Assembly: GCA_036743375.1 (NCBI GenBank)
Contig: DAINPP010000002.1
Coordinates: forward strand, 74,757 to 138,756
Direction: 5' to 3'
Source of the DNA: Thermotogota bacterium
GTDB lineage: Bacteria; Thermotogota; Thermotogae; MWEM01
DNA: 64,000 bases
Shown: in pieces, positions 1-64,000 of the stretch
How the letters are laid out: every line of letters starts with the position of its first letter
How positions within the stretch are numbered: the first letter of the stretch is position 1
Program-made: the position numbers and the translations under genes
The notes under the pieces: model-generated
Database searches by the model: none
What the model saw: only the letters and a program-made list of their open reading frames with translations
What the model was told of the DNA's origin: nothing

Positions 1-1
1 G

Positions 2-361
2 GAGGTACAAACGCCACTCGTCAGAAATACAATTTCGAAGATTGAGGAAGATCTGTTCTTTGAAGGTGGCCTGAAACGCTATTGTGAAGATTCTTATTTT
101 GGGGGTGGGAGCTGGATTCTCCTCTCTGCGAGTCTGGCACTTTATTATCAGGAAACAGGACAAGAAGAAAAAGTTGGATTGATTGAACGATGGATAGAAA
201 GCCAGGCGGATGCGGAAATGAACCTGCCGGAACAGGTCAGTGAACACCTGCTTTTTGATGATTATTATGAAGAATGGTTAAACAAATGGGGAAAGATAGC
301 CAATCCGCTCCTCTGGTCTCATGCAAATTATATAAAATTAAGACCGTACGGATCAAATTGA
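2..361 (+). CDS. Glycoside hydrolase family 15 (glucoamylase/glucodextranase-like), C-terminal fragment; 5' end lies outside the window
   Basis: Reading frame is open from the window edge. Translation reads ...LKRYCEDSYFGGGSWILLSASLALYYQETG...WSHANYIKL, which resembles the C-terminus of the GH15 (alpha/alpha)6-barrel. Stop codon at 359-361. Confidence 0.55.
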   Translation, partial: EVQTPLVRNTISKIEEDLFFEGGLKRYCEDSYFGGGSWILLSASLALYYQETGQEEKVGLIERWIESQADAEMNLPEQVSEHLLFDDYYEEWLNKWGKIANPLLWSHANYIKLRPYGSN

Positions 362-389
362 TTCGATACCAAAAACTCTGAATATCAAT

Positions 390-436
390 CAGAATAAGAG
401 ACACCTGTTATCAGTTGACAGGTGTCTCTTATTCTG
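390..436. terminator. Perfect 19-bp inverted repeat with a 9-nt loop, downstream of the GH15 gene
   Basis: cagaataagagacacctgt (390-408) pairs with acaggtgtctcttattctg (418-436). No flanking T-run, so terminator function is tentative. Confidence 0.45.
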
Positions 437-617
437 ATCGCGCGGGAAGAAATCGTATTAACAAAATGAAATTCAAATCAATACGTTAAATTATTATATT
501 ATTTACTGTAAATTTGTTATATGATCAAAAATGTTTACGTCTTAATGTATAAGTTTTGTATATCAGTGTACTATGCGATGAGTAGATGAGAATACATGCA
601 ACTCTGAAGAAGGCTTT

Positions 618-650
618 CCCCTCCAGATATGGAGGGGATTTTTTTATTTT
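618..650 (+). terminator. Canonical intrinsic terminator on the plus strand, with no annotated plus-strand gene in front of it
   Basis: cccctcc-agatat-ggagggg, then atttttttatttt. On the minus strand the hairpin is not followed by a U-run. Confidence 0.6.
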
Positions 651-2908
651 CCGTCTCTGAAGAATCTCTCCAGCAGGGTTGGAAGGAAGGTCAGAGAGAC
701 ATAGGAACTGACCAGCATGGTGACCCACATCAGCATGGACATGTAGGTATGAAACTGCATCGGTGAAAACAGAAGTGAAGAGAGACCAAGCGCCAGTCCA
801 ACGGCGTTGGCAATCACCGGTTTTTCGACATATTCGAACGAGAGCATAGCTGCTTCCTTTGAATCGTGATCTTTGAGGAAATGTTTAAACAGGGTTGTCA
901 AATGAATAGAATAATCTATCCCGACACCTATCGTTATACTTGCCATCGTACTGGTTATAATACTGAGATCGATGGAAGCGTAGCCCATAAATCCAAACAG
1001 CGCGATCAGCGTAGCCCCAAGAGGAACAACCCCTATAAAGGCCATCTTCACACTTCTAAGCGTGAAAACCATGAGTACAAATACGAGTAAAACGGCAAGA
1101 AAGATGGACCCAACCTGATCCGGCATGATCCTGTCGTTCATCTCTTTCATGATAAAAGGCATGCCGAGAGCCTTAAAAGCCGTATGCTGATTTGAGAAGT
1201 CATTAGTCACCCGTTCTATCGTTTCGAGGGTTTCATGAGACAAGTTCTTTGGAAAGACGACGATTCTCGCCATTTTTTTATCCCTTAAAAGCGTACTCTG
1301 AACCTGTTGTGGCTGATTGACACTGAACAGATTGTATATCAGACCGATACGGACCTCATTATCCGGATAGGTACCTTCATCCGCGCCAAAAACGAGCGTA
1401 TTCAAAGTGGAGAAGATATCGTATATCGATAAGGTTCTTGATACGACGCCCTCATCCCTCAGCGTCTTTTCCAGCTCCAGCACCACGGATGCCGTATCCG
1501 GCATTATGGGATCTTCATCACACTTTATTTCGATGAACAGTGGAATGGCCCCTCCACTGATCCGGGAAATTGTATCTATATTTTGTCTGATCTGTGTCCG
1601 TCCCTTATAGATGTTAATCATGTTCAGATCCGTCTTGATCATAAGAATCCCCGGAATAAAGAGGAGACAGATCAACACCGTGATGATCACCGATCGTCTT
1701 CCCATACTCCCCCTGAGGATTGGAGAGATGGGATCAAAAACAGGATTTGTCTTCTCCTTCACCTTTCCGATGTTTTTCATGCCAACACAGATAACCGGCA
1801 GAAAGACCCACGTTGCAAGACCTGCCAGGGCAATACCAATACTCGCCGTCATCGCCAGTTGTCTCATCGGAGCCGATTGAATGACAAGAAGAGACATAAA
1901 TCCAGCCACCGTTGTAAGTGTGGTCAGAATCATCGCCCAGCCAACCCGCAGGAGTGTTCCGACCAGGGCTTGCTTGATAGTGGCTCCTTTTTTCATCTCA
2001 TCTTGAATATGTGAGATAAAATGCAAGCCATCCGCACTCCCCATTACAATTGTGAAAACGGGTGTCAAAACGGTGATGACTGAGAGTTCCAGTGAAGTCC
2101 ATCCAAGTAGTCCCATCGTCCAAAGTGCCCCAATTCCCGCGGGAAGGATAGATAAAAAAGTACTTTTCATATTCCCAAGCTTCCACCTGAAGATGATCAG
2201 GAGGAAAAAAAGGGCAAACGGCGGAATGATGAAGATGATCTGAAGGATGTACGTAAGGATAGAGGACTGAAGATAATAATCCCCAGAATTGTAATAATCA
2301 AGTCCGCTGCCGGAAACATAATCGAGTACCTTTTGAGCCACTTCCTCATTTTTTTCAGGAACAGGAGAAACGATGAAGAGGCCATAGTCCCCGTCAGCTT
2401 CACGATACAGGGCTTTCAGACTACCCAGTTCGTCGATGTAGTTCATAATCGTCTGAGCATTCGAATCATCTATCTCTTCTATGGGTTTCGTTCCAAATCC
2501 CGATGGAATCATTGGAGGAACCGGACCACTCACAAATTTAACCCCTTCTATATCGTTAAGGGCCCCTTGTATCTCAAAGAATTCCCTTAGCATCCCCGTT
2601 GTGTCCGCCGCCGATGACCGTATGAGAAAGACAAGCTGCTCGCTACTGCCAAAATCCGCTATCATCTCTTCATAGGCGTTCATGGCCTTTGAATGTTCCG
2701 GCATAAACAGGGTAAAATCGGTATTTATCCTTATCCTGAAAATCCCTACCAGTGAAAGAATGTTTATCAGTACGAATATTACGATGAAGGACTTTCTTCT
2801 CCGGCTGATCAACTCAACAAAGTTGTCATAAAATTTCATAGGCGTTCTCTCCTTTGTATAAATTCTGTTCTGAAATGGATTGATCTTCAAATCCGCTCTT
2901 TTCACCAA
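644..2908 (-). CDS. RND-superfamily exporter (MMPL/COG1033-type, two 6-TM bundles)
   Basis: 754 aa with two hydrophobic 6-TM blocks separated by large soluble loops. N-terminal region reads ...MPEHSKAMNAYEEMIADFGSSEQLVFL, typical of predicted RND/MMPL exporters. Confidence 0.7.
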   Translation of the reverse strand: MVKRADLKINPFQNRIYTKERTPMKFYDNFVELISRRRKSFIVIFVLINILSLVGIFRIRINTDFTLFMPEHSKAMNAYEEMIADFGSSEQLVFLIRSSAADTTGMLREFFEIQGALNDIEGVKFVSGPVPPMIPSGFGTKPIEEIDDSNAQTIMNYIDELGSLKALYREADGDYGLFIVSPVPEKNEEVAQKVLDYVSGSGLDYYNSGDYYLQSSILTYILQIIFIIPPFALFFLLIIFRWKLGNMKSTFLSILPAGIGALWTMGLLGWTSLELSVITVLTPVFTIVMGSADGLHFISHIQDEMKKGATIKQALVGTLLRVGWAMILTTLTTVAGFMSLLVIQSAPMRQLAMTASIGIALAGLATWVFLPVICVGMKNIGKVKEKTNPVFDPISPILRGSMGRRSVIITVLICLLFIPGILMIKTDLNMINIYKGRTQIRQNIDTISRISGGAIPLFIEIKCDEDPIMPDTASVVLELEKTLRDEGVVSRTLSIYDIFSTLNTLVFGADEGTYPDNEVRIGLIYNLFSVNQPQQVQSTLLRDKKMARIVVFPKNLSHETLETIERVTNDFSNQHTAFKALGMPFIMKEMNDRIMPDQVGSIFLAVLLVFVLMVFTLRSVKMAFIGVVPLGATLIALFGFMGYASIDLSIITSTMASITIGVGIDYSIHLTTLFKHFLKDHDSKEAAMLSFEYVEKPVIANAVGLALGLSSLLFSPMQFHTYMSMLMWVTMLVSSYVSLTFLPTLLERFFRDGK

Positions 2909-2978
2909 AATAATGTTCCTTATGGCGGAACTTTCAACGATCAGTCATCCCAAGGCAATCATACAGAATTATTGACGA

Positions 2979-3767
2979 TTACGCTTCTAAAAAACTGCTG
3001 TCTTTGATCATCTCGCTCATCGGCAGTCCCGTGAGTTTCCGGCACGTGTCCGCAAGATGAGAAGCACTGTAAAAACCGGATTCCACAGCGGCCTCCGTTA
3101 TACTCTTTCCCCGATAAAGCAACTCATAGGCCTTCTTAACCCTGATCAGCACCAAATAACTTTTCAAAGGAATCCCGGTTTCTTCCTTAAAGAGATGTGA
3201 CAAACGACTTTCTGACAGAAACAGACTCTTCGACAAATCACCCGTCGTACTTTTAAGATGTGAAAATCGGTTGATTTCATCCAACAGGGTTCTGATTCTG
3301 TCATCCATCCCCTTCACCTCAAAGTTTTCAATCCCGAGAAAACCGGACAATTGTTTGCAAAACAGGGTAAATGAAGTATTGTCCGGTGTCTCCAGAAAGG
3401 GATCAAACAGATCATCATTACCACTCAGATCAATGATTCCATACCCGTTCTCTTTTATAAACAAATCGTGAAGTCTTTCCGCAAGTACCGTGGTAGAATC
3501 GATACAAGCTATAAAAATCCGTACATCTGTCCCGTAAAACGCATGGGGAATATTTGAATCTACCACCACACAATTGCCGATCACCCGCTGATCATTCACC
3601 GACAGGTGGGTTCTCCTCCTATGAGTGTAGAACAAATGGAGCATCTGATGCTTATGCTCATAGACGCTGATAGCATCAGCCACGATAGCAATCATGCTTT
3701 TAGACCAGAATACTTTCTTCACCGTATCATCCTTTTTATAAAAACAATTAAGAAATCGCCAGATCAT
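2979..3767 (-). CDS. AraC-family transcriptional regulator
   Basis: C-terminal double HTH (LSHLFKEETGIPLKSYLVLIRVKKAYELL...ITEAAVESGFYSASHLADTCRKLTGLPMSE). It sits 70 bp upstream of the exporter on the same strand and is divergent from the two-component system. Confidence 0.8.
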   Translation of the reverse strand: MIWRFLNCFYKKDDTVKKVFWSKSMIAIVADAISVYEHKHQMLHLFYTHRRRTHLSVNDQRVIGNCVVVDSNIPHAFYGTDVRIFIACIDSTTVLAERLHDLFIKENGYGIIDLSGNDDLFDPFLETPDNTSFTLFCKQLSGFLGIENFEVKGMDDRIRTLLDEINRFSHLKSTTGDLSKSLFLSESRLSHLFKEETGIPLKSYLVLIRVKKAYELLYRGKSITEAAVESGFYSASHLADTCRKLTGLPMSEMIKDSSFLEA

Positions 3768-3924
3768 TTAAACGGCCTTCTTATGGACTTTAGTATAACA
3801 TCTTCTTTTGTCCATCCGATTAAAGACAACGCCGTACCGCTTGAAGTTTCTCATCAACATCACAAAATAATCATAATATTCCTTTATAATCGATTGTAAG
3901 ATAAAAAAGACGGGTGATGAATGG

Positions 3925-4587
3925 ATGAAAAAGAAGATTTTAATTGCGGATGATGAAGACAGAATGAGAAGATTGATAAAAGACTTTCTGACAAGGAGTG
4001 GTTACGAAGTCATAGAAGCCGCTGACGGGCAAGAGGCATTGGAAAAATTTGAAAGTTCCAAGGCGGATCTTGCCGTATTGGATGTCATGATGCCGGTTTA
4101 CGACGGATGGGAAGTCTGTGCCGAGATAAAGGAGATTTCCGAAATTCCGGTCATCATGCTGACGGCCCTTGACGGAGAAGATGATGAGATTTTCAGTTTA
4201 AAGAACGGAGCGGATGATTATATGCCCAAACCGTTCAGTCCAAAGGTCCTTATAGCGAGAATAGAAAATCTCCTGAAACGAAATGCGGACGAAGAAGAGG
4301 TCGTGGAGATTGAAGGTGTTAAAATAGAGGTGAACGCGAGAAGAGTGTTTCTCGGCGATGAAGAGATTCCGCTCAGCCCAAAGGAATTCGAACTGCTTAT
4401 CTACCTGTATCAGAATTGCGAAAAGGCCTTAAAAAGGGATAAGATTCTCAACGAAGTCTGGGGGTACGATTACTTTGGTGATCCAAGAACCGTTGACACA
4501 CATATCAAGAGCATCAGAAAGAAGCTTGAACCATTGAAAGATCATATAAATACCGTCAGGGGAGTGGGTTACCGATTCGATATATAA
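3925..4587 (+). CDS. Response regulator, OmpR/PhoB winged-helix family
   Basis: Receiver motifs (ADDEDRMR...LDVMMPVYDGW...KPF) and a C-terminal winged-helix domain (TVDTHIKSIRKKLE...VRGVGYRF). Confidence 0.9.
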   Translation: MKKKILIADDEDRMRRLIKDFLTRSGYEVIEAADGQEALEKFESSKADLAVLDVMMPVYDGWEVCAEIKEISEIPVIMLTALDGEDDEIFSLKNGADDYMPKPFSPKVLIARIENLLKRNADEEEVVEIEGVKIEVNARRVFLGDEEIPLSPKEFELLIYLYQNCEKALKRDKILNEVWGYDYFGDPRTVDTHIKSIRKKLEPLKDHINTVRGVGYRFDI

Positions 4588-4616
4588 ACAGACACAAGAG
4601 ATCTATATTCTTCAAA

Positions 4617-6068
4617 TTGTTCTATGAGATCACCATCATCATACTGGCATTCACCCTCCTTTTCTGGGTTTTCAGCCGTATTTTCATCACAAACTTCTAT
4701 CTGAGCGATACCAAAAGTGTCATGCTGCAGGAGGCAACGAATATAGATGGGATGTATGATGGTAATGTTGATAGCATCACCCTCGATCTTCTGAAACTTC
4801 AAAGGGATAAGCAGTATCATGCTTATATCTTTAATACCAGTACTGATGAAGTTTTCGATATTTTTCCCCTCGAAGTACCCGAAAACATTCAAGACAAGTA
4901 CCCTTCACTGAAGGGGAATAATTACGTCATTCAGCGCTTTTCCGCCAAGATAACGGAAGAACTTCTCAATAGGCTGAGTCGCGAAAAAATAATCTTCGAT
5001 ACGGCCAAATACGAATTTCTGGAAAGTGATATGCTTGTCCTTTATTATATGCTTGAAAATGAAGATGTGCTGATCATGGAGGCCCCCCTGTTCTCGATCA
5101 ATAAAAACTCGGATTCCGCAACCCGATTCATCATGCTCTCGGGCATGCTGCTCTTCATCTTTGGTATTCAGATCTCATTGATTTATTCGAGAATCTTCAC
5201 AAGACCCATCAAAAAATTGAAATCTATTGCCGAAAAGATGTCCAAACTGGATTTCAGCGAAAAATACACGGAAAAAAGATTTGACGAGATTGGAGAACTC
5301 GGAAACAGTATCAACATTCTCTCGGAAGAGCTCGATGGCACCATCCGAAAACTGAAAACCGAACTGGAAAAGGAAAAGAGGCTGAAGGAAAAAGAGAAAG
5401 AATTTCTTTCAAATATCTCTCATGAACTGAAGACACCGTTGGCCTTAATTCAGGGATACGCCGAAGGCCTGCAGGAATCGGTTAACGATGATGAGGAAAG
5501 CCGGGAGTACTACGCATCGGTCATCGTGGATGAAGCGAGAAGAATGGACAAACTGGTCAAGGAACTCCTCATGATCAGTCGGATGGAAAGTGAAAGAGAA
5601 ACGATCAATCCAATGAAATTCAATATCACGACCATGATAGAAAATATCATCAGAAAGCATAATCTTGAATTGAATGAAAGGGGGGTTACCGTTCACTTTG
5701 TCGAACAGGCCGTCTTTGTATATGCCGATAAATTCAAGATTTCAGAAGTTGTAGAGAATTTCTACACGAACGCCATCAAACATTGTGATTATGAAAAACT
5801 GATCATCATCCGGTTTGAGGAAAAGGGCGACCTTCTGAGGGTAAAAGTACAGAACAGCGGAAAGACCATCCCCGAGGACCAGCTTGACAAGATCTGGGAT
5901 AAATTCTATAAGGTAGATTTTGCCAGAAAACGAAATTCAGGCGGAACGGGAATTGGACTCTATGTGGTTTCGAAGATTCAGCAGCTTCATGAACAACAAT
6001 ACGGTGCGTCGAACACATCAGAAGGCGTTGAATTTTGGTTTGATATAAAACTTTCCGATGATGATTAA
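4617..6068 (+). CDS. Sensor histidine kinase (2 TM, periplasmic loop, HAMP, HisKA, HATPase)
   Basis: H-box SNISHELKTPLALIQGYAEGL, N-box NAIKH and G-box GGTGIGLYVVSKI, with two TM segments. It directly follows the response regulator. Confidence 0.85.
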   Translation: MFYEITIIILAFTLLFWVFSRIFITNFYLSDTKSVMLQEATNIDGMYDGNVDSITLDLLKLQRDKQYHAYIFNTSTDEVFDIFPLEVPENIQDKYPSLKGNNYVIQRFSAKITEELLNRLSREKIIFDTAKYEFLESDMLVLYYMLENEDVLIMEAPLFSINKNSDSATRFIMLSGMLLFIFGIQISLIYSRIFTRPIKKLKSIAEKMSKLDFSEKYTEKRFDEIGELGNSINILSEELDGTIRKLKTELEKEKRLKEKEKEFLSNISHELKTPLALIQGYAEGLQESVNDDEESREYYASVIVDEARRMDKLVKELLMISRMESERETINPMKFNITTMIENIIRKHNLELNERGVTVHFVEQAVFVYADKFKISEVVENFYTNAIKHCDYEKLIIIRFEEKGDLLRVKVQNSGKTIPEDQLDKIWDKFYKVDFARKRNSGGTGIGLYVVSKIQQLHEQQYGASNTSEGVEFWFDIKLSDDD

Positions 6069-6101
6069 AAATTGTATTTATAATAGAAAATAATTTAAAT
6101 T

Positions 6102-6144
6102 GAGATAAAAAAATCCACTGTTTAAAAGTGGATTTTTTTATCTC
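6102..6144. terminator. Bidirectional intrinsic terminator after the histidine kinase gene
   Basis: 18-bp stem gagataaaaaaatccact / agtggatttttttatctc, with A-run and T-run arms. Confidence 0.7.
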
Positions 6145-6373
6145 ATAGCTTATACCCCATGACTTCCCCTTTCTTCCCCCTGAAAGCGTTTGCCACAACG
6201 AGAACGCCTGAACATTCTTTAACAAATAAACAAGAACAGCTGAATAATTAAAACAAACTCCCGAAAAAACAACTCCCGTAAGTGATTTCCGAAAAACATT
6301 TTCTGATACATGCAAAAAAAGAACCGAGAAATCAATATTATAAATTTTAATATGAATAATTTTAATTATAAAC

Positions 6374-6402
6374 TTGACATTTTTTAATTGATAGTGTATA
6401 TT
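6374..6402 (+). promoter_or_regulatory. Sigma-70-type promoter of the MFS gene (TTGACA-N17-TATATT)
   Basis: TTGACA at 6374-6379 and TATATT at 6397-6402. Confidence 0.55.
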
Positions 6403-6430
6403 ACTACCGAAACAGAAAAATTATTATCAT

Positions 6431-7717
6431 TTGGTGGTGAATCACATGGAACACGAGAAGAGAAATTTCTGGCTACTGGTATTCGGAAGAATGGTATCCT
6501 TGATAGGTTCGGGAATACAGCAGGTAGCTATTCCACTTTATATCCTGGATTTAACCGGATCGGGGACCATAATGGGGACGTTTGTCCTGCTGACAAACCT
6601 GCCGAGAATCGTATTCGGACCCTTTGCAGGCGTTCTCGGAGACCGATTCAACAGAAAAAGAATCATGGTCTACATGGATCTCGCAAGAGGCGCTGTCATT
6701 CTGATCATGGCTCTTCTCGCAAGGATGGGTTCACTCGAAATCGTAGGACTGATGATCATGCAGGTCCTGATCTCCACATTCGACATCACCTTTGACCCGG
6801 CAACCGGTGCAATGATAGCGGATATCATTCCGTCTGAAAAACTCAATCGGGCAAATTCGATACTGCAGGGTGTGAACAGCGCCTGTTATATTGTCGGACC
6901 TGCACTTGGCGGTATCCTGTACGCAATAATCGGAATTGAAGCGGTATTTCTGGCAAATGGGATTTCCTTTATCCTCTCTGGGATCACGGAAATGTTCATC
7001 GTTTACAAACAGACAACCGAAAGAAAAAAAATCTCTGTTAAAAGCACCTTTACCGATATAAAGGATGGCTTTGTCTATCTCGCGTCCATTCCGGGGCTGA
7101 TTATGCTGCTGACATTCGCCATGCTGTCAAATTTTCTTTACAGTGGAATATTCAGCGTTGTGCTGCCATTCTTCACAAGAGAAGTAGTAGGGTTCTCAGC
7201 ACAGCAATACGGCTATCTTGAAACAACCTGGGTAATAGGGATTCTCATAGGAAATATCATACTCGGGGCCTTCCTCGCAAAGAAAAAGGCGACCTCACTC
7301 TTTAAAACGGGAATAATGGCAGAAGCATTCCTGTTCATGATCTTTACGGCAATCGTATTCCCGCAGCTGACCGCCTTCTTTGGCGGTAATTCCTGGACTT
7401 ATTTCTTCATCATAGCCATATTATTTATTTCCATGGGCATCTTTAACGCGCTGGTAAACACCCCCATGCTGACCATGTTCCAGAAAAAGGTAGAAAGTAC
7501 TTACAGATCAAGAGTCTTTTCGGTCATTTCCGTACTGGCACAACTGATCACACCGATTGGAGCCTTCCTGTACGGACTAGGACTCGACCGATTTGAAACG
7601 CATCATCTGATCCTTTTTGCAGGCGGTGCAAATCTCATCATTACCGTTGCCTTCCTGTTTATAGGGATGACAAAGGCTCTGGAAGACAAGGAAGAATTAC
7701 AAACGGCTACAAAGTGA
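6431..7717 (+). CDS. MFS transporter (12 TM)
   Basis: Polytopic hydrophobic profile with an MFS-like loop motif GDRFNRKRIM between TM2 and TM3. A TTGACA-N17-TATATT promoter lies upstream. Alternative start at 6446. Confidence 0.75.
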   Translation: MVVNHMEHEKRNFWLLVFGRMVSLIGSGIQQVAIPLYILDLTGSGTIMGTFVLLTNLPRIVFGPFAGVLGDRFNRKRIMVYMDLARGAVILIMALLARMGSLEIVGLMIMQVLISTFDITFDPATGAMIADIIPSEKLNRANSILQGVNSACYIVGPALGGILYAIIGIEAVFLANGISFILSGITEMFIVYKQTTERKKISVKSTFTDIKDGFVYLASIPGLIMLLTFAMLSNFLYSGIFSVVLPFFTREVVGFSAQQYGYLETTWVIGILIGNIILGAFLAKKKATSLFKTGIMAEAFLFMIFTAIVFPQLTAFFGGNSWTYFFIIAILFISMGIFNALVNTPMLTMFQKKVESTYRSRVFSVISVLAQLITPIGAFLYGLGLDRFETHHLILFAGGANLIITVAFLFIGMTKALEDKEELQTATK

Positions 7718-7748
7718 AACAAAACTCTCATAATAAAATGTTTATCCT

Positions 7749-7781
7749 GCGGTGTGTTCAAAAGGACACACCGCCTTTTTT
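7749..7781 (+). terminator. Intrinsic terminator after the MFS gene
   Basis: gcggtgtgt-tcaaaagg-acacaccgc, then cttttttc. Confidence 0.75.
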
Positions 7782-7782
7782 C

Positions 7783-8754
7783 TCATATTGAAATGATGAC
7801 ATTTCCCGTTTTATGACCCTTTCCCACATATCTGAACGCTTCCACAATATCTTGAAGTTCATATCTCTTATCCACCACTTCTTCGATAGCCCCACTTTCT
7901 GCCATCTCATTCAATCGTTCAAGGATCTGTCTCTTCTCAGGATTCTTCTTTAATCCGGTTGCAGCAAACAACGCCTGTTTCCCTTTATATTTTGATCTGA
8001 AAAGCCTATGCATCAGGATATCAGGAGTTGGAAAGGTCGTCATATAAACTCCATTCTCTTTCAAGTTTTTTTTACATTTTGCAAAGGAAGATTTTGCCGC
8101 AACATCAAATATCACATCATATTTTCCGTTACCCCTTGTAATATCCGTTTTCGTATAATCAATCACATGAACTGCTCCGAGACTTCTCACAAGTTCAATA
8201 TGCTTCGTACTGCATACGCCTGTCACTTCGGCACCGAAATAGTTCGATAGTTGAACCGCATGACTGCCAACTGAACCGGAAGCGCCGATAATCATTATTT
8301 TCTGGTCTTTTTTTATATCGATAAGTCCCTTCAGGAAACCATATGCCGTTAATCCGCCATCACAGATCCCCGCCGCCGTACCATATTGCAACCGATCAGG
8401 TTTCTTGACGATGGCTGAATTCTCACCGATACAGATGTATTCCGCATAAGCTCCGAGTTTCATCCCGGCAGAGCCGTAAACCCGGTCACCCGGTTTAAAT
8501 CCGGTCACGTTAGAACCAGTTTTTTCCACTATGCCGCCAAAAATCTCTCCCGGAATCTTTTTTCTCGGTCTTATCAGCCCGGTAAAGACCCTTGATACAA
8601 CCGGACTGCCTTTCCCAAAAACACAGTCCGTTGGTGTGACAACCGCCTCCTTCACCCTGATCAGAACTTGTTCATCCGTGGGTTCAGGTCTTTTAACATC
8701 CATCACCTTAAGGACTTCCGGACCTCCATAACTCGTTAAGACTGCCGCTCTCAT
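7783..8754 (-). CDS. Zinc-type alcohol dehydrogenase/NADPH:quinone oxidoreductase (MDR superfamily)
   Basis: MRAAVLTSYGGPEVLKVMDVKRPEP...QVLIRVKEAVV plus a Rossmann GASGSVGSHAVQL motif. Its ATG overlaps the upstream small ORF stop as ATGA. Confidence 0.8.
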   Translation of the reverse strand: MRAAVLTSYGGPEVLKVMDVKRPEPTDEQVLIRVKEAVVTPTDCVFGKGSPVVSRVFTGLIRPRKKIPGEIFGGIVEKTGSNVTGFKPGDRVYGSAGMKLGAYAEYICIGENSAIVKKPDRLQYGTAAGICDGGLTAYGFLKGLIDIKKDQKIMIIGASGSVGSHAVQLSNYFGAEVTGVCSTKHIELVRSLGAVHVIDYTKTDITRGNGKYDVIFDVAAKSSFAKCKKNLKENGVYMTTFPTPDILMHRLFRSKYKGKQALFAATGLKKNPEKRQILERLNEMAESGAIEEVVDKRYELQDIVEAFRYVGKGHKTGNVIISI

Positions 8755-8975
8755 ATGTATCCTCCTCTCTTTCCAACGTTCTCTTCCCGATTAACTGAAA
8801 GCAGACAGATTCCCCTTTCCTGTAAACGCTTCAGTATTCCAAACAACGCTGCCTGATCCTGAATCTCTCCCCGTATTTCCGTAATCCCCTTCTCCTCATG
8901 GGTTACATCAAAATCCTCAAGCCAGAAGGCATTCGCTTTATCGAGATGTCCCCTGACTTTTATCACGTAGAGCAT
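8751..8975 (-). CDS. Hypothetical small protein (74 aa), translationally coupled to the oxidoreductase
   Basis: Strong SD (GGGAGAGGAGGA) upstream. Its stop overlaps the oxidoreductase ATG (ATGA). No family recognised. Confidence 0.45.
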   Translation of the reverse strand: MLYVIKVRGHLDKANAFWLEDFDVTHEEKGITEIRGEIQDQAALFGILKRLQERGICLLSVNREENVGKRGGYI

Positions 8976-9032
8976 TTTCCTCCTCTCCCTTCGATTGTTA
9001 AAAAAAGTCTACCGCTTACAACTTGAGGATAT

Positions 9033-9060
9033 CAAAAAAAAGTACCTGTAAACAGGTACT
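9033..9060 (-). terminator. Intrinsic terminator after the MalT-like regulator gene (minus strand)
   Basis: On the minus strand: aagtacctg-ttta-caggtact, then tttttttt. Confidence 0.7.
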
Positions 9061-9062
9061 TT

Positions 9063-9087
9063 AGTACTGTATTTGAGTATTGTATTT
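9063..9087. repeat. Tandem 12-bp direct repeat AGTACTGTATTT g AGTATTGTATTT
   Basis: It lies between the malT-like terminator and the promoter region of the small-protein/oxidoreductase operon. Confidence 0.35.
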
Positions 9088-9097
9088 CCGGAAATTA

Positions 9098-11464
9098 TCA
9101 GAGGAGACCAAGTTCTCTCGCCTTATTCACGGCCATCACCCTTGATTTGACATGCAGTTTGGCGAAGATATTCTGATTGTATCCCTTGACGGTACTGAGT
9201 GCAAGATAAAGCCTCTCAGAAATCTGTTTATTGCTCAATCCCCGAGAGATAAGTTTTAAGATCTCCAGTTCACGGCGGGTCAGCGGTTCTATCAAGTCTT
9301 GATTTTTCCGGAATTTCAAAGAGCCCTGTTCTGAAAAGGCTTTTAGAAAATCCGCCATCTCTTCATCACTCTCTGAAATGGCTTCTGCCATCTCGTACTC
9401 ACCTTTAAGGATATAATTCCTTATCTTCAATTCTCTGATGCTCCACACATCCGGTATCGGGTTCGGGAAATACAATTCATCGGCTTTCTTCAACGACGAC
9501 AGGGCCTCGTCATAGTTTCCGTTTTCCGATTCGATCAACGAGTTCATCGTATACCATTTGTGTTTCCAGTCGGGAAGAGAAGAACACTCACCACTCTTTT
9601 TACTTTCCAGGAGGTATTGCTGAGCCGCTTCAAACTCGCGTTTCATGTAGCTGATCCTGCTCAGGATGAGGTATAATGAGGCATTCAGAAGTTTCAGCAA
9701 AGCACTTTCACTTGTTCTTTCAAGCGTATCCAAACATAGCTGTTCCGCAGTCTTCATCTTTCCAAGTTCAATCAGCAGTTCCGCGTTGACAACCTGGACT
9801 GAAAGTTCGGCGAATTTCTGATTAACCCGTCTGAAATCATCTGTTGCCTCATGAATCTTTTGATAGGCCTTTTTCAGTTCTCCGTTTCGCCATAGTGAAA
9901 AACCAAGCAGCATATTGATCACACCTCTTCGATGAAAGTTCATTCCATGATATTCTTTCAAAGCCTTCTCGGCATAAGCCCCACTCTGTTTCTCATCTCC
10001 CGTAGAGGCATAATAATACGCCCAGGCACTCGCTATCGTTGAGGGAAGCATCTCAAACTGCTCAAGATCTGAAACCTTGATTTCTGCCGAAGTGGAAGGA
10101 CCATCCTTCTTTTCCCTGTATTCCTCATACATCTCCAATGCCGCTGTCAGTCTTTCTTTCACACCATAAAAATCTCCCGTATCCAGTTTTGCCCAGGCGT
10201 ATCCGGTATTTAAAACAGGACGATTCAGGATATACCGTTCCGGAATCTGCTTTACCAATTCCAACCAGCTATCCGTTTGGAGTGTCATATCCATCTTGGC
10301 CCATTCAAGTTCCGCCATCTCCCCGGTTAGTTCATAATCTTCGGCTAAAATGGCCTGTCTGATGGCCTGCGGAATGAATCCATTTTCCCTGTACCAGAGA
10401 CAAACTCTTTCATGCATATTTTTCAATTCAGACTTATCCCTTTCTGACATGCTTATTAACCTTTGCCTGAGCATCTCAGAGAACAGATGATGATACCGGT
10501 ACCATCTTCTTTCATTATCCAGTTCAAACAGAAAGACATTCGATTTATACAGCTTCTCAAGCATCATTTGAGAATAACCGGCCTGAACATTAAGCAACCT
10601 ATCACACAATGAACCACAGAGATTTTCCAGAATCGAAGTTTTTAAGAGAAAATCAACGACATCCCCTGAAAGATTTTCCAGCACTTCTTCAAGCAGATAA
10701 TCCATGATAAACACATTACTTTCAGTAAATCCCTCGATAAATCCCCTTTGATCCGCCTGATCTCTCAAAGAGATGGCTGATAGCTGAAGACCGGATATCC
10801 ACCCTTCCGTTCGTGTTTCAAGTCTCTTAATCAGCTCCGGGGAGAGTTCTATCCCCATCGTATCGGAGAAAAAGTGTTCCGATTCCTCATGATTGAAGCG
10901 CAACGCTTCCGCCCTTATCTCTATCATTTCATTTCCGGCTCTCATTTTGGAAAGGGGAAAATCAGGATCCTCTCTCGTGATGATAATCATCTGTAGATTT
11001 GGAGGTCGATTCTCAAGGAGAAATCGCATGAAGGAGACAATCTCCGGATTACTGATCAGGTGAAAATCATCGAGTACGAGTAGGATGTTTTCTGAAAATG
11101 AGAAGATTTCATTGACTATTGTACTGCTTATAAAATCAAGTTTTGTAGGACCAAGGGAGTAGATCAGTTCTTCTGCATCCGGCATGAAGTCCCCGAACAC
11201 CCTTTTAAGTGCTTCGGTAAAATAGAGTAGAAACCGTTTCAGTTCATCATCACTTTTTTCAAGAGACAGCCAGGCAGGGGATAATCCACTGTCCTGAATA
11301 ATCTGACAAGCCACTGTTGTCTTCCCAAAGCCCGCAGGTGCGGATATCAGGATCAATTTCTTATCTGTCGAATCTCTTACACGATGAAGAATTCTCCTCC
11401 TGCTTATCGATTTCAGATTCCGGACCGGAACCGTCAGTTTGGTCTGTAATATTGGAATAGTCAT
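9098..11464 (-). CDS. MalT-like large ATP-binding LuxR-family regulator (LAL: N-terminal AAA/STAND NTPase, TPR-like middle, C-terminal LuxR HTH)
   Basis: Walker A ISAPAGFGKTT and Walker B LLVLDDFH. C-terminal LTRRELEILKLISRGLSNKQISERLYLALSTVKGYNQNIFAKL is a LuxR HTH. Confidence 0.8.
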   Translation of the reverse strand: MTIPILQTKLTVPVRNLKSISRRRILHRVRDSTDKKLILISAPAGFGKTTVACQIIQDSGLSPAWLSLEKSDDELKRFLLYFTEALKRVFGDFMPDAEELIYSLGPTKLDFISSTIVNEIFSFSENILLVLDDFHLISNPEIVSFMRFLLENRPPNLQMIIITREDPDFPLSKMRAGNEMIEIRAEALRFNHEESEHFFSDTMGIELSPELIKRLETRTEGWISGLQLSAISLRDQADQRGFIEGFTESNVFIMDYLLEEVLENLSGDVVDFLLKTSILENLCGSLCDRLLNVQAGYSQMMLEKLYKSNVFLFELDNERRWYRYHHLFSEMLRQRLISMSERDKSELKNMHERVCLWYRENGFIPQAIRQAILAEDYELTGEMAELEWAKMDMTLQTDSWLELVKQIPERYILNRPVLNTGYAWAKLDTGDFYGVKERLTAALEMYEEYREKKDGPSTSAEIKVSDLEQFEMLPSTIASAWAYYYASTGDEKQSGAYAEKALKEYHGMNFHRRGVINMLLGFSLWRNGELKKAYQKIHEATDDFRRVNQKFAELSVQVVNAELLIELGKMKTAEQLCLDTLERTSESALLKLLNASLYLILSRISYMKREFEAAQQYLLESKKSGECSSLPDWKHKWYTMNSLIESENGNYDEALSSLKKADELYFPNPIPDVWSIRELKIRNYILKGEYEMAEAISESDEEMADFLKAFSEQGSLKFRKNQDLIEPLTRRELEILKLISRGLSNKQISERLYLALSTVKGYNQNIFAKLHVKSRVMAVNKARELGLL

Positions 11465-11482
11465 CCCTGCACCTCAACTGTT

Positions 11483-12274
11483 CTATCTCAATATCTCTTC
11501 CATGATCTTATAGAATTCCCGTTTTGCATGCCTTTCACGCCAGGGATTATGCCCGCAGTCCTTCAGCAGATAGAACTCTGCCTCTTTATTATTTTCCAGT
11601 AATGGATTTTTCACCCCGTCAAAGGGATGCGGATCGTAATCTCCATGTATCACGCTTATCGGACATTTCACATCTTTTAAAGCTCGAAGAAGTTCTCCGG
11701 TAGTCCTTTTTCCGGCTGCCTCAGGCCAGACTTTTTCATAGATCTCTTTACTGACATTTACCTTTACAGCGGGATTGAGCTCCTCTTCATCGAAAGAGTC
11801 CGTCTTGTGAAAGAGTGCACCGGCTTTCCGGAAATAGTCATTCCCTTCTTCTCCTTTTGCTTCATTCATCAACCTGAAATATTCCCTCAGTTTATCAAAA
11901 TCCGCCTCATCAAATCGGCTCTCTCTCGTCCGGTTCATCTGTTGGAGATATTTGTCCTCAAAAGCACCGGAAGAGATCAGAATAAGCCGGCGGACCCGTT
12001 CCGGAAATTCCGCCGCATAAAAGACCACCAGCCAGGCCCCCCATGAATGACCGATCAGATCAACGGGACCGGTACATTCTTCCTGAATCGCCCGGAATAT
12101 CTCATCAACCTGTTCCGCTATCGATTCACCGTTGTGAAGCATCTCAACAATCCCCTTCTCCTCTGAAGCGAGTCCCTCACACATATCATAAAGATCGCCT
12201 GTTGCACCGGGGCCACCGTGCACGGCTATCGAACGAAAGGCTTTTCTACCATGTTTTCTGTAAATTTTAATCAC
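11483..12274 (-). CDS. Alpha/beta-fold hydrolase
   Basis: HGGPG oxyanion region and nucleophile elbow GHSWG. It is 18 bp upstream of the LAL regulator on the same strand, so probably cotranscribed. Confidence 0.7.
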   Translation of the reverse strand: MIKIYRKHGRKAFRSIAVHGGPGATGDLYDMCEGLASEEKGIVEMLHNGESIAEQVDEIFRAIQEECTGPVDLIGHSWGAWLVVFYAAEFPERVRRLILISSGAFEDKYLQQMNRTRESRFDEADFDKLREYFRLMNEAKGEEGNDYFRKAGALFHKTDSFDEEELNPAVKVNVSKEIYEKVWPEAAGKRTTGELLRALKDVKCPISVIHGDYDPHPFDGVKNPLLENNKEAEFYLLKDCGHNPWRERHAKREFYKIMEEILR

Positions 12275-12350
12275 CTCTTATTGTCAAACAAGCTATCTAT
12301 ATCATAACATCTGTCTCATTTTCTGACAAAAATATTTTTTTCAAAAGGAC

Positions 12351-12381
12351 TTGACTTTGACGCGACGTCAAGGAGTAAAAT
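12351..12381 (+). promoter_or_regulatory. MerR-type promoter: TTGACT -35 and TAAAAT -10 separated by 19 bp, the spacer holding the palindrome TTGACG-cga-CGTCAA
   Basis: -35 at 12351-12356, -10 at 12376-12381, and the inverted repeat at 12357-12371. A 19-bp spacer is the hallmark of MerR-activated promoters. Confidence 0.6.
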
Positions 12382-12410
12382 AAAAATGAGCTCAAAAGGG
12401 AAGTGATGAT

Positions 12411-13304
12411 GTGGATGATCTTAAGAAGATTGGGGAAATAGCGAAGCTCTTTGACGTCAGTACGAGAACGATAAGATATTACGAAGAAATGGGACTTCTT
12501 AAGAGTTATAGAGATCCCGACTCACAATACAGATTCTACGATACGGAGTCATTCGATCGTTTAAAGCAGATTCTTGTCCTTCGTGAACTCGGTTTATCCC
12601 TTAACGAAATAAGGATAATTTTAGAAAACAAAGACGTAACCGAAATCGCGGGGATATTCCACGACAATCTTTTTAAGATTCAGGATGAAATCAGAAGAAA
12701 TCTCATTCTTGAAGATGTGATGAAAAAACTTCTCAACATGATTAATCATGAAAGGAATTTCACTGGTGTATTGGATAATCTCGACAGATTGTCTTCAGAT
12801 GGTCTCGAAAATTTTGAGGAGGAATATCAAATGGAAAAACTGACAAATTCAGATATCAGAATAGTACGAATTAAACCGACAAAGGTGGCCGCTTACAGAG
12901 TGGCAAGCGAATCACCGGAACCCGATTCACAAAAAGTGATTATGGACTGGGCAGAGAAGGAAGGGCTCATGGCTCTCTCATCGACAAGATTATTCGGGTT
13001 TGACACCTCCCATCCAAAGGAGGATTTGCCGGTATACGGTTATGAAACATGGCTCACGGTTCCAGATGATTGTCAAATCCCGGAACCGTTGGAAGAAAAG
13101 TTTCTCAAAGGCGGACTGTACGCCGTGACGAATACAACATATGGAAATTTTGATGTTCACAAGAGATGGCAAATGCTCTCAGAGTGGTTTAAGGAAAGCG
13201 AATTCGAATATGGCGGCGGACAGTGTTTTGAAGAAATTCTGTTGGTTGAAAACCTCGACCCGTCAAAACTGCAACTGGATCTGTTTATTCACATCAAAGA
13301 ATAG
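12411..13304 (+). CDS. MerR-family transcriptional regulator with a C-terminal GyrI-like/effector-binding domain
   Basis: GTG start. N-terminal HTH IGEIAKLFDVSTRTIRYYEEMGLL. A MerR-style promoter with a 19-bp spacer lies upstream. Confidence 0.8.
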   Translation: MDDLKKIGEIAKLFDVSTRTIRYYEEMGLLKSYRDPDSQYRFYDTESFDRLKQILVLRELGLSLNEIRIILENKDVTEIAGIFHDNLFKIQDEIRRNLILEDVMKKLLNMINHERNFTGVLDNLDRLSSDGLENFEEEYQMEKLTNSDIRIVRIKPTKVAAYRVASESPEPDSQKVIMDWAEKEGLMALSSTRLFGFDTSHPKEDLPVYGYETWLTVPDDCQIPEPLEEKFLKGGLYAVTNTTYGNFDVHKRWQMLSEWFKESEFEYGGGQCFEEILLVENLDPSKLQLDLFIHIKE

Positions 13305-13325
13305 CAATGATGCTGATGAAATTGC

Positions 13326-13358
13326 AAGAGCAGCTTTTTTAAAGCTGCTCTTTTTTAT
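13326..13358 (+). terminator. Intrinsic terminator after the MerR-family gene
   Basis: aagagcagcttt...aaagctgctctt, then ttttta. Confidence 0.7.
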
Positions 13359-13443
13359 TTCTACGCCTTTATTCTGATATAATTATACGAAGATTGTGAA
13401 CACCATTTAACCAAATAACTTCAGACTCTAAAGGGGGTACGAA

Positions 13444-15048
13444 ATGAAATTTAATATCTTTGACTATCCATACGAATCGAGAAGAAACTGCTTAATTGCT
13501 CAAAGAGGTGTTGTGGCCACATCGAATCCACTCGCGGCACAAGCCGGACTGGAAATCCTCATGAAAGGCGGAAACGCAGTTGATGCAGCCATTGCTACCG
13601 CCATGTGTCTGACAATCGTGGAACCCACTTCAAACGGAATTGGTGGAGATAATTTTGCCATCATCTCCAAAGGTGATAAACTGTATGGGTTAAATTCAAG
13701 TGGTTATTCCCCACAAAATATCTCCATAGAAAAACTGAAGGAAAAGGGTATTGAAAAAATAGACAGATTCGGATGGGAAGCCGTAACGGTACCCGGAGCT
13801 CCTATGGGCTGGGCAGCCTGTTCCGAAAAATTTGGCAAACTCTCTCTCGAAGAATGCGCCAAACCGGCAATCCGATATGCCAGAACAGGATTCCCACTAC
13901 AGCCGACCGTCAGTGAAAACTGGAAAAACGCCTTTGACCTCTACACAAAGACACTCGATGGTGAAAGGTACCGGAACTGGTTTGACACCTTCTCGTTTAA
14001 CGGCCAAGCCCCTGAAATGGGAAAGATGGTGTATTTAAAAAATCATGCGGATACCCTTGAAAAGATCGCCGTAACAGATGCCAAGGCCTTTTATAATGGG
14101 GAACTGATGGAAAAGATCGTGACGTTTTCCGAAGAAACCGGTGGTTATTTCATTGAAGATGATTTCAGAGATTTCAGATGTGAATTCGTTGAACCCGTCG
14201 GCATCAATTACAGGGGATATGATATCTGGGAAATTCCGCCAAATGGTCAGGGGATCATTGCCTCAGAAGCACTTGCCATCCTCGAAGGCTTCGAATGTCA
14301 TGCGCGGGATCCGCTGTATTTCCACCATCAGATAGAGGCTCTGAAACTTGCCTTTGAAGATGGTAAAAAATATATCACTCAGTCAGACAAGATGGCATTT
14401 GACTATCATAAACTGCTTGAAAAGGCCTACATAGAAGAGAGAAGAACCCTGATCTGTCCGGATGCCCTGCTTCCGGCAGCCGGAAATCCGACTCAAAGCG
14501 GAACGGTCTATCTCGCCACCGCCGATCAGGATGGCATGATGGTTTCTTTCATTCAGAGCAATTACATGGGATTCGGCTCAGGACTCGTCGTTCCGGGAAC
14601 CGGTATTGCCCTGCAGAACAGGGGACATAGTTTTTCACTCGACAGACATGCTGCAAATGCCCTTGAAGGGCATAAGAGACCGTATCACACCATCATTCCA
14701 GGGTTTATCACAAAAGATGGAAAATCCATCGGCCCGTTTGGTGTTATGGGAGGATTTATGCAACCTCAGGGTCATCTCCAGGTCATCTCAAACATGGTGG
14801 ACTTCCAGCTCAATCCACAGTCGGCACTCGATGCCCCGCGCTGGCAATGGACGGGTGAAAGGAATATCCTCATCGAAAAGGATTTCACTTCCTCTATCGC
14901 GCATGAACTCGCAAGAAAAGGCCATAAGATAAGTGTCTCACTGAATTCAAACCTTTTCGGACGTGGTCAGATCATCCTGAAGAATCCTGAAGGGATATAT
15001 ATCGCCGGAACGGAAAAGAGAACCGACGGACACATTGCACTCTGGTAG
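13444..15048 (+). CDS. Gamma-glutamyltransferase family protein
   Basis: 534 aa. GGT signature blocks (GGNAVDAAIA...GGDNFAI; TVYLATADQDGMMVSFIQSNYMGFGSG; GGFMQPQGHLQV). TATAAT promoter and GGGGG-type SD upstream. Confidence 0.8.
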   Translation: MKFNIFDYPYESRRNCLIAQRGVVATSNPLAAQAGLEILMKGGNAVDAAIATAMCLTIVEPTSNGIGGDNFAIISKGDKLYGLNSSGYSPQNISIEKLKEKGIEKIDRFGWEAVTVPGAPMGWAACSEKFGKLSLEECAKPAIRYARTGFPLQPTVSENWKNAFDLYTKTLDGERYRNWFDTFSFNGQAPEMGKMVYLKNHADTLEKIAVTDAKAFYNGELMEKIVTFSEETGGYFIEDDFRDFRCEFVEPVGINYRGYDIWEIPPNGQGIIASEALAILEGFECHARDPLYFHHQIEALKLAFEDGKKYITQSDKMAFDYHKLLEKAYIEERRTLICPDALLPAAGNPTQSGTVYLATADQDGMMVSFIQSNYMGFGSGLVVPGTGIALQNRGHSFSLDRHAANALEGHKRPYHTIIPGFITKDGKSIGPFGVMGGFMQPQGHLQVISNMVDFQLNPQSALDAPRWQWTGERNILIEKDFTSSIAHELARKGHKISVSLNSNLFGRGQIILKNPEGIYIAGTEKRTDGHIALW

Positions 15049-15126
15049 AAGATGAATTCCCGTTTCGGATTGTTCATCTCGTTACCGTTATGATTTACCG
15101 TTTAAAAATAAAAAGAGGGACATCAT

Positions 15127-15642
15127 ATGACGATATCGACTGAAAGACTGATTCTCGAATCTATGGAACTGCACCAGCTTGAACTGTATAGACAGAATTA
15201 CCCCCTGTTTTGTGAATCTTTCGGTTTGATGCCGAAAGAGAAAACCGTGGAAGAATTTATGAAAAATATCTTTGGGATCAAAATAAACAACATAAAAAAT
15301 GACCCAGAAAACCTTCTGTTTTACACCTATTTTCTCATTTGGGAAAAAGAAAGTGGCAAAGAAGCCGGTCTGGTCGGTTTCAAAGGAAAAAAAGACTGTC
15401 ATGATGTGTCGGAGATCGGCTACGGAATAGATCCGGAGTTCAGAAAAAGAGGCTACATGTCGGAAGCGTTGAAGGGGATCTGTGAGACATTTATACATAA
15501 CGGACTGCTCTCAGGTATCAAGGCCGAAGTCCTGAAAGAAAACTCGGCATCTGTCAAAGTCCTTGAAAACACGGGATTTCAAAGAAAAGAAGAAACGGAA
15601 GATTGTTTTTATTATTTTCTCTTTGAAAAAGACCTTCCCTGA
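15127..15642 (+). CDS. GNAT-family N-acetyltransferase (RimJ/RimL-like)
   Basis: Acetyl-CoA binding region GYGIDPEFRKRGYMSEALKGI. 171 aa. Confidence 0.7.
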   Translation: MTISTERLILESMELHQLELYRQNYPLFCESFGLMPKEKTVEEFMKNIFGIKINNIKNDPENLLFYTYFLIWEKESGKEAGLVGFKGKKDCHDVSEIGYGIDPEFRKRGYMSEALKGICETFIHNGLLSGIKAEVLKENSASVKVLENTGFQRKEETEDCFYYFLFEKDLP

Positions 15643-15760
15643 TCAAGCTCCGTTATTTATTCCCTGCCATCATGCTATAATAAATAAAGTATGATGGCTA
15701 TATTTTTTTAAACATCAATTTATTGATTGATAAAATAAACAAATAACTGGAGGGGATCAC

Positions 15761-17224
15761 ATGTTTCTCGGTATCGATGTTGGCACTACGGGGATAAAGG
15801 GGCTTGTCGTAGACAGAAACGGCAATGTGTTAAACGGCTATACACATCCGCTTGAATTAAGTATTCCATATGCGGGATGGGCTGAACAAAATCCTGAGGA
15901 CTGGTTTGACGGAGTCATCGCCATACTTAAACGGGTAGCGGAAGATTACCGAATAGACGGGATAGGCTTCTCTGGACAGATGCATAGTCTGGTCTGTCTC
16001 GATAAAGAGGGGAAGATTCTCAGAAATGCCATACTCTGGTGCGATCAGAGGACGACCGTTCAATGCAGAGAGGCCACAGAAAAAATGGGTGGTGAAGAAG
16101 CCGTCATCGAAGCCATATCCAATCCGATACTCGAAGGGTTCACCCTCGGAAAGATTCTCTGGATCAAGGAAAATGAACCGGAAATTTATAGAGAGATAGA
16201 CAAAATCATGTTGCCGAAAGACTATATCTGTATGAAACTCGGTGGCAGTTTCGGTATAGATTATTCAGACGCTTCGGGTACTGCACTGTTTGATGTTTCT
16301 GAGGGATTATGGAATCTAAATATCATAGAAACACTCGAAATTGACGAAAAGATCCTGCCACCTGTCTTTGATTCTCATGCAAAGCGAGGACTACTCAAAG
16401 AGGAATTGACCCGGCAGTTCGGATGGAAAGAGACCTATCTCGTTTCGGGCGGCGCCGATAACGCGGTCGCAGCTTATGGAATAGGCATCGCCAAACCGGG
16501 CGATACGATGGTCAGCATAGGGACATCGGGGACCGTTCTGACTGCAACGGAGGAGACAGAACCCGATTTCGTCGGAGGGGTTCATCTCTTCAGACATGTC
16601 ATTCCGAGTCAGCGGTATTACATGGGAGTCATGCTCTCTGCCGCACATTCGCTGAACTGGGCAATAAAAAATTTTGGAATTACAGATGATTTCACAATTC
16701 TCGAAGGACAGATAAAAACGGTTAACCCGGGATCAGACGGACTTCTCTTCCTCCCCTATCTGAACGGCGAAAGAACGCCACACAGAGATCCCGACGCAAG
16801 AGCTGTCCTGTTCGGTATCTCGTCCAAAACGACACGGGCTGAAATCGCAAGAGCCGTTATCGAAGGGGTTACTTTCGGTCTCAGAGACTCATTTGAACTC
16901 ATTAAGACAAAAACAAAGATCACAAACATAAGAATTGTCGGTGGTGGCGCCAAAAACAGAACCTGGTGCACCATACTCGCCGACAATTTCAAACTGCCGG
17001 TCAGTATCCCCGAAAACGATGAAGGCGGCGCTTACGGTGCGGCCATGCTTGCCGCAAAAGCCGATGGCATCAGCGATGAAGAAATCGCCTCATGGATAAG
17101 CCTAAAAGAAACCATCGAACCAAATCCGGAAAATTATGCACGATACGATGTCATCTATGAGCAGTTTAAAGGATTGTATCGGGATTTGAAAGAAAGGTTT
17201 AAAACTGTCAGCCAATTACCATAA
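15761..17224 (+). CDS. FGGY-family carbohydrate kinase (xylulokinase-like)
   Basis: N-terminal FLGIDVGTTGIKGLVVD, ILWCDQRT, and C-terminal GGGAKNRTWCTILADNF. Confidence 0.8.
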   Translation: MFLGIDVGTTGIKGLVVDRNGNVLNGYTHPLELSIPYAGWAEQNPEDWFDGVIAILKRVAEDYRIDGIGFSGQMHSLVCLDKEGKILRNAILWCDQRTTVQCREATEKMGGEEAVIEAISNPILEGFTLGKILWIKENEPEIYREIDKIMLPKDYICMKLGGSFGIDYSDASGTALFDVSEGLWNLNIIETLEIDEKILPPVFDSHAKRGLLKEELTRQFGWKETYLVSGGADNAVAAYGIGIAKPGDTMVSIGTSGTVLTATEETEPDFVGGVHLFRHVIPSQRYYMGVMLSAAHSLNWAIKNFGITDDFTILEGQIKTVNPGSDGLLFLPYLNGERTPHRDPDARAVLFGISSKTTRAEIARAVIEGVTFGLRDSFELIKTKTKITNIRIVGGGAKNRTWCTILADNFKLPVSIPENDEGGAYGAAMLAAKADGISDEEIASWISLKETIEPNPENYARYDVIYEQFKGLYRDLKERFKTVSQLP

Positions 17225-17636
17225 GTCAAGAGACTATAACAAACGGAATAAAAAATAATCGTCATCACTTATCATCAATTGATAAATCAAAATTATTTCT
17301 TCATGTGAATAAATGAGATATCTTTGTCTAAATTCGTTTAATTGACAATATTCATGTATTTTCACTATATGATAGATTTGAAAATACAAAAAGATAGGTA
17401 TATGATAATAATGTGATGGGTTATTCAGATTTTTTAAGGGATCTTTTTCCTTACTTTGAATACCACTTTGTGAAATAAAGTGCATTGAGCTCACATATTA
17501 TTGAACCGAATGGATAAAACAGATCAATTCAAACTGATTGTCTCATATGAAACTATTTGAAGATATGCCTGCCGTGAGCTATTTCATCGGTATATCTTGA
17601 TGGGCAAAAAACTGATGAACACAATAATATATTTTG

Positions 17637-18509
17637 ATGGGAGTGATTCTTTTGTTACAAAGCTTGTTGATCAATGGAACGATTAACAGTTCTATTTACG
17701 CATTGATAGCACTTGGATTTTCGCTGACATTCGGGGTTGCCGGAATTGTCAACCTTTATCATGGGGCCTATTACATGGTGGCTGCCTATCTGACCTATGT
17801 CCTGTCAAGCGCAGGCGTTCCTTTATGGTTGTCAGCTGTTTTTGCACTTTTACTGGTAATGGGCCTGGGTGGTGTCATGATGAAATACCCGTTGCTCTAT
17901 CTGAAGAAAAAAGGGGAAAGTATTTACCTTCTGATCTTCACGTTGGGAGGTGCTTATTTTACGCAGTACCTGTTAAAGATGATTTTCGGAGCAAGGTTTT
18001 ACAGCATTCCGCCATTTATGGATAACAGTGTCAGCATTGGTAGCGAGATTGTTCCCGGATCAAGGGTTTTTGCCTTTATTGTATCGGTTATAACGATCGT
18101 CGTCGTCATGCTTTTCATCGGTAAAACTTCTATCGGTAAAAAGATCACGGCAACCTCTCAGGATGTGTATGCGGCTGAACTGGTTGGAATCAACACCAAT
18201 TTAATCTTTGTTGTGACTGCAGCTATTTCAGCATTACTCGCCGGAATTGCAGGGGTTGTTATTTCACCCTATCTTTCAATTTCACCTACCATGTGGTTAT
18301 CCACACTGATCAAGGCTTTTGCAATCGTTATCTTCGGTGGGTTGGGAAGCCTCGGCGGGAGTATTATTGCCGCTTTTATCATGGGATATCTGGAAACCTT
18401 TATCTCTCTGACCTGGACCAGCAGTATGACCGAAGTCGCATTCCTGGTTGTTGTATTCATCTTCCTTATCTTTAAACCGAGTGGTTTAATGGGTAAGAAA
18501 ACTTTATAA
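17637..18509 (+). CDS. Branched-chain amino-acid ABC transporter permease (LivH-like)
   Basis: LLQSLLINGTINSSIYALIALGFSLTFGVAGIVNLYHG matches the LivH N-terminus. ATG at 17637, with an in-frame TTG at 17634. Confidence 0.8.
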   Translation: MGVILLLQSLLINGTINSSIYALIALGFSLTFGVAGIVNLYHGAYYMVAAYLTYVLSSAGVPLWLSAVFALLLVMGLGGVMMKYPLLYLKKKGESIYLLIFTLGGAYFTQYLLKMIFGARFYSIPPFMDNSVSIGSEIVPGSRVFAFIVSVITIVVVMLFIGKTSIGKKITATSQDVYAAELVGINTNLIFVVTAAISALLAGIAGVVISPYLSISPTMWLSTLIKAFAIVIFGGLGSLGGSIIAAFIMGYLETFISLTWTSSMTEVAFLVVVFIFLIFKPSGLMGKKTL

Positions 18510-18523
18510 GGGAGGGGAAGAAG

Positions 18524-19483
18524 ATGAAGAAGATGTCAATTCCAACCCTGTTAGTTTTATTGGGAACACTAATGTTATTCCTCTTTCCCGTACTCTCGGA
18601 TGATCTTTATCTGATAACCGTCTTTGCCATCGCCTTGTTATATGCCGTTTATGCGGCAAGCTGGGATTTGCTCTCGGGATTTACCGGAAAGGAGAATTTT
18701 GGTCATGCGGCCTTTATTGCGATAGGTGCCTATATGCTGGGATTCATTTCACAACATTTTGCGATCCAGCCTTATTTATCCATCCCGATTGCAGCGGTCT
18801 TATCCTTCATTTTCGGTATTTTAATCGGTCTGCCGACACTGAGATTAAAGGGGCCATATTTTGCCCTGGCAACACTCGCTGTCGCAACCATCATGGAGAG
18901 ATTAACATATTCTCTCTCTGATATCACCGGTGGTGAAGATGGTCTGTACGGAATCGAATTCCTGACCGGCGATGAGACCTCATCGTTCTATTTTGTTCTT
19001 ATTTTTGCAGTTGTTGCCATATACATTCTCTATCGTATAGGAAAATCCAATTTTGGCCTGACGTTAAAGGCCATAAAATCGGATGATGATGCGGCAAAGG
19101 CCCTGGGAATATACACCGATCGGTTCAAGGTACTGGCTTTTGGAATCAGTGCCATGTTTGCAGGAATCGCCGGAACCATTTCAGGACATTATTACAGCTA
19201 TGTCGGGCCGGATATCGTTTTTCCACTCTCACTCAACATCATCATCATGTGTGTGGTTGGTGGACTTGGAGGCATCATCCCGGCTGCCCTCGGCGGGTTT
19301 GCCCTTTCCTATCTCTCGGAAATGCTCAGGGATTTTGGCGAATGGAATCAGTTGATCTACAGCGGAATCCTCATGCTGACGGTCATATTCCTGCCCCGCG
19401 GTGTCTTTAATATTATAGGTGATCTGTTCAAGCGTTCCAAAGACTCCCCGGTAGAAATGATCAGCAAAGAGGTGGAAAAATGA
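18524..19483 (+). CDS. Branched-chain amino-acid ABC transporter permease (LivM-like)
   Basis: Polytopic protein with ...AASWDLLSGFTGKENFGHAAFIAIGAY... A strong SD (GGGAGGGGAAG) precedes the ATG. Confidence 0.8.
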   Translation: MKKMSIPTLLVLLGTLMLFLFPVLSDDLYLITVFAIALLYAVYAASWDLLSGFTGKENFGHAAFIAIGAYMLGFISQHFAIQPYLSIPIAAVLSFIFGILIGLPTLRLKGPYFALATLAVATIMERLTYSLSDITGGEDGLYGIEFLTGDETSSFYFVLIFAVVAIYILYRIGKSNFGLTLKAIKSDDDAAKALGIYTDRFKVLAFGISAMFAGIAGTISGHYYSYVGPDIVFPLSLNIIIMCVVGGLGGIIPAALGGFALSYLSEMLRDFGEWNQLIYSGILMLTVIFLPRGVFNIIGDLFKRSKDSPVEMISKEVEK

Positions 19484-20232
19484 GTATTCTCAACATACAG
19501 AACTTATTGAAGCAGTTTGGTGGACTGAAAGCGGTCAACGAAGTGAGTTTTGAAGTCAATCAAGGAGACAGAGTCGGTATACTCGGTCCAAACGGTGCGG
19601 GAAAAACGACTTTGTTTAATCTGATCACCGGGTTTATCAAGGCCGATTCCGGTTCGGTCACCTTTCAGGGAGAAAACCTCATCGGCATGTTACCTGAAAA
19701 GATCGCCAATATGGGACTCGTCAGAACCTTTCAGATCGTCAAACCCTTTAAGGAAATGACGGTGTACGATAATCTGAAAATCGCAACACTCTCAAATAAG
19801 ATGAAAAGGGAAATAAAAAGTGAACATGAGAGAAAGGTCTGGATAGAGAAAATAGCCGAGATGTCAGAACTCTCACATGTTTTAGGTGTAAATGTAGACC
19901 TTCTTCCCCACGGATACCTGAAAAAGCTCGAAGTGGCGAAGGCCTTAACGGCTAATCCTACGGTCATTCTCTTAGATGAACCATTTGCCGGGCTAACCCA
20001 TCAGGAGATTGATCCGATTTCCAGGGTCATCATGCGTGCCAACGAGGAGAACGGCACGACGATCGTACTGATCGAACATCGTCTGAAGGAATTTATGAAA
20101 CTCGTGGAAAGAATCGTTGCCATTGATTACGGTGAAAAGATAGCCGAGGGAACCCCAACGGAAATCATCAACAACCCGAAAGTCATAGAATCTTATCTTG
20201 GTAAAGGAGGTGCTGATCTTGTCAATTCTTGA
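19480..20232 (+). CDS. ABC transporter ATP-binding protein (LivG-like)
   Basis: Walker A GPNGAGKTT, signature LPHGYLKKLEVAKA, Walker B ILLDEP. Overlaps the upstream permease stop. Confidence 0.85.
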   Translation: MSILNIQNLLKQFGGLKAVNEVSFEVNQGDRVGILGPNGAGKTTLFNLITGFIKADSGSVTFQGENLIGMLPEKIANMGLVRTFQIVKPFKEMTVYDNLKIATLSNKMKREIKSEHERKVWIEKIAEMSELSHVLGVNVDLLPHGYLKKLEVAKALTANPTVILLDEPFAGLTHQEIDPISRVIMRANEENGTTIVLIEHRLKEFMKLVERIVAIDYGEKIAEGTPTEIINNPKVIESYLGKGGADLVNS

Positions 20233-20932
20233 GCTTAATCAAGTTACTTCCGGTTATGGTTCTGCCATCGTACTGGAAGAGTTATCATTGACAATTGAGG
20301 AAGGCGAGTGTCTTGCCGTTCTTGGCCCAAATGGAGCCGGAAAATCTACCCTTTTAAAAACGATAACCGGTACGGTTGTTCCGAAGAAAGGAACAATTCA
20401 TTATCTCGGAGAAGAGATAACCGGATTGGACACCTATAAAATTGTCAGAAAGGGAATTTCTCTATCACCTGAAAATAGGAGACTTTTCAGGGACTTGAGT
20501 GTAATGGAAAACCTCACACTGGGCGGATTATACGGCCAGAACAAGGAAAACATCGATCAGGAAATCAAAAGGGTTTTTGAGATTTTCCCGAGACTCGAAG
20601 AAAGAAAATCACAGCTTGCCAATACGATGAGTGGCGGAGAACAGCAGATGGTTGCCATTGCACGTGCAATGACTTCAAAACCCAAAATACTGCTGCTCGA
20701 CGAGCCTTCCATGGGACTGGCACACATCATCAAAGAGCAGATCTTTGAGGGAATTCAGAAGATCAAGGAACTCGGCATGACGATTCTCATCGTCGAACAG
20801 GACGCAACGATGGTCATGCCTATTGCGGATAAAGTGGCTATTCTTGAACACGGCAAGATATTAAAGGAAGATACGCCGGAAAATATTCAGAAAGATAATT
20901 ATATCAGAGATGCCTATTTGGGTGTTGGATAA
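20219..20932 (+). CDS. ABC transporter ATP-binding protein (LivF-like)
   Basis: TTG start 9 nt after an AAGGAGG SD. Walker A GPNGAGKST, signature MSGGEQQM, Walker B LLLDEPS. The ORF track gives a longer frame from 20198. Confidence 0.8.
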   Translation: MSILELNQVTSGYGSAIVLEELSLTIEEGECLAVLGPNGAGKSTLLKTITGTVVPKKGTIHYLGEEITGLDTYKIVRKGISLSPENRRLFRDLSVMENLTLGGLYGQNKENIDQEIKRVFEIFPRLEERKSQLANTMSGGEQQMVAIARAMTSKPKILLLDEPSMGLAHIIKEQIFEGIQKIKELGMTILIVEQDATMVMPIADKVAILEHGKILKEDTPENIQKDNYIRDAYLGVG

Positions 20933-20961
20933 GTTTCAATATCATTTAAGGGAGGATTAAT

Positions 20962-22191
20962 ATGAAAAAGATTTTGTTAATGGCTTTATTGGTAACCGTT
21001 ATAGCCGTCAGTTCTTTTGCGGCAAATGTTTGGAAAATTGGTGTTGTCGGGCCATTCCAGCAGGAAACAGGGGAATGGATCAAACAGGCTGTTGAAATGG
21101 CCGCAGAAGAGATCAACGCCGATGGTGGAATTGCCGGAAAACAGATAGAATTAATTTTCCAGGACAGCGAAGCAAAGGCAGAAAAGATGATCACCGCCAT
21201 TCAGAAACTCTGTACAAGAGAAAACGTAGATTTTATCATCGGTGGTATGAGCAGCGGAGCCGTACTCGGTGCGATGGACAGATGGGCAAGATACAAGACG
21301 ATCTGGCTCGGAACGGGGGCAGCTTCTATCGATGTAACGGAAAAAGTAGGGCAAGACTATGACACCTATAAATATTATTTCAGAGTCGGAACGCTTGATT
21401 CCATCGCTCAGGGAACCGCAACCGGTGATTTTATCACTAATTATCTGAGTCCCAAATACGGAATCACAAAAGCGGCTATCGTAGCGGTTGATCTGGTTTA
21501 TTCCAAGGGAATTGCCGAAGAAGCGGCCAGAGTTTGTGAGGAAAATGGTGTAGAAATTGTTTACAGAGACTATTTCCCTAGTGGCACAACCGATTATTCC
21601 GCTACATTTAAAAAAGCTGTTGATGCAGGGGCACAGGTCATCATCAATTCTATCGTAACGGATGATGGTATCGCTTTTGTCAAACAGTGGTATGATCTGA
21701 AAGTGAATGCGGCTATCGTTGGACCAGTTGGCCCTGCCTTAAAACCTGAGTTCTTTGAACAGACCGGCGGAAAATGTTTATTCGAAACATCGGCCTATCC
21801 CAATGGCGGACCGGCTCCATTAACGGAAAACACCATGGCTTTCGTGGAAGAACACGTCAACAAATTTGGAAACAACCCGGGATTTATTTCCTATCCGGCT
21901 TATAATGCACTTTACGTCTTAAAGGAAGCGGCAAAGGATGTAAAAGACATCAACAACACGGATGAATGGATAAAGGCCATAGAAAAAGTAGAATTCAAAC
22001 TCGGTGGAGACTTGGGTGTTGCACCGGTCGTATTCGATGAAAAACACAGTCTGAAATACGGTGGAGACGGCGCAAGAGGTATTATCTTCCAGTGGCAGGG
22101 AGAAAACGCATGGGAAGCCGTTTATCCCGAAGAATATGCGACAGGGGAATGGATGGTTCCCGAATGGATGAACTGGGAAGAAGTCAAATAA
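20962..22191 (+). CDS. ABC transporter substrate-binding protein (branched-chain amino-acid/Leu-Ile-Val type, family 4), secreted
   Basis: Signal peptide MKKILLMALLVTVIAVSSFA, then a periplasmic-binding-protein type I fold. It is the last gene of the liv-like operon. GGGAGG SD upstream. Confidence 0.8.
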   Translation: MKKILLMALLVTVIAVSSFAANVWKIGVVGPFQQETGEWIKQAVEMAAEEINADGGIAGKQIELIFQDSEAKAEKMITAIQKLCTRENVDFIIGGMSSGAVLGAMDRWARYKTIWLGTGAASIDVTEKVGQDYDTYKYYFRVGTLDSIAQGTATGDFITNYLSPKYGITKAAIVAVDLVYSKGIAEEAARVCEENGVEIVYRDYFPSGTTDYSATFKKAVDAGAQVIINSIVTDDGIAFVKQWYDLKVNAAIVGPVGPALKPEFFEQTGGKCLFETSAYPNGGPAPLTENTMAFVEEHVNKFGNNPGFISYPAYNALYVLKEAAKDVKDINNTDEWIKAIEKVEFKLGGDLGVAPVVFDEKHSLKYGGDGARGIIFQWQGENAWEAVYPEEYATGEWMVPEWMNWEEVK

Positions 22192-22208
22192 GATTCTCAA
22201 AATAATCA

Positions 22209-22241
22209 AAAAGGTGCACTTTTATAAAAGTGCACCTTTTT
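22209..22241. terminator. Bidirectional terminator between the convergent liv SBP gene and the zinc-ribbon gene
   Basis: aaaaggtgcactttt / aaaagtgcacctttt, palindromic with A and T arms. Confidence 0.75.
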
Positions 22242-22248
22242 CTATTTT

Positions 22249-22503
22249 TTATTTCTTCCAGCGCTTAAGGGTGGGAAGGGTCTCCTGCATGAGTTTTCTG
22301 GCCTCTGCCTCTCCCATTCCCCCTTTGACCATAAAGGGAACACAGATTTCAACCATCCCCTCCATCGTCGGATTGGAGGTGAATTCCCCCTCCTTGTAGC
22401 AGTATACGCAGTAATCCTTATTGACTGAACCGTCTTTTTCCGTTCCGTATGATTCTTCATTTAAAGGCATTCCGCAGCTCTGGCAAAATTCCATTTTTTC
22501 CAT
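22249..22503 (-). CDS. Small zinc-ribbon domain protein (84 aa)
   Basis: CQSCGMPL...YCVYCY gives a CxxC...CxxC pattern. AGGAGG SD upstream. Confidence 0.55.
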   Translation of the reverse strand: MEKMEFCQSCGMPLNEESYGTEKDGSVNKDYCVYCYKEGEFTSNPTMEGMVEICVPFMVKGGMGEAEARKLMQETLPTLKRWKK

Positions 22504-22608
22504 GATAAAAACCTCCTGAATAGATTGTTGTTGTCTGATTTGTTACCTTCATCATCCACAATGAGATTCTATTCCATATACCTGTCAGGTCTTGTCATGT
22601 TTAAATCT

Positions 22609-24306
22609 TCATTCGACTTGATCCAGAATCTCTCTGATGCTGTTCTGAATATCAACCGCTTTCCGATCGGATTCTTCCTTGTCTTTACCGTTTGTATAAA
22701 CGTAAACCTTGATCTTCGGCTCCGTTCCCGAAGGCCTGACGGCAAACCACGAATCATCCTCGAGGATGAATTTCAGTCCGTTGGTCTTTCCAACATCTAT
22801 CTGATCCTGATCGAGGAAATCTATCTTTTCCTTAACCCCCTTCCCGGCTACTTCATCTGGTGAATTTTCCCTGATGGCAACCATCATTCGGTTTATCCGT
22901 TCCTTGCCTTCAATCCCCTCAAGTACGATTGAGAAAGGATCTTCCGTTGTATAACCGACTTCTTCAAAGACTTCATACAGAACATCCTTGAGTGATTTCC
23001 CCCGCGTCTTATAATACGCAGCGGCTTCGGCAAGGAGCATGGAAGAGATAACGGCATCCTTGTCTCTGACAAACGTTCCATACACATAACCGATACTCTC
23101 TTCATAGCCGAAAAGGAACTGATACTCTCCCGTCTGTTCAAATTTATTTTCCTTGCCGCAGATATTTTTAAATCCCGTAAGTGATTCAACGGTGGTAACA
23201 CCATATTTTTCGGCGACATGCTTTCCGAGATCCCCGGTCACGATGGATTTGATGATGACACCATTTGAAGGGATCTTTTTCTGCTCATCCAATGCTTCAA
23301 GGATATACTTGATCAGCACGGCACCCGTCTGGTTTCCGTTGAAGGCCCAGTACTCTTCACCGTCTTTTACCATAACCGCCAGTCTGTCACAATCGGGATC
23401 TGTTGCGATGAGCACGTCTGCATCGATCTTCTTTCCGAGTTCGATGGAATATTTAAAGGCCTTCGTGTCTTCGGGGTTCGGATAACCTACGGTCGTGAAG
23501 TCCGGATCGGGATTTTCCTGTTCAGGCACTACCGTCACATTCGTAAAGCCTCTCTCTCTGAGCACCCTTCTGACCGGCATGTTTCCGGTTCCGTTGAGCG
23601 GCGTATAGACGATTCTGATCGCCTTATCGATCCCGTCATCTCTGAGCGCAAGCCCCTTGACCTTCTCAAGGTAAATAGTGTCGATGTCTTTTCCTATATA
23701 GGTGAGAAGACCTTTTGCAAGGGCTTCTTCCTCATCCATACATTTCACATCCGAGAACTGTTTGATCTTCCTGATCTCATCCTGTATCGGCAGGGCAATG
23801 TTGTCGAGAATCTGTGCCCCCTCTTCCCAGTAAACCTTGTACCCGTTATAGGCCTGAGGATTATGGCTCGCCGTGACAACGATTCCCGAGATCGTCTTCA
23901 GATGTCTGACGGTAAACGAGAGCTCAGGTGTTGTCCTGAGAGATTCAAAGAGATAAGCCTTGATTCCGTTCTGAGCGAGTACAAGTGCAGCGGTCTTTGC
24001 GAAGACATCGGAGAAATGCCTGCAATCATACGCAATGGCAACCCCTCTTTCCATGGCCTCGTTTCCATGGGCCTTGATCACCTCGGCCAGTCCCTGTGTG
24101 GCTCTCATGATGATATACCGGTTCATCCTGTTGGTTCCGGCACCGATCTTTCCCCTGAGACCTGCCGTTCCAAATTCAAGTTCCGTATAGAATCTGTCCT
24201 TTATCTCGTCCTCGTTTCCCGCAAGTGCTTCGAGTTCTTTTTTAGTCGATTCATCAAAAAAGTCATTTTCAAGCCAGTCATTGTATTTGTTCTTGTATTC
24301 TGCCAT
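22609..24306 (-). CDS. Alpha-D-phosphohexomutase (phosphoglucomutase/phosphomannomutase, PgcA-like)
   Basis: Active-site phosphoserine loop TASHNPQAYNGYKVY, metal-binding DPDCDR and sugar-binding GYEESIG. Confidence 0.85.
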   Translation of the reverse strand: MAEYKNKYNDWLENDFFDESTKKELEALAGNEDEIKDRFYTELEFGTAGLRGKIGAGTNRMNRYIIMRATQGLAEVIKAHGNEAMERGVAIAYDCRHFSDVFAKTAALVLAQNGIKAYLFESLRTTPELSFTVRHLKTISGIVVTASHNPQAYNGYKVYWEEGAQILDNIALPIQDEIRKIKQFSDVKCMDEEEALAKGLLTYIGKDIDTIYLEKVKGLALRDDGIDKAIRIVYTPLNGTGNMPVRRVLRERGFTNVTVVPEQENPDPDFTTVGYPNPEDTKAFKYSIELGKKIDADVLIATDPDCDRLAVMVKDGEEYWAFNGNQTGAVLIKYILEALDEQKKIPSNGVIIKSIVTGDLGKHVAEKYGVTTVESLTGFKNICGKENKFEQTGEYQFLFGYEESIGYVYGTFVRDKDAVISSMLLAEAAAYYKTRGKSLKDVLYEVFEEVGYTTEDPFSIVLEGIEGKERINRMMVAIRENSPDEVAGKGVKEKIDFLDQDQIDVGKTNGLKFILEDDSWFAVRPSGTEPKIKVYVYTNGKDKEESDRKAVDIQNSIREILDQVE

Positions 24307-24381
24307 GTTCTACCCCCTGATTAAGATTTTATCGTATTCTCTATATTATGCCATATTCTTTCACCGAATAAAAAGGCTTCC

Positions 24382-24412
24382 AAAAAAAAGAGACTTACGA
24401 ACACATCGTAAG
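24382..24412 (-). terminator. Intrinsic terminator of the small 37-codon gene (minus strand)
   Basis: On the minus strand: cttacga-tgtgt-tcgtaag, then tctcttttttttgg. Confidence 0.6.
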
Positions 24413-24441
24413 CCTCCAATTTCCTTTTAACTTGTTATTCG

Positions 24442-24555
24442 CTAAAAGGCCCTGAACAGGAAGTAGTTCAGTTTGTGTTGCGAAAACAACTCATCATAAG
24501 TTCTGAGTGTCTTGTCTTGTTTGTCAGCCTTTTTGTAGAAATTATTTTTATCCAT
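24442..24555 (-). CDS. Candidate small protein gene (37 aa: MDKNNFYKKADKQDKTLRTYDELFSQHKLNYFLFRAF) with its own promoter, SD and terminator
   Basis: Absent from the ORF track because it is under 60 aa. GAGGAG SD 6 nt upstream of the ATG. A TTGACA-N17-TATATC promoter at about 24585-24613 (minus strand) and a hairpin plus T-run terminator at 24382-24412 (minus strand). Confidence 0.35.
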   Translation of the reverse strand: MDKNNFYKKADKQDKTLRTYDELFSQHKLNYFLFRAF

Positions 24556-24667
24556 GATTATCTCCTCTTTATACGTATCACAATCATGATATAATCCGCA
24601 GTAACCTACATGTCAAGAAGACAAAACAAGCAAATACTGTAAACATTTTTTGAAAACGTACAGCTGA

Positions 24668-25846
24668 CTACATGATGTCACATTCTTTCACAACACCCTC
24701 CATTTCCTGAAAATGTGCAAAGGCTTCAAGTGTCTTGTCAATTTCCCGCTTCATGGCCTCTGTTTTTCTGACACCGGACTGCCACCACCAGTTTTCCACG
24801 ATCAGCCGCTTGCTTTTTTTATCTCTTTTCGCTTCAATTCTGGCGATAAATTTATCTTTATAAATAACAGGCAGCACATAATAACCATATTCCCGTTTAT
24901 CCTTTGGGGTATAGATTTCCCATCTGTATTTAAAATCAAAGAGGGCTTCCACAAGATTCCTATCCCACATGATATTATCCAACGCTGCAATGAATGAACA
25001 GCTTGATCTGACAGTTTTAACCGATTCAAGCAGCTCTGCGTTTTCTGTCGTGATATAGAACGGCTCATTGATTCCCTCAATTTCGACTCTTTGAATAATC
25101 CCTTTTTTCTCAAGGCGCTCGAAAGTCTCGTTGCGGTTTTTGGCTTTGAAATCCAGTATCCCTCCAAATGCGTCACTGCTCTTATTCCACATCAAACCGA
25201 TACCGTTCAGTCTCCTGTGAAGATGCCAGTCCAGATATTCTTCAATCGTTTTATTGGGATCTTCTGCTGTCAATAAATCTGAGGGAATAAGATTCTCTGT
25301 AAAATCAAAATACCGGATGGTTCTTTCTTTTCGCTCAACGATCAATTCACCGTGAAAAAAGAGTGTTTCCAGTACCGCTTTTCCCACATGGGCCTTAGAC
25401 CAGAACCAGTTAATCTTTTTATCCATCTTCAAGTCTTTTGACGACAACGGCCCTTTTTCCCGGATAGTATTCCGAACCGCTTCGACAGCATCTGAATATT
25501 CTCCGGCTTTTATCTTCCGCCATTCGGAAACCTGCTCTCTCTTTCTTTTGAACAGATGCCAGTCTCTGATATTGTAAATCGCCATCTGCTTGTCAAGGCC
25601 ATCCACCAGTCTTCTGTCCTTGTAAAGCAAGTCCCACAGCATCTGAGGGTTATAATCTTTAATCCTGGATTGAAGCACCAGATCCTGATTGATCCCAATC
25701 ACATCAACGGGATCAAATTGTATACATCCCACTTTGTCGATGTAGTTCATGATATCTTCTTTTGTTTTCCCCGTTTTGTGGATTCCGTGGTATTTGATCA
25801 GGAATCTTCCTGCCTGATTTTTTGTTGTTTTTATCATTTGCTTCAC
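24668..25846 (-). CDS. Winged-helix DNA-binding protein of the YcaQ/AlkZ-like (DUF1006/HTH_42) family, a putative DNA glycosylase
   Basis: 392 aa. The N-terminus ...NQAGRFLIKYHGI resembles the A-R-R-F-L-L-x-x-Q-G-L start remembered for this family. The size and lack of other motifs fit. Confidence 0.5.
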   Translation of the reverse strand: MKQMIKTTKNQAGRFLIKYHGIHKTGKTKEDIMNYIDKVGCIQFDPVDVIGINQDLVLQSRIKDYNPQMLWDLLYKDRRLVDGLDKQMAIYNIRDWHLFKRKREQVSEWRKIKAGEYSDAVEAVRNTIREKGPLSSKDLKMDKKINWFWSKAHVGKAVLETLFFHGELIVERKERTIRYFDFTENLIPSDLLTAEDPNKTIEEYLDWHLHRRLNGIGLMWNKSSDAFGGILDFKAKNRNETFERLEKKGIIQRVEIEGINEPFYITTENAELLESVKTVRSSCSFIAALDNIMWDRNLVEALFDFKYRWEIYTPKDKREYGYYVLPVIYKDKFIARIEAKRDKKSKRLIVENWWWQSGVRKTEAMKREIDKTLEAFAHFQEMEGVVKECDIM

Positions 25847-25954
25847 TTCTCTTTTTTGGATTTCCCCTTTTTTATCCCTGAAAAGAATATAGTCTCTTTT
25901 TTATATCATTTTCTTAATTGTTTTTATCCCGAACCCACCCCATCACTACGTGGT

Positions 25955-26083
25955 CCCCCCCGCCCAAAGCGGGGATTCTGCTCTTGGAAGAAAAACATAA
26001 TTCCTTACTTTATCTTTAAAATTTAATTACATCTTATTTGGTCAAATTCACATTTGTCTAATCCCCGCTTGGGGCGGGGGGGG
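25955..26083. repeat. Two GC-rich palindromic hairpin units (23 nt each, mutually reverse-complementary, one mismatch) separated by 82 bp of AT-rich spacer (REP-like pair or one long intercistronic stem)
   Basis: cccccccgcccaaagcggggatt at 25955-25977 and aatccccgcttggggcggggggg at 26060-26082. Each unit is itself a ccccgc/gcgggg hairpin. Confidence 0.6.
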
Positions 26084-26107
26084 TCTTGAGAAAATTACAC
26101 AAACAAA

Positions 26108-26494
26108 TTACTTTCTCTTTCTTATTTCAGCTACTTCAGCAACAAAATCTCTCAAAGATTTCAAAACAAGTTCTATATTTTGTTTCACATCGATATCACT
26201 CACACGAAAAAATACAATCCCAAGTGATTCTAATCTCTTCTGACGTTTTTTATCTTTTTCTACTTTAAAATCATGAGTACATCCATCAATTTCTACAGCC
26301 AACATCAACTCTTTACAGAAAAAATCAACAATATAATGGTCAATTGGTTTTTGTCTGTTGAATTTATAACCTAACAATTTTCGATATTTTATCTCATTCC
26401 TAAGCAATACCTCAGACAGAGTCGACTTCTTCCTCAGCTCCTTCGCCAAAGGCAGTGATCGCTTATCATAACTTAAAACCCGTTCCTTCTCCAT
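26108..26494 (-). CDS. DUF559 endonuclease-like domain protein (Vsr/restriction-endonuclease-like fold)
   Basis: LRKKSTLSEVLLRNEI...LGYKFNRQKPIDHYIVDFFCKELMLAVEIDGCTHD...RLESLGIVFFRV matches the DUF559 pattern as remembered (...GxKFRRQ...YIxDFxC...L.IExDG..H). Confidence 0.65.
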   Translation of the reverse strand: MEKERVLSYDKRSLPLAKELRKKSTLSEVLLRNEIKYRKLLGYKFNRQKPIDHYIVDFFCKELMLAVEIDGCTHDFKVEKDKKRQKRLESLGIVFFRVSDIDVKQNIELVLKSLRDFVAEVAEIRKRK

Positions 26495-26553
26495 TAAACA
26501 CCTTCAAAAAAGGGCAAGTCATAAGACCTGCCCATATTTTCAGTATTTATTTC

Positions 26554-28248
26554 TTACCACTTGGAATCATCGATTGCTTCTATACTCTTTTCTATCCGTG
26601 CAACGGATTCGGCAACCGTTCCGTCGACAAACGGATTCTTTATTTTTGCCACTTCAAGCAGCTGAAGGAATGGTTTTGACCCGCCGGCATTACAGAGATC
26701 CTGATAATCTTTCCATGCCTGTTCCCTGTCTTCGTTCATCTTGTTGTAGAACTGGAAGGCACAGACCTGAGCCAGTGTGTAATCGATGTAGTAGAAAGGC
26801 ACTTCAAAGATGTGGGACTGTCTGAACCACATGGTCCCCTTCACATAGAATTTGTTGTCTTCGTAATCCCTGAGTGGAAGATATTTCTTTTCAATTTCTC
26901 TCCATTTCGCCTTTCTTTCATCCGGTGTTGCCTCGGGATTTTCATATACGAAATGCTGATACTCATCCACCGAGACACCGTAAGGAAGGAAGAGTATTGC
27001 TTCGGAGAGGTGTGAGAATCTGTGTTTCAGCATCTCATCTTCGAAGAAAAGCTGCATCCACGGATAGGTGAAGAATTCCATACTCATCGAGTGAATTTCA
27101 CACGCTTCGAGTGTTGGCCAGACATATTCGGGAGCTTCATAATTTCTGCTTGAAAATACCTGGAAGGCATGTCCCGCTTCATGGGTGAGTACTTCTACAT
27201 CCCCTGCCGTCCCATTAAAGTTTGCAAAGATAAACGGTGCCTTGTAATCAGGCAGGAATGTACAGTATCCGCCGCCCATCTTTCCCTTTCTGGCGAGAAC
27301 ATCAAACAACCCGTGTTCTGTCATGAATGTGAAGAAGTCTGCCGTTTCCTTTGAAAGCTCATCATACATCCTCAGGCCGTTCGCCATGATCTCTTCCGGT
27401 GTTCCCTTTGGATCGGCATTTCCCGAAGTAAATTTCAGCGGTTCATCGTAATATCTGAGTTTATCGTAGCCGAGTCTTGCCGCCTGTCTTTCAAGCAGCT
27501 TTGTCGCTATCGGAACAACGGACTCGTATACCTGATCTCTGTATCCCTTAACCATCTCGGCGTTGTAATCACTTCTGCCGAGTCTGATGTAGCCCAGTTC
27601 GGTGAACGTTTCATAACCGAGTTTCCTTGCCATTCTCGTTCTGACCTTGACGAGATTATCATACAGTTCATCCAGTTCTTTTTCATGGGCTTCAAAGAAA
27701 CCTGCATAGGCTTCATAAGCTGCTTTTCTGATCGTTCTGTCCTTGTTCTGGAAATAAGCTCTCATCTGTGAGAGATTTCTTTCCTCTCCGTCAAACATGA
27801 TTTTGGCCGAAGCGATGAGTTTTGTATGATCTGAACAGAGCTTGTTCTCTTCCTGAAGATCTTCGATGATCTCCGGTTTAAAGGTTTTAAGTTCCATCTC
27901 AGCGATGTTGAAGAGATGTTTTCCCCATTTTCCCTCGAGTTCTTTTCTGAACTTCGATTCAAGGATCGCCTTGTAATACTTGACGACGAGTTCCTGAAAA
28001 AGTGGCTGCGTCTGATCGAAGTATTCCTGCTCCGCTTCATAGAACTTGTCTTCCGTATTCACATCGTATCGGATATGACACAGCGTTCCCATCGTTTCTA
28101 CCGTTCTTCTGAGATCGTTTAGTTCTTTCATGATTGCATTCTGCTTTTCGGCCGTTTCCGCCACTTCAAAATCCGCAAGCAGCTTCTCGAAATCCATTTT
28201 GTAGGTATCAAAATCCGGTCTCTTGTACCCAAATTCTGTAAATTTCAA
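26554..28248 (-). CDS. pepF: Oligoendopeptidase F (M3B family zinc metallopeptidase)
   Basis: HEXXH zinc motif HEAGHAFQ and a downstream E (EACEIHSMSMEF). 564 aa. TTG start with a GGGGGTG SD. Confidence 0.8.
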   Translation of the reverse strand: MKFTEFGYKRPDFDTYKMDFEKLLADFEVAETAEKQNAIMKELNDLRRTVETMGTLCHIRYDVNTEDKFYEAEQEYFDQTQPLFQELVVKYYKAILESKFRKELEGKWGKHLFNIAEMELKTFKPEIIEDLQEENKLCSDHTKLIASAKIMFDGEERNLSQMRAYFQNKDRTIRKAAYEAYAGFFEAHEKELDELYDNLVKVRTRMARKLGYETFTELGYIRLGRSDYNAEMVKGYRDQVYESVVPIATKLLERQAARLGYDKLRYYDEPLKFTSGNADPKGTPEEIMANGLRMYDELSKETADFFTFMTEHGLFDVLARKGKMGGGYCTFLPDYKAPFIFANFNGTAGDVEVLTHEAGHAFQVFSSRNYEAPEYVWPTLEACEIHSMSMEFFTYPWMQLFFEDEMLKHRFSHLSEAILFLPYGVSVDEYQHFVYENPEATPDERKAKWREIEKKYLPLRDYEDNKFYVKGTMWFRQSHIFEVPFYYIDYTLAQVCAFQFYNKMNEDREQAWKDYQDLCNAGGSKPFLQLLEVAKIKNPFVDGTVAESVARIEKSIEAIDDSKW

Positions 28249-28541
28249 AATTAATGCACCCCCGTCTATATTTTATATACCGTTATTATATCAGCTTTTT
28301 TACCGTTTGAAACCGTAAAATCCGCTTATCTGTTCGGAAACATAACTTTTCATTTTTAAATCGTCAATAAACGGCATCATATAATCACCCTCGATGAGGA
28401 GGAACACTCTTTTCCCCTATCCGATCATCCACTTTAAAAGGCCGAACATTGAAAAACAATTTGTTTTTTTGATCAATCTTCACATAAACAGGTGTTCGTA
28501 TACGAAGTAGATCGTGTTTACCGATGGTATGCCCTTTCTCT

Positions 28542-28569
28542 TTGCGAAGAATTTCCGCTGTGCTATAAT
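28542..28569 (+). promoter_or_regulatory. Promoter of the giant lipoprotein gene: TTGCGA -35, 16-bp spacer, extended -10 TGcTATAAT
   Basis: -35 at 28542-28547; TGcTATAAT at 28561-28569; about 40 nt upstream of the ATG. Confidence 0.6.
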
Positions 28570-28609
28570 TTAAACAAATAAAATTCAACAGGGAGGTAAA
28601 ATATTACCC

Positions 28610-31600
28610 ATGAAGAAAATACTTTTTACGTTAATATTAATCATTTCATTAGTCTTTGTGTTTGTATCCTGTGCAAACCTGAAGCTTCCCGAAAGGATCA
28701 TTCACACATTGAATCTGAAAATACCCGGTTTGAACGAAAGATTCAAATTGGCTCCATTCGCCACAGAAACAACTGAAGCTTCGATCGTTTCAGTGCTTCC
28801 TGGATTCAAATTCATCACAGAGGATGGAACGGCGATGAGACTCTATTATGCCACACAAGTCAGCATCGGCTATGATGATATTTCAGAAAAGCTGGAGATT
28901 GATATTCAGTCATTGAAAGATGAGGCCTCTATTTCCTCTATCAGTACGAGCGTCGATATCGCCTTTTCAGATAAACTCGGTGACTTCACACTGCCGACGA
29001 TAGAAGCCTCATTCACACTGCCGGATTTTCAGATGGAAGGGACTTCGCTCATCATCAATTTTGACAAACCGGAGATAAATATCACCATCGCGTCGGAAAC
29101 CGTTGATGTGAACAGGCTTTACGTTGCAACGGAAACGGTCAGAAACATGCTGTTTAACAATACCAACATCACCGACGGGGTCATCATAAAGGGTGGAACC
29201 ATCGACATAACGGCAACAAACACGACCGATGCAACCTTCACCATTTCATTAAAGGCGGAGAATACGCCCAACACATTCGCTCAGTCCGGAGAAATAACGA
29301 TCACCGGAGGAGATAATCCCTCCCCGGTTTCCTTCCGTGGCGGAACGGGCCAGATTAACCTTGATATCGATGACATTCTGAGTGAAGACGCCACCATTAC
29401 GTTCGTTTCAACGGCCCTCGAACTCCCCCTCAAAGGGGGAACGCTGACATTGGACTTTGATATCAGCGATCTGGAAATTCTACTCGATAAGACCGAGTCG
29501 GCTTCAAATACGATCCCCGTCATAGCCGGGTCACCAGTTCGTACATGTGGAACGGTCTTTTCAATCAACACGGGATTGACTGAAGAGGCCACCTTGACAG
29601 GGGGAACACTTCAGGTATCGGGGGAGAACAATGCAGACAGCGAAATAGAATCTATGACCGTGAGTGTTCGAAATGAAAAGGGTGAAGTCATCGCAACACT
29701 CGATCTTGACAACGTGCCGGTATCCGATACTCAATACCGGACAACACCTTTCAGTACACCGGTTTTCATCAGCGACACGGCAAGTCTCACCGTTCTTGCC
29801 ACTTTAACGACGTTGCCCGCAACGGACGGCAGTATTACGATAACGGCAACCTTTAACGGGATACAGGTTCAGATTGCCAATCCGGTGAATTTTTCCGCCG
29901 AAGAGATAGAATTCGGATCGGCTCCGGATTTTGGAAGCAGCAGTCTCTTTACCATAGAACAACTCGCCACCGATACCGGTGAGCTCTCCGTAAATCCGGC
30001 AACACTGACCATCAACGTAAAAGGGCAGCAGGAGCTGGACGGATTGGGACTTGATCTGAATATACTGATCAACGATACGTCGAAGGGGACCTTTGATCTC
30101 AACATGGGGCAGGCCACGGGTCTCGTCATGGACCTCTCGGATACACGCTTCACGAGACAGGGAACCTTCACGATTCTTGCAACCCCTTATCTTGCACCGG
30201 ATAATACGCGGGCCTTCTTCGAAGGGCATCCTGAATTCGAGCCTTTTATCGATATGCAGCTGCTTTACGGAACGGATGTCATCCTCGACACACCAATCAC
30301 ATACAGCACTTCGGAAAGGGTAGAGACCGGACTCACTTCCGATTTTATCTTCGACAGTGTAACACTTAACGGGACACTTTCTTTCGATACGGCTATTCAG
30401 ACCTTGCCTCTTGAAGAGGATTATTCCGCTTCTGTAACGATAAAGGAGATCTTCGGAAAAACGATCGTGGCTACGTCCGTCGGTAATGGCAGCAATCGGA
30501 TAAACATAGATGGAAGTACGATCGGGGCCACCGATCTCGAGATCAGATTTGATTTTGTCACAGCGGAAGAACCGGTCAACATTGACTTCAACACGGAATA
30601 TGATGCCTCCGCCACGGCTATTCCGGACATCGGTATTTCAAACATTGCGAATCTCACGTTAAAGCCGGAAAGCTCATCACAGGCCATTCCACCAGTCAGC
30701 GGTCTTGTTCATGCAACCTTCCAGAGCGCAGACCTGAATATCGCCGTTGATTCCGATGCCCCTGCCATTGCACAGAGATTGTTCACCAGGGATATAAACC
30801 TGGATACGTTCAAGGCCACCTTGACAACGACAACAGATGCGTATCTCATAGAGTTCACGAGATCTGGTGATCTATATACGGCAAGCCTTGCCGATATCGA
30901 ACTCAACGGAGAGGGGGCAACACTGACACTCGGACCCCTTTCACTCGAATTCACCGATGAGGACGCCCTGAATCTCCCAAATCAGATCGATATCGCGGCC
31001 AGCATGACCAACGTCGTTTTCAGTCAGATCACCGTTGATGTCGCCGATTTCTATGACGATCTACAGGTAGCAGAATCTGAAACGTTTGATATACCGGAAG
31101 AGGCAAAGGATTATATCAAAGCCATCGTTCTTTCGGGAGATCCGAGGGTGAAGATCGAATGGTTCAACAACACACCGCTTGAATTCAACATCAGGGCGGC
31201 CGTCTCCAACGATATCCTTGACGAGTTCATCACGCTTTCCAACACGGGTGATGCGGCCAGTACAACCTGGATTGATCTGCCAAAGATCATCGATATAGAA
31301 GGCCTGGATTCCGTTTCGTTTGACCTTGAAGCGTCCCCGAATGGGCTCAATGCTGCTGAACAGCAGCTCACGATCAACAATTTCGTCTTCGACGCGCTGG
31401 ATGATTACAGAGTTGCGGCTACGGTTACCTTCAGAGATTTTTCTGAAAGCGTCATGCCGAGAGGTGAGACGATTACGATCAGTGAAGTCGTTCTCTATGG
31501 GGAAATCGATGAAGCCCTGTTCGATTTCATGAGGGATCAATTACCGGCTTTCTGGACGGACTATGCCGGTCAGATTCAGATCGATGATACACTGACGGAG

Positions 31601-32326
31601 GCCTTTGTAGAAATTGATGAAAAGATTCTGACTGAAAATCCGGATCTTGTGGCTACACTAACCATCTCCGGTAAGCCATCGGGCATCATCATCTCTGAAA
31701 TTCCGATAACGCTCGATACCGACACTCATTTTGAAGCGAATATCAATGAATTTCTTTCAAACCCGAGTACGGATCTTTCGTTCGGCATCGTTGCCCAAAT
31801 TGATGAGGCAACGGTAAATCTTGACAGTATCAGCGAAGATGCAACAGACCTGTTCGCCGCCAGTGTAACGGTCAGCATACCGGTCAGGTTCACGGTGGCT
31901 GAAGATATTTCGCTGCTCAGTGATACGATAAATCTCGAGGATGAACTGAACATCGAACTGAATGACCTGGATGCCATACTGAACATGATTCAATCCGCTA
32001 CCGCCGTTGTAACGGCTGTCAACAACTCCGGTGTTTCGGTTAAACTGGAACTCAGATGGGATTCGGCAGCCGGTGAACCGATCATCACCAATCCGCAGGG
32101 TGGGGCACTTGTTACACTAACAGACGGCACGTCCTCAAAATTCATCGTTACACTCGGTTCCGGAAACGATGCAAAGGACTTGCTTGAAAAGAATATCTAT
32201 GCACACATCATTCTTCCCGATTCAAACGGAGAATATTACACCATCATGGGAGATTCCGCCGTTGATCTTTCTATCTACCTCGATACGGTCGTAAGAGTAG
32301 AAATCCCCCTGGAATCTGAAAGGTAG
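28610..32326 (+). CDS. Giant acidic Thr/Ser/Asp/Glu/Ile-rich lipoprotein (1238 aa), likely a cell-surface protein. No recognisable enzymatic domain
   Basis: Signal peptide with lipobox MKKILFTLILIISLVFVFVS-C. Only one other Cys. Low-complexity beta-rich composition. Own extended -10 promoter (TGcTATAAT), GGGAGG SD, and a strong bidirectional terminator directly downstream. Confidence 0.75.
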   Translation: MKKILFTLILIISLVFVFVSCANLKLPERIIHTLNLKIPGLNERFKLAPFATETTEASIVSVLPGFKFITEDGTAMRLYYATQVSIGYDDISEKLEIDIQSLKDEASISSISTSVDIAFSDKLGDFTLPTIEASFTLPDFQMEGTSLIINFDKPEINITIASETVDVNRLYVATETVRNMLFNNTNITDGVIIKGGTIDITATNTTDATFTISLKAENTPNTFAQSGEITITGGDNPSPVSFRGGTGQINLDIDDILSEDATITFVSTALELPLKGGTLTLDFDISDLEILLDKTESASNTIPVIAGSPVRTCGTVFSINTGLTEEATLTGGTLQVSGENNADSEIESMTVSVRNEKGEVIATLDLDNVPVSDTQYRTTPFSTPVFISDTASLTVLATLTTLPATDGSITITATFNGIQVQIANPVNFSAEEIEFGSAPDFGSSSLFTIEQLATDTGELSVNPATLTINVKGQQELDGLGLDLNILINDTSKGTFDLNMGQATGLVMDLSDTRFTRQGTFTILATPYLAPDNTRAFFEGHPEFEPFIDMQLLYGTDVILDTPITYSTSERVETGLTSDFIFDSVTLNGTLSFDTAIQTLPLEEDYSASVTIKEIFGKTIVATSVGNGSNRINIDGSTIGATDLEIRFDFVTAEEPVNIDFNTEYDASATAIPDIGISNIANLTLKPESSSQAIPPVSGLVHATFQSADLNIAVDSDAPAIAQRLFTRDINLDTFKATLTTTTDAYLIEFTRSGDLYTASLADIELNGEGATLTLGPLSLEFTDEDALNLPNQIDIAASMTNVVFSQITVDVADFYDDLQVAESETFDIPEEAKDYIKAIVLSGDPRVKIEWFNNTPLEFNIRAAVSNDILDEFITLSNTGDAASTTWIDLPKIIDIEGLDSVSFDLEASPNGLNAAEQQLTINNFVFDALDDYRVAATVTFRDFSESVMPRGETITISEVVLYGEIDEALFDFMRDQLPAFWTDYAGQIQIDDTLTEAFVEIDEKILTENPDLVATLTISGKPSGIIISEIPITLDTDTHFEANINEFLSNPSTDLSFGIVAQIDEATVNLDSISEDATDLFAASVTVSIPVRFTVAEDISLLSDTINLEDELNIELNDLDAILNMIQSATAVVTAVNNSGVSVKLELRWDSAAGEPIITNPQGGALVTLTDGTSSKFIVTLGSGNDAKDLLEKNIYAHIILPDSNGEYYTIMGDSAVDLSIYLDTVVRVEIPLESER

Positions 32327-32337
32327 ACAACGGGGAA

Positions 32338-32378
32338 TAAAAAAGACGGACTTCGATGAATAGAAGTCCGTCTTTTTT
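32338..32378. terminator. Strong bidirectional terminator between the giant lipoprotein gene and hutU
   Basis: aaaagacggacttc-gatgaata-gaagtccgtctttt, with flanking A and T runs. Confidence 0.8.
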
Positions 32379-32395
32379 CGTTGTTTTAAAATGGT

Positions 32396-34417
32396 TTATT
32401 TTCTGTTCTCAAAAACTCTCTCGATCAATTCATCATTAGCGACAAACGGCAGGGTAATATGATCCTCTCCAACATGCTGTTTATTATATTCGGCCACGGT
32501 TGAAATCGAATTTTCATTTCTCGCCCATGCCCTTCTCGCAACACCACCCATTACATCCCAGGGGATTGCCTTCATGATGATATCGTCCACTCTTTCACTC
32601 CCGTCAAGAACCAGTCCGAATCCGCCGTTAACCGCTTTCCCGATACCGACACCGCCACCGTTGTGAAGCGCGATGAGACTCATTCCCCTTGAGGCGTTCC
32701 CCGCAAAACACTGGGTAGCCATATCCGCCATGATCATACTGCCGTCCTTGATATTCGAGGTCTCCCTGTACGGGGAATCTGTCCCGCCCGTATCATGATG
32801 ATCCCTTCCCAGCATGACCGGTCCGATCTCGCCATCTCTGACCATCTGATTGAATTTCAGGGCAATATCCCTTCGGCCAAGCGCATCCTGATAAAGGATT
32901 CTCGCCTGTGTTCCAACAACGAGGCCATTCTGTTCCGCATCTCGGATCCATATATAATTATCCCTGTCCTGTCCCCTTCTCTCAGGATCTATACAGTTCA
33001 TTGCCGCCTTGTCCGTTTTCATAAGATCTTCATGCCTTCCACTGAGGCAGACCCATCTGAACGGTCCGTACCCGTAATCAAAGAGCATCGGCCCCATGAT
33101 ATCCTCTACATAGGAGGGGAAGATGAATCCTTCTGAAGTATCCACTTTATTCTTTGCGATACCCTTTTCTCCCGTATCAAACACGGCCTTCATAAAGCTG
33201 TTTCCATAATCGAAGAAATAGGTTCCTCTTTCAACGAGTGTCTTGATCAATTTGTAATGCTTCTTCAGGGTTTCATCTACAAGCTTCCTGAAGCCGGCCT
33301 TATCTTCTGCCAGCATGCTTGTCCTTTCATCAAAACTGAGCCCCTGCGGACAGTATCCGCCGTCATACGGTACATGACAGGAGGTCTGATCCGAAAGCAG
33401 TTCAATCTCCACATCCTTGTCGACGGCATACTCAAGCAGATCGACGATGTTCCCGTGATAGGCAAGTGAGGCGGCTTTCCCTTCATTTTTCAGATGATCT
33501 GCCGCTTTGAAGACCTCGGCCGGATCGGCGTACAGCTCATCGATCCACCCCTGAACCTTTCTTGTCTCGATCCTCGAAAGATCTACTTCGGCGATGATCC
33601 CCACACCATTTGCAATCTTTACGGCTTTCCCCTGTGCACCACTCATGCCACCAAGTCCGGAAGAGACAAAGATATGACCTTTCAGATCGCCATCTTCCGG
33701 TATTCCCAATTTAATTCTGCCGGCATTCAGAATGGTGTTGAACGTTCCGTGGACGATCCCCTGCGGTCCGATATACATCCATCCGCCGGCCGTCATCTGC
33801 CCGTAATTGGCAACACCAAGTGCCGCTGCCTTATGCCAGTCTTCCTGATTGTCAAACTGTCCGATCATCAGTGAATTCGTGATGATGACCCTCGGACTTG
33901 ACTTGTGTGATTTAAAGAGTCCCAGAGGATGTCCGGAAGAAACTACCAGTGTCTGTTCATCCGTCAGCTGTTCCAGATATTTTTTAATCAACCTGTACTG
34001 CATCCAGTTCTGGCAAACCTGCCCGGTTTCTCCATACGTAACGAGTTCATAGGGATAAAGGGCGATCTCAAAATCCAGATTGTTGTCTATCATCACCTGA
34101 CAGGCCTTTCCTTCGATACAGTTTCCCTTGTATTCCTCTATCGGCTTTCCGTAAAGTCTTCCCGCCGGTCTGTATCGATAACCGTAAATACGTCCCATAC
34201 TGTAAAGCTCATCGAGAAACTCCGGTGCGAGCTCTTCATGAAGCTGCTCCGGAATATACCTGAGCGCATTTTTTAAAGCCAGCTTGATCTCGCGTTCGTT
34301 GAGTGTCAGTTCCCTTTTCGGAGCTCTTCGGATTCCAGCCATGAATTCCTTTTTTTCCGGTAATTCATCGCTTAATCGAATAGTCATTGCCTCCATTGCC
34401 AGTACATTTTCTCTCAT
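32396..34417 (-). CDS. hutU: Urocanate hydratase (urocanase), long ~670-aa form
   Basis: Conserved blocks GQMTAGGWMYIGPQGIVHGTFNT, LVVSSGHPLG, GGGVGIG. No hutH, hutI or hutG nearby. Confidence 0.85.
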   Translation of the reverse strand: MRENVLAMEAMTIRLSDELPEKKEFMAGIRRAPKRELTLNEREIKLALKNALRYIPEQLHEELAPEFLDELYSMGRIYGYRYRPAGRLYGKPIEEYKGNCIEGKACQVMIDNNLDFEIALYPYELVTYGETGQVCQNWMQYRLIKKYLEQLTDEQTLVVSSGHPLGLFKSHKSSPRVIITNSLMIGQFDNQEDWHKAAALGVANYGQMTAGGWMYIGPQGIVHGTFNTILNAGRIKLGIPEDGDLKGHIFVSSGLGGMSGAQGKAVKIANGVGIIAEVDLSRIETRKVQGWIDELYADPAEVFKAADHLKNEGKAASLAYHGNIVDLLEYAVDKDVEIELLSDQTSCHVPYDGGYCPQGLSFDERTSMLAEDKAGFRKLVDETLKKHYKLIKTLVERGTYFFDYGNSFMKAVFDTGEKGIAKNKVDTSEGFIFPSYVEDIMGPMLFDYGYGPFRWVCLSGRHEDLMKTDKAAMNCIDPERRGQDRDNYIWIRDAEQNGLVVGTQARILYQDALGRRDIALKFNQMVRDGEIGPVMLGRDHHDTGGTDSPYRETSNIKDGSMIMADMATQCFAGNASRGMSLIALHNGGGVGIGKAVNGGFGLVLDGSERVDDIIMKAIPWDVMGGVARRAWARNENSISTVAEYNKQHVGEDHITLPFVANDELIERVFENRK

Positions 34418-34566
34418 TTTTATTCCCCCGTATACAAATCTGTTATCCGGTATTGATTATAACATGCTTCAGGAGAAGTCTTTTTTTATCCTTTTCGATC
34501 GATTTCGCAATTTTCTTCTCTCAGAAAGAATAACTTATTTAAATTTCAAATTATCTTTCATCTTTT

Positions 34567-34575
34567 TGATATAAT
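34567..34575 (+). promoter_or_regulatory. Extended -10 element (TGaTATAAT) for the acyltransferase/GltS-like/GT2 operon
   Basis: TGaTATAAT lies 22 nt upstream of the GTG start, with a weak -35. Confidence 0.45.
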
Positions 34576-34596
34576 AGACCATACTGAGGAAATCAG

Positions 34597-35676
34597 GTGA
34601 AAATCTTGCGAAAGAGGACTAAATTACTATGGAAAATTGGAATTCCATGTATCAGACTCTGGATAAGGCTCAGATACGATATCAAAGTAATCGGAGAATT
34701 GCCAAAACCACCTTATTTACTGCTTTCAAATCATTCACAGAATGTTGATCCCTTTTTTATACTAGCCGAAACTTCGAAGCCTGTTTCCTTTGTCATAAAC
34801 AACGCCGCTTTCCAGAACCCCGTTATAGGACTCGTTCTGCGATGGATAGACAGTATTCCGACTCAAAAATCATCGAAAGATGCCAAGACCGTCATGAGGA
34901 TCTTCCACTGGATAAAGGATGGAAGGATAGTGGGAATCTTTCCCGAAGGACATGCAACATGGGATGGGGAAAGTATCCCCGCGGTAGGGGCCACGGCAAA
35001 ACTGCTCAATCGCATCAAAATCCCGATCGTAACGATTACCATCAAGGGTGGATACTTGGTCAACCCCCGATGGGCAACCTATCGAAGAAAGGGAAAGATA
35101 GAAATACATATCGGAACCTTTGAAGATGAACAGGCGCTCGAAGCACTCAAACATTCCGACTGGCAATGGCAGGAGGAAACCGGGAATCTGTACAGGGGAA
35201 AAAATAAGGCCGTCGGTATCGAAAAGATCATGTGGTTCTGTCCGGAATGCGGGAGTTACCGGGGGATCCATTCCATCGGGGACAAAGTGGTCTGTAGAAA
35301 CTGTACTTATAAAAAAAACGTCAACGAAGACGGAAGGATCGGAGATCAAACGGTCAAACAGGTCCTTGATCGGCAGAGGGAATTGCTTAAGGTATACACC
35401 CTGAAGAAATTCCGACATGAATTCAGAAACTGCCGTCTGAAGATGTGGGGAAAAGGCAGAACTTTACGTTTGAAAAGAGAAAAAGGAACGCTGATCATCA
35501 CTGACGATCATCTGAAATTTAATGGTGAGGTCTACGAATTTCAGCGAATTTCGGGATTGAACACCTATGTATCAAGTATCGTTGAGTTTATATGCGATGA
35601 TAACAAACTGGTGAGGATCAAAACCAAAGAGGATTCCTTACTGATCACCGAATTATTAAAACTTATGGGGGTGTAG
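34597..35676 (+). CDS. Lysophospholipid/1-acylglycerol-3-phosphate acyltransferase family protein (PlsC-like) with a C-terminal Cys4 zinc-ribbon domain
   Basis: GTG start after a GAGGAA SD. Acyltransferase motif I NHSQNVD and motif III FPEG. C-terminal CPECG...CRNC. Confidence 0.65.
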   Translation: MKILRKRTKLLWKIGIPCIRLWIRLRYDIKVIGELPKPPYLLLSNHSQNVDPFFILAETSKPVSFVINNAAFQNPVIGLVLRWIDSIPTQKSSKDAKTVMRIFHWIKDGRIVGIFPEGHATWDGESIPAVGATAKLLNRIKIPIVTITIKGGYLVNPRWATYRRKGKIEIHIGTFEDEQALEALKHSDWQWQEETGNLYRGKNKAVGIEKIMWFCPECGSYRGIHSIGDKVVCRNCTYKKNVNEDGRIGDQTVKQVLDRQRELLKVYTLKKFRHEFRNCRLKMWGKGRTLRLKREKGTLIITDDHLKFNGEVYEFQRISGLNTYVSSIVEFICDDNKLVRIKTKEDSLLITELLKLMGV

Positions 35677-35678
35677 TC

Positions 35679-37031
35679 ATGTACTGGCAACAAATCGACG
35701 ATGTAATCTATATACTGATCCTTTTTGCCCTGGCTGTTCTGATGAAAAGACTTATTCCTGCATTCAGAAGATATCTCATTCCAAATTCTATCGTTGCAGG
35801 TTTTTTCGGTCTCCTGCTCGGGCCAAATCTTCTGAACCTGTTACCATTAAATCCGGACACACTTGGCGGAATCATCTACCATCTCATGGCCATAGGATTC
35901 ATCAGTCTCAGTCTTCGAACACCTGAAAAAACGGGTAAAAGCTGGAATTCCATGAATGCCGGAATGATCATCGTATCTACCTATCTGATACAGGGACTCC
36001 TGGGATTTGCCATGTCCTTTTTATGGAGCCTCGCGGATAAAAACGTTTCACCCATCATGGGGTTGATCCTTCCTATGGGATTTGGACAGGGACCCGGACA
36101 GGCCTTCTCAGTCGGAAACCAGTGGGAACAGCTCGGGATGCAGAATGGTGGTGCAATCGGTCTCGCCGTAGCCGCGGCCGGTTTTGGATGGGCCACCGTT
36201 GGTGGGATTATTATCCTCAACATCCTGCTGAAAAAGAAGAGAAAAAAGGATGCACCGGCTGAAGTGGAGATGAAAAAAGAGATTGTCGTCAAAGATTATG
36301 AATTTTCCGATATGGATGGCATGACCATTCAGTTTGTGTTCATCGGAATCATATATGCGGCGGTTTATCTGATCCTCGGCGGAGTCAACCGGTTACTCGC
36401 CTCATTTGGCACTTTTGGTGAAAGCCTCGGTTCCGTTCTCTGGGGATTCCATTTCGTCTTCGGTGCCATATTAGCCATTCTCTTCAGAACCGTTTACAAC
36501 AAGATGCACAAAAAAGGGGTGGCAAAGGAAAGATACCTGAACAACTTCATGCTCCAGAGAATCGCGGGATTCGTATTCGACTTCATGGTAGCCGCTTCCA
36601 TCAGTGCCGTGACCTTCAAGCGAATCGCCACCTCTTTCTGGCCGATCTTCTTCATCACCTTTGCCGGCGGTGTTCTGACCTTCTTCTACGTCTCCTTCAT
36701 CGTCAACCGGACGATGAAAGAGCATCGCCTCGCCAATACCATCGCGTTCTTTGGGCATCTGACCGGAACGATTTCCACGGGTATGGCGCTTTTAAGAGAA
36801 GTCGATCCGCTGATGAAAAGCGGAGCCCCTGAAAACATGATATTCGGAAGCGGGGTGGCCATTTTCTTTGGATTCCCGCTGATGGCTCTTCTGAGTTTAC
36901 CACCTATCGGATTAAAGACGGGAAATACGATGATGTACCTGTATACATTCCTCGGATTGATTGCCTATGCGGTGTTTTTGTACGTCTACTGGTATTTTCT
37001 TGCCAAAAGAAAGAACAAGAAGACCTATTGA
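35679..37031 (+). CDS. Polytopic membrane protein, GltS-like (sodium/glutamate symporter fold family)
   Basis: 450 aa with about 10-12 TM. LIPNSIVAGFFG...ISLSLR...LILPMGFGQGPGQA resembles GltS (IPEPVAGG...MSLRD...LSGGHGTGAA). It starts 3 nt after the acyltransferase stop. Confidence 0.45.
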   Translation: MYWQQIDDVIYILILFALAVLMKRLIPAFRRYLIPNSIVAGFFGLLLGPNLLNLLPLNPDTLGGIIYHLMAIGFISLSLRTPEKTGKSWNSMNAGMIIVSTYLIQGLLGFAMSFLWSLADKNVSPIMGLILPMGFGQGPGQAFSVGNQWEQLGMQNGGAIGLAVAAAGFGWATVGGIIILNILLKKKRKKDAPAEVEMKKEIVVKDYEFSDMDGMTIQFVFIGIIYAAVYLILGGVNRLLASFGTFGESLGSVLWGFHFVFGAILAILFRTVYNKMHKKGVAKERYLNNFMLQRIAGFVFDFMVAASISAVTFKRIATSFWPIFFITFAGGVLTFFYVSFIVNRTMKEHRLANTIAFFGHLTGTISTGMALLREVDPLMKSGAPENMIFGSGVAIFFGFPLMALLSLPPIGLKTGNTMMYLYTFLGLIAYAVFLYVYWYFLAKRKNKKTY

Positions 37032-38266
37032 TGAAGGGAAGTGAGGCTCCGATGAAAAAGATTCGCGAACGTGCGTTCATACAGATAGTGATCATCTTTC
37101 TCACGTTGATTATCGCTAATCTATGGAAGGATCCGGGGATGATCGAATTATCAGCAAAAGCGTTTTTAACCGTATCAATCGTGTTTTTTATCGTCATGCT
37201 TGTCAAGGTACTTAAGATGAAAAAAGATGAACAGGCGGCCTGGGCGGTTAATTCGTTTGATGATAGCCTGTCCGTCTGCATTACAACCGTCTGTAAGAAT
37301 GAAGGAGAGACGATACTCAATACCGTCAGGCATTATATGAGTTTTTCCGACAACGTGAGATTTGTCCTCTATGATGATCATTCCACAGACGGCTCCTTTG
37401 AAAGACTACAGGAGATGATGGAAACCTATAAAGGCCGACTTGTCCTGAAAAAGCTTAAAAAAAGGGATATTCAGATCCACCCGAAGGCCTTTGCCGTAGA
37501 GGATGCGTTCAACGAGATTGATTGTGATTATTTTCTGGTGATCGATTCGGATACGGTGATATCCGAGACCGATTTCAACCATGCGATCTGCGCCATGATC
37601 AACGAGAAGACGGATGTCCTGCATATCACGCGGAGAAACAACCTGAAACCCTGTCTTCCCTGTCAGATGGGGGACAAAGAGGAACTCATGAACATGGGAC
37701 TGCAGCTTCTGAGGCTTCAACCCGCTAATTTCCCGGGTTCGGGTTATTTTGTCAGGGCAACCCTCGTTAGGGACTTTAAATACGATGAAGACAGTCTGAG
37801 CGAAGACAATTATTTCCTCAAGGCGATCAAAAGGAAAACGGATAAGATCGAATTTTTCCTGACGCTTACCGCATCTGAAAGGGCTCCTGAGACTTTCGGA
37901 GATTTTGTAAAACAGAGGGTCAACTGGTTGAAGTTGGGGATTCCCTATTATCTGAAACAAGAATTGTCCCTGATGACACTCGGAAATATTCTCTTTACGC
38001 TGATCTTTTCGGCCCTGTTTAACCCGTTCAGTCCGGGACTCGTATTCATTGCATCCTGTACCGGTGTCATCCTCGGGATGCAGCTCGCCTTTGCCGTGGC
38101 GCTTACCCATGAAAATCCACTGAAGACCTTGTATCATACCCTCTGTTATCTCCTGACCATCGGCTATGTCCTGGGTTTTGTCTATTTCTGGCTTCAGATC
38201 ATGATATCTGCCGGAAAGAGTCGGTTTGCCGTAAAAAAGAACTGCATGGGTGAAAATGGGGTTTAA
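37028..38266 (+). CDS. Membrane-embedded family-2 glycosyltransferase (processive GT2-like, with N-terminal and C-terminal TM segments)
   Basis: DxD-type motifs YDDHSTDGS and IDSDTV, and a Q-R-V-N-W variant of QxxRW. Its ATG overlaps the upstream stop (ATGA). Alternative start at 37052. Confidence 0.6.
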   Translation: MMKGSEAPMKKIRERAFIQIVIIFLTLIIANLWKDPGMIELSAKAFLTVSIVFFIVMLVKVLKMKKDEQAAWAVNSFDDSLSVCITTVCKNEGETILNTVRHYMSFSDNVRFVLYDDHSTDGSFERLQEMMETYKGRLVLKKLKKRDIQIHPKAFAVEDAFNEIDCDYFLVIDSDTVISETDFNHAICAMINEKTDVLHITRRNNLKPCLPCQMGDKEELMNMGLQLLRLQPANFPGSGYFVRATLVRDFKYDEDSLSEDNYFLKAIKRKTDKIEFFLTLTASERAPETFGDFVKQRVNWLKLGIPYYLKQELSLMTLGNILFTLIFSALFNPFSPGLVFIASCTGVILGMQLAFAVALTHENPLKTLYHTLCYLLTIGYVLGFVYFWLQIMISAGKSRFAVKKNCMGENGV

Positions 38267-38341
38267 GCGGTTCAGAAAAATGGCCATGTCCGTTGAAGAA
38301 CAGACATGGCCATTGTGGAACGGAGAGTGATGACCTTTGAT

Positions 38342-39184
38342 TTATTCAGCGTATTCGATGAAGATCTTTGACAGAATTTCCTTCTGTCCCCTGTCTTTGA
38401 AACTGTGATCAAGATCCAGTTCGAATCCCGTCGTACCGGAATTCTGATGAACCTGGAACTGTATTCTGTTGACGTAAGTCATGATATCCATTTTCCCGAA
38501 CACCCCGTCATTCACCTGGATATCGGTGACATCGTCAAAGTATTCGAGTATTGGTTCTGATTCGGGTGTTACCTCTCTTGTAATTTCTTCCCCCCTTGAA
38601 ATAAAAGTGATCGACGTGTTGTTCATAGTGGGCAGGATGTAATAAAGGCCATTCACAAAGATATACAAACCCTTTTCACCAAAATAGAAAGCGGCTTCCA
38701 TGAAAAGTGGCTCATCTCCGCCGACCGGTCTGAGCAATCTGTATGAACCCCCTTCGAAGCGAACCTTAAAGTAATCCCCTTTTGTCTCCACATCGCTCTG
38801 CGCATTGTCACTCTGTATGGAAATCTTTTCGATGTGATGTTCTGTCGGATCAAGTACCGGATAGAGGAAAGGTGCCGTGTTCCAGAAGAATCCACTTTCC
38901 ATCCTAACACCGTTGATAATCGGTGTGATACCCATGTAATGTTTGTCATCCGAGATGTTGTCGCAATCTATCTCAAACACATACTCGGGATGTGCCGGGT
39001 GATAGAAGGTGATGGCATATTCTTCCATATCGATATCGAACACCCATTCGGATGTTGCATCTTTCTGAAAGCTGATGGCCGGAAGCTGTGGTGCTGCGGC
39101 AGACTCTTCGGCAAAGGCTGCTGCGGAAATAAATGTCAAAAACAAAACGCTCAGAAGTATGATCCTCTTCAGATTTTTTTTCAT
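38342..39184 (-). CDS. Secreted hypothetical protein (280 aa)
   Basis: Signal peptide MKKNLKRIILLSVLFLTFISAAAFA. GGGAGGAACAA SD. No family recognised. Confidence 0.6.
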   Translation of the reverse strand: MKKNLKRIILLSVLFLTFISAAAFAEESAAAPQLPAISFQKDATSEWVFDIDMEEYAITFYHPAHPEYVFEIDCDNISDDKHYMGITPIINGVRMESGFFWNTAPFLYPVLDPTEHHIEKISIQSDNAQSDVETKGDYFKVRFEGGSYRLLRPVGGDEPLFMEAAFYFGEKGLYIFVNGLYYILPTMNNTSITFISRGEEITREVTPESEPILEYFDDVTDIQVNDGVFGKMDIMTYVNRIQFQVHQNSGTTGFELDLDHSFKDRGQKEILSKIFIEYAE

Positions 39185-39361
39185 CGTTGTTCCTCCCTTG
39201 AATAAAATATCACTGCATTGAATCTAAGATAGTTTTATTCAGGGGATATGAAAGAATATATTCCCAAGCAGATATTTCTCATAGACAAGCTATTATGAAT
39301 CGTTAGTTTCTTGTGATATCTTTACAATTGATCGGGTGTTTGCGAAAAGGCGTTTAAATGC

Positions 39362-39778
39362 TCAGTAACCGAGAATAAACTCGATAAAGTACCCGTTCCG
39401 GTAGACGATAAAAGTAATCACAGCCGCCGGACTCCCGATTCCCGAGACCACACTCATGAAATACTGCTCCGAGCTGATGGCAAAATCCCGGAATTCGGAC
39501 AGATTATAGACATAGTTACCTGAAATATTCATCACTGTATTGTTCTCGATACCGGGAGCATAGATCGCCGTATAGCAAGCTGCGATGATCAGATCACCGG
39601 TCTGCAGAAAACGGCTGGCAACTGAATTCGGATAGATGTACGTCACCTGCATCGCCCGGTAAAACCCAGAAAGATTGACATTGACATATTTGGCCTGTAT
39701 GCCAAGTGTATAGGAAAAGGCCGTTGCACAGATCAAAACCACTGTTAGTAGAAGGATTAATTTTTTCATACCGTTCAC
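39362..39778 (-). CDS. Secreted hypothetical protein (138 aa)
   Basis: Signal peptide MNGMKKLILLLTVVLICATAFS. AGGAGG SD upstream. Confidence 0.55.
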   Translation of the reverse strand: MNGMKKLILLLTVVLICATAFSYTLGIQAKYVNVNLSGFYRAMQVTYIYPNSVASRFLQTGDLIIAACYTAIYAPGIENNTVMNISGNYVYNLSEFRDFAISSEQYFMSVVSGIGSPAAVITFIVYRNGYFIEFILGY

Positions 39779-39901
39779 CTCCTGATGAATTATCCCGTAA
39801 AACAGCCTATAAGAAGGCGCTTCAGACTACGGAATGTCTTATGTTGTTCTTTGTCATGATACTTATTAAGACGCAGAAGGGTTTCTTTCTCTTTGAGTAA
39901 G

Positions 39902-39934
39902 AAAACGGCAGGTCTTTGAAAGACCTGCCGTTTT
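39902..39934. terminator. Terminator downstream of the marR-ABC-ABC operon (minus strand); palindromic with A/T arms
   Basis: aaaacggcaggtctt-tga-aagacctgccgtttt. Confidence 0.75.
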
Positions 39935-39958
39935 GTATTGAAAAGATCTGTTTTTATG

Positions 39959-41833
39959 CTATTCCGTTTCTACAAAATCCTCTTCAAACTGACTCTTGTA
40001 AAGATCCGCATAGAATCCGCCCTTCTCGAGGAGTTCTTCGTGATTTCCCTGTTCGACGATGTCCCCTTCATTCATGACGAGGATGAGATCGGCATCTCTG
40101 ATCGTGGAAAGTCTGTGTGCGATGACGAAACTGGTTCGATTCTTCATGAGGTTGTTCATGGCTCGCTGAATTTGAACTTCCGTTCTCGTATCAACGGAAC
40201 TCGTCGCTTCATCGAGGATGAGTACCTTCGGATCCGCCAGAATGGCCCTGGCAATGGTTACAAGCTGTTTCTGACCCTGTGAGATATTCGTCTGCTCCTC
40301 GTTGAGAACGAGATTGTATCCATCCGGTAGCGCATGAACAAATGAGTCAACATGGGCGGCCCTGGCAGCCGCAAGAACTTCCTCATCCGTCGCATTGAGT
40401 CGGCCGTATTTGATGTTATCCCAGATGCTGCCGTTATAAAGCCAGGTATCCTGAAGTACCATGCCAAAGTTTTCCCTCAGGTCATATCTTGTGAAATCTT
40501 TGATATCATGTCCGTCAAGCAGGATCTGACCGGAATTGACATCGTAGAATCTCATCAACAGTTTAACAATCGTCGTTTTACCGGCACCGGTCGGCCCAAC
40601 GATGGCGATGTTGTGGCCTTTTTCCACTTCACAGGAGAAATTCTTGATGATGATCTTTTCAGGATCATAGCCGAATCGAACGTTTTTGAATTCGACATGA
40701 CCTTCATGCTGAACCCCCTTGATCGGATTCGTGACTTCTGCGATTTCCTCATCTTCCTCGAGGAATTCAAAGACCCTTTCAGCCGCCGCAGCCGTCTGCT
40801 GGAAGACATTCATGATATTTGCTATCTGTGCGATAGGCTGTGTGAACGATCTGACATACTGTATGAAGGCCTGAATGTCTCCAACCGTGATCATACTTCT
40901 GACGGCAAACCAGCCGCCCATGATCGTGATCAGCACGTAGCCGAGGTTTCCGACAAACATCATGATCGGGTGCATCATACCCGAAAGGAACTGGGATTTC
41001 CAGGCAGAATCGTAGAGTTCATCGTTGAATTTGTCAAAGGTTCTGATGCTGTCTTCTTCCCCGTTGAATGCCTTCACGACGATATGTCCGCCATACATCT
41101 CCTCCACATGTCCGTTGACCTTCCCGAGATAACTCTGCTGTTTCTTGAAGTATTTCTGCGAGGCCTTTACCACAACGGCAATCAATCCCGTAGAAACCGG
41201 CAGGATGAGCAGGGCGATCAATGTAAGTTGCCAGCTGATGGAGAACATCATGATCATGACACCCACAACGGTGGTAATCGATGTGATGATCTGTGTGAGA
41301 CTCTGATTGAGTGTTCGGCTGATGGTGTCGACATCATTGGTGACTCTTGACAGCACATCGCCCTGAGAGGTCTTATCAAAATATTTTAAAGGAAGTCTGT
41401 TGATCTTCTCAGAGATCTCCCTTCTGAATTTATAGGTGATCTTTGCCGAAACACCTGACATGATCCAACCCTGAATATAGGTGAACAGAGCACTTAATAC
41501 GTATAAACCGAGCAGAAACATCATAGTCTTTGCGATTGATTCAAAGTTAATACCTTCACCGGTTCCCCTGACCTTATTCATGATTCCTTCAAAGACTTCC
41601 GTGGTAACATTTCCGAGTATCTTTGGGCCGATGATGGAAAAAACAGCCCCAGCTGCGGCAAACAGGAAGACTATCAGAATGAGTACCTGATATTTTTTCA
41701 TGTACTGTACCAGTTTTTTTACCGTTCCAGTAAAATTCTTGGCCTTTTCTCCACCATGCATCACTCCGGGACCGCCCATGGGACCGCCGTGGTTCTGTTG
41801 CATTTTTCTATCCTTGTTGTTATTTTCACTCAT
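39959..41833 (-). CDS. ABC exporter, fused permease and ATPase (MDR-type half transporter, subunit B), with a Gly/Pro/Met/His-rich N-terminal tail
   Basis: 6-TM domain then an NBD with Walker A GPTGAGKTT, signature LSGGQKQ, Walker B ILILDEATS. The ATG at 41833 overlaps the upstream stop (ATGA). The ORF track gives a longer frame from 41887. Confidence 0.8.
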   Translation of the reverse strand: MSENNNKDRKMQQNHGGPMGGPGVMHGGEKAKNFTGTVKKLVQYMKKYQVLILIVFLFAAAGAVFSIIGPKILGNVTTEVFEGIMNKVRGTGEGINFESIAKTMMFLLGLYVLSALFTYIQGWIMSGVSAKITYKFRREISEKINRLPLKYFDKTSQGDVLSRVTNDVDTISRTLNQSLTQIITSITTVVGVMIMMFSISWQLTLIALLILPVSTGLIAVVVKASQKYFKKQQSYLGKVNGHVEEMYGGHIVVKAFNGEEDSIRTFDKFNDELYDSAWKSQFLSGMMHPIMMFVGNLGYVLITIMGGWFAVRSMITVGDIQAFIQYVRSFTQPIAQIANIMNVFQQTAAAAERVFEFLEEDEEIAEVTNPIKGVQHEGHVEFKNVRFGYDPEKIIIKNFSCEVEKGHNIAIVGPTGAGKTTIVKLLMRFYDVNSGQILLDGHDIKDFTRYDLRENFGMVLQDTWLYNGSIWDNIKYGRLNATDEEVLAAARAAHVDSFVHALPDGYNLVLNEEQTNISQGQKQLVTIARAILADPKVLILDEATSSVDTRTEVQIQRAMNNLMKNRTSFVIAHRLSTIRDADLILVMNEGDIVEQGNHEELLEKGGFYADLYKSQFEEDFVETE

Positions 41834-44055
41834 GCCAGTTCCTCCTCTGAAAGCTGTGACAGAGCAATTTCCTTGTACGTCTGACAACTCTTCATCAGCT
41901 CATTGTGTTTGCCAGTACCGACAATATTTCCCTCATCAAGAACGAGTATCTGATCGGCGTTCTTTATCGTTGCAATCCTCTGACCGACAATGATCATCGT
42001 GCTGTCGCCGGTTTCCTTTTTCAGTTTTCTTCGGAGTGCGGCATCTGTTTTGAAATCAAGTGCTGAAAAACTGTCATCGAACAGATAAATCTGAGGCTTT
42101 TTCAGCAGGGCTCTCGCGATGGACAGTCGCTGTTTCTGTCCACCGGATACGTTCGTTCCACCCTGTGATATGGCCGACTCGTATCCTTCATCCTTCGAAT
42201 CTATGAATTCAACGGCCTGTGCGATTTCCGCAGCCTTTTCCATCTCCGCCTGTGTGGCATTTTCATCCGCATATTTCAGATTCGATTCGATTGTCCCGCT
42301 GAAAAGTATCCCCTTTTGTGGTACATACCCTATTCGATCTCTCAGATCATGCTGATTGACATCACGGATATCGATATCGTCTATGAGAATCTGTCCGCCA
42401 CACACATCGTAAAATCTGGGGATCATATTTAACAAGGTGGATTTTCCCGAGCCGGTCGAACCGATAATGGCCGTTGTCTGCCCTGGCATTGCCGTAAAGT
42501 TGATCTTGTTGAGGATATTTTCCTCAGCTCCCGGAAATTTGTAACAGACGTCTTTAAATTCAATCTTTCCCTTGAAGGTCTTCGGAAATACCTTGGGATT
42601 CTCAGGATCTTTGATCTGTGGTTTAACTTTTAGTATCTCGGAGACACGCACACCGGAGACCGAGGCCCTCGGAATCATGATGAACATCATCGTCAGCATG
42701 ATAAAGGAGAAGATGATCTGCATCGCATACTGGATATAAGCCATCATATCTCCAACCTGCATACCGGATGACTCTATCTGATGGGCACCCACCCAGACGA
42801 TCAGCAGCATGACACCGTTCATGACAAACATGATGACGGGCATCATCGAGACCATGACACGGTTGACAAAGAGGTTAGTGTTTGTAACATCCTTGTTTGC
42901 GCCTTCAAACCGTTCCTCTTCAAATTCCTGAGTGTTAAAGGCTCTGACAACCATCAGACCGGAAAGGTTCTCCCTTGTGACCAGATTCAAACGATCGATC
43001 AGCTTCTGAATCTTCTTGAATTTAGGCAGGGCAATCGTAAAGACTATTCCGACGAGACCGAGAATGACGATAACGGCGAGCGCGATGATCCAGGACATGG
43101 ATACGCTCTTTTCAAGTGCCTTGATTACACCACCAACACCTATTATTGGTGCATAGAACACCATTCGGATGATCATGACGACGACAAGCTGTATCTGAGT
43201 AATATCGTTGGTGGTTCGTGTGATGAGTGAGGCCGTTGAGAACTGGGCAAACTCCGTATTTGAAAAGTTTTCCACCTTTCTGAAGACATCTCTTCTCAGC
43301 GTTCTGGCCGAGGCGGCGGCTATCTTTGAGGCGATAAAGGCGACGAGAACCGTACAAAGTGTACTTAGAAGCGTTACAAGGACCATACGGAATCCTGCCC
43401 AGAGTATATAATCACTCTGCATTTTTGAGGTATCCATTCCAAGTTCGACATATTCCTCTTTGATGGCAAGGGTAGCCGCCTGATTAACCGTACTTTCACC
43501 CATCACTTCTACCATTGCATCAATCTGGCCGAGCATCTCAAGCCGCTGGGCCTCAGGGATGAACTGCATCAACTTGAAGATATCAGTCCCTTCGGGTATG
43601 GTAATCCCATTCGGCATGGAAAAATTTTCATTTCCCTCGGCTCCGCCGTTCTTGATCCCGGAATACGCCATCAAGGCCTTGCCAAGAGTCAGTCTGATGT
43701 CCGCCTTATCCGTAATCTCCCCTGATTTGAGAACATAAACCGCCTGATCTTCAAGTGCGGGGTATCGTTTCAGATTTTCCTCATAGGATGCGGAATTTTC
43801 ATCCACAAGGGTATAGAGACTTAAGATCTTTTCCTTATCTTCGCGGCTCATAAACAATGAGACCTTGTCAAATGTTTCCCGGCTGATCGCCTCAGGGATC
43901 GCCTCTTCGATTCCACCCTGCTGAATACCCACATTTACAATATCCGACATATAATCGGGCAGGGCCAGTTCACTCATAGCCTGAACAAAGAGCAAGGCAA
44001 TCGCAACAACGATGAAGACCGTATACGGCTTTAAGTATCTTATCAGTTTAAACAT
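41830..44055 (-). CDS. ABC exporter, fused permease and ATPase (subunit A), with a roughly 200-aa extracytoplasmic insertion between TM1 and TM2
   Basis: Walker A GSTGSGKST, signature VSGGQKQRLSIARA, Walker B YLFDDSFSALD. A long hydrophilic loop follows TM1. Confidence 0.8.
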   Translation of the reverse strand: MFKLIRYLKPYTVFIVVAIALLFVQAMSELALPDYMSDIVNVGIQQGGIEEAIPEAISRETFDKVSLFMSREDKEKILSLYTLVDENSASYEENLKRYPALEDQAVYVLKSGEITDKADIRLTLGKALMAYSGIKNGGAEGNENFSMPNGITIPEGTDIFKLMQFIPEAQRLEMLGQIDAMVEVMGESTVNQAATLAIKEEYVELGMDTSKMQSDYILWAGFRMVLVTLLSTLCTVLVAFIASKIAAASARTLRRDVFRKVENFSNTEFAQFSTASLITRTTNDITQIQLVVVMIIRMVFYAPIIGVGGVIKALEKSVSMSWIIALAVIVILGLVGIVFTIALPKFKKIQKLIDRLNLVTRENLSGLMVVRAFNTQEFEEERFEGANKDVTNTNLFVNRVMVSMMPVIMFVMNGVMLLIVWVGAHQIESSGMQVGDMMAYIQYAMQIIFSFIMLTMMFIMIPRASVSGVRVSEILKVKPQIKDPENPKVFPKTFKGKIEFKDVCYKFPGAEENILNKINFTAMPGQTTAIIGSTGSGKSTLLNMIPRFYDVCGGQILIDDIDIRDVNQHDLRDRIGYVPQKGILFSGTIESNLKYADENATQAEMEKAAEIAQAVEFIDSKDEGYESAISQGGTNVSGGQKQRLSIARALLKKPQIYLFDDSFSALDFKTDAALRRKLKKETGDSTMIIVGQRIATIKNADQILVLDEGNIVGTGKHNELMKSCQTYKEIALSQLSEEELA

Positions 44056-44525
44056 TCTTTTTCTCCTTCTTTTTCATATTTTTGTGCCTCTTCCAATATT
44101 GCCTTCAATTTTTTTAGTGCCGTTAAAATAAAATCAATATCTTTTTCAGTTCCGATGGTCATTACACTTTCCATCTTTTTTTTGAGAAGGTCAAAGTGCA
44201 GCTTGAAATCCCTGCGATGTTCCTCGGTGAGACTTATCATCACAATCCGTCTGTCCTCTTCACTTCTCTTTCTCTCAACAACCCCTTTTTTCACGAGCCT
44301 TTCGATGATTCCCGAAACGGTACTGTTGGATAAGTCAAGTCTTTTACTGATATCACTGACTTTCATATCTCCATAATGCGCAAGGGTTCTTACGACAAGA
44401 CCCTGTGATTCGGTGAAGTCTATGGTTCTCATCTCTTTTTCCATACTCTGTCTAAATAAATGCATGATCTTTTTTGTCAATGCAATTATTTCCAGAGCCT
44501 TTTCGTTTTTATCCAAAACTATCAC
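44043..44525 (-). CDS. MarR-family transcriptional regulator
   Basis: Winged helix ESQGLVVRTLAHYGDMKVSDISKRLDLSNSTVSGIIERLVKKGVVERKRSEEDRR. It overlaps the start of the downstream ABC gene. Confidence 0.8.
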   Translation of the reverse strand: MIVLDKNEKALEIIALTKKIMHLFRQSMEKEMRTIDFTESQGLVVRTLAHYGDMKVSDISKRLDLSNSTVSGIIERLVKKGVVERKRSEEDRRIVMISLTEEHRRDFKLHFDLLKKKMESVMTIGTEKDIDFILTALKKLKAILEEAQKYEKEGEKECLN

Positions 44526-44604
44526 TCCCTATAAAAAGCGAACGGATACTAATAATTTCCCAACGAATATTCCCGACTAAAATAATTTCTGTCAGAATAT
44601 TTAG

Positions 44605-44623
44605 AATACAAAGCATATTGTAT
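44605..44623. promoter_or_regulatory. Candidate MarR operator: inverted repeat AATACAA-agcat-ATTGTAT in the marR/degV divergent region
   Basis: Imperfect 7-bp arms (TACAA/TTGTA core) about 80-100 bp upstream of the marR start. Confidence 0.25.
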
Positions 44624-44774
44624 CAGAACTTTTTTTCTTTGTCAATACTTCCATCAAGATGTATCCGTTCAGTACAAAAAGCAGATTTACGGAAGATAAA
44701 TTACCTTTATGAAGAAAGAAAATGAAATTTTCATGTATACTATTGAGAGACATTAATCGGGGAGGGAAGATAGC

Positions 44775-45644
44775 ATGATAGGGATAATAACGGATTCTGC
44801 AAGTGATACACCAGTAGAGTTGATAAGGAATGAAGGAATAGAAGTCGTACCTCTTAAGATTTTTCTTGGGGATAAAGAATATAAAGATGCAGTGGAAGCA
44901 ACGGAGGAAATGTGTCTTGACTATATGAAAACGGATTTTGCAAAGACGAGCGGGACGCCTTATCCTTTTGTCAGAGAGGGATTCGAAAGACTGATTGCAA
45001 AAGGGATCAGGGAGATTATCGCCATCAACGTTTCAAACAACATCAGCAACGGACACAGTGTGTTTAAGGTAGTTGCCGAGGAGCTGAAAAAAGTCTACGA
45101 AGATCTGAAAGTGGAGATCGTGGACACACTCAGTATTTCCATCGGATCGGGATTGCTGGTATGCAAGGCGGCTGAACTGAGAGCGGAGGGCTACACACTG
45201 GAAAAGATGGCAAATGTACTGCGAGCCTATGTCCCACAGGATCTCGATGTGTACTATGTGGTTCCGACACTGAAATACCTGAAGGCCGGGGGAAGAATCG
45301 GAAAGGTCAGTGGAACCATCGGCGAAGTACTTAATCTGAAACCGATCGTCATGGTCGGAAATGATGGAATTTATCATACGGCCGGGAAGGCAAGAGGGAT
45401 TAAAAAAACCGTTCAGAAGATGGAGGAGATCTTCCTGAAAGTCACCGAAGGTCGTGAAATCGAACAAGCGGCAATATATACCAGTGGTCCCACTGCGGAT
45501 ACGGAAACACATGTGAGACATCTACGGGAATTGATGAAAAGTAAAGGAATCCGGACTATTCTCGAAGGCAAGATTGTCCCCTCCATGCTCGTGCATGTCG
45601 GACCGGGGTTGATCGGAATAGCCTTCCGAATGAAACCCGCTTAA
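44775..45644 (+). CDS. DegV-family fatty-acid-binding protein
   Basis: MIGIITDSASD...EVVPLKI is the DegV N-terminus. 289 aa. GGGGAGGGAAG SD. Confidence 0.8.
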   Translation: MIGIITDSASDTPVELIRNEGIEVVPLKIFLGDKEYKDAVEATEEMCLDYMKTDFAKTSGTPYPFVREGFERLIAKGIREIIAINVSNNISNGHSVFKVVAEELKKVYEDLKVEIVDTLSISIGSGLLVCKAAELRAEGYTLEKMANVLRAYVPQDLDVYYVVPTLKYLKAGGRIGKVSGTIGEVLNLKPIVMVGNDGIYHTAGKARGIKKTVQKMEEIFLKVTEGREIEQAAIYTSGPTADTETHVRHLRELMKSKGIRTILEGKIVPSMLVHVGPGLIGIAFRMKPA

Positions 45645-45682
45645 TAATATCTACTGAAAGAAGTCTATAGAAGAACATCATG

Positions 45683-45709
45683 AAACCATCTCTCTGAGAT
45701 GGTTTTTTT
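45683..45709 (+). terminator. Intrinsic terminator after degV
   Basis: aaaccatctc-tct-gagatggttt, then ttttat. Confidence 0.7.
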
Positions 45710-45790
45710 ATATCTGGGACAAGAAATTTAACAGAAAGATAAAAATGCAAATTCTCCAGTATTTTTCAGAAAAAAGATGAATATGTCAGA

Positions 45791-45804
45791 TGAAAACGAT
45801 TCCA
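45791..45804 (+). promoter_or_regulatory. cre/LacI-family-type operator candidate TGAAAACGATTCCA upstream of the GH65-lacI-ABC operon promoter
   Basis: Fits TGNAANCGNWNNCA. It lies 17 bp upstream of a TTGTCA-N17-TACTAT promoter-like element. Confidence 0.35.
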
Positions 45805-45913
45805 TCGGTGATAATCCCGTTTGTCAACTTTCAAGGAAGATGTTACTATACAAATGAATGAAATAGTTTTCATAAGTATAATTACTATAAATAAAGACTT
45901 AGAGGGGTTTTTG

Positions 45914-48196
45914 ATGGAAAAATATATTATCAGGGAAGAATCGTTTAAATCGGAAAATCAGCCTTCAAAGGAGACGGTCTTTGCACTTGCAAACGGCTTT
46001 ATGGGGATTCGCGGATCGTTAGAAATGAATCCGGAGGCCACCCCCGGAACGTATATTTCCGGATGTTTTGATAGATCGGGATTATCGGTGACAGAACTGG
46101 TCAACCTTCCGAATCCGCTGTCTTACAAATTATTCATCATGAATAAAGAGGGACTGGAGGAATTATTGATCACGGAGGAAAATTGTGAGTGTTTTGAGGA
46201 ATTTATCGATCTTGAGAACAGGACCTTCAATTATTCCTACACCATTAAGAGTCAAAAAGGATTTGTATTCAGGATAAAATCCCAGAGGTTCATCAGCTGG
46301 GTAAACAGAAATCGATGGGCTTCAACGGTGGAGATCACCTCCGATGATTTTGAAGGCTACCTGTTTTTTGAGAACCGTATCGAGGCGGCCGTTTACAACA
46401 ATCAGTCGGTTCCGTTTGAGAAAATGAACCATTTCAGCGCCTTTGAACCGCTCAACTTTGGCGATTCCATAGGGCTGATTTCTACCTTGCGGGATACCGG
46501 AAGGAAGATTATCACGCTGAAATCTCTCGTGAAGGGGACGCTTGACTGCGAAAGGATCAGATACAGGATGGATGTGAGAAATCCCGTCGAACTGTTCAAG
46601 TTTGCTTTTAAGAAGGGTGAAATCTGTAGATTTGATCTGTGTGGTGTCGTTTACTATCAGAGAGAATCGGAAGATATCCGCTTTGAAGCGGAGGAATCAC
46701 TTAAGGATTTTGTCAAAGAGGGGTACGATTTTGAACTGACACAGCATTCCTACATTGTTGGAGAGAATCTGAAAATGACCGCTATAGACATCGAAGGGGA
46801 TGCTGAAGTTCAGCGGGCGCTGAACTGGAGTGTTTCGCAGTTAAATTCCGCCGCCTTCCTGATAGACAGCCTTTCTTCAATCGGTGCCAAGGGGCTTCAT
46901 GGGGAAGGCTACAAAGGGCATGCCTTCTGGGATACTGAAATATTCATGTTGCCTTTTTTCATCTATACCAATCCGGATATTGCCAAAAGGCTTCTCATGT
47001 ATAGATATAACACGCTTGAGGGTGCGAGGAAAAATGCCCTGCTGAGTGGTTATAAAGGGGCGAGATTCCCGTGGGAATCTGCCGAAGAGGGAAGGGAATC
47101 AACACCGAAATGGGGCGTTGACTACAACGGAAACAAGGTGAGAATCTGGACGGGAGATATCGAATATCATATCAGTTCGGATATAGCCCTTTCTATCTAT
47201 CATTATTACAGGGCCACCCTTGACAGGGAATTTGTTGTGGATTTCGGTGCGGAAATCGTACTGGAAACGGGTGTGTTCTGGGAAAGCAGACTGGAATACA
47301 ATGAGGAACACGACCGCTATGAGATCAACGCGGTTATCGGGCCGGATGAATTCCATGAACATGTGAACAACAATGTCTACACGAATTATCTCGCAAAATG
47401 GAACCTTGGCTATGCCGCCTCCGTCTTTGAGTGGCTGAAAAAAGAGGATGAACGAAAATTTGACGATCTGACCGGAAAGTTGAAGATCAATGAAAAAACT
47501 ATCTGTAAATGGCGGAACATTGCCCGGAAGATCTATATTCCAAGAGACAATCATAGCCGGATTATCGAACAATTTGAAGGCTATTTCAACCTGAAGGACT
47601 ACACGATCACCGAACATGATAAAAATGGACTGCCGCTTTGGCCCGAAGGTCTGGATCTCAATACCCTGAACGAGACGACGCTGATCAAACAGCCGGATCT
47701 GCTCATGCTCATGTATCTGATGCCGGAACAGTTTGAATTTGATGAGATAAAGGAAAACTACGACTTTTATGAACAGAGAACCATGCACAAATCATCACTG
47801 AGCCCCTGTATCCACTCGCTTTTGAGCATTTCTGTCCATGAGTACGAATACGCCTATGACTATTTTAAAAAGACACTCTTCACCGATCTTTCAGATAATC
47901 AGGGAAATACCGCGCTCGGGATTCATGCCGCTTCCACAGGTGGAGCCTGGCTTGCCGCCGTCATGGGATTCGGGAGATTCTTCATCGATTCCGAGGACAT
48001 CGTAAACTTCGATCCATGGCTTCCGGCCCATTGGGATTCACTGGCCTATTCTATCATCTGGCGCGGGAACAAACTGACTATAAAGATCACACAAGATAAA
48101 TTTACCTTAAGGTCTGAAGGGGATATTACCTTTAAACTCAGGGGAACTCTCTTCAGCGTCGAAAAGGGAACTGAGAAAGAATGTGATCTGAACTGA
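45914..48196 (+). CDS. Glycoside hydrolase family 65 disaccharide phosphorylase (maltose/kojibiose/trehalose phosphorylase type)
   Basis: ATG 6 nt after an AGAGGGG SD (the ORF track extends the frame to 45821). GH65 catalytic region GHAFWDTEIFMLPFF, with an (alpha/alpha)6 domain. Confidence 0.8.
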   Translation: MEKYIIREESFKSENQPSKETVFALANGFMGIRGSLEMNPEATPGTYISGCFDRSGLSVTELVNLPNPLSYKLFIMNKEGLEELLITEENCECFEEFIDLENRTFNYSYTIKSQKGFVFRIKSQRFISWVNRNRWASTVEITSDDFEGYLFFENRIEAAVYNNQSVPFEKMNHFSAFEPLNFGDSIGLISTLRDTGRKIITLKSLVKGTLDCERIRYRMDVRNPVELFKFAFKKGEICRFDLCGVVYYQRESEDIRFEAEESLKDFVKEGYDFELTQHSYIVGENLKMTAIDIEGDAEVQRALNWSVSQLNSAAFLIDSLSSIGAKGLHGEGYKGHAFWDTEIFMLPFFIYTNPDIAKRLLMYRYNTLEGARKNALLSGYKGARFPWESAEEGRESTPKWGVDYNGNKVRIWTGDIEYHISSDIALSIYHYYRATLDREFVVDFGAEIVLETGVFWESRLEYNEEHDRYEINAVIGPDEFHEHVNNNVYTNYLAKWNLGYAASVFEWLKKEDERKFDDLTGKLKINEKTICKWRNIARKIYIPRDNHSRIIEQFEGYFNLKDYTITEHDKNGLPLWPEGLDLNTLNETTLIKQPDLLMLMYLMPEQFEFDEIKENYDFYEQRTMHKSSLSPCIHSLLSISVHEYEYAYDYFKKTLFTDLSDNQGNTALGIHAASTGGAWLAAVMGFGRFFIDSEDIVNFDPWLPAHWDSLAYSIIWRGNKLTIKITQDKFTLRSEGDITFKLRGTLFSVEKGTEKECDLN

Positions 48197-49221
48197 AAAC
48201 AAATATCAGGGAAATCGCAAAGCAGGCGGGGATGTCAACAACTACCATATCAAGGTATTTCAATCACCCGGAAAAGCTCTCGGACAAGACGAGAGAGAAG
48301 ATCAAAAAGATCATCACAAAATACGGATTCTTCCCGAATGAACTCGCCAGGGGACTCAGGAGCAAGAGGAAGAACCTCGTGGCCGTCATCCTCGAAAAGG
48401 ACCGTGAGACTTTCCTGGCCTTTCCATATTTTTCTATCTTTTCCGCCAGTCTTCTGAACGTTCTCTCCCGTGAAAAAATTTACATGATCACCACATTTGA
48501 GGAGTCGGAGAAAAAACCGCATATCACCTATCGCGGCTTTGTTCAGAAGAATCTTGTAGACGGCTTTATCGTAATGGGAATGAGGGAGGATGACAAACGG
48601 ATCAAATTTCTACTCGAACACAATGAGCATTTCGTGACAATAGGCAGAAACCGGAAGGCAAAAAATTATACCTATGTAGATTGCGATAACGTACAGGGCG
48701 GATTTCTTGCGACAAATCATTTGATCGGCCTTGGCTGTAAAAGGATCCTGATGCTTGGCGGATACAGGGATAATTACGATATGCAGATGCGGCTTGACGG
48801 GTATAAGAACGCACTCGAAGGGGCTTCGATTCCATACGATGAGGAATTGGTGCTTGCGGGGGATTTTACGAGTCTCGTCCTCGAACATCCGGATCAGCAG
48901 TTCGCCTCTTACGATGTGCTGAAAAATGTCATTCTGGAGAAGAAAGTCGATGCGGTGTTCTGCACATCGGATGTTTCAGCGATAGGCATACTTAAATTAC
49001 TGAAATATCAGAAGATAGACATACCGGTGGTGGGGTTTGATGACATACCACTTGCCATGATGTATGATCCAACCATCACGACCATCAGACAACCTATCAA
49101 ACAGATTGCGGAAAAGGCAGGAGAAAAACTGATCGAAAAGATCAACGGCAACGGGGTTCAATCGGAGGAATTACCGGTTGAATTGATTATCAGGGAGTCT
49201 ACGGCAAAGTTTATGAAATAG
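48193..49221 (+). CDS. LacI-family transcriptional regulator, probable non-canonical CTG start overlapping the GH65 stop (the canonical ATG at 48232 would truncate the HTH)
   Basis: The frame is open from 48187. The in-frame translation (L)KTNIREIAKQAGMSTTTISR matches the LacI N-terminal HTH, then the periplasmic-binding-fold effector domain. Confidence 0.65.
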   Translation: MKTNIREIAKQAGMSTTTISRYFNHPEKLSDKTREKIKKIITKYGFFPNELARGLRSKRKNLVAVILEKDRETFLAFPYFSIFSASLLNVLSREKIYMITTFEESEKKPHITYRGFVQKNLVDGFIVMGMREDDKRIKFLLEHNEHFVTIGRNRKAKNYTYVDCDNVQGGFLATNHLIGLGCKRILMLGGYRDNYDMQMRLDGYKNALEGASIPYDEELVLAGDFTSLVLEHPDQQFASYDVLKNVILEKKVDAVFCTSDVSAIGILKLLKYQKIDIPVVGFDDIPLAMMYDPTITTIRQPIKQIAEKAGEKLIEKINGNGVQSEELPVELIIRESTAKFMK

Positions 49222-49274
49222 ATCGTTAATCTATCAAGGGTCTTTGTTCAGGCCCGGAAAGGGAGGAGTCATTT

Positions 49275-50486
49275 ATGAAAAAGAGTTTGTTAATTGTAGT
49301 GGTTGTTCTTTTCGTATCGGTTTGTGCTTTTGCGAAAACACAGATAAGGGTTTCAGGTTGGGGGAATACAACGGAAGAGGCCGCCCTTCAGGAAATGGTC
49401 GACGTCTTTAATGCCAGCCAGGATGAGATAGAAGCCGTATGGGAACCGATTCCGGATTTCTCAAAGCAGATTAAGGTACTTCTGTCCGCCGGAACCGCAC
49501 CGGATGTATTTTTCTGCGATATTGCATGGTTCCCGGAACTTGCCGGACAGAATGCCTTTTTACCGCTTGATCTTTACATCAAAAAGGAAAACTATGATGT
49601 AGAAGCCTTCTACACCCCGCTCGTAGACGCCTTCAAAATGAACGGCAGACTCTACGGCCTGCCAAAAGACTTCTCAACTCTGTCACTTTTTTACAACAAG
49701 GCCATCTTCGATCAGTATGATGTAGAATACCCGGAAGGCCAGATGTCATGGGACAGACTTCTCGAAATCTGTGAAGAATTCAAATCCAAGGGCTATGACA
49801 CACCGCTTACAGTTGCCGCTGACTTTAACAGAGTGATTCCCTTCATCAAATCAAACGGGGGAGAACTTGTCACTGAAGATCTCAACACGGCTATCACAGA
49901 GCCGGCAGCAAGAGAAGGGATAGAATTCTATTGTGATCTCGTGAACAGATACCAGGTGGCACAGGAACCGGCAAACGTTGGTGGAGAATGGATCGGCGAC
50001 GCTTTCGGCAAGGAAAAGGTGGCAATGGCCATGACAGGACCATGGACACTTGGTGTACTCAGAGAACAGTTTCCGAATGTAATGGCGAATACAGGTGTCG
50101 TAGAAATGCCGATGCAGAAGGAGCCGGCAACGATGATCTATACGGTTTCATGGACAATCAACAGAAACACACAGCATAAAGAAGCGGCATGGGAATTACT
50201 GAAGTTCATGACGGATGCCGGACAGCAAATCTTTGTCGACAGAACGGGGGTTCTCGCTTCGAGAAAATCCATCGCAGACAATGATACAGATCCTATGAAG
50301 AAGGCCTTCTATGATGGAGCGGCTTACGGTACACCGTGGTCAGTTCCTACTCCATCCGGTGTGTTTGCCGAGGCAAATGATCAGATCAACAGCAGACTGA
50401 AGGATCTTTTCTACGGAAAGATCACCTATGACCAGGCTTTTGAAGAGATCAAAGACCATTACATGAGCTGGGTAACAGCGGAATAA
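49275..50486 (+). CDS. Sugar ABC transporter substrate-binding protein (family 1), secreted
   Basis: Signal peptide MKKSLLIVVVVLFVSVCAFA. SBP_bac_1-like. GGGAGG SD. Confidence 0.8.
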   Translation: MKKSLLIVVVVLFVSVCAFAKTQIRVSGWGNTTEEAALQEMVDVFNASQDEIEAVWEPIPDFSKQIKVLLSAGTAPDVFFCDIAWFPELAGQNAFLPLDLYIKKENYDVEAFYTPLVDAFKMNGRLYGLPKDFSTLSLFYNKAIFDQYDVEYPEGQMSWDRLLEICEEFKSKGYDTPLTVAADFNRVIPFIKSNGGELVTEDLNTAITEPAAREGIEFYCDLVNRYQVAQEPANVGGEWIGDAFGKEKVAMAMTGPWTLGVLREQFPNVMANTGVVEMPMQKEPATMIYTVSWTINRNTQHKEAAWELLKFMTDAGQQIFVDRTGVLASRKSIADNDTDPMKKAFYDGAAYGTPWSVPTPSGVFAEANDQINSRLKDLFYGKITYDQAFEEIKDHYMSWVTAE

Positions 50487-50509
50487 TCTTCTTTTCCCGC
50501 CTCTTCAAG

Positions 50510-50547
50510 AGCTGCAGGGACTGAATTTAAAATCTGTCCCTGCAGCT
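50510..50547 (+). other. Intercistronic 12-bp stem-loop between the sugar SBP and the first permease gene (a candidate mRNA stabiliser or partial terminator)
   Basis: agctgcagggac-tgaatttaaaatct-gtccctgcagct, with no U-tract. Confidence 0.5.
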
Positions 50548-50572
50548 GTTACCGTTAAAACTCATTCACGAG

Positions 50573-51733
50573 GTGAAAAACATGCTTTTAAAGGCAAAAA
50601 CCAGAGAAGCCCTGATCGGTTATCTTTTTGCCGCCCCAATCATCCTGTCCGTTCTAATGTTTGAATTCTATCCGATCATAACGGCGGTCTTTTACAGTTT
50701 TACACAGTATCAGCCTTTGCAGGCGCAGCAATTGAATAATACGATTGTTCCCGAAGACACACTCAGCATGAATCTGATGGTGTTTCCCGATGAACCGGGA
50801 CTGACGGTAGAAAGTCTCCAAGATGATTTTGACCTGGAGTTTTTTATAGAAACAGATGTCGGTATAACGTTAAGTGAGCGGCAGCGAGAGGCATTACAGT
50901 ATTTTAATACCGAAAGACTACTTACAGATTTTCTCGAGGGAAAATTGAAAGAGGAGGTTTCTATAAAAGACTTCATGTCTGTCTATCTGAAGCGGGAAGC
51001 CAATCTATTTGTTAAATATAAACCAAAAATAGTTGGCCTGGAAAACTTTGCCAAATTGCTTGACGATCAGTACTTCTGGTTATCCCTGAAAAACACGGTC
51101 GTTTATACGGCTATCGTTGTCCCGATACAGACCTTCCTCGCGGTAATTCTCGCCGTCGTTGCCAATCGGGGAATAAAGGGACGGCAGCTCTTTAAGATCA
51201 TCTTTTTTCTCCCGGCCGTTACATCATCTGCGGCACTTTCGATGATCTTTAAGCTGATCTATGCAAAGCCAGGTGTTCTGAATAAACTGCTGAATCTGTC
51301 GGTGGATTGGTTGCAGAATCCATCGACTGCCCTGATCGCGATCATGATTATGAATATATGGAGTACGGCCGGCTATTTTATGGTAACGTATCTTGCCGGA
51401 CTTCAGAATATTCCAAAATCCCTTTACGAGGCATCCGAGATAGACGGGGCGAATTTCCGGACCAGGTTTACGAAGATCACCCTGCCGCTGTTGAGGCCAC
51501 AAATTCTGTTTGTTTCTACAATGGGAATCATCGGGTGTATGCAGGTCTTTGATCAGATCTATTTCCTGATCAAAAACATGAGAAACATCACACTCGCCTT
51601 TTATATTTACCGTAATGCATTCGAGTATTCAAAGATGGGGTATGCCTCAGCCCTTTCCATGGTCCTCTTTGCACTGATCCTGATCATCACCTTCGCTCAG
51701 AAAAAATTTATCAAAGAGGAATCTTATTTTTAA
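50573..51733 (+). CDS. Sugar ABC transporter permease (MalF-like, with a long N-terminal periplasmic loop)
   Basis: EAA-type motif region ...ASEIDGANFRTRFTKITLPLL. Confidence 0.8.
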   Translation: MKNMLLKAKTREALIGYLFAAPIILSVLMFEFYPIITAVFYSFTQYQPLQAQQLNNTIVPEDTLSMNLMVFPDEPGLTVESLQDDFDLEFFIETDVGITLSERQREALQYFNTERLLTDFLEGKLKEEVSIKDFMSVYLKREANLFVKYKPKIVGLENFAKLLDDQYFWLSLKNTVVYTAIVVPIQTFLAVILAVVANRGIKGRQLFKIIFFLPAVTSSAALSMIFKLIYAKPGVLNKLLNLSVDWLQNPSTALIAIMIMNIWSTAGYFMVTYLAGLQNIPKSLYEASEIDGANFRTRFTKITLPLLRPQILFVSTMGIIGCMQVFDQIYFLIKNMRNITLAFYIYRNAFEYSKMGYASALSMVLFALILIITFAQKKFIKEESYF

Positions 51734-51745
51734 GGGGGGGTTGAA

Positions 51746-52633
51746 ATGAGCTTGAATAAAAAATTCAGGATGAGTCTTATTGCAGCCTACATCGTTTTAA
51801 TCGGTTACTGTGTTCTGACCTTATTCCCGTTTTTATGGTCGATGTCCGTTTCGCTGACACCGATGACTTATGAAAATGATCAGGGGGTTAGGGTTGGGGT
51901 AGATATCATGAAGTGGCCCCCGGGAATCAACCTCTTTAAGTTTGAATTCTTTAACGCACCGGGTACCTTTGAGAATTATGTAGAGGTCTTTAAACTCGTC
52001 CCATTCGCGAGATGGATTCTGAACACGGTTATTTACGCGGTAGTTGTTACACTTGGGAATATTTTTCTCGATGCACTGGGCGGGTATGCATTTGCCCGGC
52101 TGAAATTTCCGCTGAAGAATTTCTGGTTCACCTGTTTTCTCGCAACCCTGATGCTGCCGATGCACGTGAAGATGATTCCGATGTACAACATGATGGTGGA
52201 TTATGGTCTTGTCAACACGTATTGGGGCTTGTTTGTTCCGAAATTGACACAGGTGTTCGGGCTGTTCATGATGCGGCAGTTCTTTATGGGATTGCCGATA
52301 TCGGTCGAAGAAGCGGCAAAGCTTGACGGTGCAAGCATCTTTACGACCTTTTTCAAGATCATTCTGCCGATGACAAAACCCGCCATCGCAGCCCTTTCCA
52401 TCTATGTCTTCATGGGAACCTGGAATGATTTTCTGTGGCCGCTGCTGATGACGAGTAAAAAGGAGATGTTCACGTTGACGATGGGACTGAATTTTTTCAA
52501 CGGGACTTATTACACCTACTGGCAGTTTATGATGGCGGCTTCCATCATGATTACGCTCCCCATGATCGCAATCTTCATTTCTTTCCAGAAGCAATTTATC
52601 GACAGCGGTATAACGGCCGGAGTGAAAGGATAA
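51746..52633 (+). CDS. Sugar ABC transporter permease (MalG-like)
   Basis: EAA motif EEAAKLDGASIFTTFFKIILPMTKP. Confidence 0.8.
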   Translation: MSLNKKFRMSLIAAYIVLIGYCVLTLFPFLWSMSVSLTPMTYENDQGVRVGVDIMKWPPGINLFKFEFFNAPGTFENYVEVFKLVPFARWILNTVIYAVVVTLGNIFLDALGGYAFARLKFPLKNFWFTCFLATLMLPMHVKMIPMYNMMVDYGLVNTYWGLFVPKLTQVFGLFMMRQFFMGLPISVEEAAKLDGASIFTTFFKIILPMTKPAIAALSIYVFMGTWNDFLWPLLMTSKKEMFTLTMGLNFFNGTYYTYWQFMMAASIMITLPMIAIFISFQKQFIDSGITAGVKG

Positions 52634-52660
52634 AGGGGAGTCATAATGACTCCCCTTTCC
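52633..52660 (+). terminator. Hairpin after the sugar ABC operon, with a weak U-tract
   Basis: aaggggagtca-taa-tgactcccctt, then tccgcttta. Confidence 0.45.
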
Positions 52661-52800
52661 GCTTTATCTCGCTGTCCCAATAGCTAATGACCTTTTTTAT
52701 CCGTATAAATTGACTTTTACCTATCTTTCGCAATGCTTAAAAGGATAAAAGGATATTTTTTTCGTCTAAAAATTAAAGAGATCTTGTCCGGAGATGACCT

Positions 52801-53292
52801 ATGAAAAAGATGACAATGATTTGTGTTCTATGCCTTTTTTTACTCACAGTGATGAATAGTTTCGCATCCGAAAAATACCTCACCCTTGGAGAAGTGCGGG
52901 ATGATTTTATGTCTTATGTCAACGAATACCGAAAGGGCCATGCACTTCCTCCCTTGATGATTAAATATATTTCCGTAGCACAAGATTTTACCGAAGAACA
53001 GGCTGAAAGAGACAGATATCTGGCACACAGGGGATTTAACGATAGAGCACAAATGATAAAAAAGGCAACGGACAATGATCTTTTTAAAACAGGGGAAAGA
53101 TCTAATAGTTTCTCGGTATATGAAAATTGTTGCTGGTTTACGATTTGCAGTGATCCGGCGAAAAAGGCCTTTGATCTCTTTGTTGAGAGTTCCGGGCATC
53201 GGAAGAATATGTTGAAGAAAACGACCTATACCTCGATAGGAATCGCGCAAAGTGAATCGGGCACCTTTTATTTCTGTCAGTTATTCTTTTAA
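52801..53292 (+). CDS. Secreted CAP/SCP-domain protein (YkwD-like)
   Basis: Signal peptide. VNEYRKGHALPPL...SSGHRKNML...YTSIGIA...YFCQLF resemble CAP-domain blocks. Confidence 0.55.
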   Translation: MKKMTMICVLCLFLLTVMNSFASEKYLTLGEVRDDFMSYVNEYRKGHALPPLMIKYISVAQDFTEEQAERDRYLAHRGFNDRAQMIKKATDNDLFKTGERSNSFSVYENCCWFTICSDPAKKAFDLFVESSGHRKNMLKKTTYTSIGIAQSESGTFYFCQLFF

Positions 53293-53529
53293 TAAGGGAA
53301 ATGACAAGAAGACCAATCACATTTATCGTGTTACATTAGATTATTGTAGGAAAACGGGAACTGACTTAACATATTCTTTAATTCTGTGTTTACAGAACGA
53401 GATCATTTTGTTTAACCTTTTAGGATATAATTTATTCACGGAACTAATAACGGCGAAAAAAGATAGACTAACGAGATAAATTTCAAATAAAATATCAGGG
53501 AAGCCATATCCCGAAAAACCAACGGTCAG

Positions 53530-55380
53530 GTGATTACTTTGAGTGATTTCAGAGGGAAGATGACACGATTTGTGTTTATCATATTATCCATTTTTTTTCT
53601 GAGTGTCCTGGTGATCATTTTTCTTATTCAAAGGGAAAATGCGATTCGGCAATTTGAAGATAATGTGGAATGGATCAGTAAGGCGGTCGAGATGAGTGTC
53701 AAGGAGCCCTTATGGAATCTTGACAAGACCGTTCTCGAAGAAAATTTCAATTCCTTTCTGAACATAGATTCCGTAAAGAAACTCACGGTGAAGGAAAATT
53801 TCGGTTTTCTGGAGATAGAAACGGGCGAAATGCCCCCTGAAGATAAGGTGCTGATTATAGAACGACAAATCAACCATAACGATAAAGATTTGGGAATTGT
53901 AACTATCTATTTTACCTATGAAATTCTTGATCAGGAGATCTATTCGAATCTTTTTTCCGCAGTTATTCAGGTTCTGTTTATCTTTGTTGCCCTGATTATC
54001 ATATTGAATGGTATCTCGAAGATGTACCTCAGACCACTTGAGAATCTCGGCAGGATCATCCGGAATTTTGATCTTGAAAACCCCTCTACCGATCTGACGG
54101 ATATGAATCCGGATCACGTTGCAGAAGTGGATAATGTCATAAAAAGTTTCAGGAAGATGTCTGAAGAGATCGCCGCCGGTTATGAACAACTTGAGGCGTC
54201 CAATAAAACCCTTGAGGAATTAAACAATGAATTGAATGTAAAAAACAAGGAAAACGAACTGTTAACGGATAAACTCAACAGGATCATCAACCTCGCTGAT
54301 AAATTCAAGGATTCACTGCAGATGAGTGATCAGGAATTTATGATCAATCTTTTCAGGAATTCGCTGAAGATCATTGACGAAGCAGATTATGGTACGGTTT
54401 ACCTGTTTACTGACAAATATGTTGAATTCATCGATGCAGAAGGCCATGATCTAAACTTATTAAAGAAATCGAAGATTCCAAATGAATATTTTATCAAGAA
54501 TACCAGAGAAACAATTGTCAGAAAAAATATTCTGAACGATGCACGGGCCTATATCAAGGATGAAAGAGATCTGCAGGTCATCTTAGATGCATCAAGACCG
54601 ATCAAGGAAACACTCTTTTTTGAACTCTATATCGATGAAAGGCCTTATGGCGGTGTCTGCCTCGATATCGACGGGGAATCCGACAAGACTTATTCAAAGG
54701 AATCCATTCAGGCGATGAACGCATTCAGAAATCTTACGGTTGCGTTTTATCAGGTTCAGCGGTACGGAAAATTCAAGAGTGATTTTACAAAGGATCTTGT
54801 TGTTTCAATCACACAGATGCTTGAGATTCACGATAAGTATACGAGAGGACATTCGGGTAACGTTGCCGATCTGACCGTCAGAATAGCCGAAGAACTTCAT
54901 CTCGATAAAAAGACGATAGACAGGGCTTACTGGGCCGGACTGGTACACGATATCGGAAAGATTCTCGTCTCGGATATCATTCTGAATAAAGCGGGAAAAC
55001 TGACCGATGAAGAGTATAACCTGATCAAGCAGCATCCTGTCTGGGGGTACCAGACCCTGATGAATTCAAACAAACTGAGTGATATGGCTATCTATGTCCT
55101 GCATCACCATGAACGCTGGGACGGTAAAGGCTATCCGCACGGAATCAGCGGAATTACGATCCCCCTTATCTCACGAATTATCGCAGTAGCCGATACATGG
55201 GACGCCATGACCTCCGACAGATCATATCGAAGGCCATTGGATTATGATATTGCCCTTCAGGAGATTAAAAAGAACGCGGGATCACAGTTTGACCCGCATA
55301 TCGTTGATGCCTTTCTCGAAATTGAAACATCGGGAGAATTGAGGATATTTTATGATAAAAACGAAAAGCGGGAAGAGTGA
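53530..55380 (+). CDS. Membrane-anchored HD-GYP domain phosphodiesterase (2 TM, extracytoplasmic sensor, HAMP/coiled coil, GAF-like region, HD-GYP)
   Basis: HD motif HSGNVADL...LVHDIGKI and HHERWDGKGYP (GYP). Confidence 0.8.
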   Translation: MITLSDFRGKMTRFVFIILSIFFLSVLVIIFLIQRENAIRQFEDNVEWISKAVEMSVKEPLWNLDKTVLEENFNSFLNIDSVKKLTVKENFGFLEIETGEMPPEDKVLIIERQINHNDKDLGIVTIYFTYEILDQEIYSNLFSAVIQVLFIFVALIIILNGISKMYLRPLENLGRIIRNFDLENPSTDLTDMNPDHVAEVDNVIKSFRKMSEEIAAGYEQLEASNKTLEELNNELNVKNKENELLTDKLNRIINLADKFKDSLQMSDQEFMINLFRNSLKIIDEADYGTVYLFTDKYVEFIDAEGHDLNLLKKSKIPNEYFIKNTRETIVRKNILNDARAYIKDERDLQVILDASRPIKETLFFELYIDERPYGGVCLDIDGESDKTYSKESIQAMNAFRNLTVAFYQVQRYGKFKSDFTKDLVVSITQMLEIHDKYTRGHSGNVADLTVRIAEELHLDKKTIDRAYWAGLVHDIGKILVSDIILNKAGKLTDEEYNLIKQHPVWGYQTLMNSNKLSDMAIYVLHHHERWDGKGYPHGISGITIPLISRIIAVADTWDAMTSDRSYRRPLDYDIALQEIKKNAGSQFDPHIVDAFLEIETSGELRIFYDKNEKREE

Positions 55381-55525
55381 GCCAAACTATCGCCACTAAA
55401 CGAATAGAAGAAATTGTTTTTTAAATTCCTTGATGCAGGGCTTAATCGTTTCTGCATTTTCTTTTGTTGATTCATGGTAAAATAAAGATGCCGGAACTCA
55501 ATGATTTGAAAGGAGGGTGTTTTTT

Positions 55526-56608
55526 TTGTACGGACAAGCTCCGGGAAGAGCGAATATAATAGGTGAACACGTTGATTATAATGATGGCTATATCATGCCG
55601 TTTGCGATTGACAAGGTAACAAGGGTGACCGTAGAAGAATCAAAAGGTGATGAGTTCATAATCGGTTCAAAGGGATTTGACAAAAGAATTATAGCCAAAG
55701 ATGAAATGATGAGAAATACGGGTGACTGGACCGATTATATAAAAGGGGCCTACATGATCCTGACCGCTACCTTGAATTTGGATATCCCCCCCCTGATCAT
55801 AGAAGTCGAATCGAATGTACCTCTTGGTGCGGGACTTTCAAGCAGCGCAGCCATAGAAGTGGCTACCTTGATTGCCCTGTCAGGTTATATGGGAATAGAA
55901 CTGGACAAGAGAAATTTATACACAATGGCACAAACCGTTGAGCATAAATTTGTCGGTGTCATGTGTGGGATCATGGACCAGTTTATCTCGGTGATGGGGG
56001 CAAGGGACAAGGCGGTCTTTCTCGACACCATGACGATGGAATATGAATATGTTGATCTGAATATGGAGGGGGCAGCGTTTTATATCATCAACTCAAACGT
56101 AAAACATTCTCTTGATGATGGAGATTACAATATCAGAAGAGAACAGTGTGAAAGTGCCCTGAAAAAACTGTCTCTCAACTCGTACAGAGAACTGACGACC
56201 GATGATCTTGAAGAAAATAAGACTCTTCTTTCAGAGATCGAATACAAGAGGGTTAGACATGTACTGACGGAAAACATGAGGGTGCTGGCCTGTAAGGATG
56301 CCCTGTCGTCCGGTAACCTCCAGGAAGCCGGAAAACTTCTTTATCAGACACATCTAAGCCTGAGGGATGATTATGAATGCAGTTGTGTGGAGATTGATTT
56401 TCTTGTCAATGAATTCATGAAAAGGGATGAAGTTTATGGGGCAAGGATTATGGGAGGCGGTTTTGGCGGCAGTCTGATCCTTCTTGCGGATGAATCGTTT
56501 AAACCTGAATTTCTCGGCAAATTAAATCGGTCCTATAAAGAAAAATACGGTACCGGGTTTGATGTCTACCAGGTCCGACCGGCGGAAGGGGCAAAGTTTG
56601 TTAAATAA
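55526..56608 (+). CDS. galK: Galactokinase (GHMP kinase family)
   Basis: TTG start 9 nt after an AGGAGG SD. Galactokinase signature APGRANIIGEHVDYNDGY and GHMP motif PLGAGLSSSAA. Confidence 0.8.
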   Translation: MYGQAPGRANIIGEHVDYNDGYIMPFAIDKVTRVTVEESKGDEFIIGSKGFDKRIIAKDEMMRNTGDWTDYIKGAYMILTATLNLDIPPLIIEVESNVPLGAGLSSSAAIEVATLIALSGYMGIELDKRNLYTMAQTVEHKFVGVMCGIMDQFISVMGARDKAVFLDTMTMEYEYVDLNMEGAAFYIINSNVKHSLDDGDYNIRREQCESALKKLSLNSYRELTTDDLEENKTLLSEIEYKRVRHVLTENMRVLACKDALSSGNLQEAGKLLYQTHLSLRDDYECSCVEIDFLVNEFMKRDEVYGARIMGGGFGGSLILLADESFKPEFLGKLNRSYKEKYGTGFDVYQVRPAEGAKFVK

Positions 56609-56654
56609 ACAGACTGAAATACTTTCTGTGATCAACGAGATTAAAGATGATATA

Positions 56655-57596
56655 ATGAAAACGGTAACCTGCTATCCTTTGCTTATAGGATTTTCGGGTG
56701 GTCTTGATTCTACCGCTCTGTCTTATCTTGCCGTCGATGCAATAGGGAAAGAGCATGTAAAACTGATTCATGTAATATACGGTCCTTATACCTACTCAAA
56801 GACACTGGAAAATGTACTGAAGACAGCGGATGATATCGGTGTCGAGCTTTGTTTTGTGGATATGAGAACAACACAGGAAAAGGTTTTAAAAAATGGTCCG
56901 GGATGCAATCGCTGCACCAAAGCGGTGAAGATAGCCGGCGTGAAGAGTTGTATCCAAGCTGAGAATCAGCTGATGGCTACGGGTGCCAATCAATCGGACA
57001 GCTGGGGAGAATACGGTTTTAAGGTGTTGAACGGTGTGTATGCCCCCTTTCTAAAATTGAACAAGGATGAAATAAACGGTATTCTTGCGTATTATGATGT
57101 TGAACGAACCCGGGTAAAGATTGGCGAATCGGCGTACAGAGAAGGTTGTAAGGCGAAGCATCTGCTGAAGATGATGGCATCACCGAAGTATCATGGACAT
57201 TGTGTGAGTCTGGCGAATGAGATCCTGCTCGATATCCTGGAGGACGCCGGATTTTCAGCTGAGTTGGCAAATGTCAAGATAGTGGGACCGCTTGGAAGGA
57301 ATATCGGTCTGATAAACATCAAACCCCTTCCGGAAAAACAGCTGACTGATGAGATCGTCAGGCGACTTGAGCACATAGATACACTGGATGAGGTTCTGCT
57401 CGTGGATAAACCACTCGAACTGAAGGTAATCGCCAACCCTTCCATATACAGATCGGAAAAGGCGCGCGCCGGTGTGGCGGAAGGTTTTCTCGGCAGAGAA
57501 TTCGCACAGCCAATAACCTGCCGATGGTTGGAAAGCCCAAATAACAAATTGAATACCTATCATGTAGTCGAAGCGAGGAAAATGGAGGATAAGTGA
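56655..57596 (+). CDS. PP-loop ATP pyrophosphatase superfamily protein (adenine nucleotide alpha-hydrolase; LarE/QueC-like)
   Basis: PP-loop SGGLDS in LIGFSGGLDSTAL, and a CxxC (GPGCNRCTK). The start is uncertain; in-frame ATGs at 56559 and 56562 would overlap galK. Confidence 0.5.
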   Translation: MKTVTCYPLLIGFSGGLDSTALSYLAVDAIGKEHVKLIHVIYGPYTYSKTLENVLKTADDIGVELCFVDMRTTQEKVLKNGPGCNRCTKAVKIAGVKSCIQAENQLMATGANQSDSWGEYGFKVLNGVYAPFLKLNKDEINGILAYYDVERTRVKIGESAYREGCKAKHLLKMMASPKYHGHCVSLANEILLDILEDAGFSAELANVKIVGPLGRNIGLINIKPLPEKQLTDEIVRRLEHIDTLDEVLLVDKPLELKVIANPSIYRSEKARAGVAEGFLGREFAQPITCRWLESPNNKLNTYHVVEARKMEDK

Positions 57597-58105
57597 TGAT
57601 CATAAAATACAGAGGAAAAGCACCCGTTATTCATAAGGATGCATTTGTGGCTCCCAATGCAACTATTATAGGCGATGTTCTGATTGAAGAAGGCGCCAGT
57701 ATCTGGTATGGAGCTGTACTGAGAGGAGATATGGCCCCGATACGAATAGGGAAGAATTCAAATATACAGGATAACGCAACCGTTCATACGGATTCGGATA
57801 AACCCTCTATAATCGGGGAAAATGTGACGGTAGGACATAATGCGGTGATTCACGGATGCACCGTCGAAGATAATGCATTGATCGGAATAGGGGCAATTAT
57901 CCTGAACAACGCGATTGTTAATTCCGGAGTAGTTGTCGCGGCGGCGTCCCTCGTCAAGGAGAATTCAGTCTGTGAAAAATCAACACTGGTTGCAGGTGTA
58001 CCGGCAACTACAAAAAAGACACTGGAGAACTCCGAGGAGCACCTGAGACAACATGCAATGAAATATGTAACACTCGCGAAAGAACATGCAAGGGAAATCG
58101 ATTGA
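57593..58105 (+). CDS. Gamma-class carbonic-anhydrase-like hexapeptide-repeat protein (PaaY/YrdA family)
   Basis: Left-handed beta-helix hexapeptides, starting ...KAPVIHKDAFVAPNATIIGDVLIEEGASIWYGAVLRGD. Its ATG overlaps the upstream stop. Confidence 0.75.
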   Translation: MMIIKYRGKAPVIHKDAFVAPNATIIGDVLIEEGASIWYGAVLRGDMAPIRIGKNSNIQDNATVHTDSDKPSIIGENVTVGHNAVIHGCTVEDNALIGIGAIILNNAIVNSGVVVAAASLVKENSVCEKSTLVAGVPATTKKTLENSEEHLRQHAMKYVTLAKEHAREID

Positions 58106-58106
58106 C

Positions 58107-58880
58107 ATGTGGTTTGACAGTATACCGGAAAGTACGATGATTGCCGCTCCGGAATGCGAAGAACAATGGTATGACGGTGGGGAGACCGCTGTTCTTCTGA
58201 TTCACGGATATACGGGTTCACCGCATGATATGATCTATCTTGGCAAGCGGTTGAACAAAGCGGGATATACGGTTTATATCCCGAGGCTTCCGGGTCATGG
58301 AACAAATCATATGGATTTTCTCAACAGCGGATGGAATGACTGGCTGAGGAGATGCGTAGATGCTTATCTCCTTCTGAAAAGGAAATTCAGGACGGTTTAT
58401 ATCTCCGGACTTTCCATGGGAGGCGTTTTAACCCTGCTGATCGCTTCAAAATTCAATCCGAAAAAGATAGCACTCGCAGCACCGGCTATAGAAACTTCAA
58501 ACAACGCAATCAAACTGACACCGGTTATCAGATATTTTAAGAAAGCGATGCCAAAAGGTGGAAAAGTATCTTATGATGAAGAGTATCTGAATTATCTTCA
58601 GAGCGAATACTGGTGTAATAACTGGCCGACAAAACTGGCGGATCTGCTGAAATTACAGAACCTTTCTAAGGAAAGGCTGAATCTCGTCAGATCGGATTGT
58701 CTGATCATCGTATCCGAAAAAGACGAAACGGTGCCTTTGAAAGCGGCAGAGATTATTGACAAGGGGATTAATTCATCTATCAAAAAGACCGTTGTTCTGA
58801 AAAACAGTCCGCATGTCGTTGTAAACGATTGCGAAAAGGAAAAAGTGGCAGATGAAATCATTACTTGGTTTAACGAATGA
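58107..58880 (+). CDS. Alpha/beta hydrolase (carboxylesterase/lysophospholipase-like)
   Basis: HGYTGSPHD and nucleophile elbow GLSMGG. The ATG is 1 nt after the upstream stop. Confidence 0.7.
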   Translation: MWFDSIPESTMIAAPECEEQWYDGGETAVLLIHGYTGSPHDMIYLGKRLNKAGYTVYIPRLPGHGTNHMDFLNSGWNDWLRRCVDAYLLLKRKFRTVYISGLSMGGVLTLLIASKFNPKKIALAAPAIETSNNAIKLTPVIRYFKKAMPKGGKVSYDEEYLNYLQSEYWCNNWPTKLADLLKLQNLSKERLNLVRSDCLIIVSEKDETVPLKAAEIIDKGINSSIKKTVVLKNSPHVVVNDCEKEKVADEIITWFNE

Positions 58881-58932
58881 ATTGAACTTTTTTTTATAAA
58901 CTTCGTCTAAACCTATGTGGGGGGGAAATCTC

Positions 58933-59541
58933 GTGTTTTCCAATCCGAAAGGAAATGAAAACAACCAGAGCGAGAACCGCGAGGCTGAGCAAAGGTTCAT
59001 CAAGGCCCTTAAAAAGAAGAAAATGTGGGCTTATGAGAAGTTATACGATGAATATGCCGGCATGGTTGGCGGAATAGCAAAGTCTTATCTAAGAGCCGAT
59101 GATGTGGATGATGTTGTACAGGAAGTTTTCATGAGGGTATACAAGAGCATCAGGCGGTTCAACGGAGATTCTGCTTTTTCCACTTGGCTTTACAGGATTA
59201 CAGTAAATGTGTGTAAAGATATTCTAAAAAAGTACAGCAAGCGTTCTGAAACCTTTACCGACTTTGATGATGAAGAGCCGGGGGGTGTCAGAGAACCCTC
59301 TTCTGATATAGACATAGAAGAAGAGATCCACAGAGAGATGAAGATTCAGAATTTCAGGAAGATTCTGGATCAGCTGTCGGAAGAGGATAATTTGTTTATC
59401 ACATTGAGGGATATTCAGGGTTTAGATTACGAAGAAATCGGAAATGTTGTCGGTAAGCCAATCGGTACTGTAAAAAGCAGGATCTATTATGCGAGAAAGA
59501 GACTGAAAAAATTACTACAACAAAATGATATCGGGGATTGA
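58933..59541 (+). CDS. ECF (sigma-70 family group IV) RNA polymerase sigma factor
   Basis: GTG start after a GGGGGGA SD. Region 2 (DVVQEVFMRVYKSIRRFNGDSAFSTWLYRITVN) and region 4 (LRDIQGLDYEEIGNVVGKPIGTVKSRIYYARKRL). Confidence 0.8.
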   Translation: MFSNPKGNENNQSENREAEQRFIKALKKKKMWAYEKLYDEYAGMVGGIAKSYLRADDVDDVVQEVFMRVYKSIRRFNGDSAFSTWLYRITVNVCKDILKKYSKRSETFTDFDDEEPGGVREPSSDIDIEEEIHREMKIQNFRKILDQLSEEDNLFITLRDIQGLDYEEIGNVVGKPIGTVKSRIYYARKRLKKLLQQNDIGD

Positions 59542-59563
59542 GTTACTTTGAGGAGGTATTCAG

Positions 59564-60040
59564 ATGGACTGTAAAGAGTTCAGAGATATACAATTAGACC
59601 GTTACTTAGACAACGAAATGAACTCAAAGGAAATTAGAGAATTCAGAGAACATATGGAACATTGTCCTGATTGTAAGGCGTTCTTTCATACCTATAAAAA
59701 TCTAATGGATGTTCAGGAGATGAACTTTGAATACAAACCGGGTGTCAACAGTAGAATAAAGTTTACCAAGGCCGTTAAAAAAAGAAGAAATCTTCCTTAT
59801 CAGGTGGCTGCCGGTTTTGCTGTTGTTGCCATTGCCGTCTTTGGCACAAAGACGTTTATCGACTTCAATACCATCAATCAGCGTTATGAAACGATCGTCA
59901 ACAAGAGCGTAGAGATGCTTAATTCTGCAGAAAACAATAGAGAGCTGAATCTCAGTTCAAAGAGTGCAATGAACGTAGGGGCCGATATCCAAAGCAGAAC
60001 GGAGAAGATATACAATCTTATAAATGACGGGGAAAAATAA
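59564..60040 (+). CDS. Anti-sigma factor (zf-HC2 zinc-finger type) with a single TM
   Basis: H-x3-C-x2-C (HMEHCPDC) plus the upstream CKEF, then a TM segment VAAGFAVVAIAVFG. It is immediately downstream of the ECF sigma gene. Confidence 0.7.
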   Translation: MDCKEFRDIQLDRYLDNEMNSKEIREFREHMEHCPDCKAFFHTYKNLMDVQEMNFEYKPGVNSRIKFTKAVKKRRNLPYQVAAGFAVVAIAVFGTKTFIDFNTINQRYETIVNKSVEMLNSAENNRELNLSSKSAMNVGADIQSRTEKIYNLINDGEK

Positions 60041-60092
60041 TATTTCTAATCCAATCGTGATCAAATAAATAATAGAGTAATTAGGAGACGTT

Positions 60093-61148
60093 ATGCCCTT
60101 TTTCAGAAATAGAAATTTTTTTGTGATTATATTTTCTGTTCTTTTTTTTGTTCTGTCTTTTTCTGAGGTTCCGGATGAAAAGGAATATTCGACTCTCGAC
60201 GTGACAACGGAGGCTTCTCAGGTTGTCATAGCACCGGATGAGTTTATCAGAAAAATAAAAGAAGCTTATCAAGACAACTGCATTTCAGGAACGCGTATCA
60301 TGATGGAAAGCGGTGAGGCTTCGAGGTACAGATACGAATACATCATGCGAAACGGTTATAACAAGGTCGTCTCTCTTACGATGCCTTACAGGGTAACCTG
60401 GTACAGATACAACAATAAAGGTTATATCATACTTGACGGAAAACGTACGGTAATGGAAGATCTGATGAAAGACCTTGAAGATGTCTTTCTTGAAGATTTA
60501 AATCCGGATTCCGTTGAGATAAAGACCTCTGAGATTCTTTACAGCGGTATACCGGCGTATTATGCCTCCGTTTACGGAGAAGACTTCACCTATCGTGTTA
60601 TCGTTTTAAAACAGAGTATGAATTTCATAAGAATTGAAAAACAGACACTCGGAAAACAGATCATCATGTTTTATGACAATCTGAACGCCGGAGAGAAAGA
60701 AACTTTTGAGAATCAAATGATTTGGTATAAGGAAATCCCATTGGGGAATTCCTTCAAACCGTTGCAGAATTCGACTGTAACGACAAACGAAAATGCTTCG
60801 GATACTACCGGTTCGGTTTCCTCCACTGAAATACAGACCGCAGAATTTGAAAGGCTGCTGGCTTCGGTTGCAAGCAAATATTCCGTCAAAAAGACCGAGA
60901 CAGTGGAATTTTCCGATGCGGAGGCGATGTTTGTAACTTATTCATCGGAAGAACTTGATGCACCTTTTGTTGTCTCTGTTATCATCTACAAATCAAATTC
61001 CGCACAGATGAGTGAAAATCTCCTCGGAAAAATCCCAGAGAATTATAATCATTATCAGAAGATAAAAGAGAACATAGAAGTCAACGTTATCGGCGCTCAC
61101 GATCCAAGCTTCCTGAAATCGGTAGCGGAAATGATCCTTCAGGACTAA
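60093..61148 (+). CDS. Secreted/membrane-anchored hypothetical protein, third gene of the sigma/anti-sigma cluster
   Basis: N-terminal hydrophobic segment FFVIIFSVLFFVLSF. No motif recognised. Confidence 0.5.
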   Translation: MPFFRNRNFFVIIFSVLFFVLSFSEVPDEKEYSTLDVTTEASQVVIAPDEFIRKIKEAYQDNCISGTRIMMESGEASRYRYEYIMRNGYNKVVSLTMPYRVTWYRYNNKGYIILDGKRTVMEDLMKDLEDVFLEDLNPDSVEIKTSEILYSGIPAYYASVYGEDFTYRVIVLKQSMNFIRIEKQTLGKQIIMFYDNLNAGEKETFENQMIWYKEIPLGNSFKPLQNSTVTTNENASDTTGSVSSTEIQTAEFERLLASVASKYSVKKTETVEFSDAEAMFVTYSSEELDAPFVVSVIIYKSNSAQMSENLLGKIPENYNHYQKIKENIEVNVIGAHDPSFLKSVAEMILQD

Positions 61149-61202
61149 CCTTTTTGAATCACAAACTGTTCTTGAATCTTTCATGTTTATTTAAACCAGC
61201 TA

Positions 61203-61231
61203 CTTGACCTGTTAGTTTCATTATGCTATAA
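61203..61231 (+). promoter_or_regulatory. Near-consensus promoter of tRNA-Ser (TTGACC-N17-TATAAT)
   Basis: The -10 ends 11 nt before the mature tRNA 5' end. Confidence 0.65.
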
Positions 61232-61242
61232 TACCACGCGTT

Positions 61243-61330
61243 GGAGAGATGGCCGAGCGGTCGAAGGCGCACGCTTGGAGTGCGTGTTATGGGAAACCAT
61301 ACGTGGGTTCAAATCCCACTCTCTCCGCCA
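61243..61330 (+). tRNA. tRNA-Ser (anticodon GGA) with long variable arm and encoded CCA
   Basis: GGAGAGA acceptor stem pairs with TCTCTCC. The anticodon loop TTGGAGT carries GGA. Long variable arm, T-arm GTGGGTTCAAATCCCAC, and 3' GCCA. TTGACC-N17-TATAAT promoter upstream and a hairpin terminator downstream. Confidence 0.85.
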
Positions 61331-61335
61331 GAAGA

Positions 61336-61369
61336 AAGCCGGACTTTAAAAGTCCGGCTTTTGTTTTTG
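61336..61369 (+). terminator. Intrinsic terminator after tRNA-Ser
   Basis: aaagccggacttt...aaagtccggcttt, then tgtttttg. Confidence 0.7.
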
Positions 61370-61506
61370 TCCGCAAGACGATCAGCTTCGAAAATTGTCC
61401 CCTCGGCCCCTTTACCTTTAATCCATAAGCGCTTTTTGGTCGTTAATTAAACATTTTTGTTTAGCAAACCGGTAAATTGTTAGAATAGACAGGAAGATTA
61501 CCGGCA

Positions 61507-61998
61507 ATGGAAGGGGGAGGTTTTCTGTTTGACTTAAAGGGCAAAACAAAGATGATCTTCATTCTTCTGATCATAGCAAGTGGAGTTTTAATTTCAAAAG
61601 AGATAAAAATAAACTATGTGTTTGATAACGGGGATCTTAAACTGACAGAGGAGTTAATGGTTTCCTCATCTATACACTATAAAGATTATGAGATGTATGT
61701 TGTCTTTAAAAAAGGAGAACTCACATATTCCACTGATGTGAAGAAGACTAACGGATTACTGAAAGCGGTTGAACTGATCCCTGTGGCCGTCATACGTGTA
61801 AAAAAGGATAATCCGCATATTGGACATGACTCGTATAGTATAAAAATGATCAATGAGACGGACGGGATAGAAAGACTCGATGAACTCATGACTATTGCAG
61901 AAAAACTATGCCTTGGCAAGTCTGTTTCCAAATCTATTTCCCTTAATTTTGAACTCAGTGAGATCATAATGATTCTTCAGATACTAGAACTATTATAA
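61507..61998 (+). CDS. Hypothetical membrane-anchored protein (163 aa). Alternative start at 61552
   Basis: N-terminal TM segment MIFILLIIASGVLIS. No family recognised. Confidence 0.4.
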   Translation: MEGGGFLFDLKGKTKMIFILLIIASGVLISKEIKINYVFDNGDLKLTEELMVSSSIHYKDYEMYVVFKKGELTYSTDVKKTNGLLKAVELIPVAVIRVKKDNPHIGHDSYSIKMINETDGIERLDELMTIAEKLCLGKSVSKSISLNFELSEIIMILQILELL

Positions 61999-62095
61999 AG
62001 AGTCTGACAGAGTCGGAAGTACGGTTGCGCGTATTGAACTAAAGAAATAGAGGGGCATTTCTCATGAAATTGCCCCATTATCGTTCTGTTTTTTA

Positions 62096-63217
62096 TCAGG
62101 CTTTTTTCTTTCTGCCGTACCGATAGGAGAAAAAGATCATCAACACCGATAAGACGATTGAAAAGGCAGAAATACTCAGCAGCAGAAAACTGAGATTGTT
62201 TCCGAATGCGGCAGCGTAACCTGCACCGATAAAGCCCCCGGTTGACCAGGCAAATCCCATCGTGACAGAAGACGCAAAAGCCTTGTTTGAGGGCATTCTT
62301 GATTGCGCTTCCACAATGTTTGCAGACATGGTGAGAAAACCACCGGCATCAAAGAGCAGGAAACAGACCGCACGAATGAAATTGTCAGGAACGTAGAAGA
62401 AGAGCAACCCCATGATTCCCATAATCAGGAATCCTATCAGATTGATCTTAAAGATTCCGATCTTCTCTCTCAGCATCACCCCGATATAAGTAGTACACAT
62501 TCCGGCAAGCAGACCGATGGTAATGACCGTACCACCGGTTATGAGAGAAGCTCCCTTTTCGTTCAGAAATATCGGAACATAGGTGTGGAATGTGTCCATG
62601 ATAAAGCTTCTGAATGCAACTACGATAAAAAGCGGGAGGATCATTTTTAAGGCTGAAAAACCCGGGAACTTTTTCTTGACTACCGTTTCCTTCTCATGTC
62701 TTACGACTCTTGGAATAAAAGGCAACAGGAGAATAAAGATCCCGATGGAAAGAAAATACAGTTTATCAAAACCAATTGTACTTGTGTAGGTGGTGATAAC
62801 AACAGGACCTGCGGCTGATCCAAGCGTTCCGAAGACCGAAAAGAGAGCGATATCCTTTCCCCTGTGCCGGCTTCCCGCAAGACTCGCCCCAATCGGATGA
62901 TAGGCTGAATTTAAAAGGGTGATCAGGAAGACAAAAACAATCAGCATCGAGAAGGAATTTGAAAACCCCACCACGCCTACCAGTCCTATAATCCCTATCA
63001 ACAAAATCAGGATATGCAATCCATCACGTTTGACATTATCATAGAACAAACCAAAACCAATCTGCATGAGTGCTGCAACTGAAGAAATCAAGGCCATCGT
63101 GCTTCCGAATGTGGCTGAATCTATTCCGAATCTTTCGATGAAATAGGGACCCAGCGGTTTGAACATCGTTCCCAGAAAATCCGATAAAAAGTGCGACATC
63201 GTCGCGATGAAGAGCAT
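62096..63217 (-). CDS. MFS transporter (efflux-type), divergent from the TetR regulator
   Basis: 12-TM hydrophobic profile. Motif-A-like loop around GSRHRGKDIALFSV. Pairing with the divergent TetR gene. Confidence 0.75.
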   Translation of the reverse strand: MLFIATMSHFLSDFLGTMFKPLGPYFIERFGIDSATFGSTMALISSVAALMQIGFGLFYDNVKRDGLHILILLIGIIGLVGVVGFSNSFSMLIVFVFLITLLNSAYHPIGASLAGSRHRGKDIALFSVFGTLGSAAGPVVITTYTSTIGFDKLYFLSIGIFILLLPFIPRVVRHEKETVVKKKFPGFSALKMILPLFIVVAFRSFIMDTFHTYVPIFLNEKGASLITGGTVITIGLLAGMCTTYIGVMLREKIGIFKINLIGFLIMGIMGLLFFYVPDNFIRAVCFLLFDAGGFLTMSANIVEAQSRMPSNKAFASSVTMGFAWSTGGFIGAGYAAAFGNNLSFLLLSISAFSIVLSVLMIFFSYRYGRKKKA

Positions 63218-63318
63218 GATATCACCTCATATGATTAGAATTCCTAAGTATTATATCATCAAGTATGATCTTTTGTTCTTCATATCTTTTTATATCTTTT
63301 TTATGAAATTCCTGAAAC

Positions 63319-63374
63319 TTGACAAATAAAAAGGGAAATGATAAGATATTACCACTGGTAATTACCAGTGGTAA
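63319..63374 (+). promoter_or_regulatory. tetR promoter (TTGACA-N17-TAAGAT) with an adjacent perfect 26-bp palindromic operator TTACCACTGGTAA|TTACCAGTGGTAA
   Basis: The palindrome at 63349-63374 sits between the -10 and the SD of tetR, in the divergent MFS/TetR intergenic region. Confidence 0.65.
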
Positions 63375-63389
63375 CTTAAGGGGGCGGAT

Positions 63390-63965
63390 ATGATCAAACG
63401 ACATCTGAGTGCGGAGATAATTTTGGAGAAAACATTAGAATTAATAAAGCGGCAGGAAGGGGCATCACAGCTGAATCTGAGAAAGATAGCCAAGGAACTT
63501 GAATGTGCGCATACCAACATATACAACTATTTCTCATCCTATAACGATTTAATATGGTCTGCAGCGGCGGAGGCGATGATGAGACTTTCCAACGAAATGT
63601 TCGAAGAAGAAACCGTTGAAGGATTTGTGAGAAGATACGTTTCGTTTGCCTTTGAGAACAAGGGGTATTACAAACTGATCTGGTATGAAAATTTTCAGAC
63701 GGAGATGCCGGATAAATTGAAGGAAAAATTGGGGTATCCATCGATGAAGGCGGCTGAGATCTATGCCCTGCAGATGAAGCGACCGATTGAAGAGATCATC
63801 GGAACCATGCATATCGCCTTTGCCTATACGCATGGCATGCTGACGATGTATCTAAACAATCGTATAGAAACTGCGGAAGAAGGCGTAGAAACCTATAAGG
63901 AAAACATCATACAAACCGCATTGAGCATTCTTTTAAAGACTGACATTACTGGAGGTAGAAAATGA
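63390..63965 (+). CDS. TetR-family transcriptional regulator
   Basis: N-terminal HTH LRKIAKELECAHTNIYNYFSSYNDL. A GGGGGCGGA SD. A 26-bp palindromic operator lies upstream. Confidence 0.8.
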   Translation: MIKRHLSAEIILEKTLELIKRQEGASQLNLRKIAKELECAHTNIYNYFSSYNDLIWSAAAEAMMRLSNEMFEEETVEGFVRRYVSFAFENKGYYKLIWYENFQTEMPDKLKEKLGYPSMKAAEIYALQMKRPIEEIIGTMHIAFAYTHGMLTMYLNNRIETAEEGVETYKENIIQTALSILLKTDITGGRK

Positions 63966-64000
63966 AAAACAGAAAGACGATCGTACTGCTTGTATCACTC
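63962..64000 (+). CDS. 5' fragment of a downstream gene (MKNRKTIVLLVSL...), continues beyond the window
   Basis: ATG overlaps the TetR stop (ATGA), and a GGAGG SD lies inside the end of the TetR gene. Confidence 0.4.
   Translation, partial: MKNRKTIVLLVSL

Follow-up and report, generated by a model that had tools for sequence, protein, structure and literature searches.

Two GC-rich palindromic units stand in the AT-rich spacer between a DUF559 gene and an AlkZ-like (YcaQ family) gene, and the locus raises the question of what these units are and how they came to be there. The sequence-only reading of the window (here the whole stretch of 64,000 nucleotides analysed) had offered three answers, namely a REP-like pair, a long stem in the intercistronic RNA and the terminal repeats of a tiny MITE-like insertion, and had wondered whether the two genes and the repeat might together serve in DNA repair or defence as a small module. 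On balance, the site is probably explained by one small insertion of the mobile-element kind in an older hairpin, with no DUF559–AlkZ module involved.

The palindromic element and its neighbours

The annotations proposed for the two neighbouring genes are right according to Pfam, and both genes lie on the minus strand, a point on which the earlier reading had been silent. The order of transcription on that strand is M3 peptidase, terminator, DUF559, repeat, AlkZ and phosphoglucomutase, and the features of the locus are the following:

28248..26554, minus strand: M3 oligoendopeptidase (M3 peptidase) gene, first in the order of transcription
26512..26533, minus strand: canonical intrinsic terminator of the M3 gene, GGGCAGGTCTTATGACTTGCCC followed by TTTTTT, conserved in all congeners
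26108-26494, minus strand: DUF559 gene, 128 aa, intact in the strain of the window (Pfam PF04480, E=6e-27)
25955..26082, minus strand: palindromic element with full 23-nt arms, 128 nt, missing from the otherwise collinear loci L047/L048
26060..26082, minus strand: arm 1 (5′ on the transcribed minus strand), CCCCCCCGCCCCAAGCGGGGATT, with its own CCCCGC/GCGGGG hairpin of 6 bp
25978..26059, minus strand: AT-rich interior between the arms, 82 nt, 26% GC
25955..25977, minus strand: arm 2 (3′ on the minus strand), AATCCCCGCTTTGGGCGGGGGGG, with its own CCCCGC/GCGGGG hairpin
24668-25846/25837, minus strand: AlkZ-like (YcaQ family) gene (Pfam PF06224, E=8e-50)

The AlkZ-like product comprises 389 aa when read from the ATG at 25837, the start used in public assemblies, and its gene is retained in all congeners. 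Several observations concern the wider surroundings. Between AlkZ and phosphoglucomutase, a 37-codon open reading frame (24442-24555, minus strand) is called in every public assembly of the species; it has no domain, and the congener spacer at this place is of similar length. On the other side, a 1238-aa open reading frame with no Pfam domain on record (28610-32326, plus strand) adjoins the locus in all congeners. In the interval from the M3 peptidase to the 1238-aa gene, these congeners hold a three-gene block of ~2.9 kb (L044 3241-5705), encoding isochorismatase-like, pyridine-nucleotide disulfide oxidoreductase and radical SAM proteins, at a place where the window has just 196 nt (28308-28503).

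The repeat itself conforms to its first description as two reverse-complementary 23-nt units, 82 bp apart with one mismatch, each of them a small hairpin. On the forward strand, the arms read CCCCCCCGCCCAAAGCGGGGATT (25955-25977) and AATCCCCGCTTGGGGCGGGGGGG (26060-26082); they form a mutual inverted repeat that is 96% complementary, the single mismatch lying in the hairpin loop, and each contains a CCCCGC-N5-GCGGGG hairpin. The sharp contrast in composition with the AT-rich surroundings is likewise confirmed: the arms have GC contents of 74% and 78%, as against 26% for the loop, 32% for the remaining spacer and 44% for the window. Allowing for up to three mismatches, the unit occurs at these two sites only in the 64-kb window and not once in 100 dinucleotide-preserving shuffles. 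The GC-rich inverted repeat is real and non-random. Nothing similar to the 82-nt interior was found elsewhere in the window, and congener loci, plasmids and phages likewise contain nothing like it. A 24-codon minus-strand reading frame running from the loop through arm 2, spotted by eye, was dropped for want of supporting evidence.

Proteins identical to DUF559, AlkZ and M3 of the window are encoded on anaerobic-digester metagenome contigs and in a Thermotogota bacterium MAG. The element is found in every assembly of the species that spans the spacer (at least 12 assemblies), and the spacer differs among them by two SNPs only, one just outside arm 1 (26083) and the other in the loop (26012), so that the paired arms are unaffected. 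Where a strain has A at 26083, the sequence is CTCAAGAA, and the ancestral flank defined below is restored exactly. Within the species the insertion is fixed across the strains sampled, and the two sister lineages lack it.

History of the site in three congeneric lineages

The three congeneric lineages are roughly equidistant (M3 88-90% aa identity, AlkZ 72-79%). In L047/L048 (M3 peptidase 90% aa identity), M3, DUF559, a 289-nt spacer and AlkZ follow one another. Just past the DUF559 stop, this spacer contains a near-perfect hairpin with a 24-bp stem, TATCTCAAGAACCCTCCCTACCAC-gta-GTGGTGGGGAGGGTTCTTGAGATA, which folds at -45.3 kcal/mol (z = -9.3) and is followed by a T-rich stretch. On the minus strand of the window, the same hairpin is split, with CTCAAGA and a C-run directly 5′ of the element and ACCAC-GTA-GTGATGGGGTGGGTTCGGGATA directly 3′ of it. 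Gap-affine alignment of the window with L048 yields one clean 120-nt gap (26075..25956) between ...AACCCTCCC and TACCAC. Comparison with L048 thereby places the inserted block and the remains of the older hairpin:

26076..26093, minus strand: what is left of the older hairpin's outer 5′ arm, (T)TTCTCAAGA plus C-run, which aligns to L048 TATCTCAAGAACCCTCCC
25956-26075, minus strand: inserted block according to pairwise gap-affine alignment with the congener, 120 nt
25925..25954, minus strand: rest of the older hairpin
25954-25950, minus strand: inner 5′ arm of the older hairpin, ACCAC
25949-25947, minus strand: loop of the older hairpin, GTA
25946-25925, minus strand: 3′ arm of the older hairpin, GTGATGGGGTGGGTTCGGGATA, partly degenerated

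Since both halves of the L048 hairpin flank the repeat in the window, this comparison identifies the repeat as an insertion into the hairpin's 5′ arm. The L048 palindrome is by all appearances older than the GC-rich units, and units and loop appear to have been inserted into its 5′ arm in the lineage of the window. A small, non-coding and species-specific insertion of 120 or 128 nt would thus have landed in the 5′ arm of a terminator-like hairpin with a 24-bp stem located 3′ of DUF559, and the two GC-rich units would be the inverted ends of that single insertion. As for the hairpins that homologous spacers of relatives might have been expected to share, L047/L048 have no GC-rich CCCCGC units in theirs, and loci of the L044 type have lost the region. 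A 47-nt T-rich stretch that comes right after the older hairpin in L048 (1616-1662) has no counterpart in the window (25927/25928), so that the possible U-tract tail of the older hairpin would also be gone there.

The third lineage has lost the site altogether. In L044 (a 3.98-Mb contig), L053-L055 and L056, only 150 nt separate M3 and AlkZ; what they keep is the M3 terminator with the opening ~35 nt of the DUF559 frame, and the remaining DUF559 sequence and the hairpin region are lost. The scar at L044 7916-7950, also present in L053-L056 and corresponding to window positions 26494..~26460, shows the DUF559 start followed by a jump to the AlkZ leader, which amounts to a deletion of ~590 bp that removes DUF559 and the hairpin. 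Window and L044 are otherwise collinear over ~10.4 kb at 81% nucleotide identity, with the M3–AlkZ site as the sole large indel.

DUF559 is also decaying where it persists. In L047/L048, its codon 93 is an in-frame TGA (L048 1445-1447), with the downstream frame still conserved, and some strains of the window's own species (L059, L060) show an AGA-to-TGA nonsense polymorphism at codon 115 (window 26152). The pattern suggests that the common ancestor already had DUF559 at the site and that loss of the gene is now under way.

This history bears directly on the proposal that DUF559, the structured repeat and AlkZ constitute a small DNA repair or defence module, which is hardly credible. Both proteins act on DNA, and PADLOC reports a weak match of DUF559 to its model of a methyl-directed restriction enzyme (E=1.6e-6). 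AlkZ, however, has no PADLOC match, and DUF559 is nonsense-mutated or deleted in sister species while AlkZ is kept. Nor is the adjacency of the two genes conserved in relatives, as such a module would lead one to look for: AlkZ homologues at 60-64% identity adjoin Fic, cellulase or alcohol dehydrogenase (ADH) genes, and in the next genus neither DUF559 nor AlkZ follows M3. The adjacency appears to be limited to one genus and to be decaying within it, and the repeat would be a late insertion. The suggestion of a DUF559–AlkZ repair or defence module is thereby removed.

Folding of the spacer RNA

On the transcribed minus strand, the arms of the element are predicted to pair over 22-23 bp and to enclose the 82-nt loop, with a folding energy of -57.6 kcal/mol (z = -7.0). 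Taken alone, arm 1 (-12.5 kcal/mol) and arm 2 (-13.5 kcal/mol) form hairpins of 6-8 bp, and the whole spacer folds with z values of -3.6 and -4.8. In the DUF559–AlkZ transcript, the arms would thus be expected to fold either as two small hairpins or as one 23-bp helix. This predicted helix would replace the destroyed hairpin of -45 kcal/mol as a passive 3′-end or insulator structure.

Neither arm nor the long helix is followed by a U-tract, and a terminator scan is silent at the element; read along the minus strand, AGACAAAUG comes directly after arm 1 and ACCACGUAG directly after arm 2. Because of this lack of a U-tract, the element is not an intrinsic terminator. A search of Rfam gives nothing at gathering score, and matches to plant miRNA hairpins that appear at E<=10 are spurious (16-27 bits against thresholds of 90-245). 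The loop contains one weak sigma-70-like match, TAGACA-18-TAAGAT (26060..26031), which faces AlkZ.

A selected cis-acting RNA element, such as an RNase III processing site, a 3′-end stabiliser or the carrier of a new AlkZ promoter, would account for a structure of such predicted stability, for its fixation within the species with stems free of SNPs, and for the promoter-like match oriented towards AlkZ. We nevertheless consider it distinctly improbable. The element is missing from both sister lineages, which keep AlkZ; no Rfam family rises above noise; the region has no excess of promoter-like sites (5, with 3.2 expected); termination would lack its U-tract; and the upstream gene, DUF559, is itself decaying. 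Since the congeners lack the element, neither conservation nor covariation stands behind an RNA function. The proposed stem with its 82-nt loop is thus possible on thermodynamic grounds, the arms being predicted to pair, and as a functional element it lacks the backing of conservation. The insertion is probably close to neutral.

Further copies, known elements and mode of insertion

With up to 6 of the 23 positions substituted, no extra copy of the unit was found in the window, in ~15 kb of additional flanking sequence (L062-L065) or in the congener loci (~60 kb), and blastn with the element or its loop gave no match elsewhere in the window, in the extra flanks or in the congener loci. The copies by which a recurrent element would be recognised are therefore missing from the ~80 kb of source-genome DNA covered by this search, and a dense REP family is excluded within it.

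Among 185,579 species genomes, the pattern AATCCCCGCTTNGGGCGGGG has 24 single matches, which span Alphaproteobacteria, Patescibacteria, Bacteroidota, Clostridia and others and include no doublet, no multi-copy genome and no member of Thermotogota. The source species itself is unmatched in this set, in which it is apparently not represented or has its contig broken at the element. Most of the 24 matches have the form AAAAATCCCCGC-TTNG-GGCGGGGATTTT, an ordinary intrinsic terminator that is often bidirectional. Such terminators, which occur once each in the 24 genomes, match the inner 20 nt of each arm exactly. However, most of these are single and lie between A- and T-tracts, whereas the element is an inverted pair with a C- or G-run as outer flank and no U-tract. 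The likeness reflects convergence on a very stable hairpin rather than homology. The hairpin AATCCCCGC-TTNG-GGCGGGGATT, found mostly between A- and T-tracts, recurs as a generic single-copy terminator in many unrelated phyla (L020-L043); matches to this motif are no evidence of homology and can mislead motif searches.

Other collections yielded nothing related. A doublet pattern applied to a metagenome collection to which the source contigs do not belong returned four unrelated long palindromes. In viral contigs the strict unit pattern has no match, and the 10 matches of a loose pattern are all attributable to chance in GC-rich DNA. Searches of plasmids and phages with the element by blastn found nothing. 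An integron attC site, which a small orphan reading frame beside an imperfect palindrome might bring to mind, was rejected, as RYYYAAC/GTTRRRY core sites are absent and the flanking genes are syntenic chromosomal ones.

In its architecture, the element comes close to the REP doublets, REPINs and BIME-like elements, with which it shares two short GC-rich inverted palindromic units in an extragenic position downstream of a gene. The units of REP dimers, spaced by 20-100 bp, may fold each on its own or together into a large stem-loop, and dimers of some REP families are inserted inside longer palindromes (Di Nocera et al., PMC3733652); the choice between two hairpins and one long stem-loop, the lack of a target duplication and the location inside a palindrome are common to both (PMC3733652). 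Two differences set the element apart: its units end in a C/G-run and in ATT/AAT rather than in a GTAG/CGTC tag, and one doublet without singletons is present in ~80 kb, with no RAYT among the Pfam-annotated genes. A GTAG 5 nt from arm 2 was considered as a REP tag and rejected, as it belongs to the older hairpin's loop and L048, which is free of the element, has it too. To our knowledge, Thermotogota is not a phylum known for REPs.

That the unit nevertheless belongs to a multi-copy REP or REPIN family, kept by a RAYT transposase encoded elsewhere in the genome, is quite doubtful. The arrangement of inverted units 82 bp apart in a palindrome is exactly that of a REP doublet, and two short-read assemblies break in or beside the element (end of L007 and start of L057, end of L009; ~26002, 25936, 26065), as contigs might do at a repeat. 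Yet typical REP densities would give several copies in ~80 kb, where a single doublet is seen, the unit ends lack the GTAG/CGTC tag, and no Thermotogota representative genome contains the unit. The breaks, moreover, do not match the arm boundaries, which suggests a drop-out of coverage at a GC homopolymer hairpin, and they were rejected as a sign of repetition. The REP-like pair of the sequence-only reading, in short, is a doublet in shape that neither recurs in the ~80 kb nor carries the tag.

The comparison with bacterial MITEs such as Correia/NEMIS, ERIC/IRU (~127 bp), RUP and Nezha has a similar outcome. Shared features are a non-coding sequence of ~100-150 bp with terminal inverted repeats, an intergenic and co-transcribed position, presence that differs between close relatives, and a long hairpin possible in the RNA. 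The element differs from these MITEs in having no target-site duplication, no further copies and no parent insertion sequence with matching ends, and from the DDE-type MITEs in that its ends are themselves hairpins. The proposal of terminal repeats of a tiny MITE-like insertion thus holds in one respect: congener comparison, with the empty orthologous site of L047/L048, identifies the units as terminal inverted repeats of an insertion around a short non-coding sequence. In the other, neither a target-site duplication nor an additional copy or parent insertion sequence was found in the searched DNA and collections.

A third point of comparison is provided by the PATEs, palindrome-associated elements derived from IS200/IS605 that bear a hairpin at each end. 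Small size, terminal hairpins and the lack of a target duplication are common to both, and insertion into single-stranded or hairpin-forming DNA is plausible for both. The end hairpins of PATEs, however, are direct and not mutually complementary beyond the stem, whereas the ends of the element are complementary along their full 23 nt. Neither TnpA nor TnpB is encoded nearby, and the surrounding genes that have Pfam calls include no transposase or RAYT. The best reading is that the element resembles a REP doublet or a MITE-type palindromic insertion, and it is filed here in neither family.

The junctions show no direct repeat or target-site duplication under the 120-nt, the 128-nt or other choices of boundary. 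The element is flanked by CTCAAGA(A/C) and ACCAC, and the C-rich arm of the target (CCCTCCC in L048) falls at the same place as the outer 7 C of arm 1, so that the C-run of arm 1 may be partly derived from the target. Because of this coincidence, boundaries and mechanism are ambiguous. A 120-nt block ending in a G-run could have been inserted beside the C-run; equally, a 128-nt element with full 23-nt ends could have replaced ~8 nt of similar target sequence through microhomology.

Hairpin ends combined with the lack of a target duplication are typical of REP doublets and IS200/IS605-type elements and not of DDE-type MITEs. On account of these two properties, single-strand mobilisation of the HUH/Y1 type would fit the element better than DDE cut-and-paste. 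The insert would then count among the non-autonomous mobile elements, as one of either the REP-doublet (REPIN) or the MITE kind. What speaks against such an origin is that no further copy or related doublet turned up in the DNA and collections searched, that the 185,579 species genomes gave no Thermotogota match, that a target-site duplication is lacking, that neither transposase nor RAYT is seen near the locus, and that the boundaries are ambiguous.

The palindrome could instead have been made locally, with no mobile element involved, either as a larger insertion sequence that decayed with its interior deleted or, at the old hairpin, by microhomology-mediated repair or a template switch during replication; this second route would have made or lengthened the inverted arms by quasi-palindrome correction. 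Such an origin is unlikely, though it deserves some weight. Hairpins are hot spots for template switching, the element is single-copy wherever it was searched for, target-site duplication is absent, and the outer 7 nt of arm 1 match the C-rich arm of the target, with the G-run opposite resembling a copy of it. Against this, the 82-nt interior and the inner 16 nt of the arms have no match in the locus, where no donor is seen, and the insertion has in other respects a clean form, its 23-nt ends differing by one mismatch, as a ready-made element would give.

The repeat, in sum, is a lone palindromic insertion, specific to its lineage, that sits in an older terminator-like hairpin downstream of a gene in the course of being lost; as such it is ordinary genomic litter. 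Its importance is small; it offers a tidy example of an extragenic palindrome nested in a terminator hairpin, for which the filled, the empty and the deleted site are all available across three sister species. We know of hardly any description of such elements in Thermotogota. A bolder and tentative reading, to which we attach a low probability, would make it the first sighted copy of an undescribed low-copy REPIN- or MITE-like family in an uncultured lineage of Thermotogota that homes into existing terminator hairpins without duplicating the target and moves via single-stranded DNA, served by an HUH-type enzyme whose gene lies in another part of the genome. Even if true, such a new mobile family, low in copy number and targeting hairpins, would hold modest interest.

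What the first reader, a model, noticed from the sequence alone, without database searches (positions are those of the whole stretch)
28538..32378. Monocistronic 1238-aa acidic Thr/Asp-rich lipoprotein with no recognisable domain
This is the largest gene in the window. It encodes a protein with a textbook lipoprotein signal (…LVFVFVS-C) followed by about 1200 residues dominated by T, S, D, E, I, L, N and G. There is essentially no Cys, and no catalytic or binding motif that I can recognise, which suggests a beta-rich surface adhesin or envelope protein. It has its own extended -10 promoter (TGcTATAAT), a strong SD, and one of the strongest bidirectional terminators in the window directly after the stop. 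It is therefore an insulated, probably highly expressed unit, inserted between pepF (divergent) and hutU (convergent). Large surface lipoproteins without family assignment are prime candidates for novel envelope structures, phage receptors or adhesins.
Basis: partly seen in the sequence, partly recalled or inferred. Interest (0 to 1): 0.6.

Follow-up and report, generated by a model that had tools for sequence, protein, structure and literature searches.

The report
Giant orphan Thermotogota envelope lipoprotein
This is a real, conserved gene for a very large, very acidic lipid-anchored envelope protein found only in a few Thermotogota; in most relatives it sits directly upstream of a FadL-like outer-membrane barrel gene, but that partner is missing at this locus.

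Summary
Window 28610-32326 (+) encodes a 1238-aa protein with a canonical lipoprotein signal (Cys21), pI about 4.05 and net charge -134. It has a conserved near-consensus promoter and a hairpin terminator, and lies between pepF and hutU.

It is not an artefact. A gap-free 1238-aa ortholog (73% identity) occupies the same slot in an independently assembled 3.98-Mb Thermotogae chromosome, and pN (0.16) is far below pS (0.80).

No Pfam, NCBIfam, PHROG or PDB sequence match exists. Only about ten relatives turned up in 1.8-5.8 billion proteins, all Thermotogota (MAGs and Marinitoga) and all lipoproteins.

The large protein's own fold is unresolved (pLDDT 41). It is mostly beta, with two tandem modules of about 135 aa and the best-conserved stretch just after the lipid anchor.

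Best reading: a modular envelope lipoprotein that docks on a FadL-like toga barrel. Surface versus periplasmic placement is undecided. Moderately interesting.

The parts
28542..28569 (+). Sigma-70-type promoter: -35 TTGCGA (28542-28547), 16-nt spacer, extended -10 TGcTATAAT (28561-28569)
   Evidence: 10 of 12 consensus positions with TG, the best site in the region; almost identical in the 73 % ortholog locus L001, although synonymous sites are saturated and the upstream neighbour differs.
28590..28596 (+). Shine-Dalgarno AGGGAGG; the GGAGG core is 13 nt upstream of the ATG
   Evidence: The same position and spacing (AGGAGG) occur in L001.
28610..32326 (+). CDS of the 1238-aa acidic lipoprotein (stop codon included)
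   Evidence: An identical protein, P0001, is on an ENA contig. A gap-free 1238-aa ortholog, P0002, has 73 % identity. pN 0.163 versus pS 0.80.
28610..28672 (+). Lipoprotein signal peptide (aa 1-20) plus the lipobox Cys21
   Evidence: PROSITE-type lipobox match; a Cys at the equivalent position in every homolog (FVSC, LTSC, MMSC, LASC, LSSC).
28697..29089 (+). N-terminal conserved module (aa ~30-160), the family hallmark directly after the lipid anchor
   Evidence: residues 61-120 are 72 % identical to L002, against about 40 % in the middle of the protein. The motif is recognisable in all seven aligned members; pN is 0.10 here versus 0.20-0.22 in the middle. L006 matches profile positions 4-107 at E 7e-13.
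29093..29902 (+). Two tandem ~135-aa beta modules (aa 162-301 and 297-431); copy number varies between lineages
   Evidence: phmmer fragment self-hits; hhalign probability 71 %, E 4.6e-6. P0003 lacks aa ~304-430.
29903..30949 (+). Central, fastest-evolving beta-rich region (aa 432-780)
   Evidence: lowest identity to the orthologs (62-70 % to P0002, 33-49 % to L002); mostly strands.
30950..32323 (+). Conserved C-terminal region (aa 781-1238), mixed beta and short helices. Includes the motifs IPEEAK, IEWxNNTP and EASPxG.
   Evidence: invariant columns W851, N853, P856, A908-S909-P910; the strongest matches of Marinitoga homologs fall in profile positions 620-954; pLDDT 50-75 in parts of this region.
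32339..32378 (.). Intrinsic terminator hairpin (16-bp stem, 8-nt loop) flanked by an A-run and a T-run, shared with convergent hutU
   Evidence: the only terminator-like site in 28000-32800; a hairpin at the same place in L001 with a different stem sequence.

Best explanation
The gene encodes a Sec-exported, lipid-anchored (Cys21) and extremely acidic envelope protein. It is built as a chain of beta-rich modules.

Architecture:
- a conserved ~130-aa N-terminal module next to the lipid anchor;
- two tandem ~135-aa modules, whose number varies between lineages;
- a fast-evolving middle;
- a conserved ~450-aa C-terminal region.

It belongs to a previously undescribed family restricted to Thermotogota. 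The family's ancestral arrangement is a two-gene unit, with the lipoprotein gene followed by a gene for a 14-stranded FadL-like outer-membrane (toga) beta-barrel.

Proposed mechanism (inferred): after lipidation the protein docks on that barrel, probably through the conserved anchor-proximal module. This would resemble BamH docking on the FadL-like barrel BamG in Bacteroidota. The rest of the protein would extend as a long, negatively charged, variable array on the toga surface, acting as a coat or binding layer. In the window's lineage the lipoprotein gene has become a separate unit with its own promoter and terminator. Its barrel partner, if it is retained, must be encoded elsewhere.

Shown:
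- the gene is real and under constraint;
- the lipobox is present and conserved;
- the family is sparse and confined to one phylum;
- the gene pair is conserved in relatives;
- the partner has a FadL-like barrel fold.

Inferred:
- physical interaction between the two proteins;
- which end docks;
- surface exposure;
- the biological role.
For: The gene is real:
- Same-length, gap-free ortholog in the same pepF...hutU slot of an independently assembled chromosome.
- pN 0.163 against pS 0.80. The flanking genes hutU and pepF have pN 0.056 and 0.066.

It is a lipoprotein:
- Lipobox in the window protein and in all homologs.
- No other membrane segment.

It is an orphan family:
- Pfam, NCBIfam and PHROGs give nothing above cut-off.
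- PDB sequence search gives 0 hits.
- Exhaustive HMMER over 1.84 billion representatives gives 9 hits. The credible ones are all Thermotogota lipoproteins or their fragments.

The gene pair is conserved. The large gene is directly upstream of a 409-448-aa signal-peptide protein in:
- L002 and L005;
- L006 and L007;
- L008;
- L009;
- L012;
- L013.
The partners are mutually homologous: L002 vs L006 E 2e-53, and the family is listed.

The partner's fold:
- Model pLDDT 63.4, pTM 0.62.

Precedent: FadL-like barrels act as docking platforms for surface lipoproteins. BamH's conserved N-terminus is wedged in the barrel wall, and bamG2-bamH2 form an operon (PMC12578637).

Surface-like traits:
- Compositional outlier in the window.
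- Evolves 2.5-3 times faster than its neighbours, with conserved ends and a variable, module-gaining middle.
- Next to giant PKD/Big-type secreted proteins in Marinitoga.
Against: - No partner-like gene exists in the 64-kb window or in the 24-kb ortholog loci (tblastn; hmmsearch --max, best E 0.27). For this particular protein the barrel link is by homology only.
- The large protein's own model is poor (mean pLDDT 41.5, pTM 0.26). Foldseek gave only local beta-sandwich/jelly-roll-type matches with TM 0.08 or less, so 'chain of beta modules' is only weakly supported.
- There is no sequence similarity to BamH or to any solved lipoprotein.
- The partner shows no Pfam Toluene_X or DUF5723 hit at E up to 1. 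Foldseek E-values for it are 0.02 or worse, and its C-terminal 60 residues are modelled badly.
- Lol is reported as practically absent from Terrabacteria, including Thermotogae (bioRxiv 10.1101/2021.05.31.446380), so there is no known route to the toga's outer face.
- No expression, localisation or interaction data exist.
Confidence: 0.4

Rival explanations
1. Inner-membrane-anchored bridge across the periplasm. The lipid anchor stays in the outer leaflet of the cytoplasmic membrane. The elongated modular protein crosses the wide Thermotogota periplasm and contacts the FadL-like barrel from below. It would act as an inner membrane-to-toga tether or spacer, or as part of a route for hydrophobic molecules to or from a channel known elsewhere for lipid and hydrocarbon passage.
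For: - Lol is practically absent from Terrabacteria, including Thermotogae, and these phyla are described as lacking outer-membrane lipoproteins ancestrally (bioRxiv 10.1101/2021.05.31.446380).
- The toga has few lipid patches, and how lipid reaches it is an open question (PMC10160955).
- The partner's best fold matches are hydrophobic-substrate channels: FadL, TodX and TbuX.
- The conserved gene pair fits this topology as well as it fits surface display.
Against: - Fast evolution, module gain and loss, and extreme acidity are more typical of exposed proteins than of machinery.
- No TamB/AsmA/DUF490, Mla or Lpt-like domain is detected.
- Known FadL-like barrel and lipoprotein pairs bind on the extracellular side (PMC12578637).
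Confidence: 0.3
2. Stand-alone lipid-anchored binding or coat protein in this lineage. The window's clade has lost or never needed the barrel, and the protein works alone, for example as an anchored polymer-, mineral- or cell-binding adhesin.
For: - The unit is monocistronic, with its own conserved promoter and terminator, in both genomes of the clade.
- No partner is found nearby.
- The homolog search with the partner profile returned nothing from the two genomes that hold P0001 and P0002.
Against: - That search is limited by its word index and did not even return one of its own query members, so the absence is weak evidence.
- The anchor-proximal module, the candidate docking part, is the most constrained part within this clade (pN 0.10). 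It is 72 % identical to the partner-bearing L002 lineage. This argues that its interaction has been kept.
Confidence: 0.2
3. A highly diverged member of a known class whose domain is too remote to detect: an SLH-type S-layer or Omp-alpha-like protein, a TamB/AsmA-like lipid bridge, an Ig/BIg or beta-helix adhesin, or a glycoside hydrolase or CBM-bearing enzyme.
For: - Local Foldseek matches of the poor model include CBM22 tandems, GH101, Cry protoxin domains and phage tail proteins.
- Weak sub-threshold Pfam hits: FlgD_ig E 0.018 and DUF4369 E 0.041.
Against: - All Pfam and NCBIfam hits are below cut-off.
- The PDB profile search gives 0 hits at E up to 10.
- Foldseek TM is 0.08 or less, from a model with pLDDT 41.
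- No relatives on viral contigs.
- No conserved Cys or His, and few invariant polar residues that would suggest a catalytic site.
Confidence: 0.08
4. Not a real gene, or a chimeric assembly artefact.
For: None found. The window comes from a short-read-style metagenome contig (k141 name).
Against: - A colinear, gap-free ortholog of the same length in an independent complete chromosome.
- pN far below pS.
- Promoter, Shine-Dalgarno and terminator are all conserved.
- More distant homologs are colinear from the N-terminus to the C-terminus.
Confidence: 0.01

Closest known systems
Bacteroidota BamG-BamH and BamG2-BamH2 (FadL-like 14-stranded barrel plus surface-exposed lipoprotein; PMC12578637, PMC12611786)
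   Same: - A lipoprotein gene adjacent to a FadL-fold barrel gene; bamG2-bamH2 form an operon.
- In both cases the region next to the lipid anchor is the best-conserved part of the lipoprotein (PMC12578637).
   Different: - No sequence similarity of the large protein to BamH or to any PDB chain.
- Different phylum, one that lacks Lol and LPS.
- Nothing links this pair to BamA.
- No lipoprotein export signal of the Bacteroidota type: there are no acidic residues just after the Cys.
- In the window the barrel gene is absent.
FadL/TodX/TbuX hydrophobic-substrate channels (Pfam Toluene_X), compared with the partner protein of relatives
   Same: - Similar size, about 400-450 aa.
- Signal peptide, and a C-terminal aromatic or hydrophobic residue.
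   Different: - No Toluene_X Pfam hit at E up to 1, and 8-9 % identity in the structural alignments.
- The defining hatch domain and lateral opening could not be assessed on a model of pLDDT 63.
- Classical FadL genes are not paired with giant lipoproteins.
PorV (T9SS cargo shuttle, a FadL-like barrel) with its cargo proteins
   Different: - T9SS cargo carry C-terminal sorting domains and are not lipoproteins.
- No T9SS C-terminal domain or T9SS components were seen.
- To my knowledge T9SS is confined to Bacteroidota and their relatives.
Thermotoga toga components Omp-alpha/Omp-beta and the lineage-specific putative toga barrels (PMC10160955, PMC3387000)
   Same: - Same phylum and the same compartment.
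- Toga barrels are reported as lineage-specific, without homologs outside the phylum. The sparse distribution of this pair fits that picture.
   Different: - Omp-alpha has an SLH domain plus a coiled coil. The protein here has neither and is a lipoprotein.
- The partner resembles FadL rather than the trimeric porin-like Omp-beta.

Membership tests
Bacterial lipoproteins (Lgt/LspA substrates; PROSITE PS51257-type signal) | N-terminal signal peptide with a basic n-region and a hydrophobic h-region | tested here: met
   MKK followed by ILFTLILIISLVFVFVS. The top hydropathy 19-mer is at residues 4-22.
Bacterial lipoproteins (Lgt/LspA substrates; PROSITE PS51257-type signal) | Lipobox ending in an invariant Cys within the first ~35 residues | tested here: met
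   F-V-S-C21 matches the pattern. The Cys is conserved in all homologs.
Bacterial lipoproteins (Lgt/LspA substrates; PROSITE PS51257-type signal) | Actual diacylglyceryl modification and signal peptidase II cleavage | not testable with these tools
   Needs mass spectrometry or globomycin sensitivity.
FadL-like barrel plus lipoprotein pairs (BamG-BamH type) | A gene for a 14-stranded FadL-fold outer-membrane barrel adjacent to the lipoprotein gene | tested here: not met
   Window: a terminator and then convergent hutU follow the gene. No partner-like ORF exists in 64 kb or in the ortholog loci. The feature is met in all eight relatives' loci examined outside this clade: L002, L005, L006, L007, L008, L009, L012 and L013.
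FadL-like barrel plus lipoprotein pairs (BamG-BamH type) | Sequence or fold homology of the lipoprotein to BamH | tested here: not met
   The PDB profile search, which includes the BAM complex chains, gave 0 hits at E up to 10. The Foldseek top 50 has no BAM lipoprotein, but the query model is poor.
FadL-like barrel plus lipoprotein pairs (BamG-BamH type) | Physical complex, with the lipoprotein N-terminus bound to the barrel | not testable with these tools
Needs AlphaFold-Multimer, pull-down or cryo-EM.
FadL/Toluene_X family (applied to the partner protein of relatives) | Pfam PF03349 sequence match | tested here: not met
   No hit at E up to 1 for 10 partner proteins. The UniRef 'DUF5723' label on P0015 was also not reproduced.
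FadL/Toluene_X family (applied to the partner protein of relatives) | 14-stranded barrel fold | tested here: met
   [not shown]
SLH-anchored S-layer or Omp-alpha-type toga proteins | SLH domain, or a long coiled coil | tested here: not met
   No SLH hit. The model shows strands and only short helices.
TamB/AsmA-like envelope-spanning lipid bridges | DUF490 or AsmA domain, and an N-terminal signal anchor rather than a lipobox | tested here: not met
   No such Pfam or NCBIfam hit at E up to 10. The N-terminus is a lipobox signal. The fold (beta-taco) could not be judged from the poor model.
Ig-like/BIg/PKD repeat adhesins or beta-helix adhesins | Recognisable tandem Ig-like or beta-helix repeats | tested here: inconclusive
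   No Big, PKD or beta-helix Pfam hit; the best is FlgD_ig at E 0.018, below cut-off. Tandem ~135-aa repeats do exist, but their fold is unresolved.

The most novel reading that the evidence does not exclude
The family and its FadL-like partner form a Thermotogota-specific complex of an outer-membrane barrel and a surface lipoprotein. In other words, a large lipoprotein is exported to and displayed on the toga in a phylum that lacks Lol and LPS. That would imply an unknown, possibly barrel-assisted route for moving lipoproteins to the surface, and a new major component of the toga surface. The window's clade would show the two genes can be uncoupled.
Probability: 0.25. Interest if true: 0.7.

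Novelty: new variant of a known kind. Interest (0 to 1): 0.45.

Why it matters
Pairs of a beta-barrel and a surface lipoprotein have been described as a hallmark of Bacteroidota. Terrabacteria such as Thermotogota are thought to lack both outer-membrane lipoproteins and the Lol pathway.

A conserved operon of a giant lipoprotein and a FadL-like barrel in Thermotogota therefore gives a concrete system that can be tested in culture, because Marinitoga species grow in the laboratory. Three questions become testable:
- whether lipoproteins reach the toga;
- how they get there without Lol;
- what the lineage-specific toga barrels do.

These questions bear on models that use the toga to explain how outer membranes arose.

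For the window itself the result is more modest. It is a well-defined orphan envelope gene whose function remains unproven.

Tried and rejected
1. Curated family assignment. Pfam, NCBIfam, PHROGs and a PDB sequence profile search gave nothing usable.

2. Full-length AlphaFold2 model from a 5-sequence alignment. Mean pLDDT was 41.5. Foldseek against the PDB gave TM 0.08 or less, with only generic beta-sandwich or jelly-roll local matches: Cry protoxin, CBM22, picornavirus capsid proteins, the SID1 ectodomain and phage tail proteins. I rejected these as a basis for classification.

3. Giant repetitive proteins returned by the exhaustive search. P0008 and P0010 are PDZ-bearing, K/E/P-rich and AHNAK-like; P0009 has a Big_6 domain. 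Each matched stretch scores under 11 bits against a short periodic strand motif, and the totals are inflated by summing 8-20 repeats. Rejected as homologs.

4. A second word-index search with a 5-member alignment, plus scans of metagenome and viral contigs. These added no new family members.

5. The UniRef 'DUF5723' label on one partner protein was not reproduced by hmmscan. I kept it only as a hint, because DUF5723 proteins are outer-membrane barrels (bioRxiv 10.1101/2025.01.03.631275).

6. Remnants of the three extra L001 genes in the window's 360-bp upstream spacer. None were found. Only the promoter-proximal ~105 bp and the pepF-proximal ~57 bp are conserved.

7. Calcium-binding and RTX motifs. 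Absent.

8. Proteome-wide acidity, as in a halophile, as the explanation for the low pI. Rejected: the median pI of the window's ORFs is 5.65.

9. afdb50 fold search. The library was not available.

10. Adding L005 or the L006 partner to tool-restricted alignments.

Full report
**1. The observation**

The window carries an ATG-initiated ORF at 28610-32326 (+) of 1238 aa. It is the longest ORF in the 64 kb; the next is 791 aa.

The N-terminus, MKKILFTLILIISLVFVFVS-C, has a basic n-region, a 17-residue hydrophobic core and a lipobox ending at Cys21. It fits the PROSITE-type pattern, and no other hydrophobic segment exists in the protein.

K+R is only 4.8 %, net charge is -134 and pI is about 4.05. 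There are two Cys, at residues 21 and 313. This is not a property of the whole proteome. Among 40 long ORFs of the window the median pI is 5.65, K+R 11.5 % and T+S 11.1 %, and this protein is the extreme on all three.

The expression signals are also as described:
- A promoter-like site, TTGCGA-16 nt-TGcTATAAT (28542-28569), is the best in the region.
- A Shine-Dalgarno sequence, AGGGAGG, lies with its core 13 nt from the ATG.
- A hairpin with a 16-bp stem (32339-32378), flanked by A- and T-runs, is the only terminator-like site between 28000 and 32800.

The flanking genes are a divergent Peptidase_M3 (pepF-like) gene and a convergent urocanase (hutU) gene. Only 'highly expressed' remains untested.

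**2. A real gene, not an artefact**

An identical protein is on record from an ENA metagenome contig of 129,665 bp (P0001).

A 73 %-identical ortholog of exactly the same length aligns without a single gap (P0002). It lies in the same position, upstream of convergent hutU, in a 3.98-Mb chromosome labelled 'uncultured Thermotogae bacterium' (OY763325.1).

Between the two, synonymous sites are saturated (pS 0.80) while pN is 0.163. This indicates clear purifying selection, but the protein changes 2.5-3 times faster than hutU (pN 0.056) and pepF (pN 0.066).

The -35 and extended -10 elements, the Shine-Dalgarno sequence and its spacing are almost unchanged in the ortholog, even though a different gene lies upstream there. 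In L001 three genes (radical SAM, Pyr_redox_2 and isochorismatase) sit between pepF and this gene. The terminator is kept as a hairpin with a different stem sequence.

**3. How rare it is**

No curated model matches: nothing in Pfam or NCBIfam is above cut-off, PHROGs gives nothing, and a PDB sequence profile search gives 0 hits at E up to 10.

A word-index search of 5.8 billion clustered proteins found three proteins: the protein itself, the 73 % ortholog, and a 1110-aa relative at 47-51 % identity.

An exhaustive HMMER profile search of 1.84 billion representatives found nine:
- The ortholog P0002.
- Three N-terminal fragments (P0004, P0006, P0007).
- P0005: 915 aa, E 3e-44.
- P0011: 1168 aa, from an NCBI genome assembly (GCA_001021175.1) whose adjacent partner protein NCBI names for unclassified Marinitoga; E 9e-4.
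- Three giant repetitive proteins, which I reject. Each stretch scores under 11 bits against a short periodic strand motif, and the total is inflated by 8-20 repeats. Two of them are PDZ-bearing, K/E/P-rich and AHNAK-like.

The other collection scans added little:
- Representative genomes: two loci, namely the ortholog and a Thermotogaceae MAG.
- JGI metagenomes: one locus, which was already known.
- Viral contigs: nothing.

With the homologs found through gene context (see section 4), all members are Thermotogota and all carry a lipobox Cys: FVSC, LTSC, MMSC, LASC and LSSC.

**4. The informative context: a conserved partner that is missing here**

In every locus examined outside the window's own clade, the large gene is followed 2-28 nt downstream by a gene for a 409-448-aa protein with a signal peptide and no Pfam hit:
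- L002 and L005, Thermotogaceae MAG lineage;
- L006 and L007;
- L008, from assembly GCA_001021175.1, Marinitoga;
- L009, M. hydrogenitolerans;
- L012, Thermotogota MAG;
- L013, Marinitoga sp. 38H-ov.

The upstream large genes all match the family profile: L006 2e-56, L013 1e-15, L008 4e-12 and L009 7e-11.

The partners are homologous to one another. L002 vs L006 gives E 2e-53; L002 vs L008 is weak but colinear. They form their own small family, found only in Marinitoga and Thermotogota MAGs.

Their sequence features suggest an outer-membrane barrel: 7-10 % Gly, 11-16 % aromatic residues, no helical membrane segment, and a C-terminal ...SLYF in the MAG lineage.

Foldseek agrees on the class but without significance: best E 0.02, and TM about 0.3 to TodX and TbuX. 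At the sequence level the partner does not hit Toluene_X. The UniRef label 'DUF5723' on one member was not reproduced either. DUF5723 proteins are themselves described as outer-membrane barrels (bioRxiv 10.1101/2025.01.03.631275; PMC12937337).

In the window and in its 73 % ortholog there is no such gene. The stop codon is followed by the terminator and then convergent hutU. Neither tblastn nor a sensitive hmmsearch finds a partner-like ORF in the 64-kb window or the 24-kb ortholog loci; the best E is 0.27.

**5. Anatomy of the large protein**

The full-length model, from 5 sequences, is poor: mean pLDDT 41.5 and pTM 0.26. It is mostly beta-strand, with about a dozen short helices concentrated in the last third, and it reaches pLDDT 60-75 only in parts of the C-terminal half. 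Foldseek with this model gives only local matches to beta-sandwich or jelly-roll modules at TM 0.08 or less. I do not use these for classification.

Sequence analysis gives a clearer picture:
- **Internal repeat.** Residues 162-301 match 297-431 (hhalign probability 71 %, E 4.6e-6), and phmmer fragment hits show the same ~135-aa period. The 1110-aa relative lacks exactly one such unit, residues ~304-430. Marinitoga members carry extra internal duplications.
- **Polarised conservation.** Against the ortholog, the first and last ~155 residues are 82-83 % identical (pN 0.09-0.11) and the middle is 64-70 % (pN 0.20-0.22). Against the 50 % relative, the best block is residues 61-120 (72 %), followed by 781-840 and 1021-1140 (65-67 %), while the middle falls to 33-45 %.
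- **N-terminal hallmark.** A motif just after the anchor (..IPG/VPVA..AP.F..E.SI..L.G..G...YAT) can be recognised in all members.
- **C-terminal motifs.** IPEEAK, IEWxNNTP and EASPxG include several of the few invariant columns.
- **Absent features.** There is no calcium-binding or RTX motif, no C-terminal anchor and no SLH domain.

**6. Mechanism**

Shown:
- a lipobox signal, conserved across the family;
- an orphan family confined to Thermotogota;
- a conserved two-gene arrangement with a FadL-fold barrel;
- a modular protein that is fast-evolving in the middle and conserved at the ends.

Inferred: the lipoprotein and the barrel act together in the outer envelope, the toga.

The closest worked example is in Bacteroidota. 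There the FadL-like barrel BamG is the platform for the surface lipoprotein BamH. BamH's conserved N-terminus is wedged into the barrel wall, and the paralogous bamG2-bamH2 genes form an operon. PorV, another FadL-like barrel, holds type IX secretion cargo (PMC12578637).

By analogy, I propose that the conserved anchor-proximal module docks on the barrel and that the acidic, variable remainder extends away from it.

I favour surface display (confidence 0.4) for four reasons:
- the extreme composition;
- the fast evolution;
- the gain and loss of modules;
- the neighbouring giant PKD/Big-type secreted proteins in Marinitoga.

The main rival (0.3) is an inner-membrane-anchored protein that spans the periplasm to the barrel. 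It is favoured by the report that Lol is practically absent from Terrabacteria, including Thermotogae, and that these phyla ancestrally lack outer-membrane lipoproteins (bioRxiv 10.1101/2021.05.31.446380). It is also consistent with the open question of how lipids and hydrophobic molecules reach the toga (PMC10160955).

A third possibility (0.2) is that the window's clade uses the protein without any barrel. The strong constraint on the anchor-proximal module within this clade argues mildly against that.

**7. Comparison with known families, and novelty**

The protein meets the sequence definition of a bacterial lipoprotein. It is not a member of any other described family:
- BamH-like: no sequence similarity.
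- SLH or Omp-alpha: no SLH domain and no coiled coil.
- TamB/AsmA: no DUF490 or AsmA domain, and a lipobox rather than a signal anchor.
- Ig, BIg, PKD or beta-helix adhesins: no hits, and the fold of the repeats is unresolved.

What the family's gene pair resembles, a FadL-like barrel with a large lipoprotein, is a known kind of system. It has been described for a different phylum and with unrelated lipoproteins. In the window itself the defining adjacency is not met.

I therefore rate it a new variant of a known kind. I found no paper describing this family in the literature searches run.

**8. Verdict**

The interpretation 'envelope lipoprotein' is supported. 'Surface adhesin or phage receptor' and 'highly expressed' are not tested.

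The main added value is the discovery of the conserved FadL-like barrel partner in relatives and its absence here.

Interest is moderate (0.45). It is an orphan envelope protein in a phylum whose outer envelope is of evolutionary interest, and there is a concrete route to testing it in cultured Marinitoga. However, all functional statements rest on gene context, one medium-confidence model and analogy.

Noticed in passing
L008 1-7611; L009 8409-15257: In Marinitoga the lipoprotein-barrel pair lies next to a 2235-aa secreted protein with faint PKD, Big_7 and Y_Y_Y hits and an ~855-aa secreted protein with no Pfam hit. The order differs between the two genomes (before the pair in L008, after it in L009). 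This may be a larger surface-protein gene cluster.
   Followed up: partly
L010 3491-8065 (Marinitoga lauensis QHLX01000004.1): The large gene is split into two ORFs: 727 aa (N-terminal part) and 350 aa (C-terminal part), each 63-67 % identical to other Marinitoga copies. The partner is truncated to 354 aa, and a DDE transposase gene lies about 1 kb downstream. The pair appears to be decaying in this species, or the assembly has frameshifts.
   Followed up: partly
window 28249-28609 versus L001 6977-10000: The ortholog genome has three extra genes (radical SAM, Pyr_redox_2 and isochorismatase; all on the minus strand) between pepF and the lipoprotein gene. The window has only a 360-bp spacer with no remnants of them. 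Only ~57 bp next to pepF and ~105 bp of the promoter region are conserved.
   Followed up: yes
window 26108-26494 (-): A 128-aa DUF559/MTES_1575 (endonuclease-like) gene sits between the AlkZ-like glycosylase gene and pepF in the window. It is absent at that place in the ortholog locus L001. It is a small variable insertion.
   Followed up: no
window 38342-39184 (-): A 280-aa protein with a signal peptide (MKKNLKRIILLSVLFLTFISAAAFA), pI 4.56 and no Pfam hit: a second small orphan secreted acidic protein in the window.
   Followed up: no
window 34597-38266 (+): An apparent operon of an acyltransferase (PF01553), a 450-aa polytopic membrane protein with no Pfam hit, and a family-2 glycosyltransferase. 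The first two are also present next to hutU in the ortholog genome. This may be a lipid or glycolipid modification module.
   Followed up: no
P0008, P0010 (hits): Residues ~114-160 of the window protein (..FTLPTIEASFTLPDFQMEGTSLIINFDKPEINIT..) align repeatedly to the ~128-146-aa repeats of PDZ-bearing, AHNAK-like giant proteins. I judged this to be convergence on a short proline-punctuated strand motif rather than homology.
   Followed up: yes
OY763325.1 (L001/L004): The ortholog's chromosome is 3.98 Mb. To my knowledge that is large for Thermotogota. The window has 39-49 % GC in 2-kb blocks. The lineage's exact taxonomy was not resolved.
   Followed up: no
window 61243-61330 (+): tRNA-Ser(GGA) is the only RNA gene detected in the window.
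   Followed up: yes

Follow-up and report, generated by a model that had tools for sequence, protein, structure and literature searches.

The locus described here raises the question whether an acyltransferase, a membrane protein with a glutamate-symporter-like fold and a membrane glycosyltransferase, which are encoded one after the other, serve a common function. The window, that is the whole stretch of DNA analysed, comprises 64,000 nt from a Thermotogota MAG, and the feature under study extends over positions 34567-38266. The three genes, here called A, B and C (Table 1), had been tentatively assigned by a sequence-only reading to one pathway, in which an acylated glycolipid or exopolymer would be produced and then exported or flipped. 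In the ORF analysis of the window all three turned out to be genuine and to lie on the same strand.

Table 1. Features of the locus, with positions counted from the first letter of the window
Feature	Position	Strand	Basis or remark
Extended -10-like motif TGATATAAT	34567..34575	+	read from sequence; motif match only
GAGG Shine-Dalgarno-like motif, 7 nt ahead of the GTG of A	34586..34589	+	read from sequence
Gene A, GTG start, 359 aa	34597..35676	+	ORF, PF01553
A: LPLAT (PlsC-like) catalytic domain, aa 34-150	34696..35046	+	NHSQNVD and FPEG
A: Cys4 zinc ribbon, aa ~212-240	35230..35316	+	CPEC...CRNC; invariant Cys, weak Zn-ribbon profile matches
A: PH-like beta-sandwich and C-terminal helix, aa ~274-356	35416..35664	+	
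Gene B, 450 aa	35679..37031	+	ORF; homologs, model, Foldseek, hhalign
B: predicted re-entrant hairpin 1, aa 125-151, tip GFGQGPGQA	36051..36131	+	model, H125-137 and H139-151
B: predicted re-entrant hairpin 2, aa 350-375, tip GxLTGTISTG	36726..36803	+	model, H350-362 and H365-375
Gene C, 412/411/404 aa	37028/37031/37052 to 38266	+	PF13632, PF00535
138-aa gene accompanying the GT2, not A-B	39362..39778	-	80% identity to sister-genome counterpart (locus L087)

The junction between A and B is as tight as had been described: the TAG of A ends at 35676 and the ATG of B begins at 35679, which leaves a gap of 2 nt, and a GGGGGTG run is found immediately 5' of the B start. The classic ATGA overlap which had been placed at 37028 is not present. 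Instead, the B/C junction reads TAT TGA TGA AGG, with the TGA at 37029-37031 as the stop codon of B. Candidate starts of C are TTG 37028 (4-nt overlap), ATG 37031 (1-nt overlap) and ATG 37052, the latter with a GAGG 5 nt 5' of it. Gene callers differ between a 411-aa and a 404-aa form of C, and depending on the start chosen, B and C are spaced by -4 to +20 nt. A scan of the region revealed no terminator-like site at either junction. Since the three genes abut and no such site was found between them, C is probably co-transcribed with A-B in this species. The extended -10 promoter postulated ahead of A did not hold up equally well. The motif TGATATAAT is present and accounts for the start coordinate of the feature, but the consensus scan gave no -35/-10 pair at this site, and promoter-like sites are no more frequent in the region than in shuffles; the upstream promoter is a motif match and not evidence.

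Which of the three genes belong together can be seen from other genomes. In 51 of the 73 B loci, a homolog of A lies directly 5' of B in the same orientation, covering at least five phyla (the 51 loci span Thermotogota, Bacillota with Bacilli, Clostridia and Halanaerobiales, Atribacterota, Spirochaetota and Izimaplasma). In the reverse test, for which an independent A clade from metagenomes was used, B lies directly 3' of A in 60/60 loci. Between A and B the median gap amounts to 3 nt in the genome loci (n=53) and -4 nt in the metagenome loci (n=66). A and B are the only co-conserved part of the three-gene group, and very strongly so; they are translationally coupled, and the functional unit is a two-gene cassette A-B and not a three-gene operon. 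In view of both results across phyla, it is unlikely that the A-B adjacency was merely inherited vertically within a few lineages. No earlier description of such a module was found in the literature searched, which agrees with the previous remark, in which a GltS-fold protein linked with an acyltransferase was not recognised as part of any described system.

C does not take part in this conservation. Outside this species, no match to the C of the window could be identified by tblastn beside A-B in 80 genome and 80 metagenome loci, and apart from A and B no recurrent neighbour exists across the loci examined. Of the three genes which had been grouped together, A and B are hence kept side by side, while C was not detected beside them in any of the 160 loci. 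Absence of co-conservation of the three genes had been named beforehand as an outcome that would refute the common pathway. The comparison with a sister genome, in which A is 71% and B 90% identical to the proteins of the window, points in the same direction. The C ortholog of that genome (68% identity) is found about 400 kb away from A-B, has its own 243-bp upstream region and adjoins the same 138-aa gene as C does here. Moreover, the DNA is collinear only up to window position 37008, which practically coincides with the stop codon of B. It was a species-specific rearrangement that put C behind B, and C stands outside the conserved A-B function.

The description of C itself as a membrane GT2 with TM segments on both sides was confirmed. 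PF13632 (40.5 bits) and PF00535 (34.1 bits) both score above their cutoffs, and the hydropathy profile contains two hydrophobic segments at aa ~12-59 and three at aa ~313-393. This 2+3 architecture is that of synthase-type GT2 enzymes, and together with the likely co-transcription it speaks for a pathway in which A, B and C jointly produce a glycolipid or exopolymer. The best NCBIfam match, TIGR03937 (PgaC/IcaA), would fit as well, but it covers only the N-terminal 140 residues with 42 bits, far below the cutoff of 422.3. In contrast to PgaC/IcaA, the position of the Q-x-x-R-W motif reads QRVNW, no pgaABD or icaDBC partners are encoded near C, and the search of 5.8 billion proteins yielded only 10 homologs. 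As a conserved pathway A-B-C is largely refuted by the 160 loci and the separate history of C, and we regard a joint product of the three genes as very improbable.

By its domains, A is a peripheral PlsC-like acyltransferase that carries a PH-like domain in addition to its Cys4 zinc ribbon. PF01553 matches aa 34-150 with 55.4 bits (cutoff 23, E=7.2e-15). The motifs NHSQNVD (aa 45-51, with H46 and D51) and FPEG (aa 115-118, with F115, E117 and G118) are part of this domain, and HX4D and FPEG are invariant across 19 aligned family members. The four cysteines C215, C218, C233 and C236 are invariant in the alignments A2, A3 and A4, and zinc-ribbon profiles match A weakly. The LPLAT domain and the C-terminal ribbon had already been recognized correctly, whereas the PH-like domain behind them had been overlooked. 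A has a PlsC-type alpha/beta fold; the predicted model (pLDDT 86.9) includes an N-terminal amphipathic helix, and no hydrophobic TM segment was found by hydropathy analysis. With HX4D, FPEG, PF01553, the amphipathic helix and the lack of a TM segment A resembles PlsC from T. maritima (PDB 5kym), and in structure it comes closest to PlsC, a lyso-PA acyltransferase, and not to a GPAT. However, both proteins are only 20% identical, and TIGR00530 reaches 44.1 bits on A, below the curated cutoff of 102.95. Therefore, A is not to be filed as PlsC proper. The best NCBIfam match is, at the domain level only, the acyltransferase domain of an Aas-type acyl-ACP--phospholipid O-acyltransferase (E=9e-15), and no AMP-binding domain was detected in A by Pfam.

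A further difference to PlsC is the C-terminal extension of about 200 residues with ribbon and PH-like domain. It sets these proteins apart as a family of their own, which comprises 2,232 clusters at 50% identity. The fusion of acyltransferase and zinc ribbon, previously considered unusual, is thus the invariant architecture of a large family. Unlike PlsC, A also has B directly downstream in every locus of the independent A clade. Enzymes of the A type (LPLAT-CxxC..CxxC-C-terminal module) are in addition found fused to a DedA/VTT membrane domain. Since these fusions retain the zinc-ribbon/PH module, it is not simply a device for docking to B. The membrane partner of A-type enzymes seems to be interchangeable.

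For the B protein of the window no match was obtained in Pfam, NCBIfam and PDB sequence searches. More than 1,200 homologs could be identified, which match PF03616 and TIGR00210 weakly: PF03616 is matched by 3 of 12 family members (best E=3.3e-14), and for TIGR00210 the family member P0101 reaches 53.6 bits with a cutoff of 310.75. The curated ESS/GltS threshold of either model is not reached by B of the window. An hhalign comparison of the family profile with E. coli GltS gave E=2.7e-5 and a probability of 74% over 320 columns (21% identity), and the motifs of both hairpins line up. The AlphaFold model (pLDDT 82, pTM 0.82) is composed of two 5-TM repeats with one re-entrant hairpin each, which corresponds to the CitS/GltS elevator fold, and the top Foldseek matches are CitS structures (probability 1.0, TM ~0.5, up to 0.51-0.54). 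The tip of hairpin 1 corresponds in this alignment to SGGHGTGAA of E. coli GltS; its residues G134, Q137, G138, P139, G140, Q141 and A142 show no or hardly any variation. The tip of hairpin 2, with G359, T362, G363, T364, I365, S366 and T367 invariant, corresponds to GFGLGATPTA.

By these indirect routes the earlier assignment of B as a GltS-like polytopic protein is supported, and profile and model suggest a distant, superfamily-level relative of ESS/GltS (TC 2.A.27) with a CitS-type (2HCT) elevator fold. The hairpin tips nevertheless differ between B and GltS (GQGPGQ versus GGHGTG, and TGTISTG versus LGATPTA). The genomic partner described for GltS is a TAXI binding protein or nothing (PMC12344293), whereas that of B is a lipid acyltransferase.

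A is not found at all B loci. It is missing in 22 of the 73, some of which also lack a nearby lipid gene (L032 and L046 from Brachyspira; L022, L043 and L054), so B is able to work without A. Where A is absent, other neighbours point to a lipid role of B. In all seven Actinomycetota loci with upstream sequence, the gene beside B belongs to the PlsY family (PF02660, E 1e-23 to 1e-26) and is transcribed divergently. The encoded proteins carry DRPGTAGAGR in place of the glycine-rich HGSGNxGTTN of canonical PlsY, and their acceptor may therefore not be G3P. In the loci L051 and L053 from two related MAGs, a gene for an AMP-binding acyl-CoA/ACP-ligase-like protein lies directly 5' of B, and genes for an LPLAT and a DAGK/YegS lipid kinase are located alongside. 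From its domains this gene set looks Aas-like in split form.

These loci also bear on the view that B is an ordinary glutamate-type Na+ symporter, with A as its regulator or as a PlsC paralog of housekeeping function, and that their adjacency reflects co-regulation or assembly and no common substrate. In databases many B homologs are named 'ESS family glutamate:Na+ symporter', about a third of the B loci are without A, and the PH-like and zinc-ribbon domains could be protein-binding modules. However, the names are automatic, B of the window lies under every GltS model threshold, and the alternative neighbours of B are again lipid acyltransferases. The strict succession of B after A with overlapping stop and start codons across phyla is hard to explain without a functional dependency, and we consider this view quite improbable.

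A and B probably act together on a membrane-lipid precursor. Our main reading, to which we give a probability of roughly 0.45, is that A-B may be a transport-coupled acylation module that follows the logic of LplT-Aas, with a lysophospholipid as the most likely acceptor. The domain architectures, fold assignments, co-conservation and tight spacing are observed, whereas the direction of transport, the substrate and a physical A-B interaction are inferred. B would be a secondary transporter of the GltS/ESS lineage with a CitS-like elevator fold, through which an anionic acyl acceptor with a glycerol phosphate moiety would reach the cytoplasmic side of the membrane. This acceptor would be a lysophospholipid or, less likely, G3P or a glycerophosphodiester, to which A would transfer an acyl group from acyl-ACP or acyl-CoA. 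The invariant HX4D/FPEG motifs and the Aas-type match point to a lyso-lipid-type enzyme A, and the CitS fold, the GltS homology and the invariant hairpin tips to a transporter B. In the searchable literature no biochemical or genetic data were found on any member of the A or B family.

LplT and Aas are encoded as a bicistronic pair, occur as a fusion in some bacteria and associate with each other in a complex (PMC11416262). A-B likewise is a two-gene unit of an integral-membrane transporter-fold protein and a peripheral acyltransferase with an LPLAT domain, its bicistronic arrangement recurs (51/73, 60/60) and DedA-LPLAT fusions exist. Further likenesses are the match of A to Aas-type NCBIfam models and the split Aas-like set which adjoins B in two loci. 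There are clear differences as well. LplT belongs to the MFS, while B has the ESS/CitS elevator fold and is no MFS protein. Aas includes an acyl-ACP synthetase domain, the absence of which from A counts against an LplT-Aas-like reading; a separate AMP-binding gene 5' of B is restricted to L051 and L053. The Cys4 ribbon and the PH-like domain are not described for Aas, and in A-B the acyltransferase gene comes first. A-B would therefore be an analogue of LplT-Aas at most and not a member, built from parts that seem unrelated or only distantly related.

The CitS and GltS families are characterised as transporters of small soluble anions, and no lipid-moving member is known from the ESS or 2HCT families; both points count against a lipid. 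Alternatively, B might import a small soluble acyl acceptor which is acylated by A, as a vectorial acylation or salvage into lipid synthesis and without lipid flipping. Candidates are sn-glycerol-3-phosphate, a glycerophosphodiester (GPG, GPE, GPC) or another hydroxy or amino acid. That B by fold and homology belongs to the Na+-coupled small-anion symporters CitS and GltS is in line with this proposal, as is the PlsY-family enzyme as alternative partner in Actinomycetota, since the canonical PlsY acceptor is soluble G3P. On the other hand, A is structurally closest to PlsC, the DedA fusions and the acyl-ligase context resemble lipid-phase remodelling systems more, and the DRPGTAGAGR motif casts doubt on G3P as the acceptor of these PlsY-like proteins. 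Taken together, import of a soluble acceptor appears possible but rather unlikely. The PlsY association is equally compatible with soluble G3P and with a lysolipid.

If A-B indeed carries out transport-coupled acylation, two large unnamed families would obtain a function, namely the A-type module with ~2,200 clusters (50% identity) and the B family, of which over 1,200 close homologs are automatically annotated as glutamate symporters. Lysolipid or lipid-precursor salvage or repair would then occur in lineages beyond the Gram-negative carriers of LplT-Aas, and the GltS/CitS elevator fold would prove to serve a wider range of substrates. LplT-Aas is known mainly from Gram-negative bacteria and is not known from the lineages of Thermotogota, Bacillota, Spirochaetota and Atribacterota. 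It is conceivable, although we would not expect it, that the B family comprises the first ESS/CitS-fold elevator transporters of a membrane lipid, acting as lysophospholipid flippase or importer, that A-B is the lysophospholipid repair system of these four phyla and their relatives, and that the DedA-fused A-type enzymes represent a third variant. As a practical correction, proteins of the B subfamily should not be called Na+/glutamate symporters by homology alone. Cultured carriers suitable for direct testing are found among Paenibacillus, Virgibacillus, Gracilibacillus, Clostridium thermarum and Thermosipho.

Three ORFs on the same strand fill positions 34597-38266 of the window, namely gene A for an LPLAT acyltransferase with a Cys4 zinc ribbon and a PH-like domain, gene B for a GltS-like membrane protein, and gene C for a membrane GT2 glycosyltransferase. 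The tight coupling described in the sequence-only reading holds for A and B, which are separated by a gap of only 2 nt. For B and C it depends on the start of C, on which the gene callers differ: with TTG 37028 the two genes overlap by 4 nt, with ATG 37031 by 1 nt, and with ATG 37052, the candidate that has the best Shine-Dalgarno motif, they are 20 nt apart. The extended -10 promoter is likewise present as a motif only; a consensus scan for promoters and terminators missed it, found no -35 partner there and returned sites in the region no commoner than in shuffles. GAGG is found 7 nt ahead of the start codon of A. The assemblies GCA_964453385.1 and GCA_035404285.1 and several digester metagenomes contain identical copies of the locus.

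Features of the A-B-C locus and its flanks (window positions)
Feature	Position	Strand	Details
ORF with lipoprotein-type signal	28610-32326	+	1,238 aa; MKK...FVSC
Urocanase gene (hutU)	32396-34417	-	upstream flank of A, divergent
Extended -10-like motif	34567-34575	+	TGATATAAT; read from sequence
Gene A	34597-35676	+	GTG start, 359 aa
Gene B	35679-37031	+	450 aa; stop TGA 37029-37031
Gene C	end 38266	+	candidate starts TTG 37028, ATG 37031, ATG 37052
280-aa ORF with signal peptide	38342-39184	-	between GT2 gene and 138-aa gene
138-aa gene	39362-39778	-	downstream flank of C
Heterodimeric ABC exporter pair, then MarR gene, DegV-family gene further on	39959-44055 and beyond	-	

Protein A contains the LPLAT domain PF01553 (aa 34-150, E=7e-15) with an HX4D motif (NHSQNVD) and an FPEG motif that are invariant throughout the family, and the four cysteines of its ribbon (C215, C218, C233, C236) are invariant in all alignments made. 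Both halves of the fusion were thus read correctly from the sequence. The structure model is confident (pLDDT 86.9), hydropathy reveals no TM segment, and A stays under the PlsC equivalog cutoff. Contrary to what had been supposed, the fusion is not unusual. A profile of the ribbon and PH-like module matches 2,232 clusters at 50% identity, 1,476 of them with E<=1e-10, and therefore the LPLAT-ribbon-PH architecture is that of a large family without its own Pfam model rather than a one-off fusion. Among the best 150 of the 2,232 matches, most carry the module at about positions 210-400 of proteins of 380-430 aa, and the shorter ones resemble fragments or split genes; one protein of about 600 aa among the matches listed bears it C-terminally. 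On a Thermosipho africanus-like contig (L089, 4956-6020) A is called as a 155-aa LPLAT ORF and a 191-aa ribbon/PH ORF directly before B; the gene is either truly split there or carries a frameshift. Similar splits, or fragments, may account for many of the profile matches of 190-290 aa.

Searches of Pfam, NCBIfam and PDB sequences with B, either as single sequence or as family profile, gave nothing usable. More than 1,200 homologs of B exist, and many were automatically named 'ESS family glutamate:Na+ symporter'. PF03616 is matched by 3 of 12 diverse family members, and one member scores 53.6 bits with TIGR00210, the cutoff of which is 310.75. In hhalign, 320 columns of the family profile align with GltS of E. 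coli (E=2.7e-5), and both conserved glycine-rich motifs are in register. In the model of B (pLDDT 82, pTM 0.82) two helical hairpins (aa 125-151 and 350-375) are each placed between TM 4 and TM 5 of the respective repeat, and the best PDB matches are CitS elevator symporters (probability 1.0, TM up to about 0.5). The GltS profile alignment and the CitS match of the model support the GltS-like fold assigned earlier, with B as a distant subfamily, the substrate of which cannot be read from homology. Several Bacillaceae homologs of B are listed in NCBI/UniRef as 'S-layer homology domain-containing protein', which for polytopic proteins looks like an annotation error. In two Ornithinibacillus genomes a further ESS-like gene lies 1.5 kb downstream of A-B (L018 8837-10177, L033 8721-10199); its product, a paralog of B with about 24-25% identity, has no NCBIfam match either.

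The co-conservation of A and B was evaluated from both sides. Starting from B, 80 loci were taken from contigs of one genome per species, and in 51 of the 73 loci with enough upstream sequence a homolog of A lies directly upstream of B on the same strand. These loci belong to Thermotogota, Clostridia, Halanaerobiales, Atribacterota, Treponema and other spirochaetes, Izimaplasma and Bacilli (Tenuibacillus, Ornithinibacillus, Gracilibacillus, Virgibacillus, Bacillus coahuilensis and Paenibacillus). Starting from A, B is the next gene downstream on the same strand in 60 of 60 metagenome loci with at least 900 bp of downstream sequence, a count that refers to the independent P0143 clade of A (A4 alignment) and not to the whole A family. 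Most of the shorter contigs which keep a few hundred bases 3' of A show the start of B. From the stop of A to the start of B the median distance is 3 nt in the genome loci (n=53) and -4 nt in the metagenome loci (n=66). Were B a plain glutamate symporter to which the acyltransferase is unrelated, the adjacency in 60/60 loci and the overlaps between stop and start codons would be hard to account for. Clustering of all neighbouring ORFs in 81 loci revealed no further recurrent partner of A-B: besides A only the PlsY family (12 loci) and generic ABC ATPases recur, and the remaining clusters are antisense shadow ORFs. In Clostridium thermarum and on the Thermosipho africanus-like contig the pair stands alone amid unrelated genes.

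Gene C encodes, as described before, a membrane GT2 with TM segments on both sides; its GT2 domains are above threshold, and they are preceded by two hydrophobic segments and followed by three. The best named relative, PgaC/IcaA, is far under the cutoff, and only ten homologs were found among 5.8 billion proteins. By tblastn with C of the window no match was obtained beside A-B in 160 loci (80 genome and 80 metagenome). In the close relative OY763325.1, A (71% identical) and B (90%) lie within positions 1,389,371-1,402,714 of the chromosome, and the GT2 ortholog (68%) is encoded at about 1.81 Mb, where it is accompanied by a 243-bp upstream region and then a 135-aa gene 80% identical to the 138-aa gene of the window. 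The DNA collinearity with the A-B locus of this sister genome stops at window position 37008 and homology to its GT2 locus starts at 37221, so that the B/C junction marks a species-specific rearrangement breakpoint. The 280-aa ORF finds no tblastn match in the sister GT2 locus and looks like a further local insertion. On the evidence of the 160 loci, the clustering, the remote sister ortholog and the breakpoint, we reject the idea that the GT2 is a third member of the conserved A-B unit. Of the acylated glycolipid or exopolymer pathway suggested for the three genes, only a possible species-specific co-expression is left.

Where A is missing, genes for lipid enzymes are again found among the neighbours of B. 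A divergent PlsY-family gene (PF02660) is found beside B in 7/7 Actinomycetota loci with upstream sequence, immediately upstream in the MAGs L020, L029, L030, L037, L045, L047 and L050. Its products show DRPGTAGAGR at the position of the glycine-rich HGSGNxGTTN of canonical PlsY, and may represent a PlsY variant with altered substrate tied to the B transporter. Canonical plsY occurs near B in three Clostridia loci, directly upstream in L060 and one to two genes off in L062 and L070. In two MAGs of Clostridia, one from Oscillospiraceae and one from Clostridiales, the gene directly upstream of B encodes an AMP-binding protein resembling acyl-CoA/ACP ligases, and genes for an LPLAT and for a lipid kinase (DAGK/YegS) lie alongside. 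Enzymes of the A type are also fused behind a DedA/VTT membrane domain: P0147 and P0148 (L088, 6001-7791), both of about 600 aa, combine this domain with all parts of the A type (LPLAT, CxxC..CxxC and C-terminal module) and thereby join two families each suspected of lipid handling. On the contig of P0148, the one fusion contig read, there is no B homolog. P0193 (605 aa) is possibly another such fusion.

Our proposal for A-B, with a probability of roughly 45%, is a module in which the acylation of a glycerol-phosphate-containing acceptor is coupled to transport. The coupling of A to B, or its fusion to a DedA domain, resembles LplT-Aas in that an acyltransferase is combined with a transporter-like membrane protein. 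LplT-Aas is bicistronic and in some bacteria fused, and it forms a complex through which the acyltransferase is supplied with flipped lysophospholipid (PMC11416262). A lysophospholipid would be the most likely acceptor for the A-B module, and we regard it as rather unlikely that the acceptor is specifically a lipid. To our knowledge, the ESS and 2HCT transporters characterised are carriers of small soluble anions, and this is an argument against a lipid as substrate. As the main alternative, B would import a soluble acceptor (G3P, glycerophosphodiester) which is then acylated by A; this agrees with the transporter fold of B and the PlsY link, and less well with the structural resemblance of A to PlsC, the fusions to DedA and the acyl-ligase genes beside B.

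No description of the LPLAT-GltS pairing or of the LPLAT-ribbon-PH family was found in full-text literature searches, in line with the earlier impression that an acyltransferase together with a GltS-fold protein is not a described combination. A recent paper on GltS partnership concerns TAXI binding proteins, not acyltransferases (PMC12344293). The components of A-B come from known superfamilies, and the logic which we infer for the module has a precedent in LplT-Aas. The pair itself is widespread, unannotated and directly testable.

Some flanking genes are mentioned here for completeness. The DegV-family (fatty-acid-binding) gene downstream, past the MarR regulator, is lipid-related, with no link to A-B established. 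All close Thermotogota relatives (L007, L008, L009, L013), and no other loci, have a divergent urocanase gene upstream of A-B, which reflects synteny within the lineage and not a functional link. The 1,238-aa ORF, for which no Pfam family is on record, is kept upstream of the urocanase gene in the window species and partly in the sister genome.
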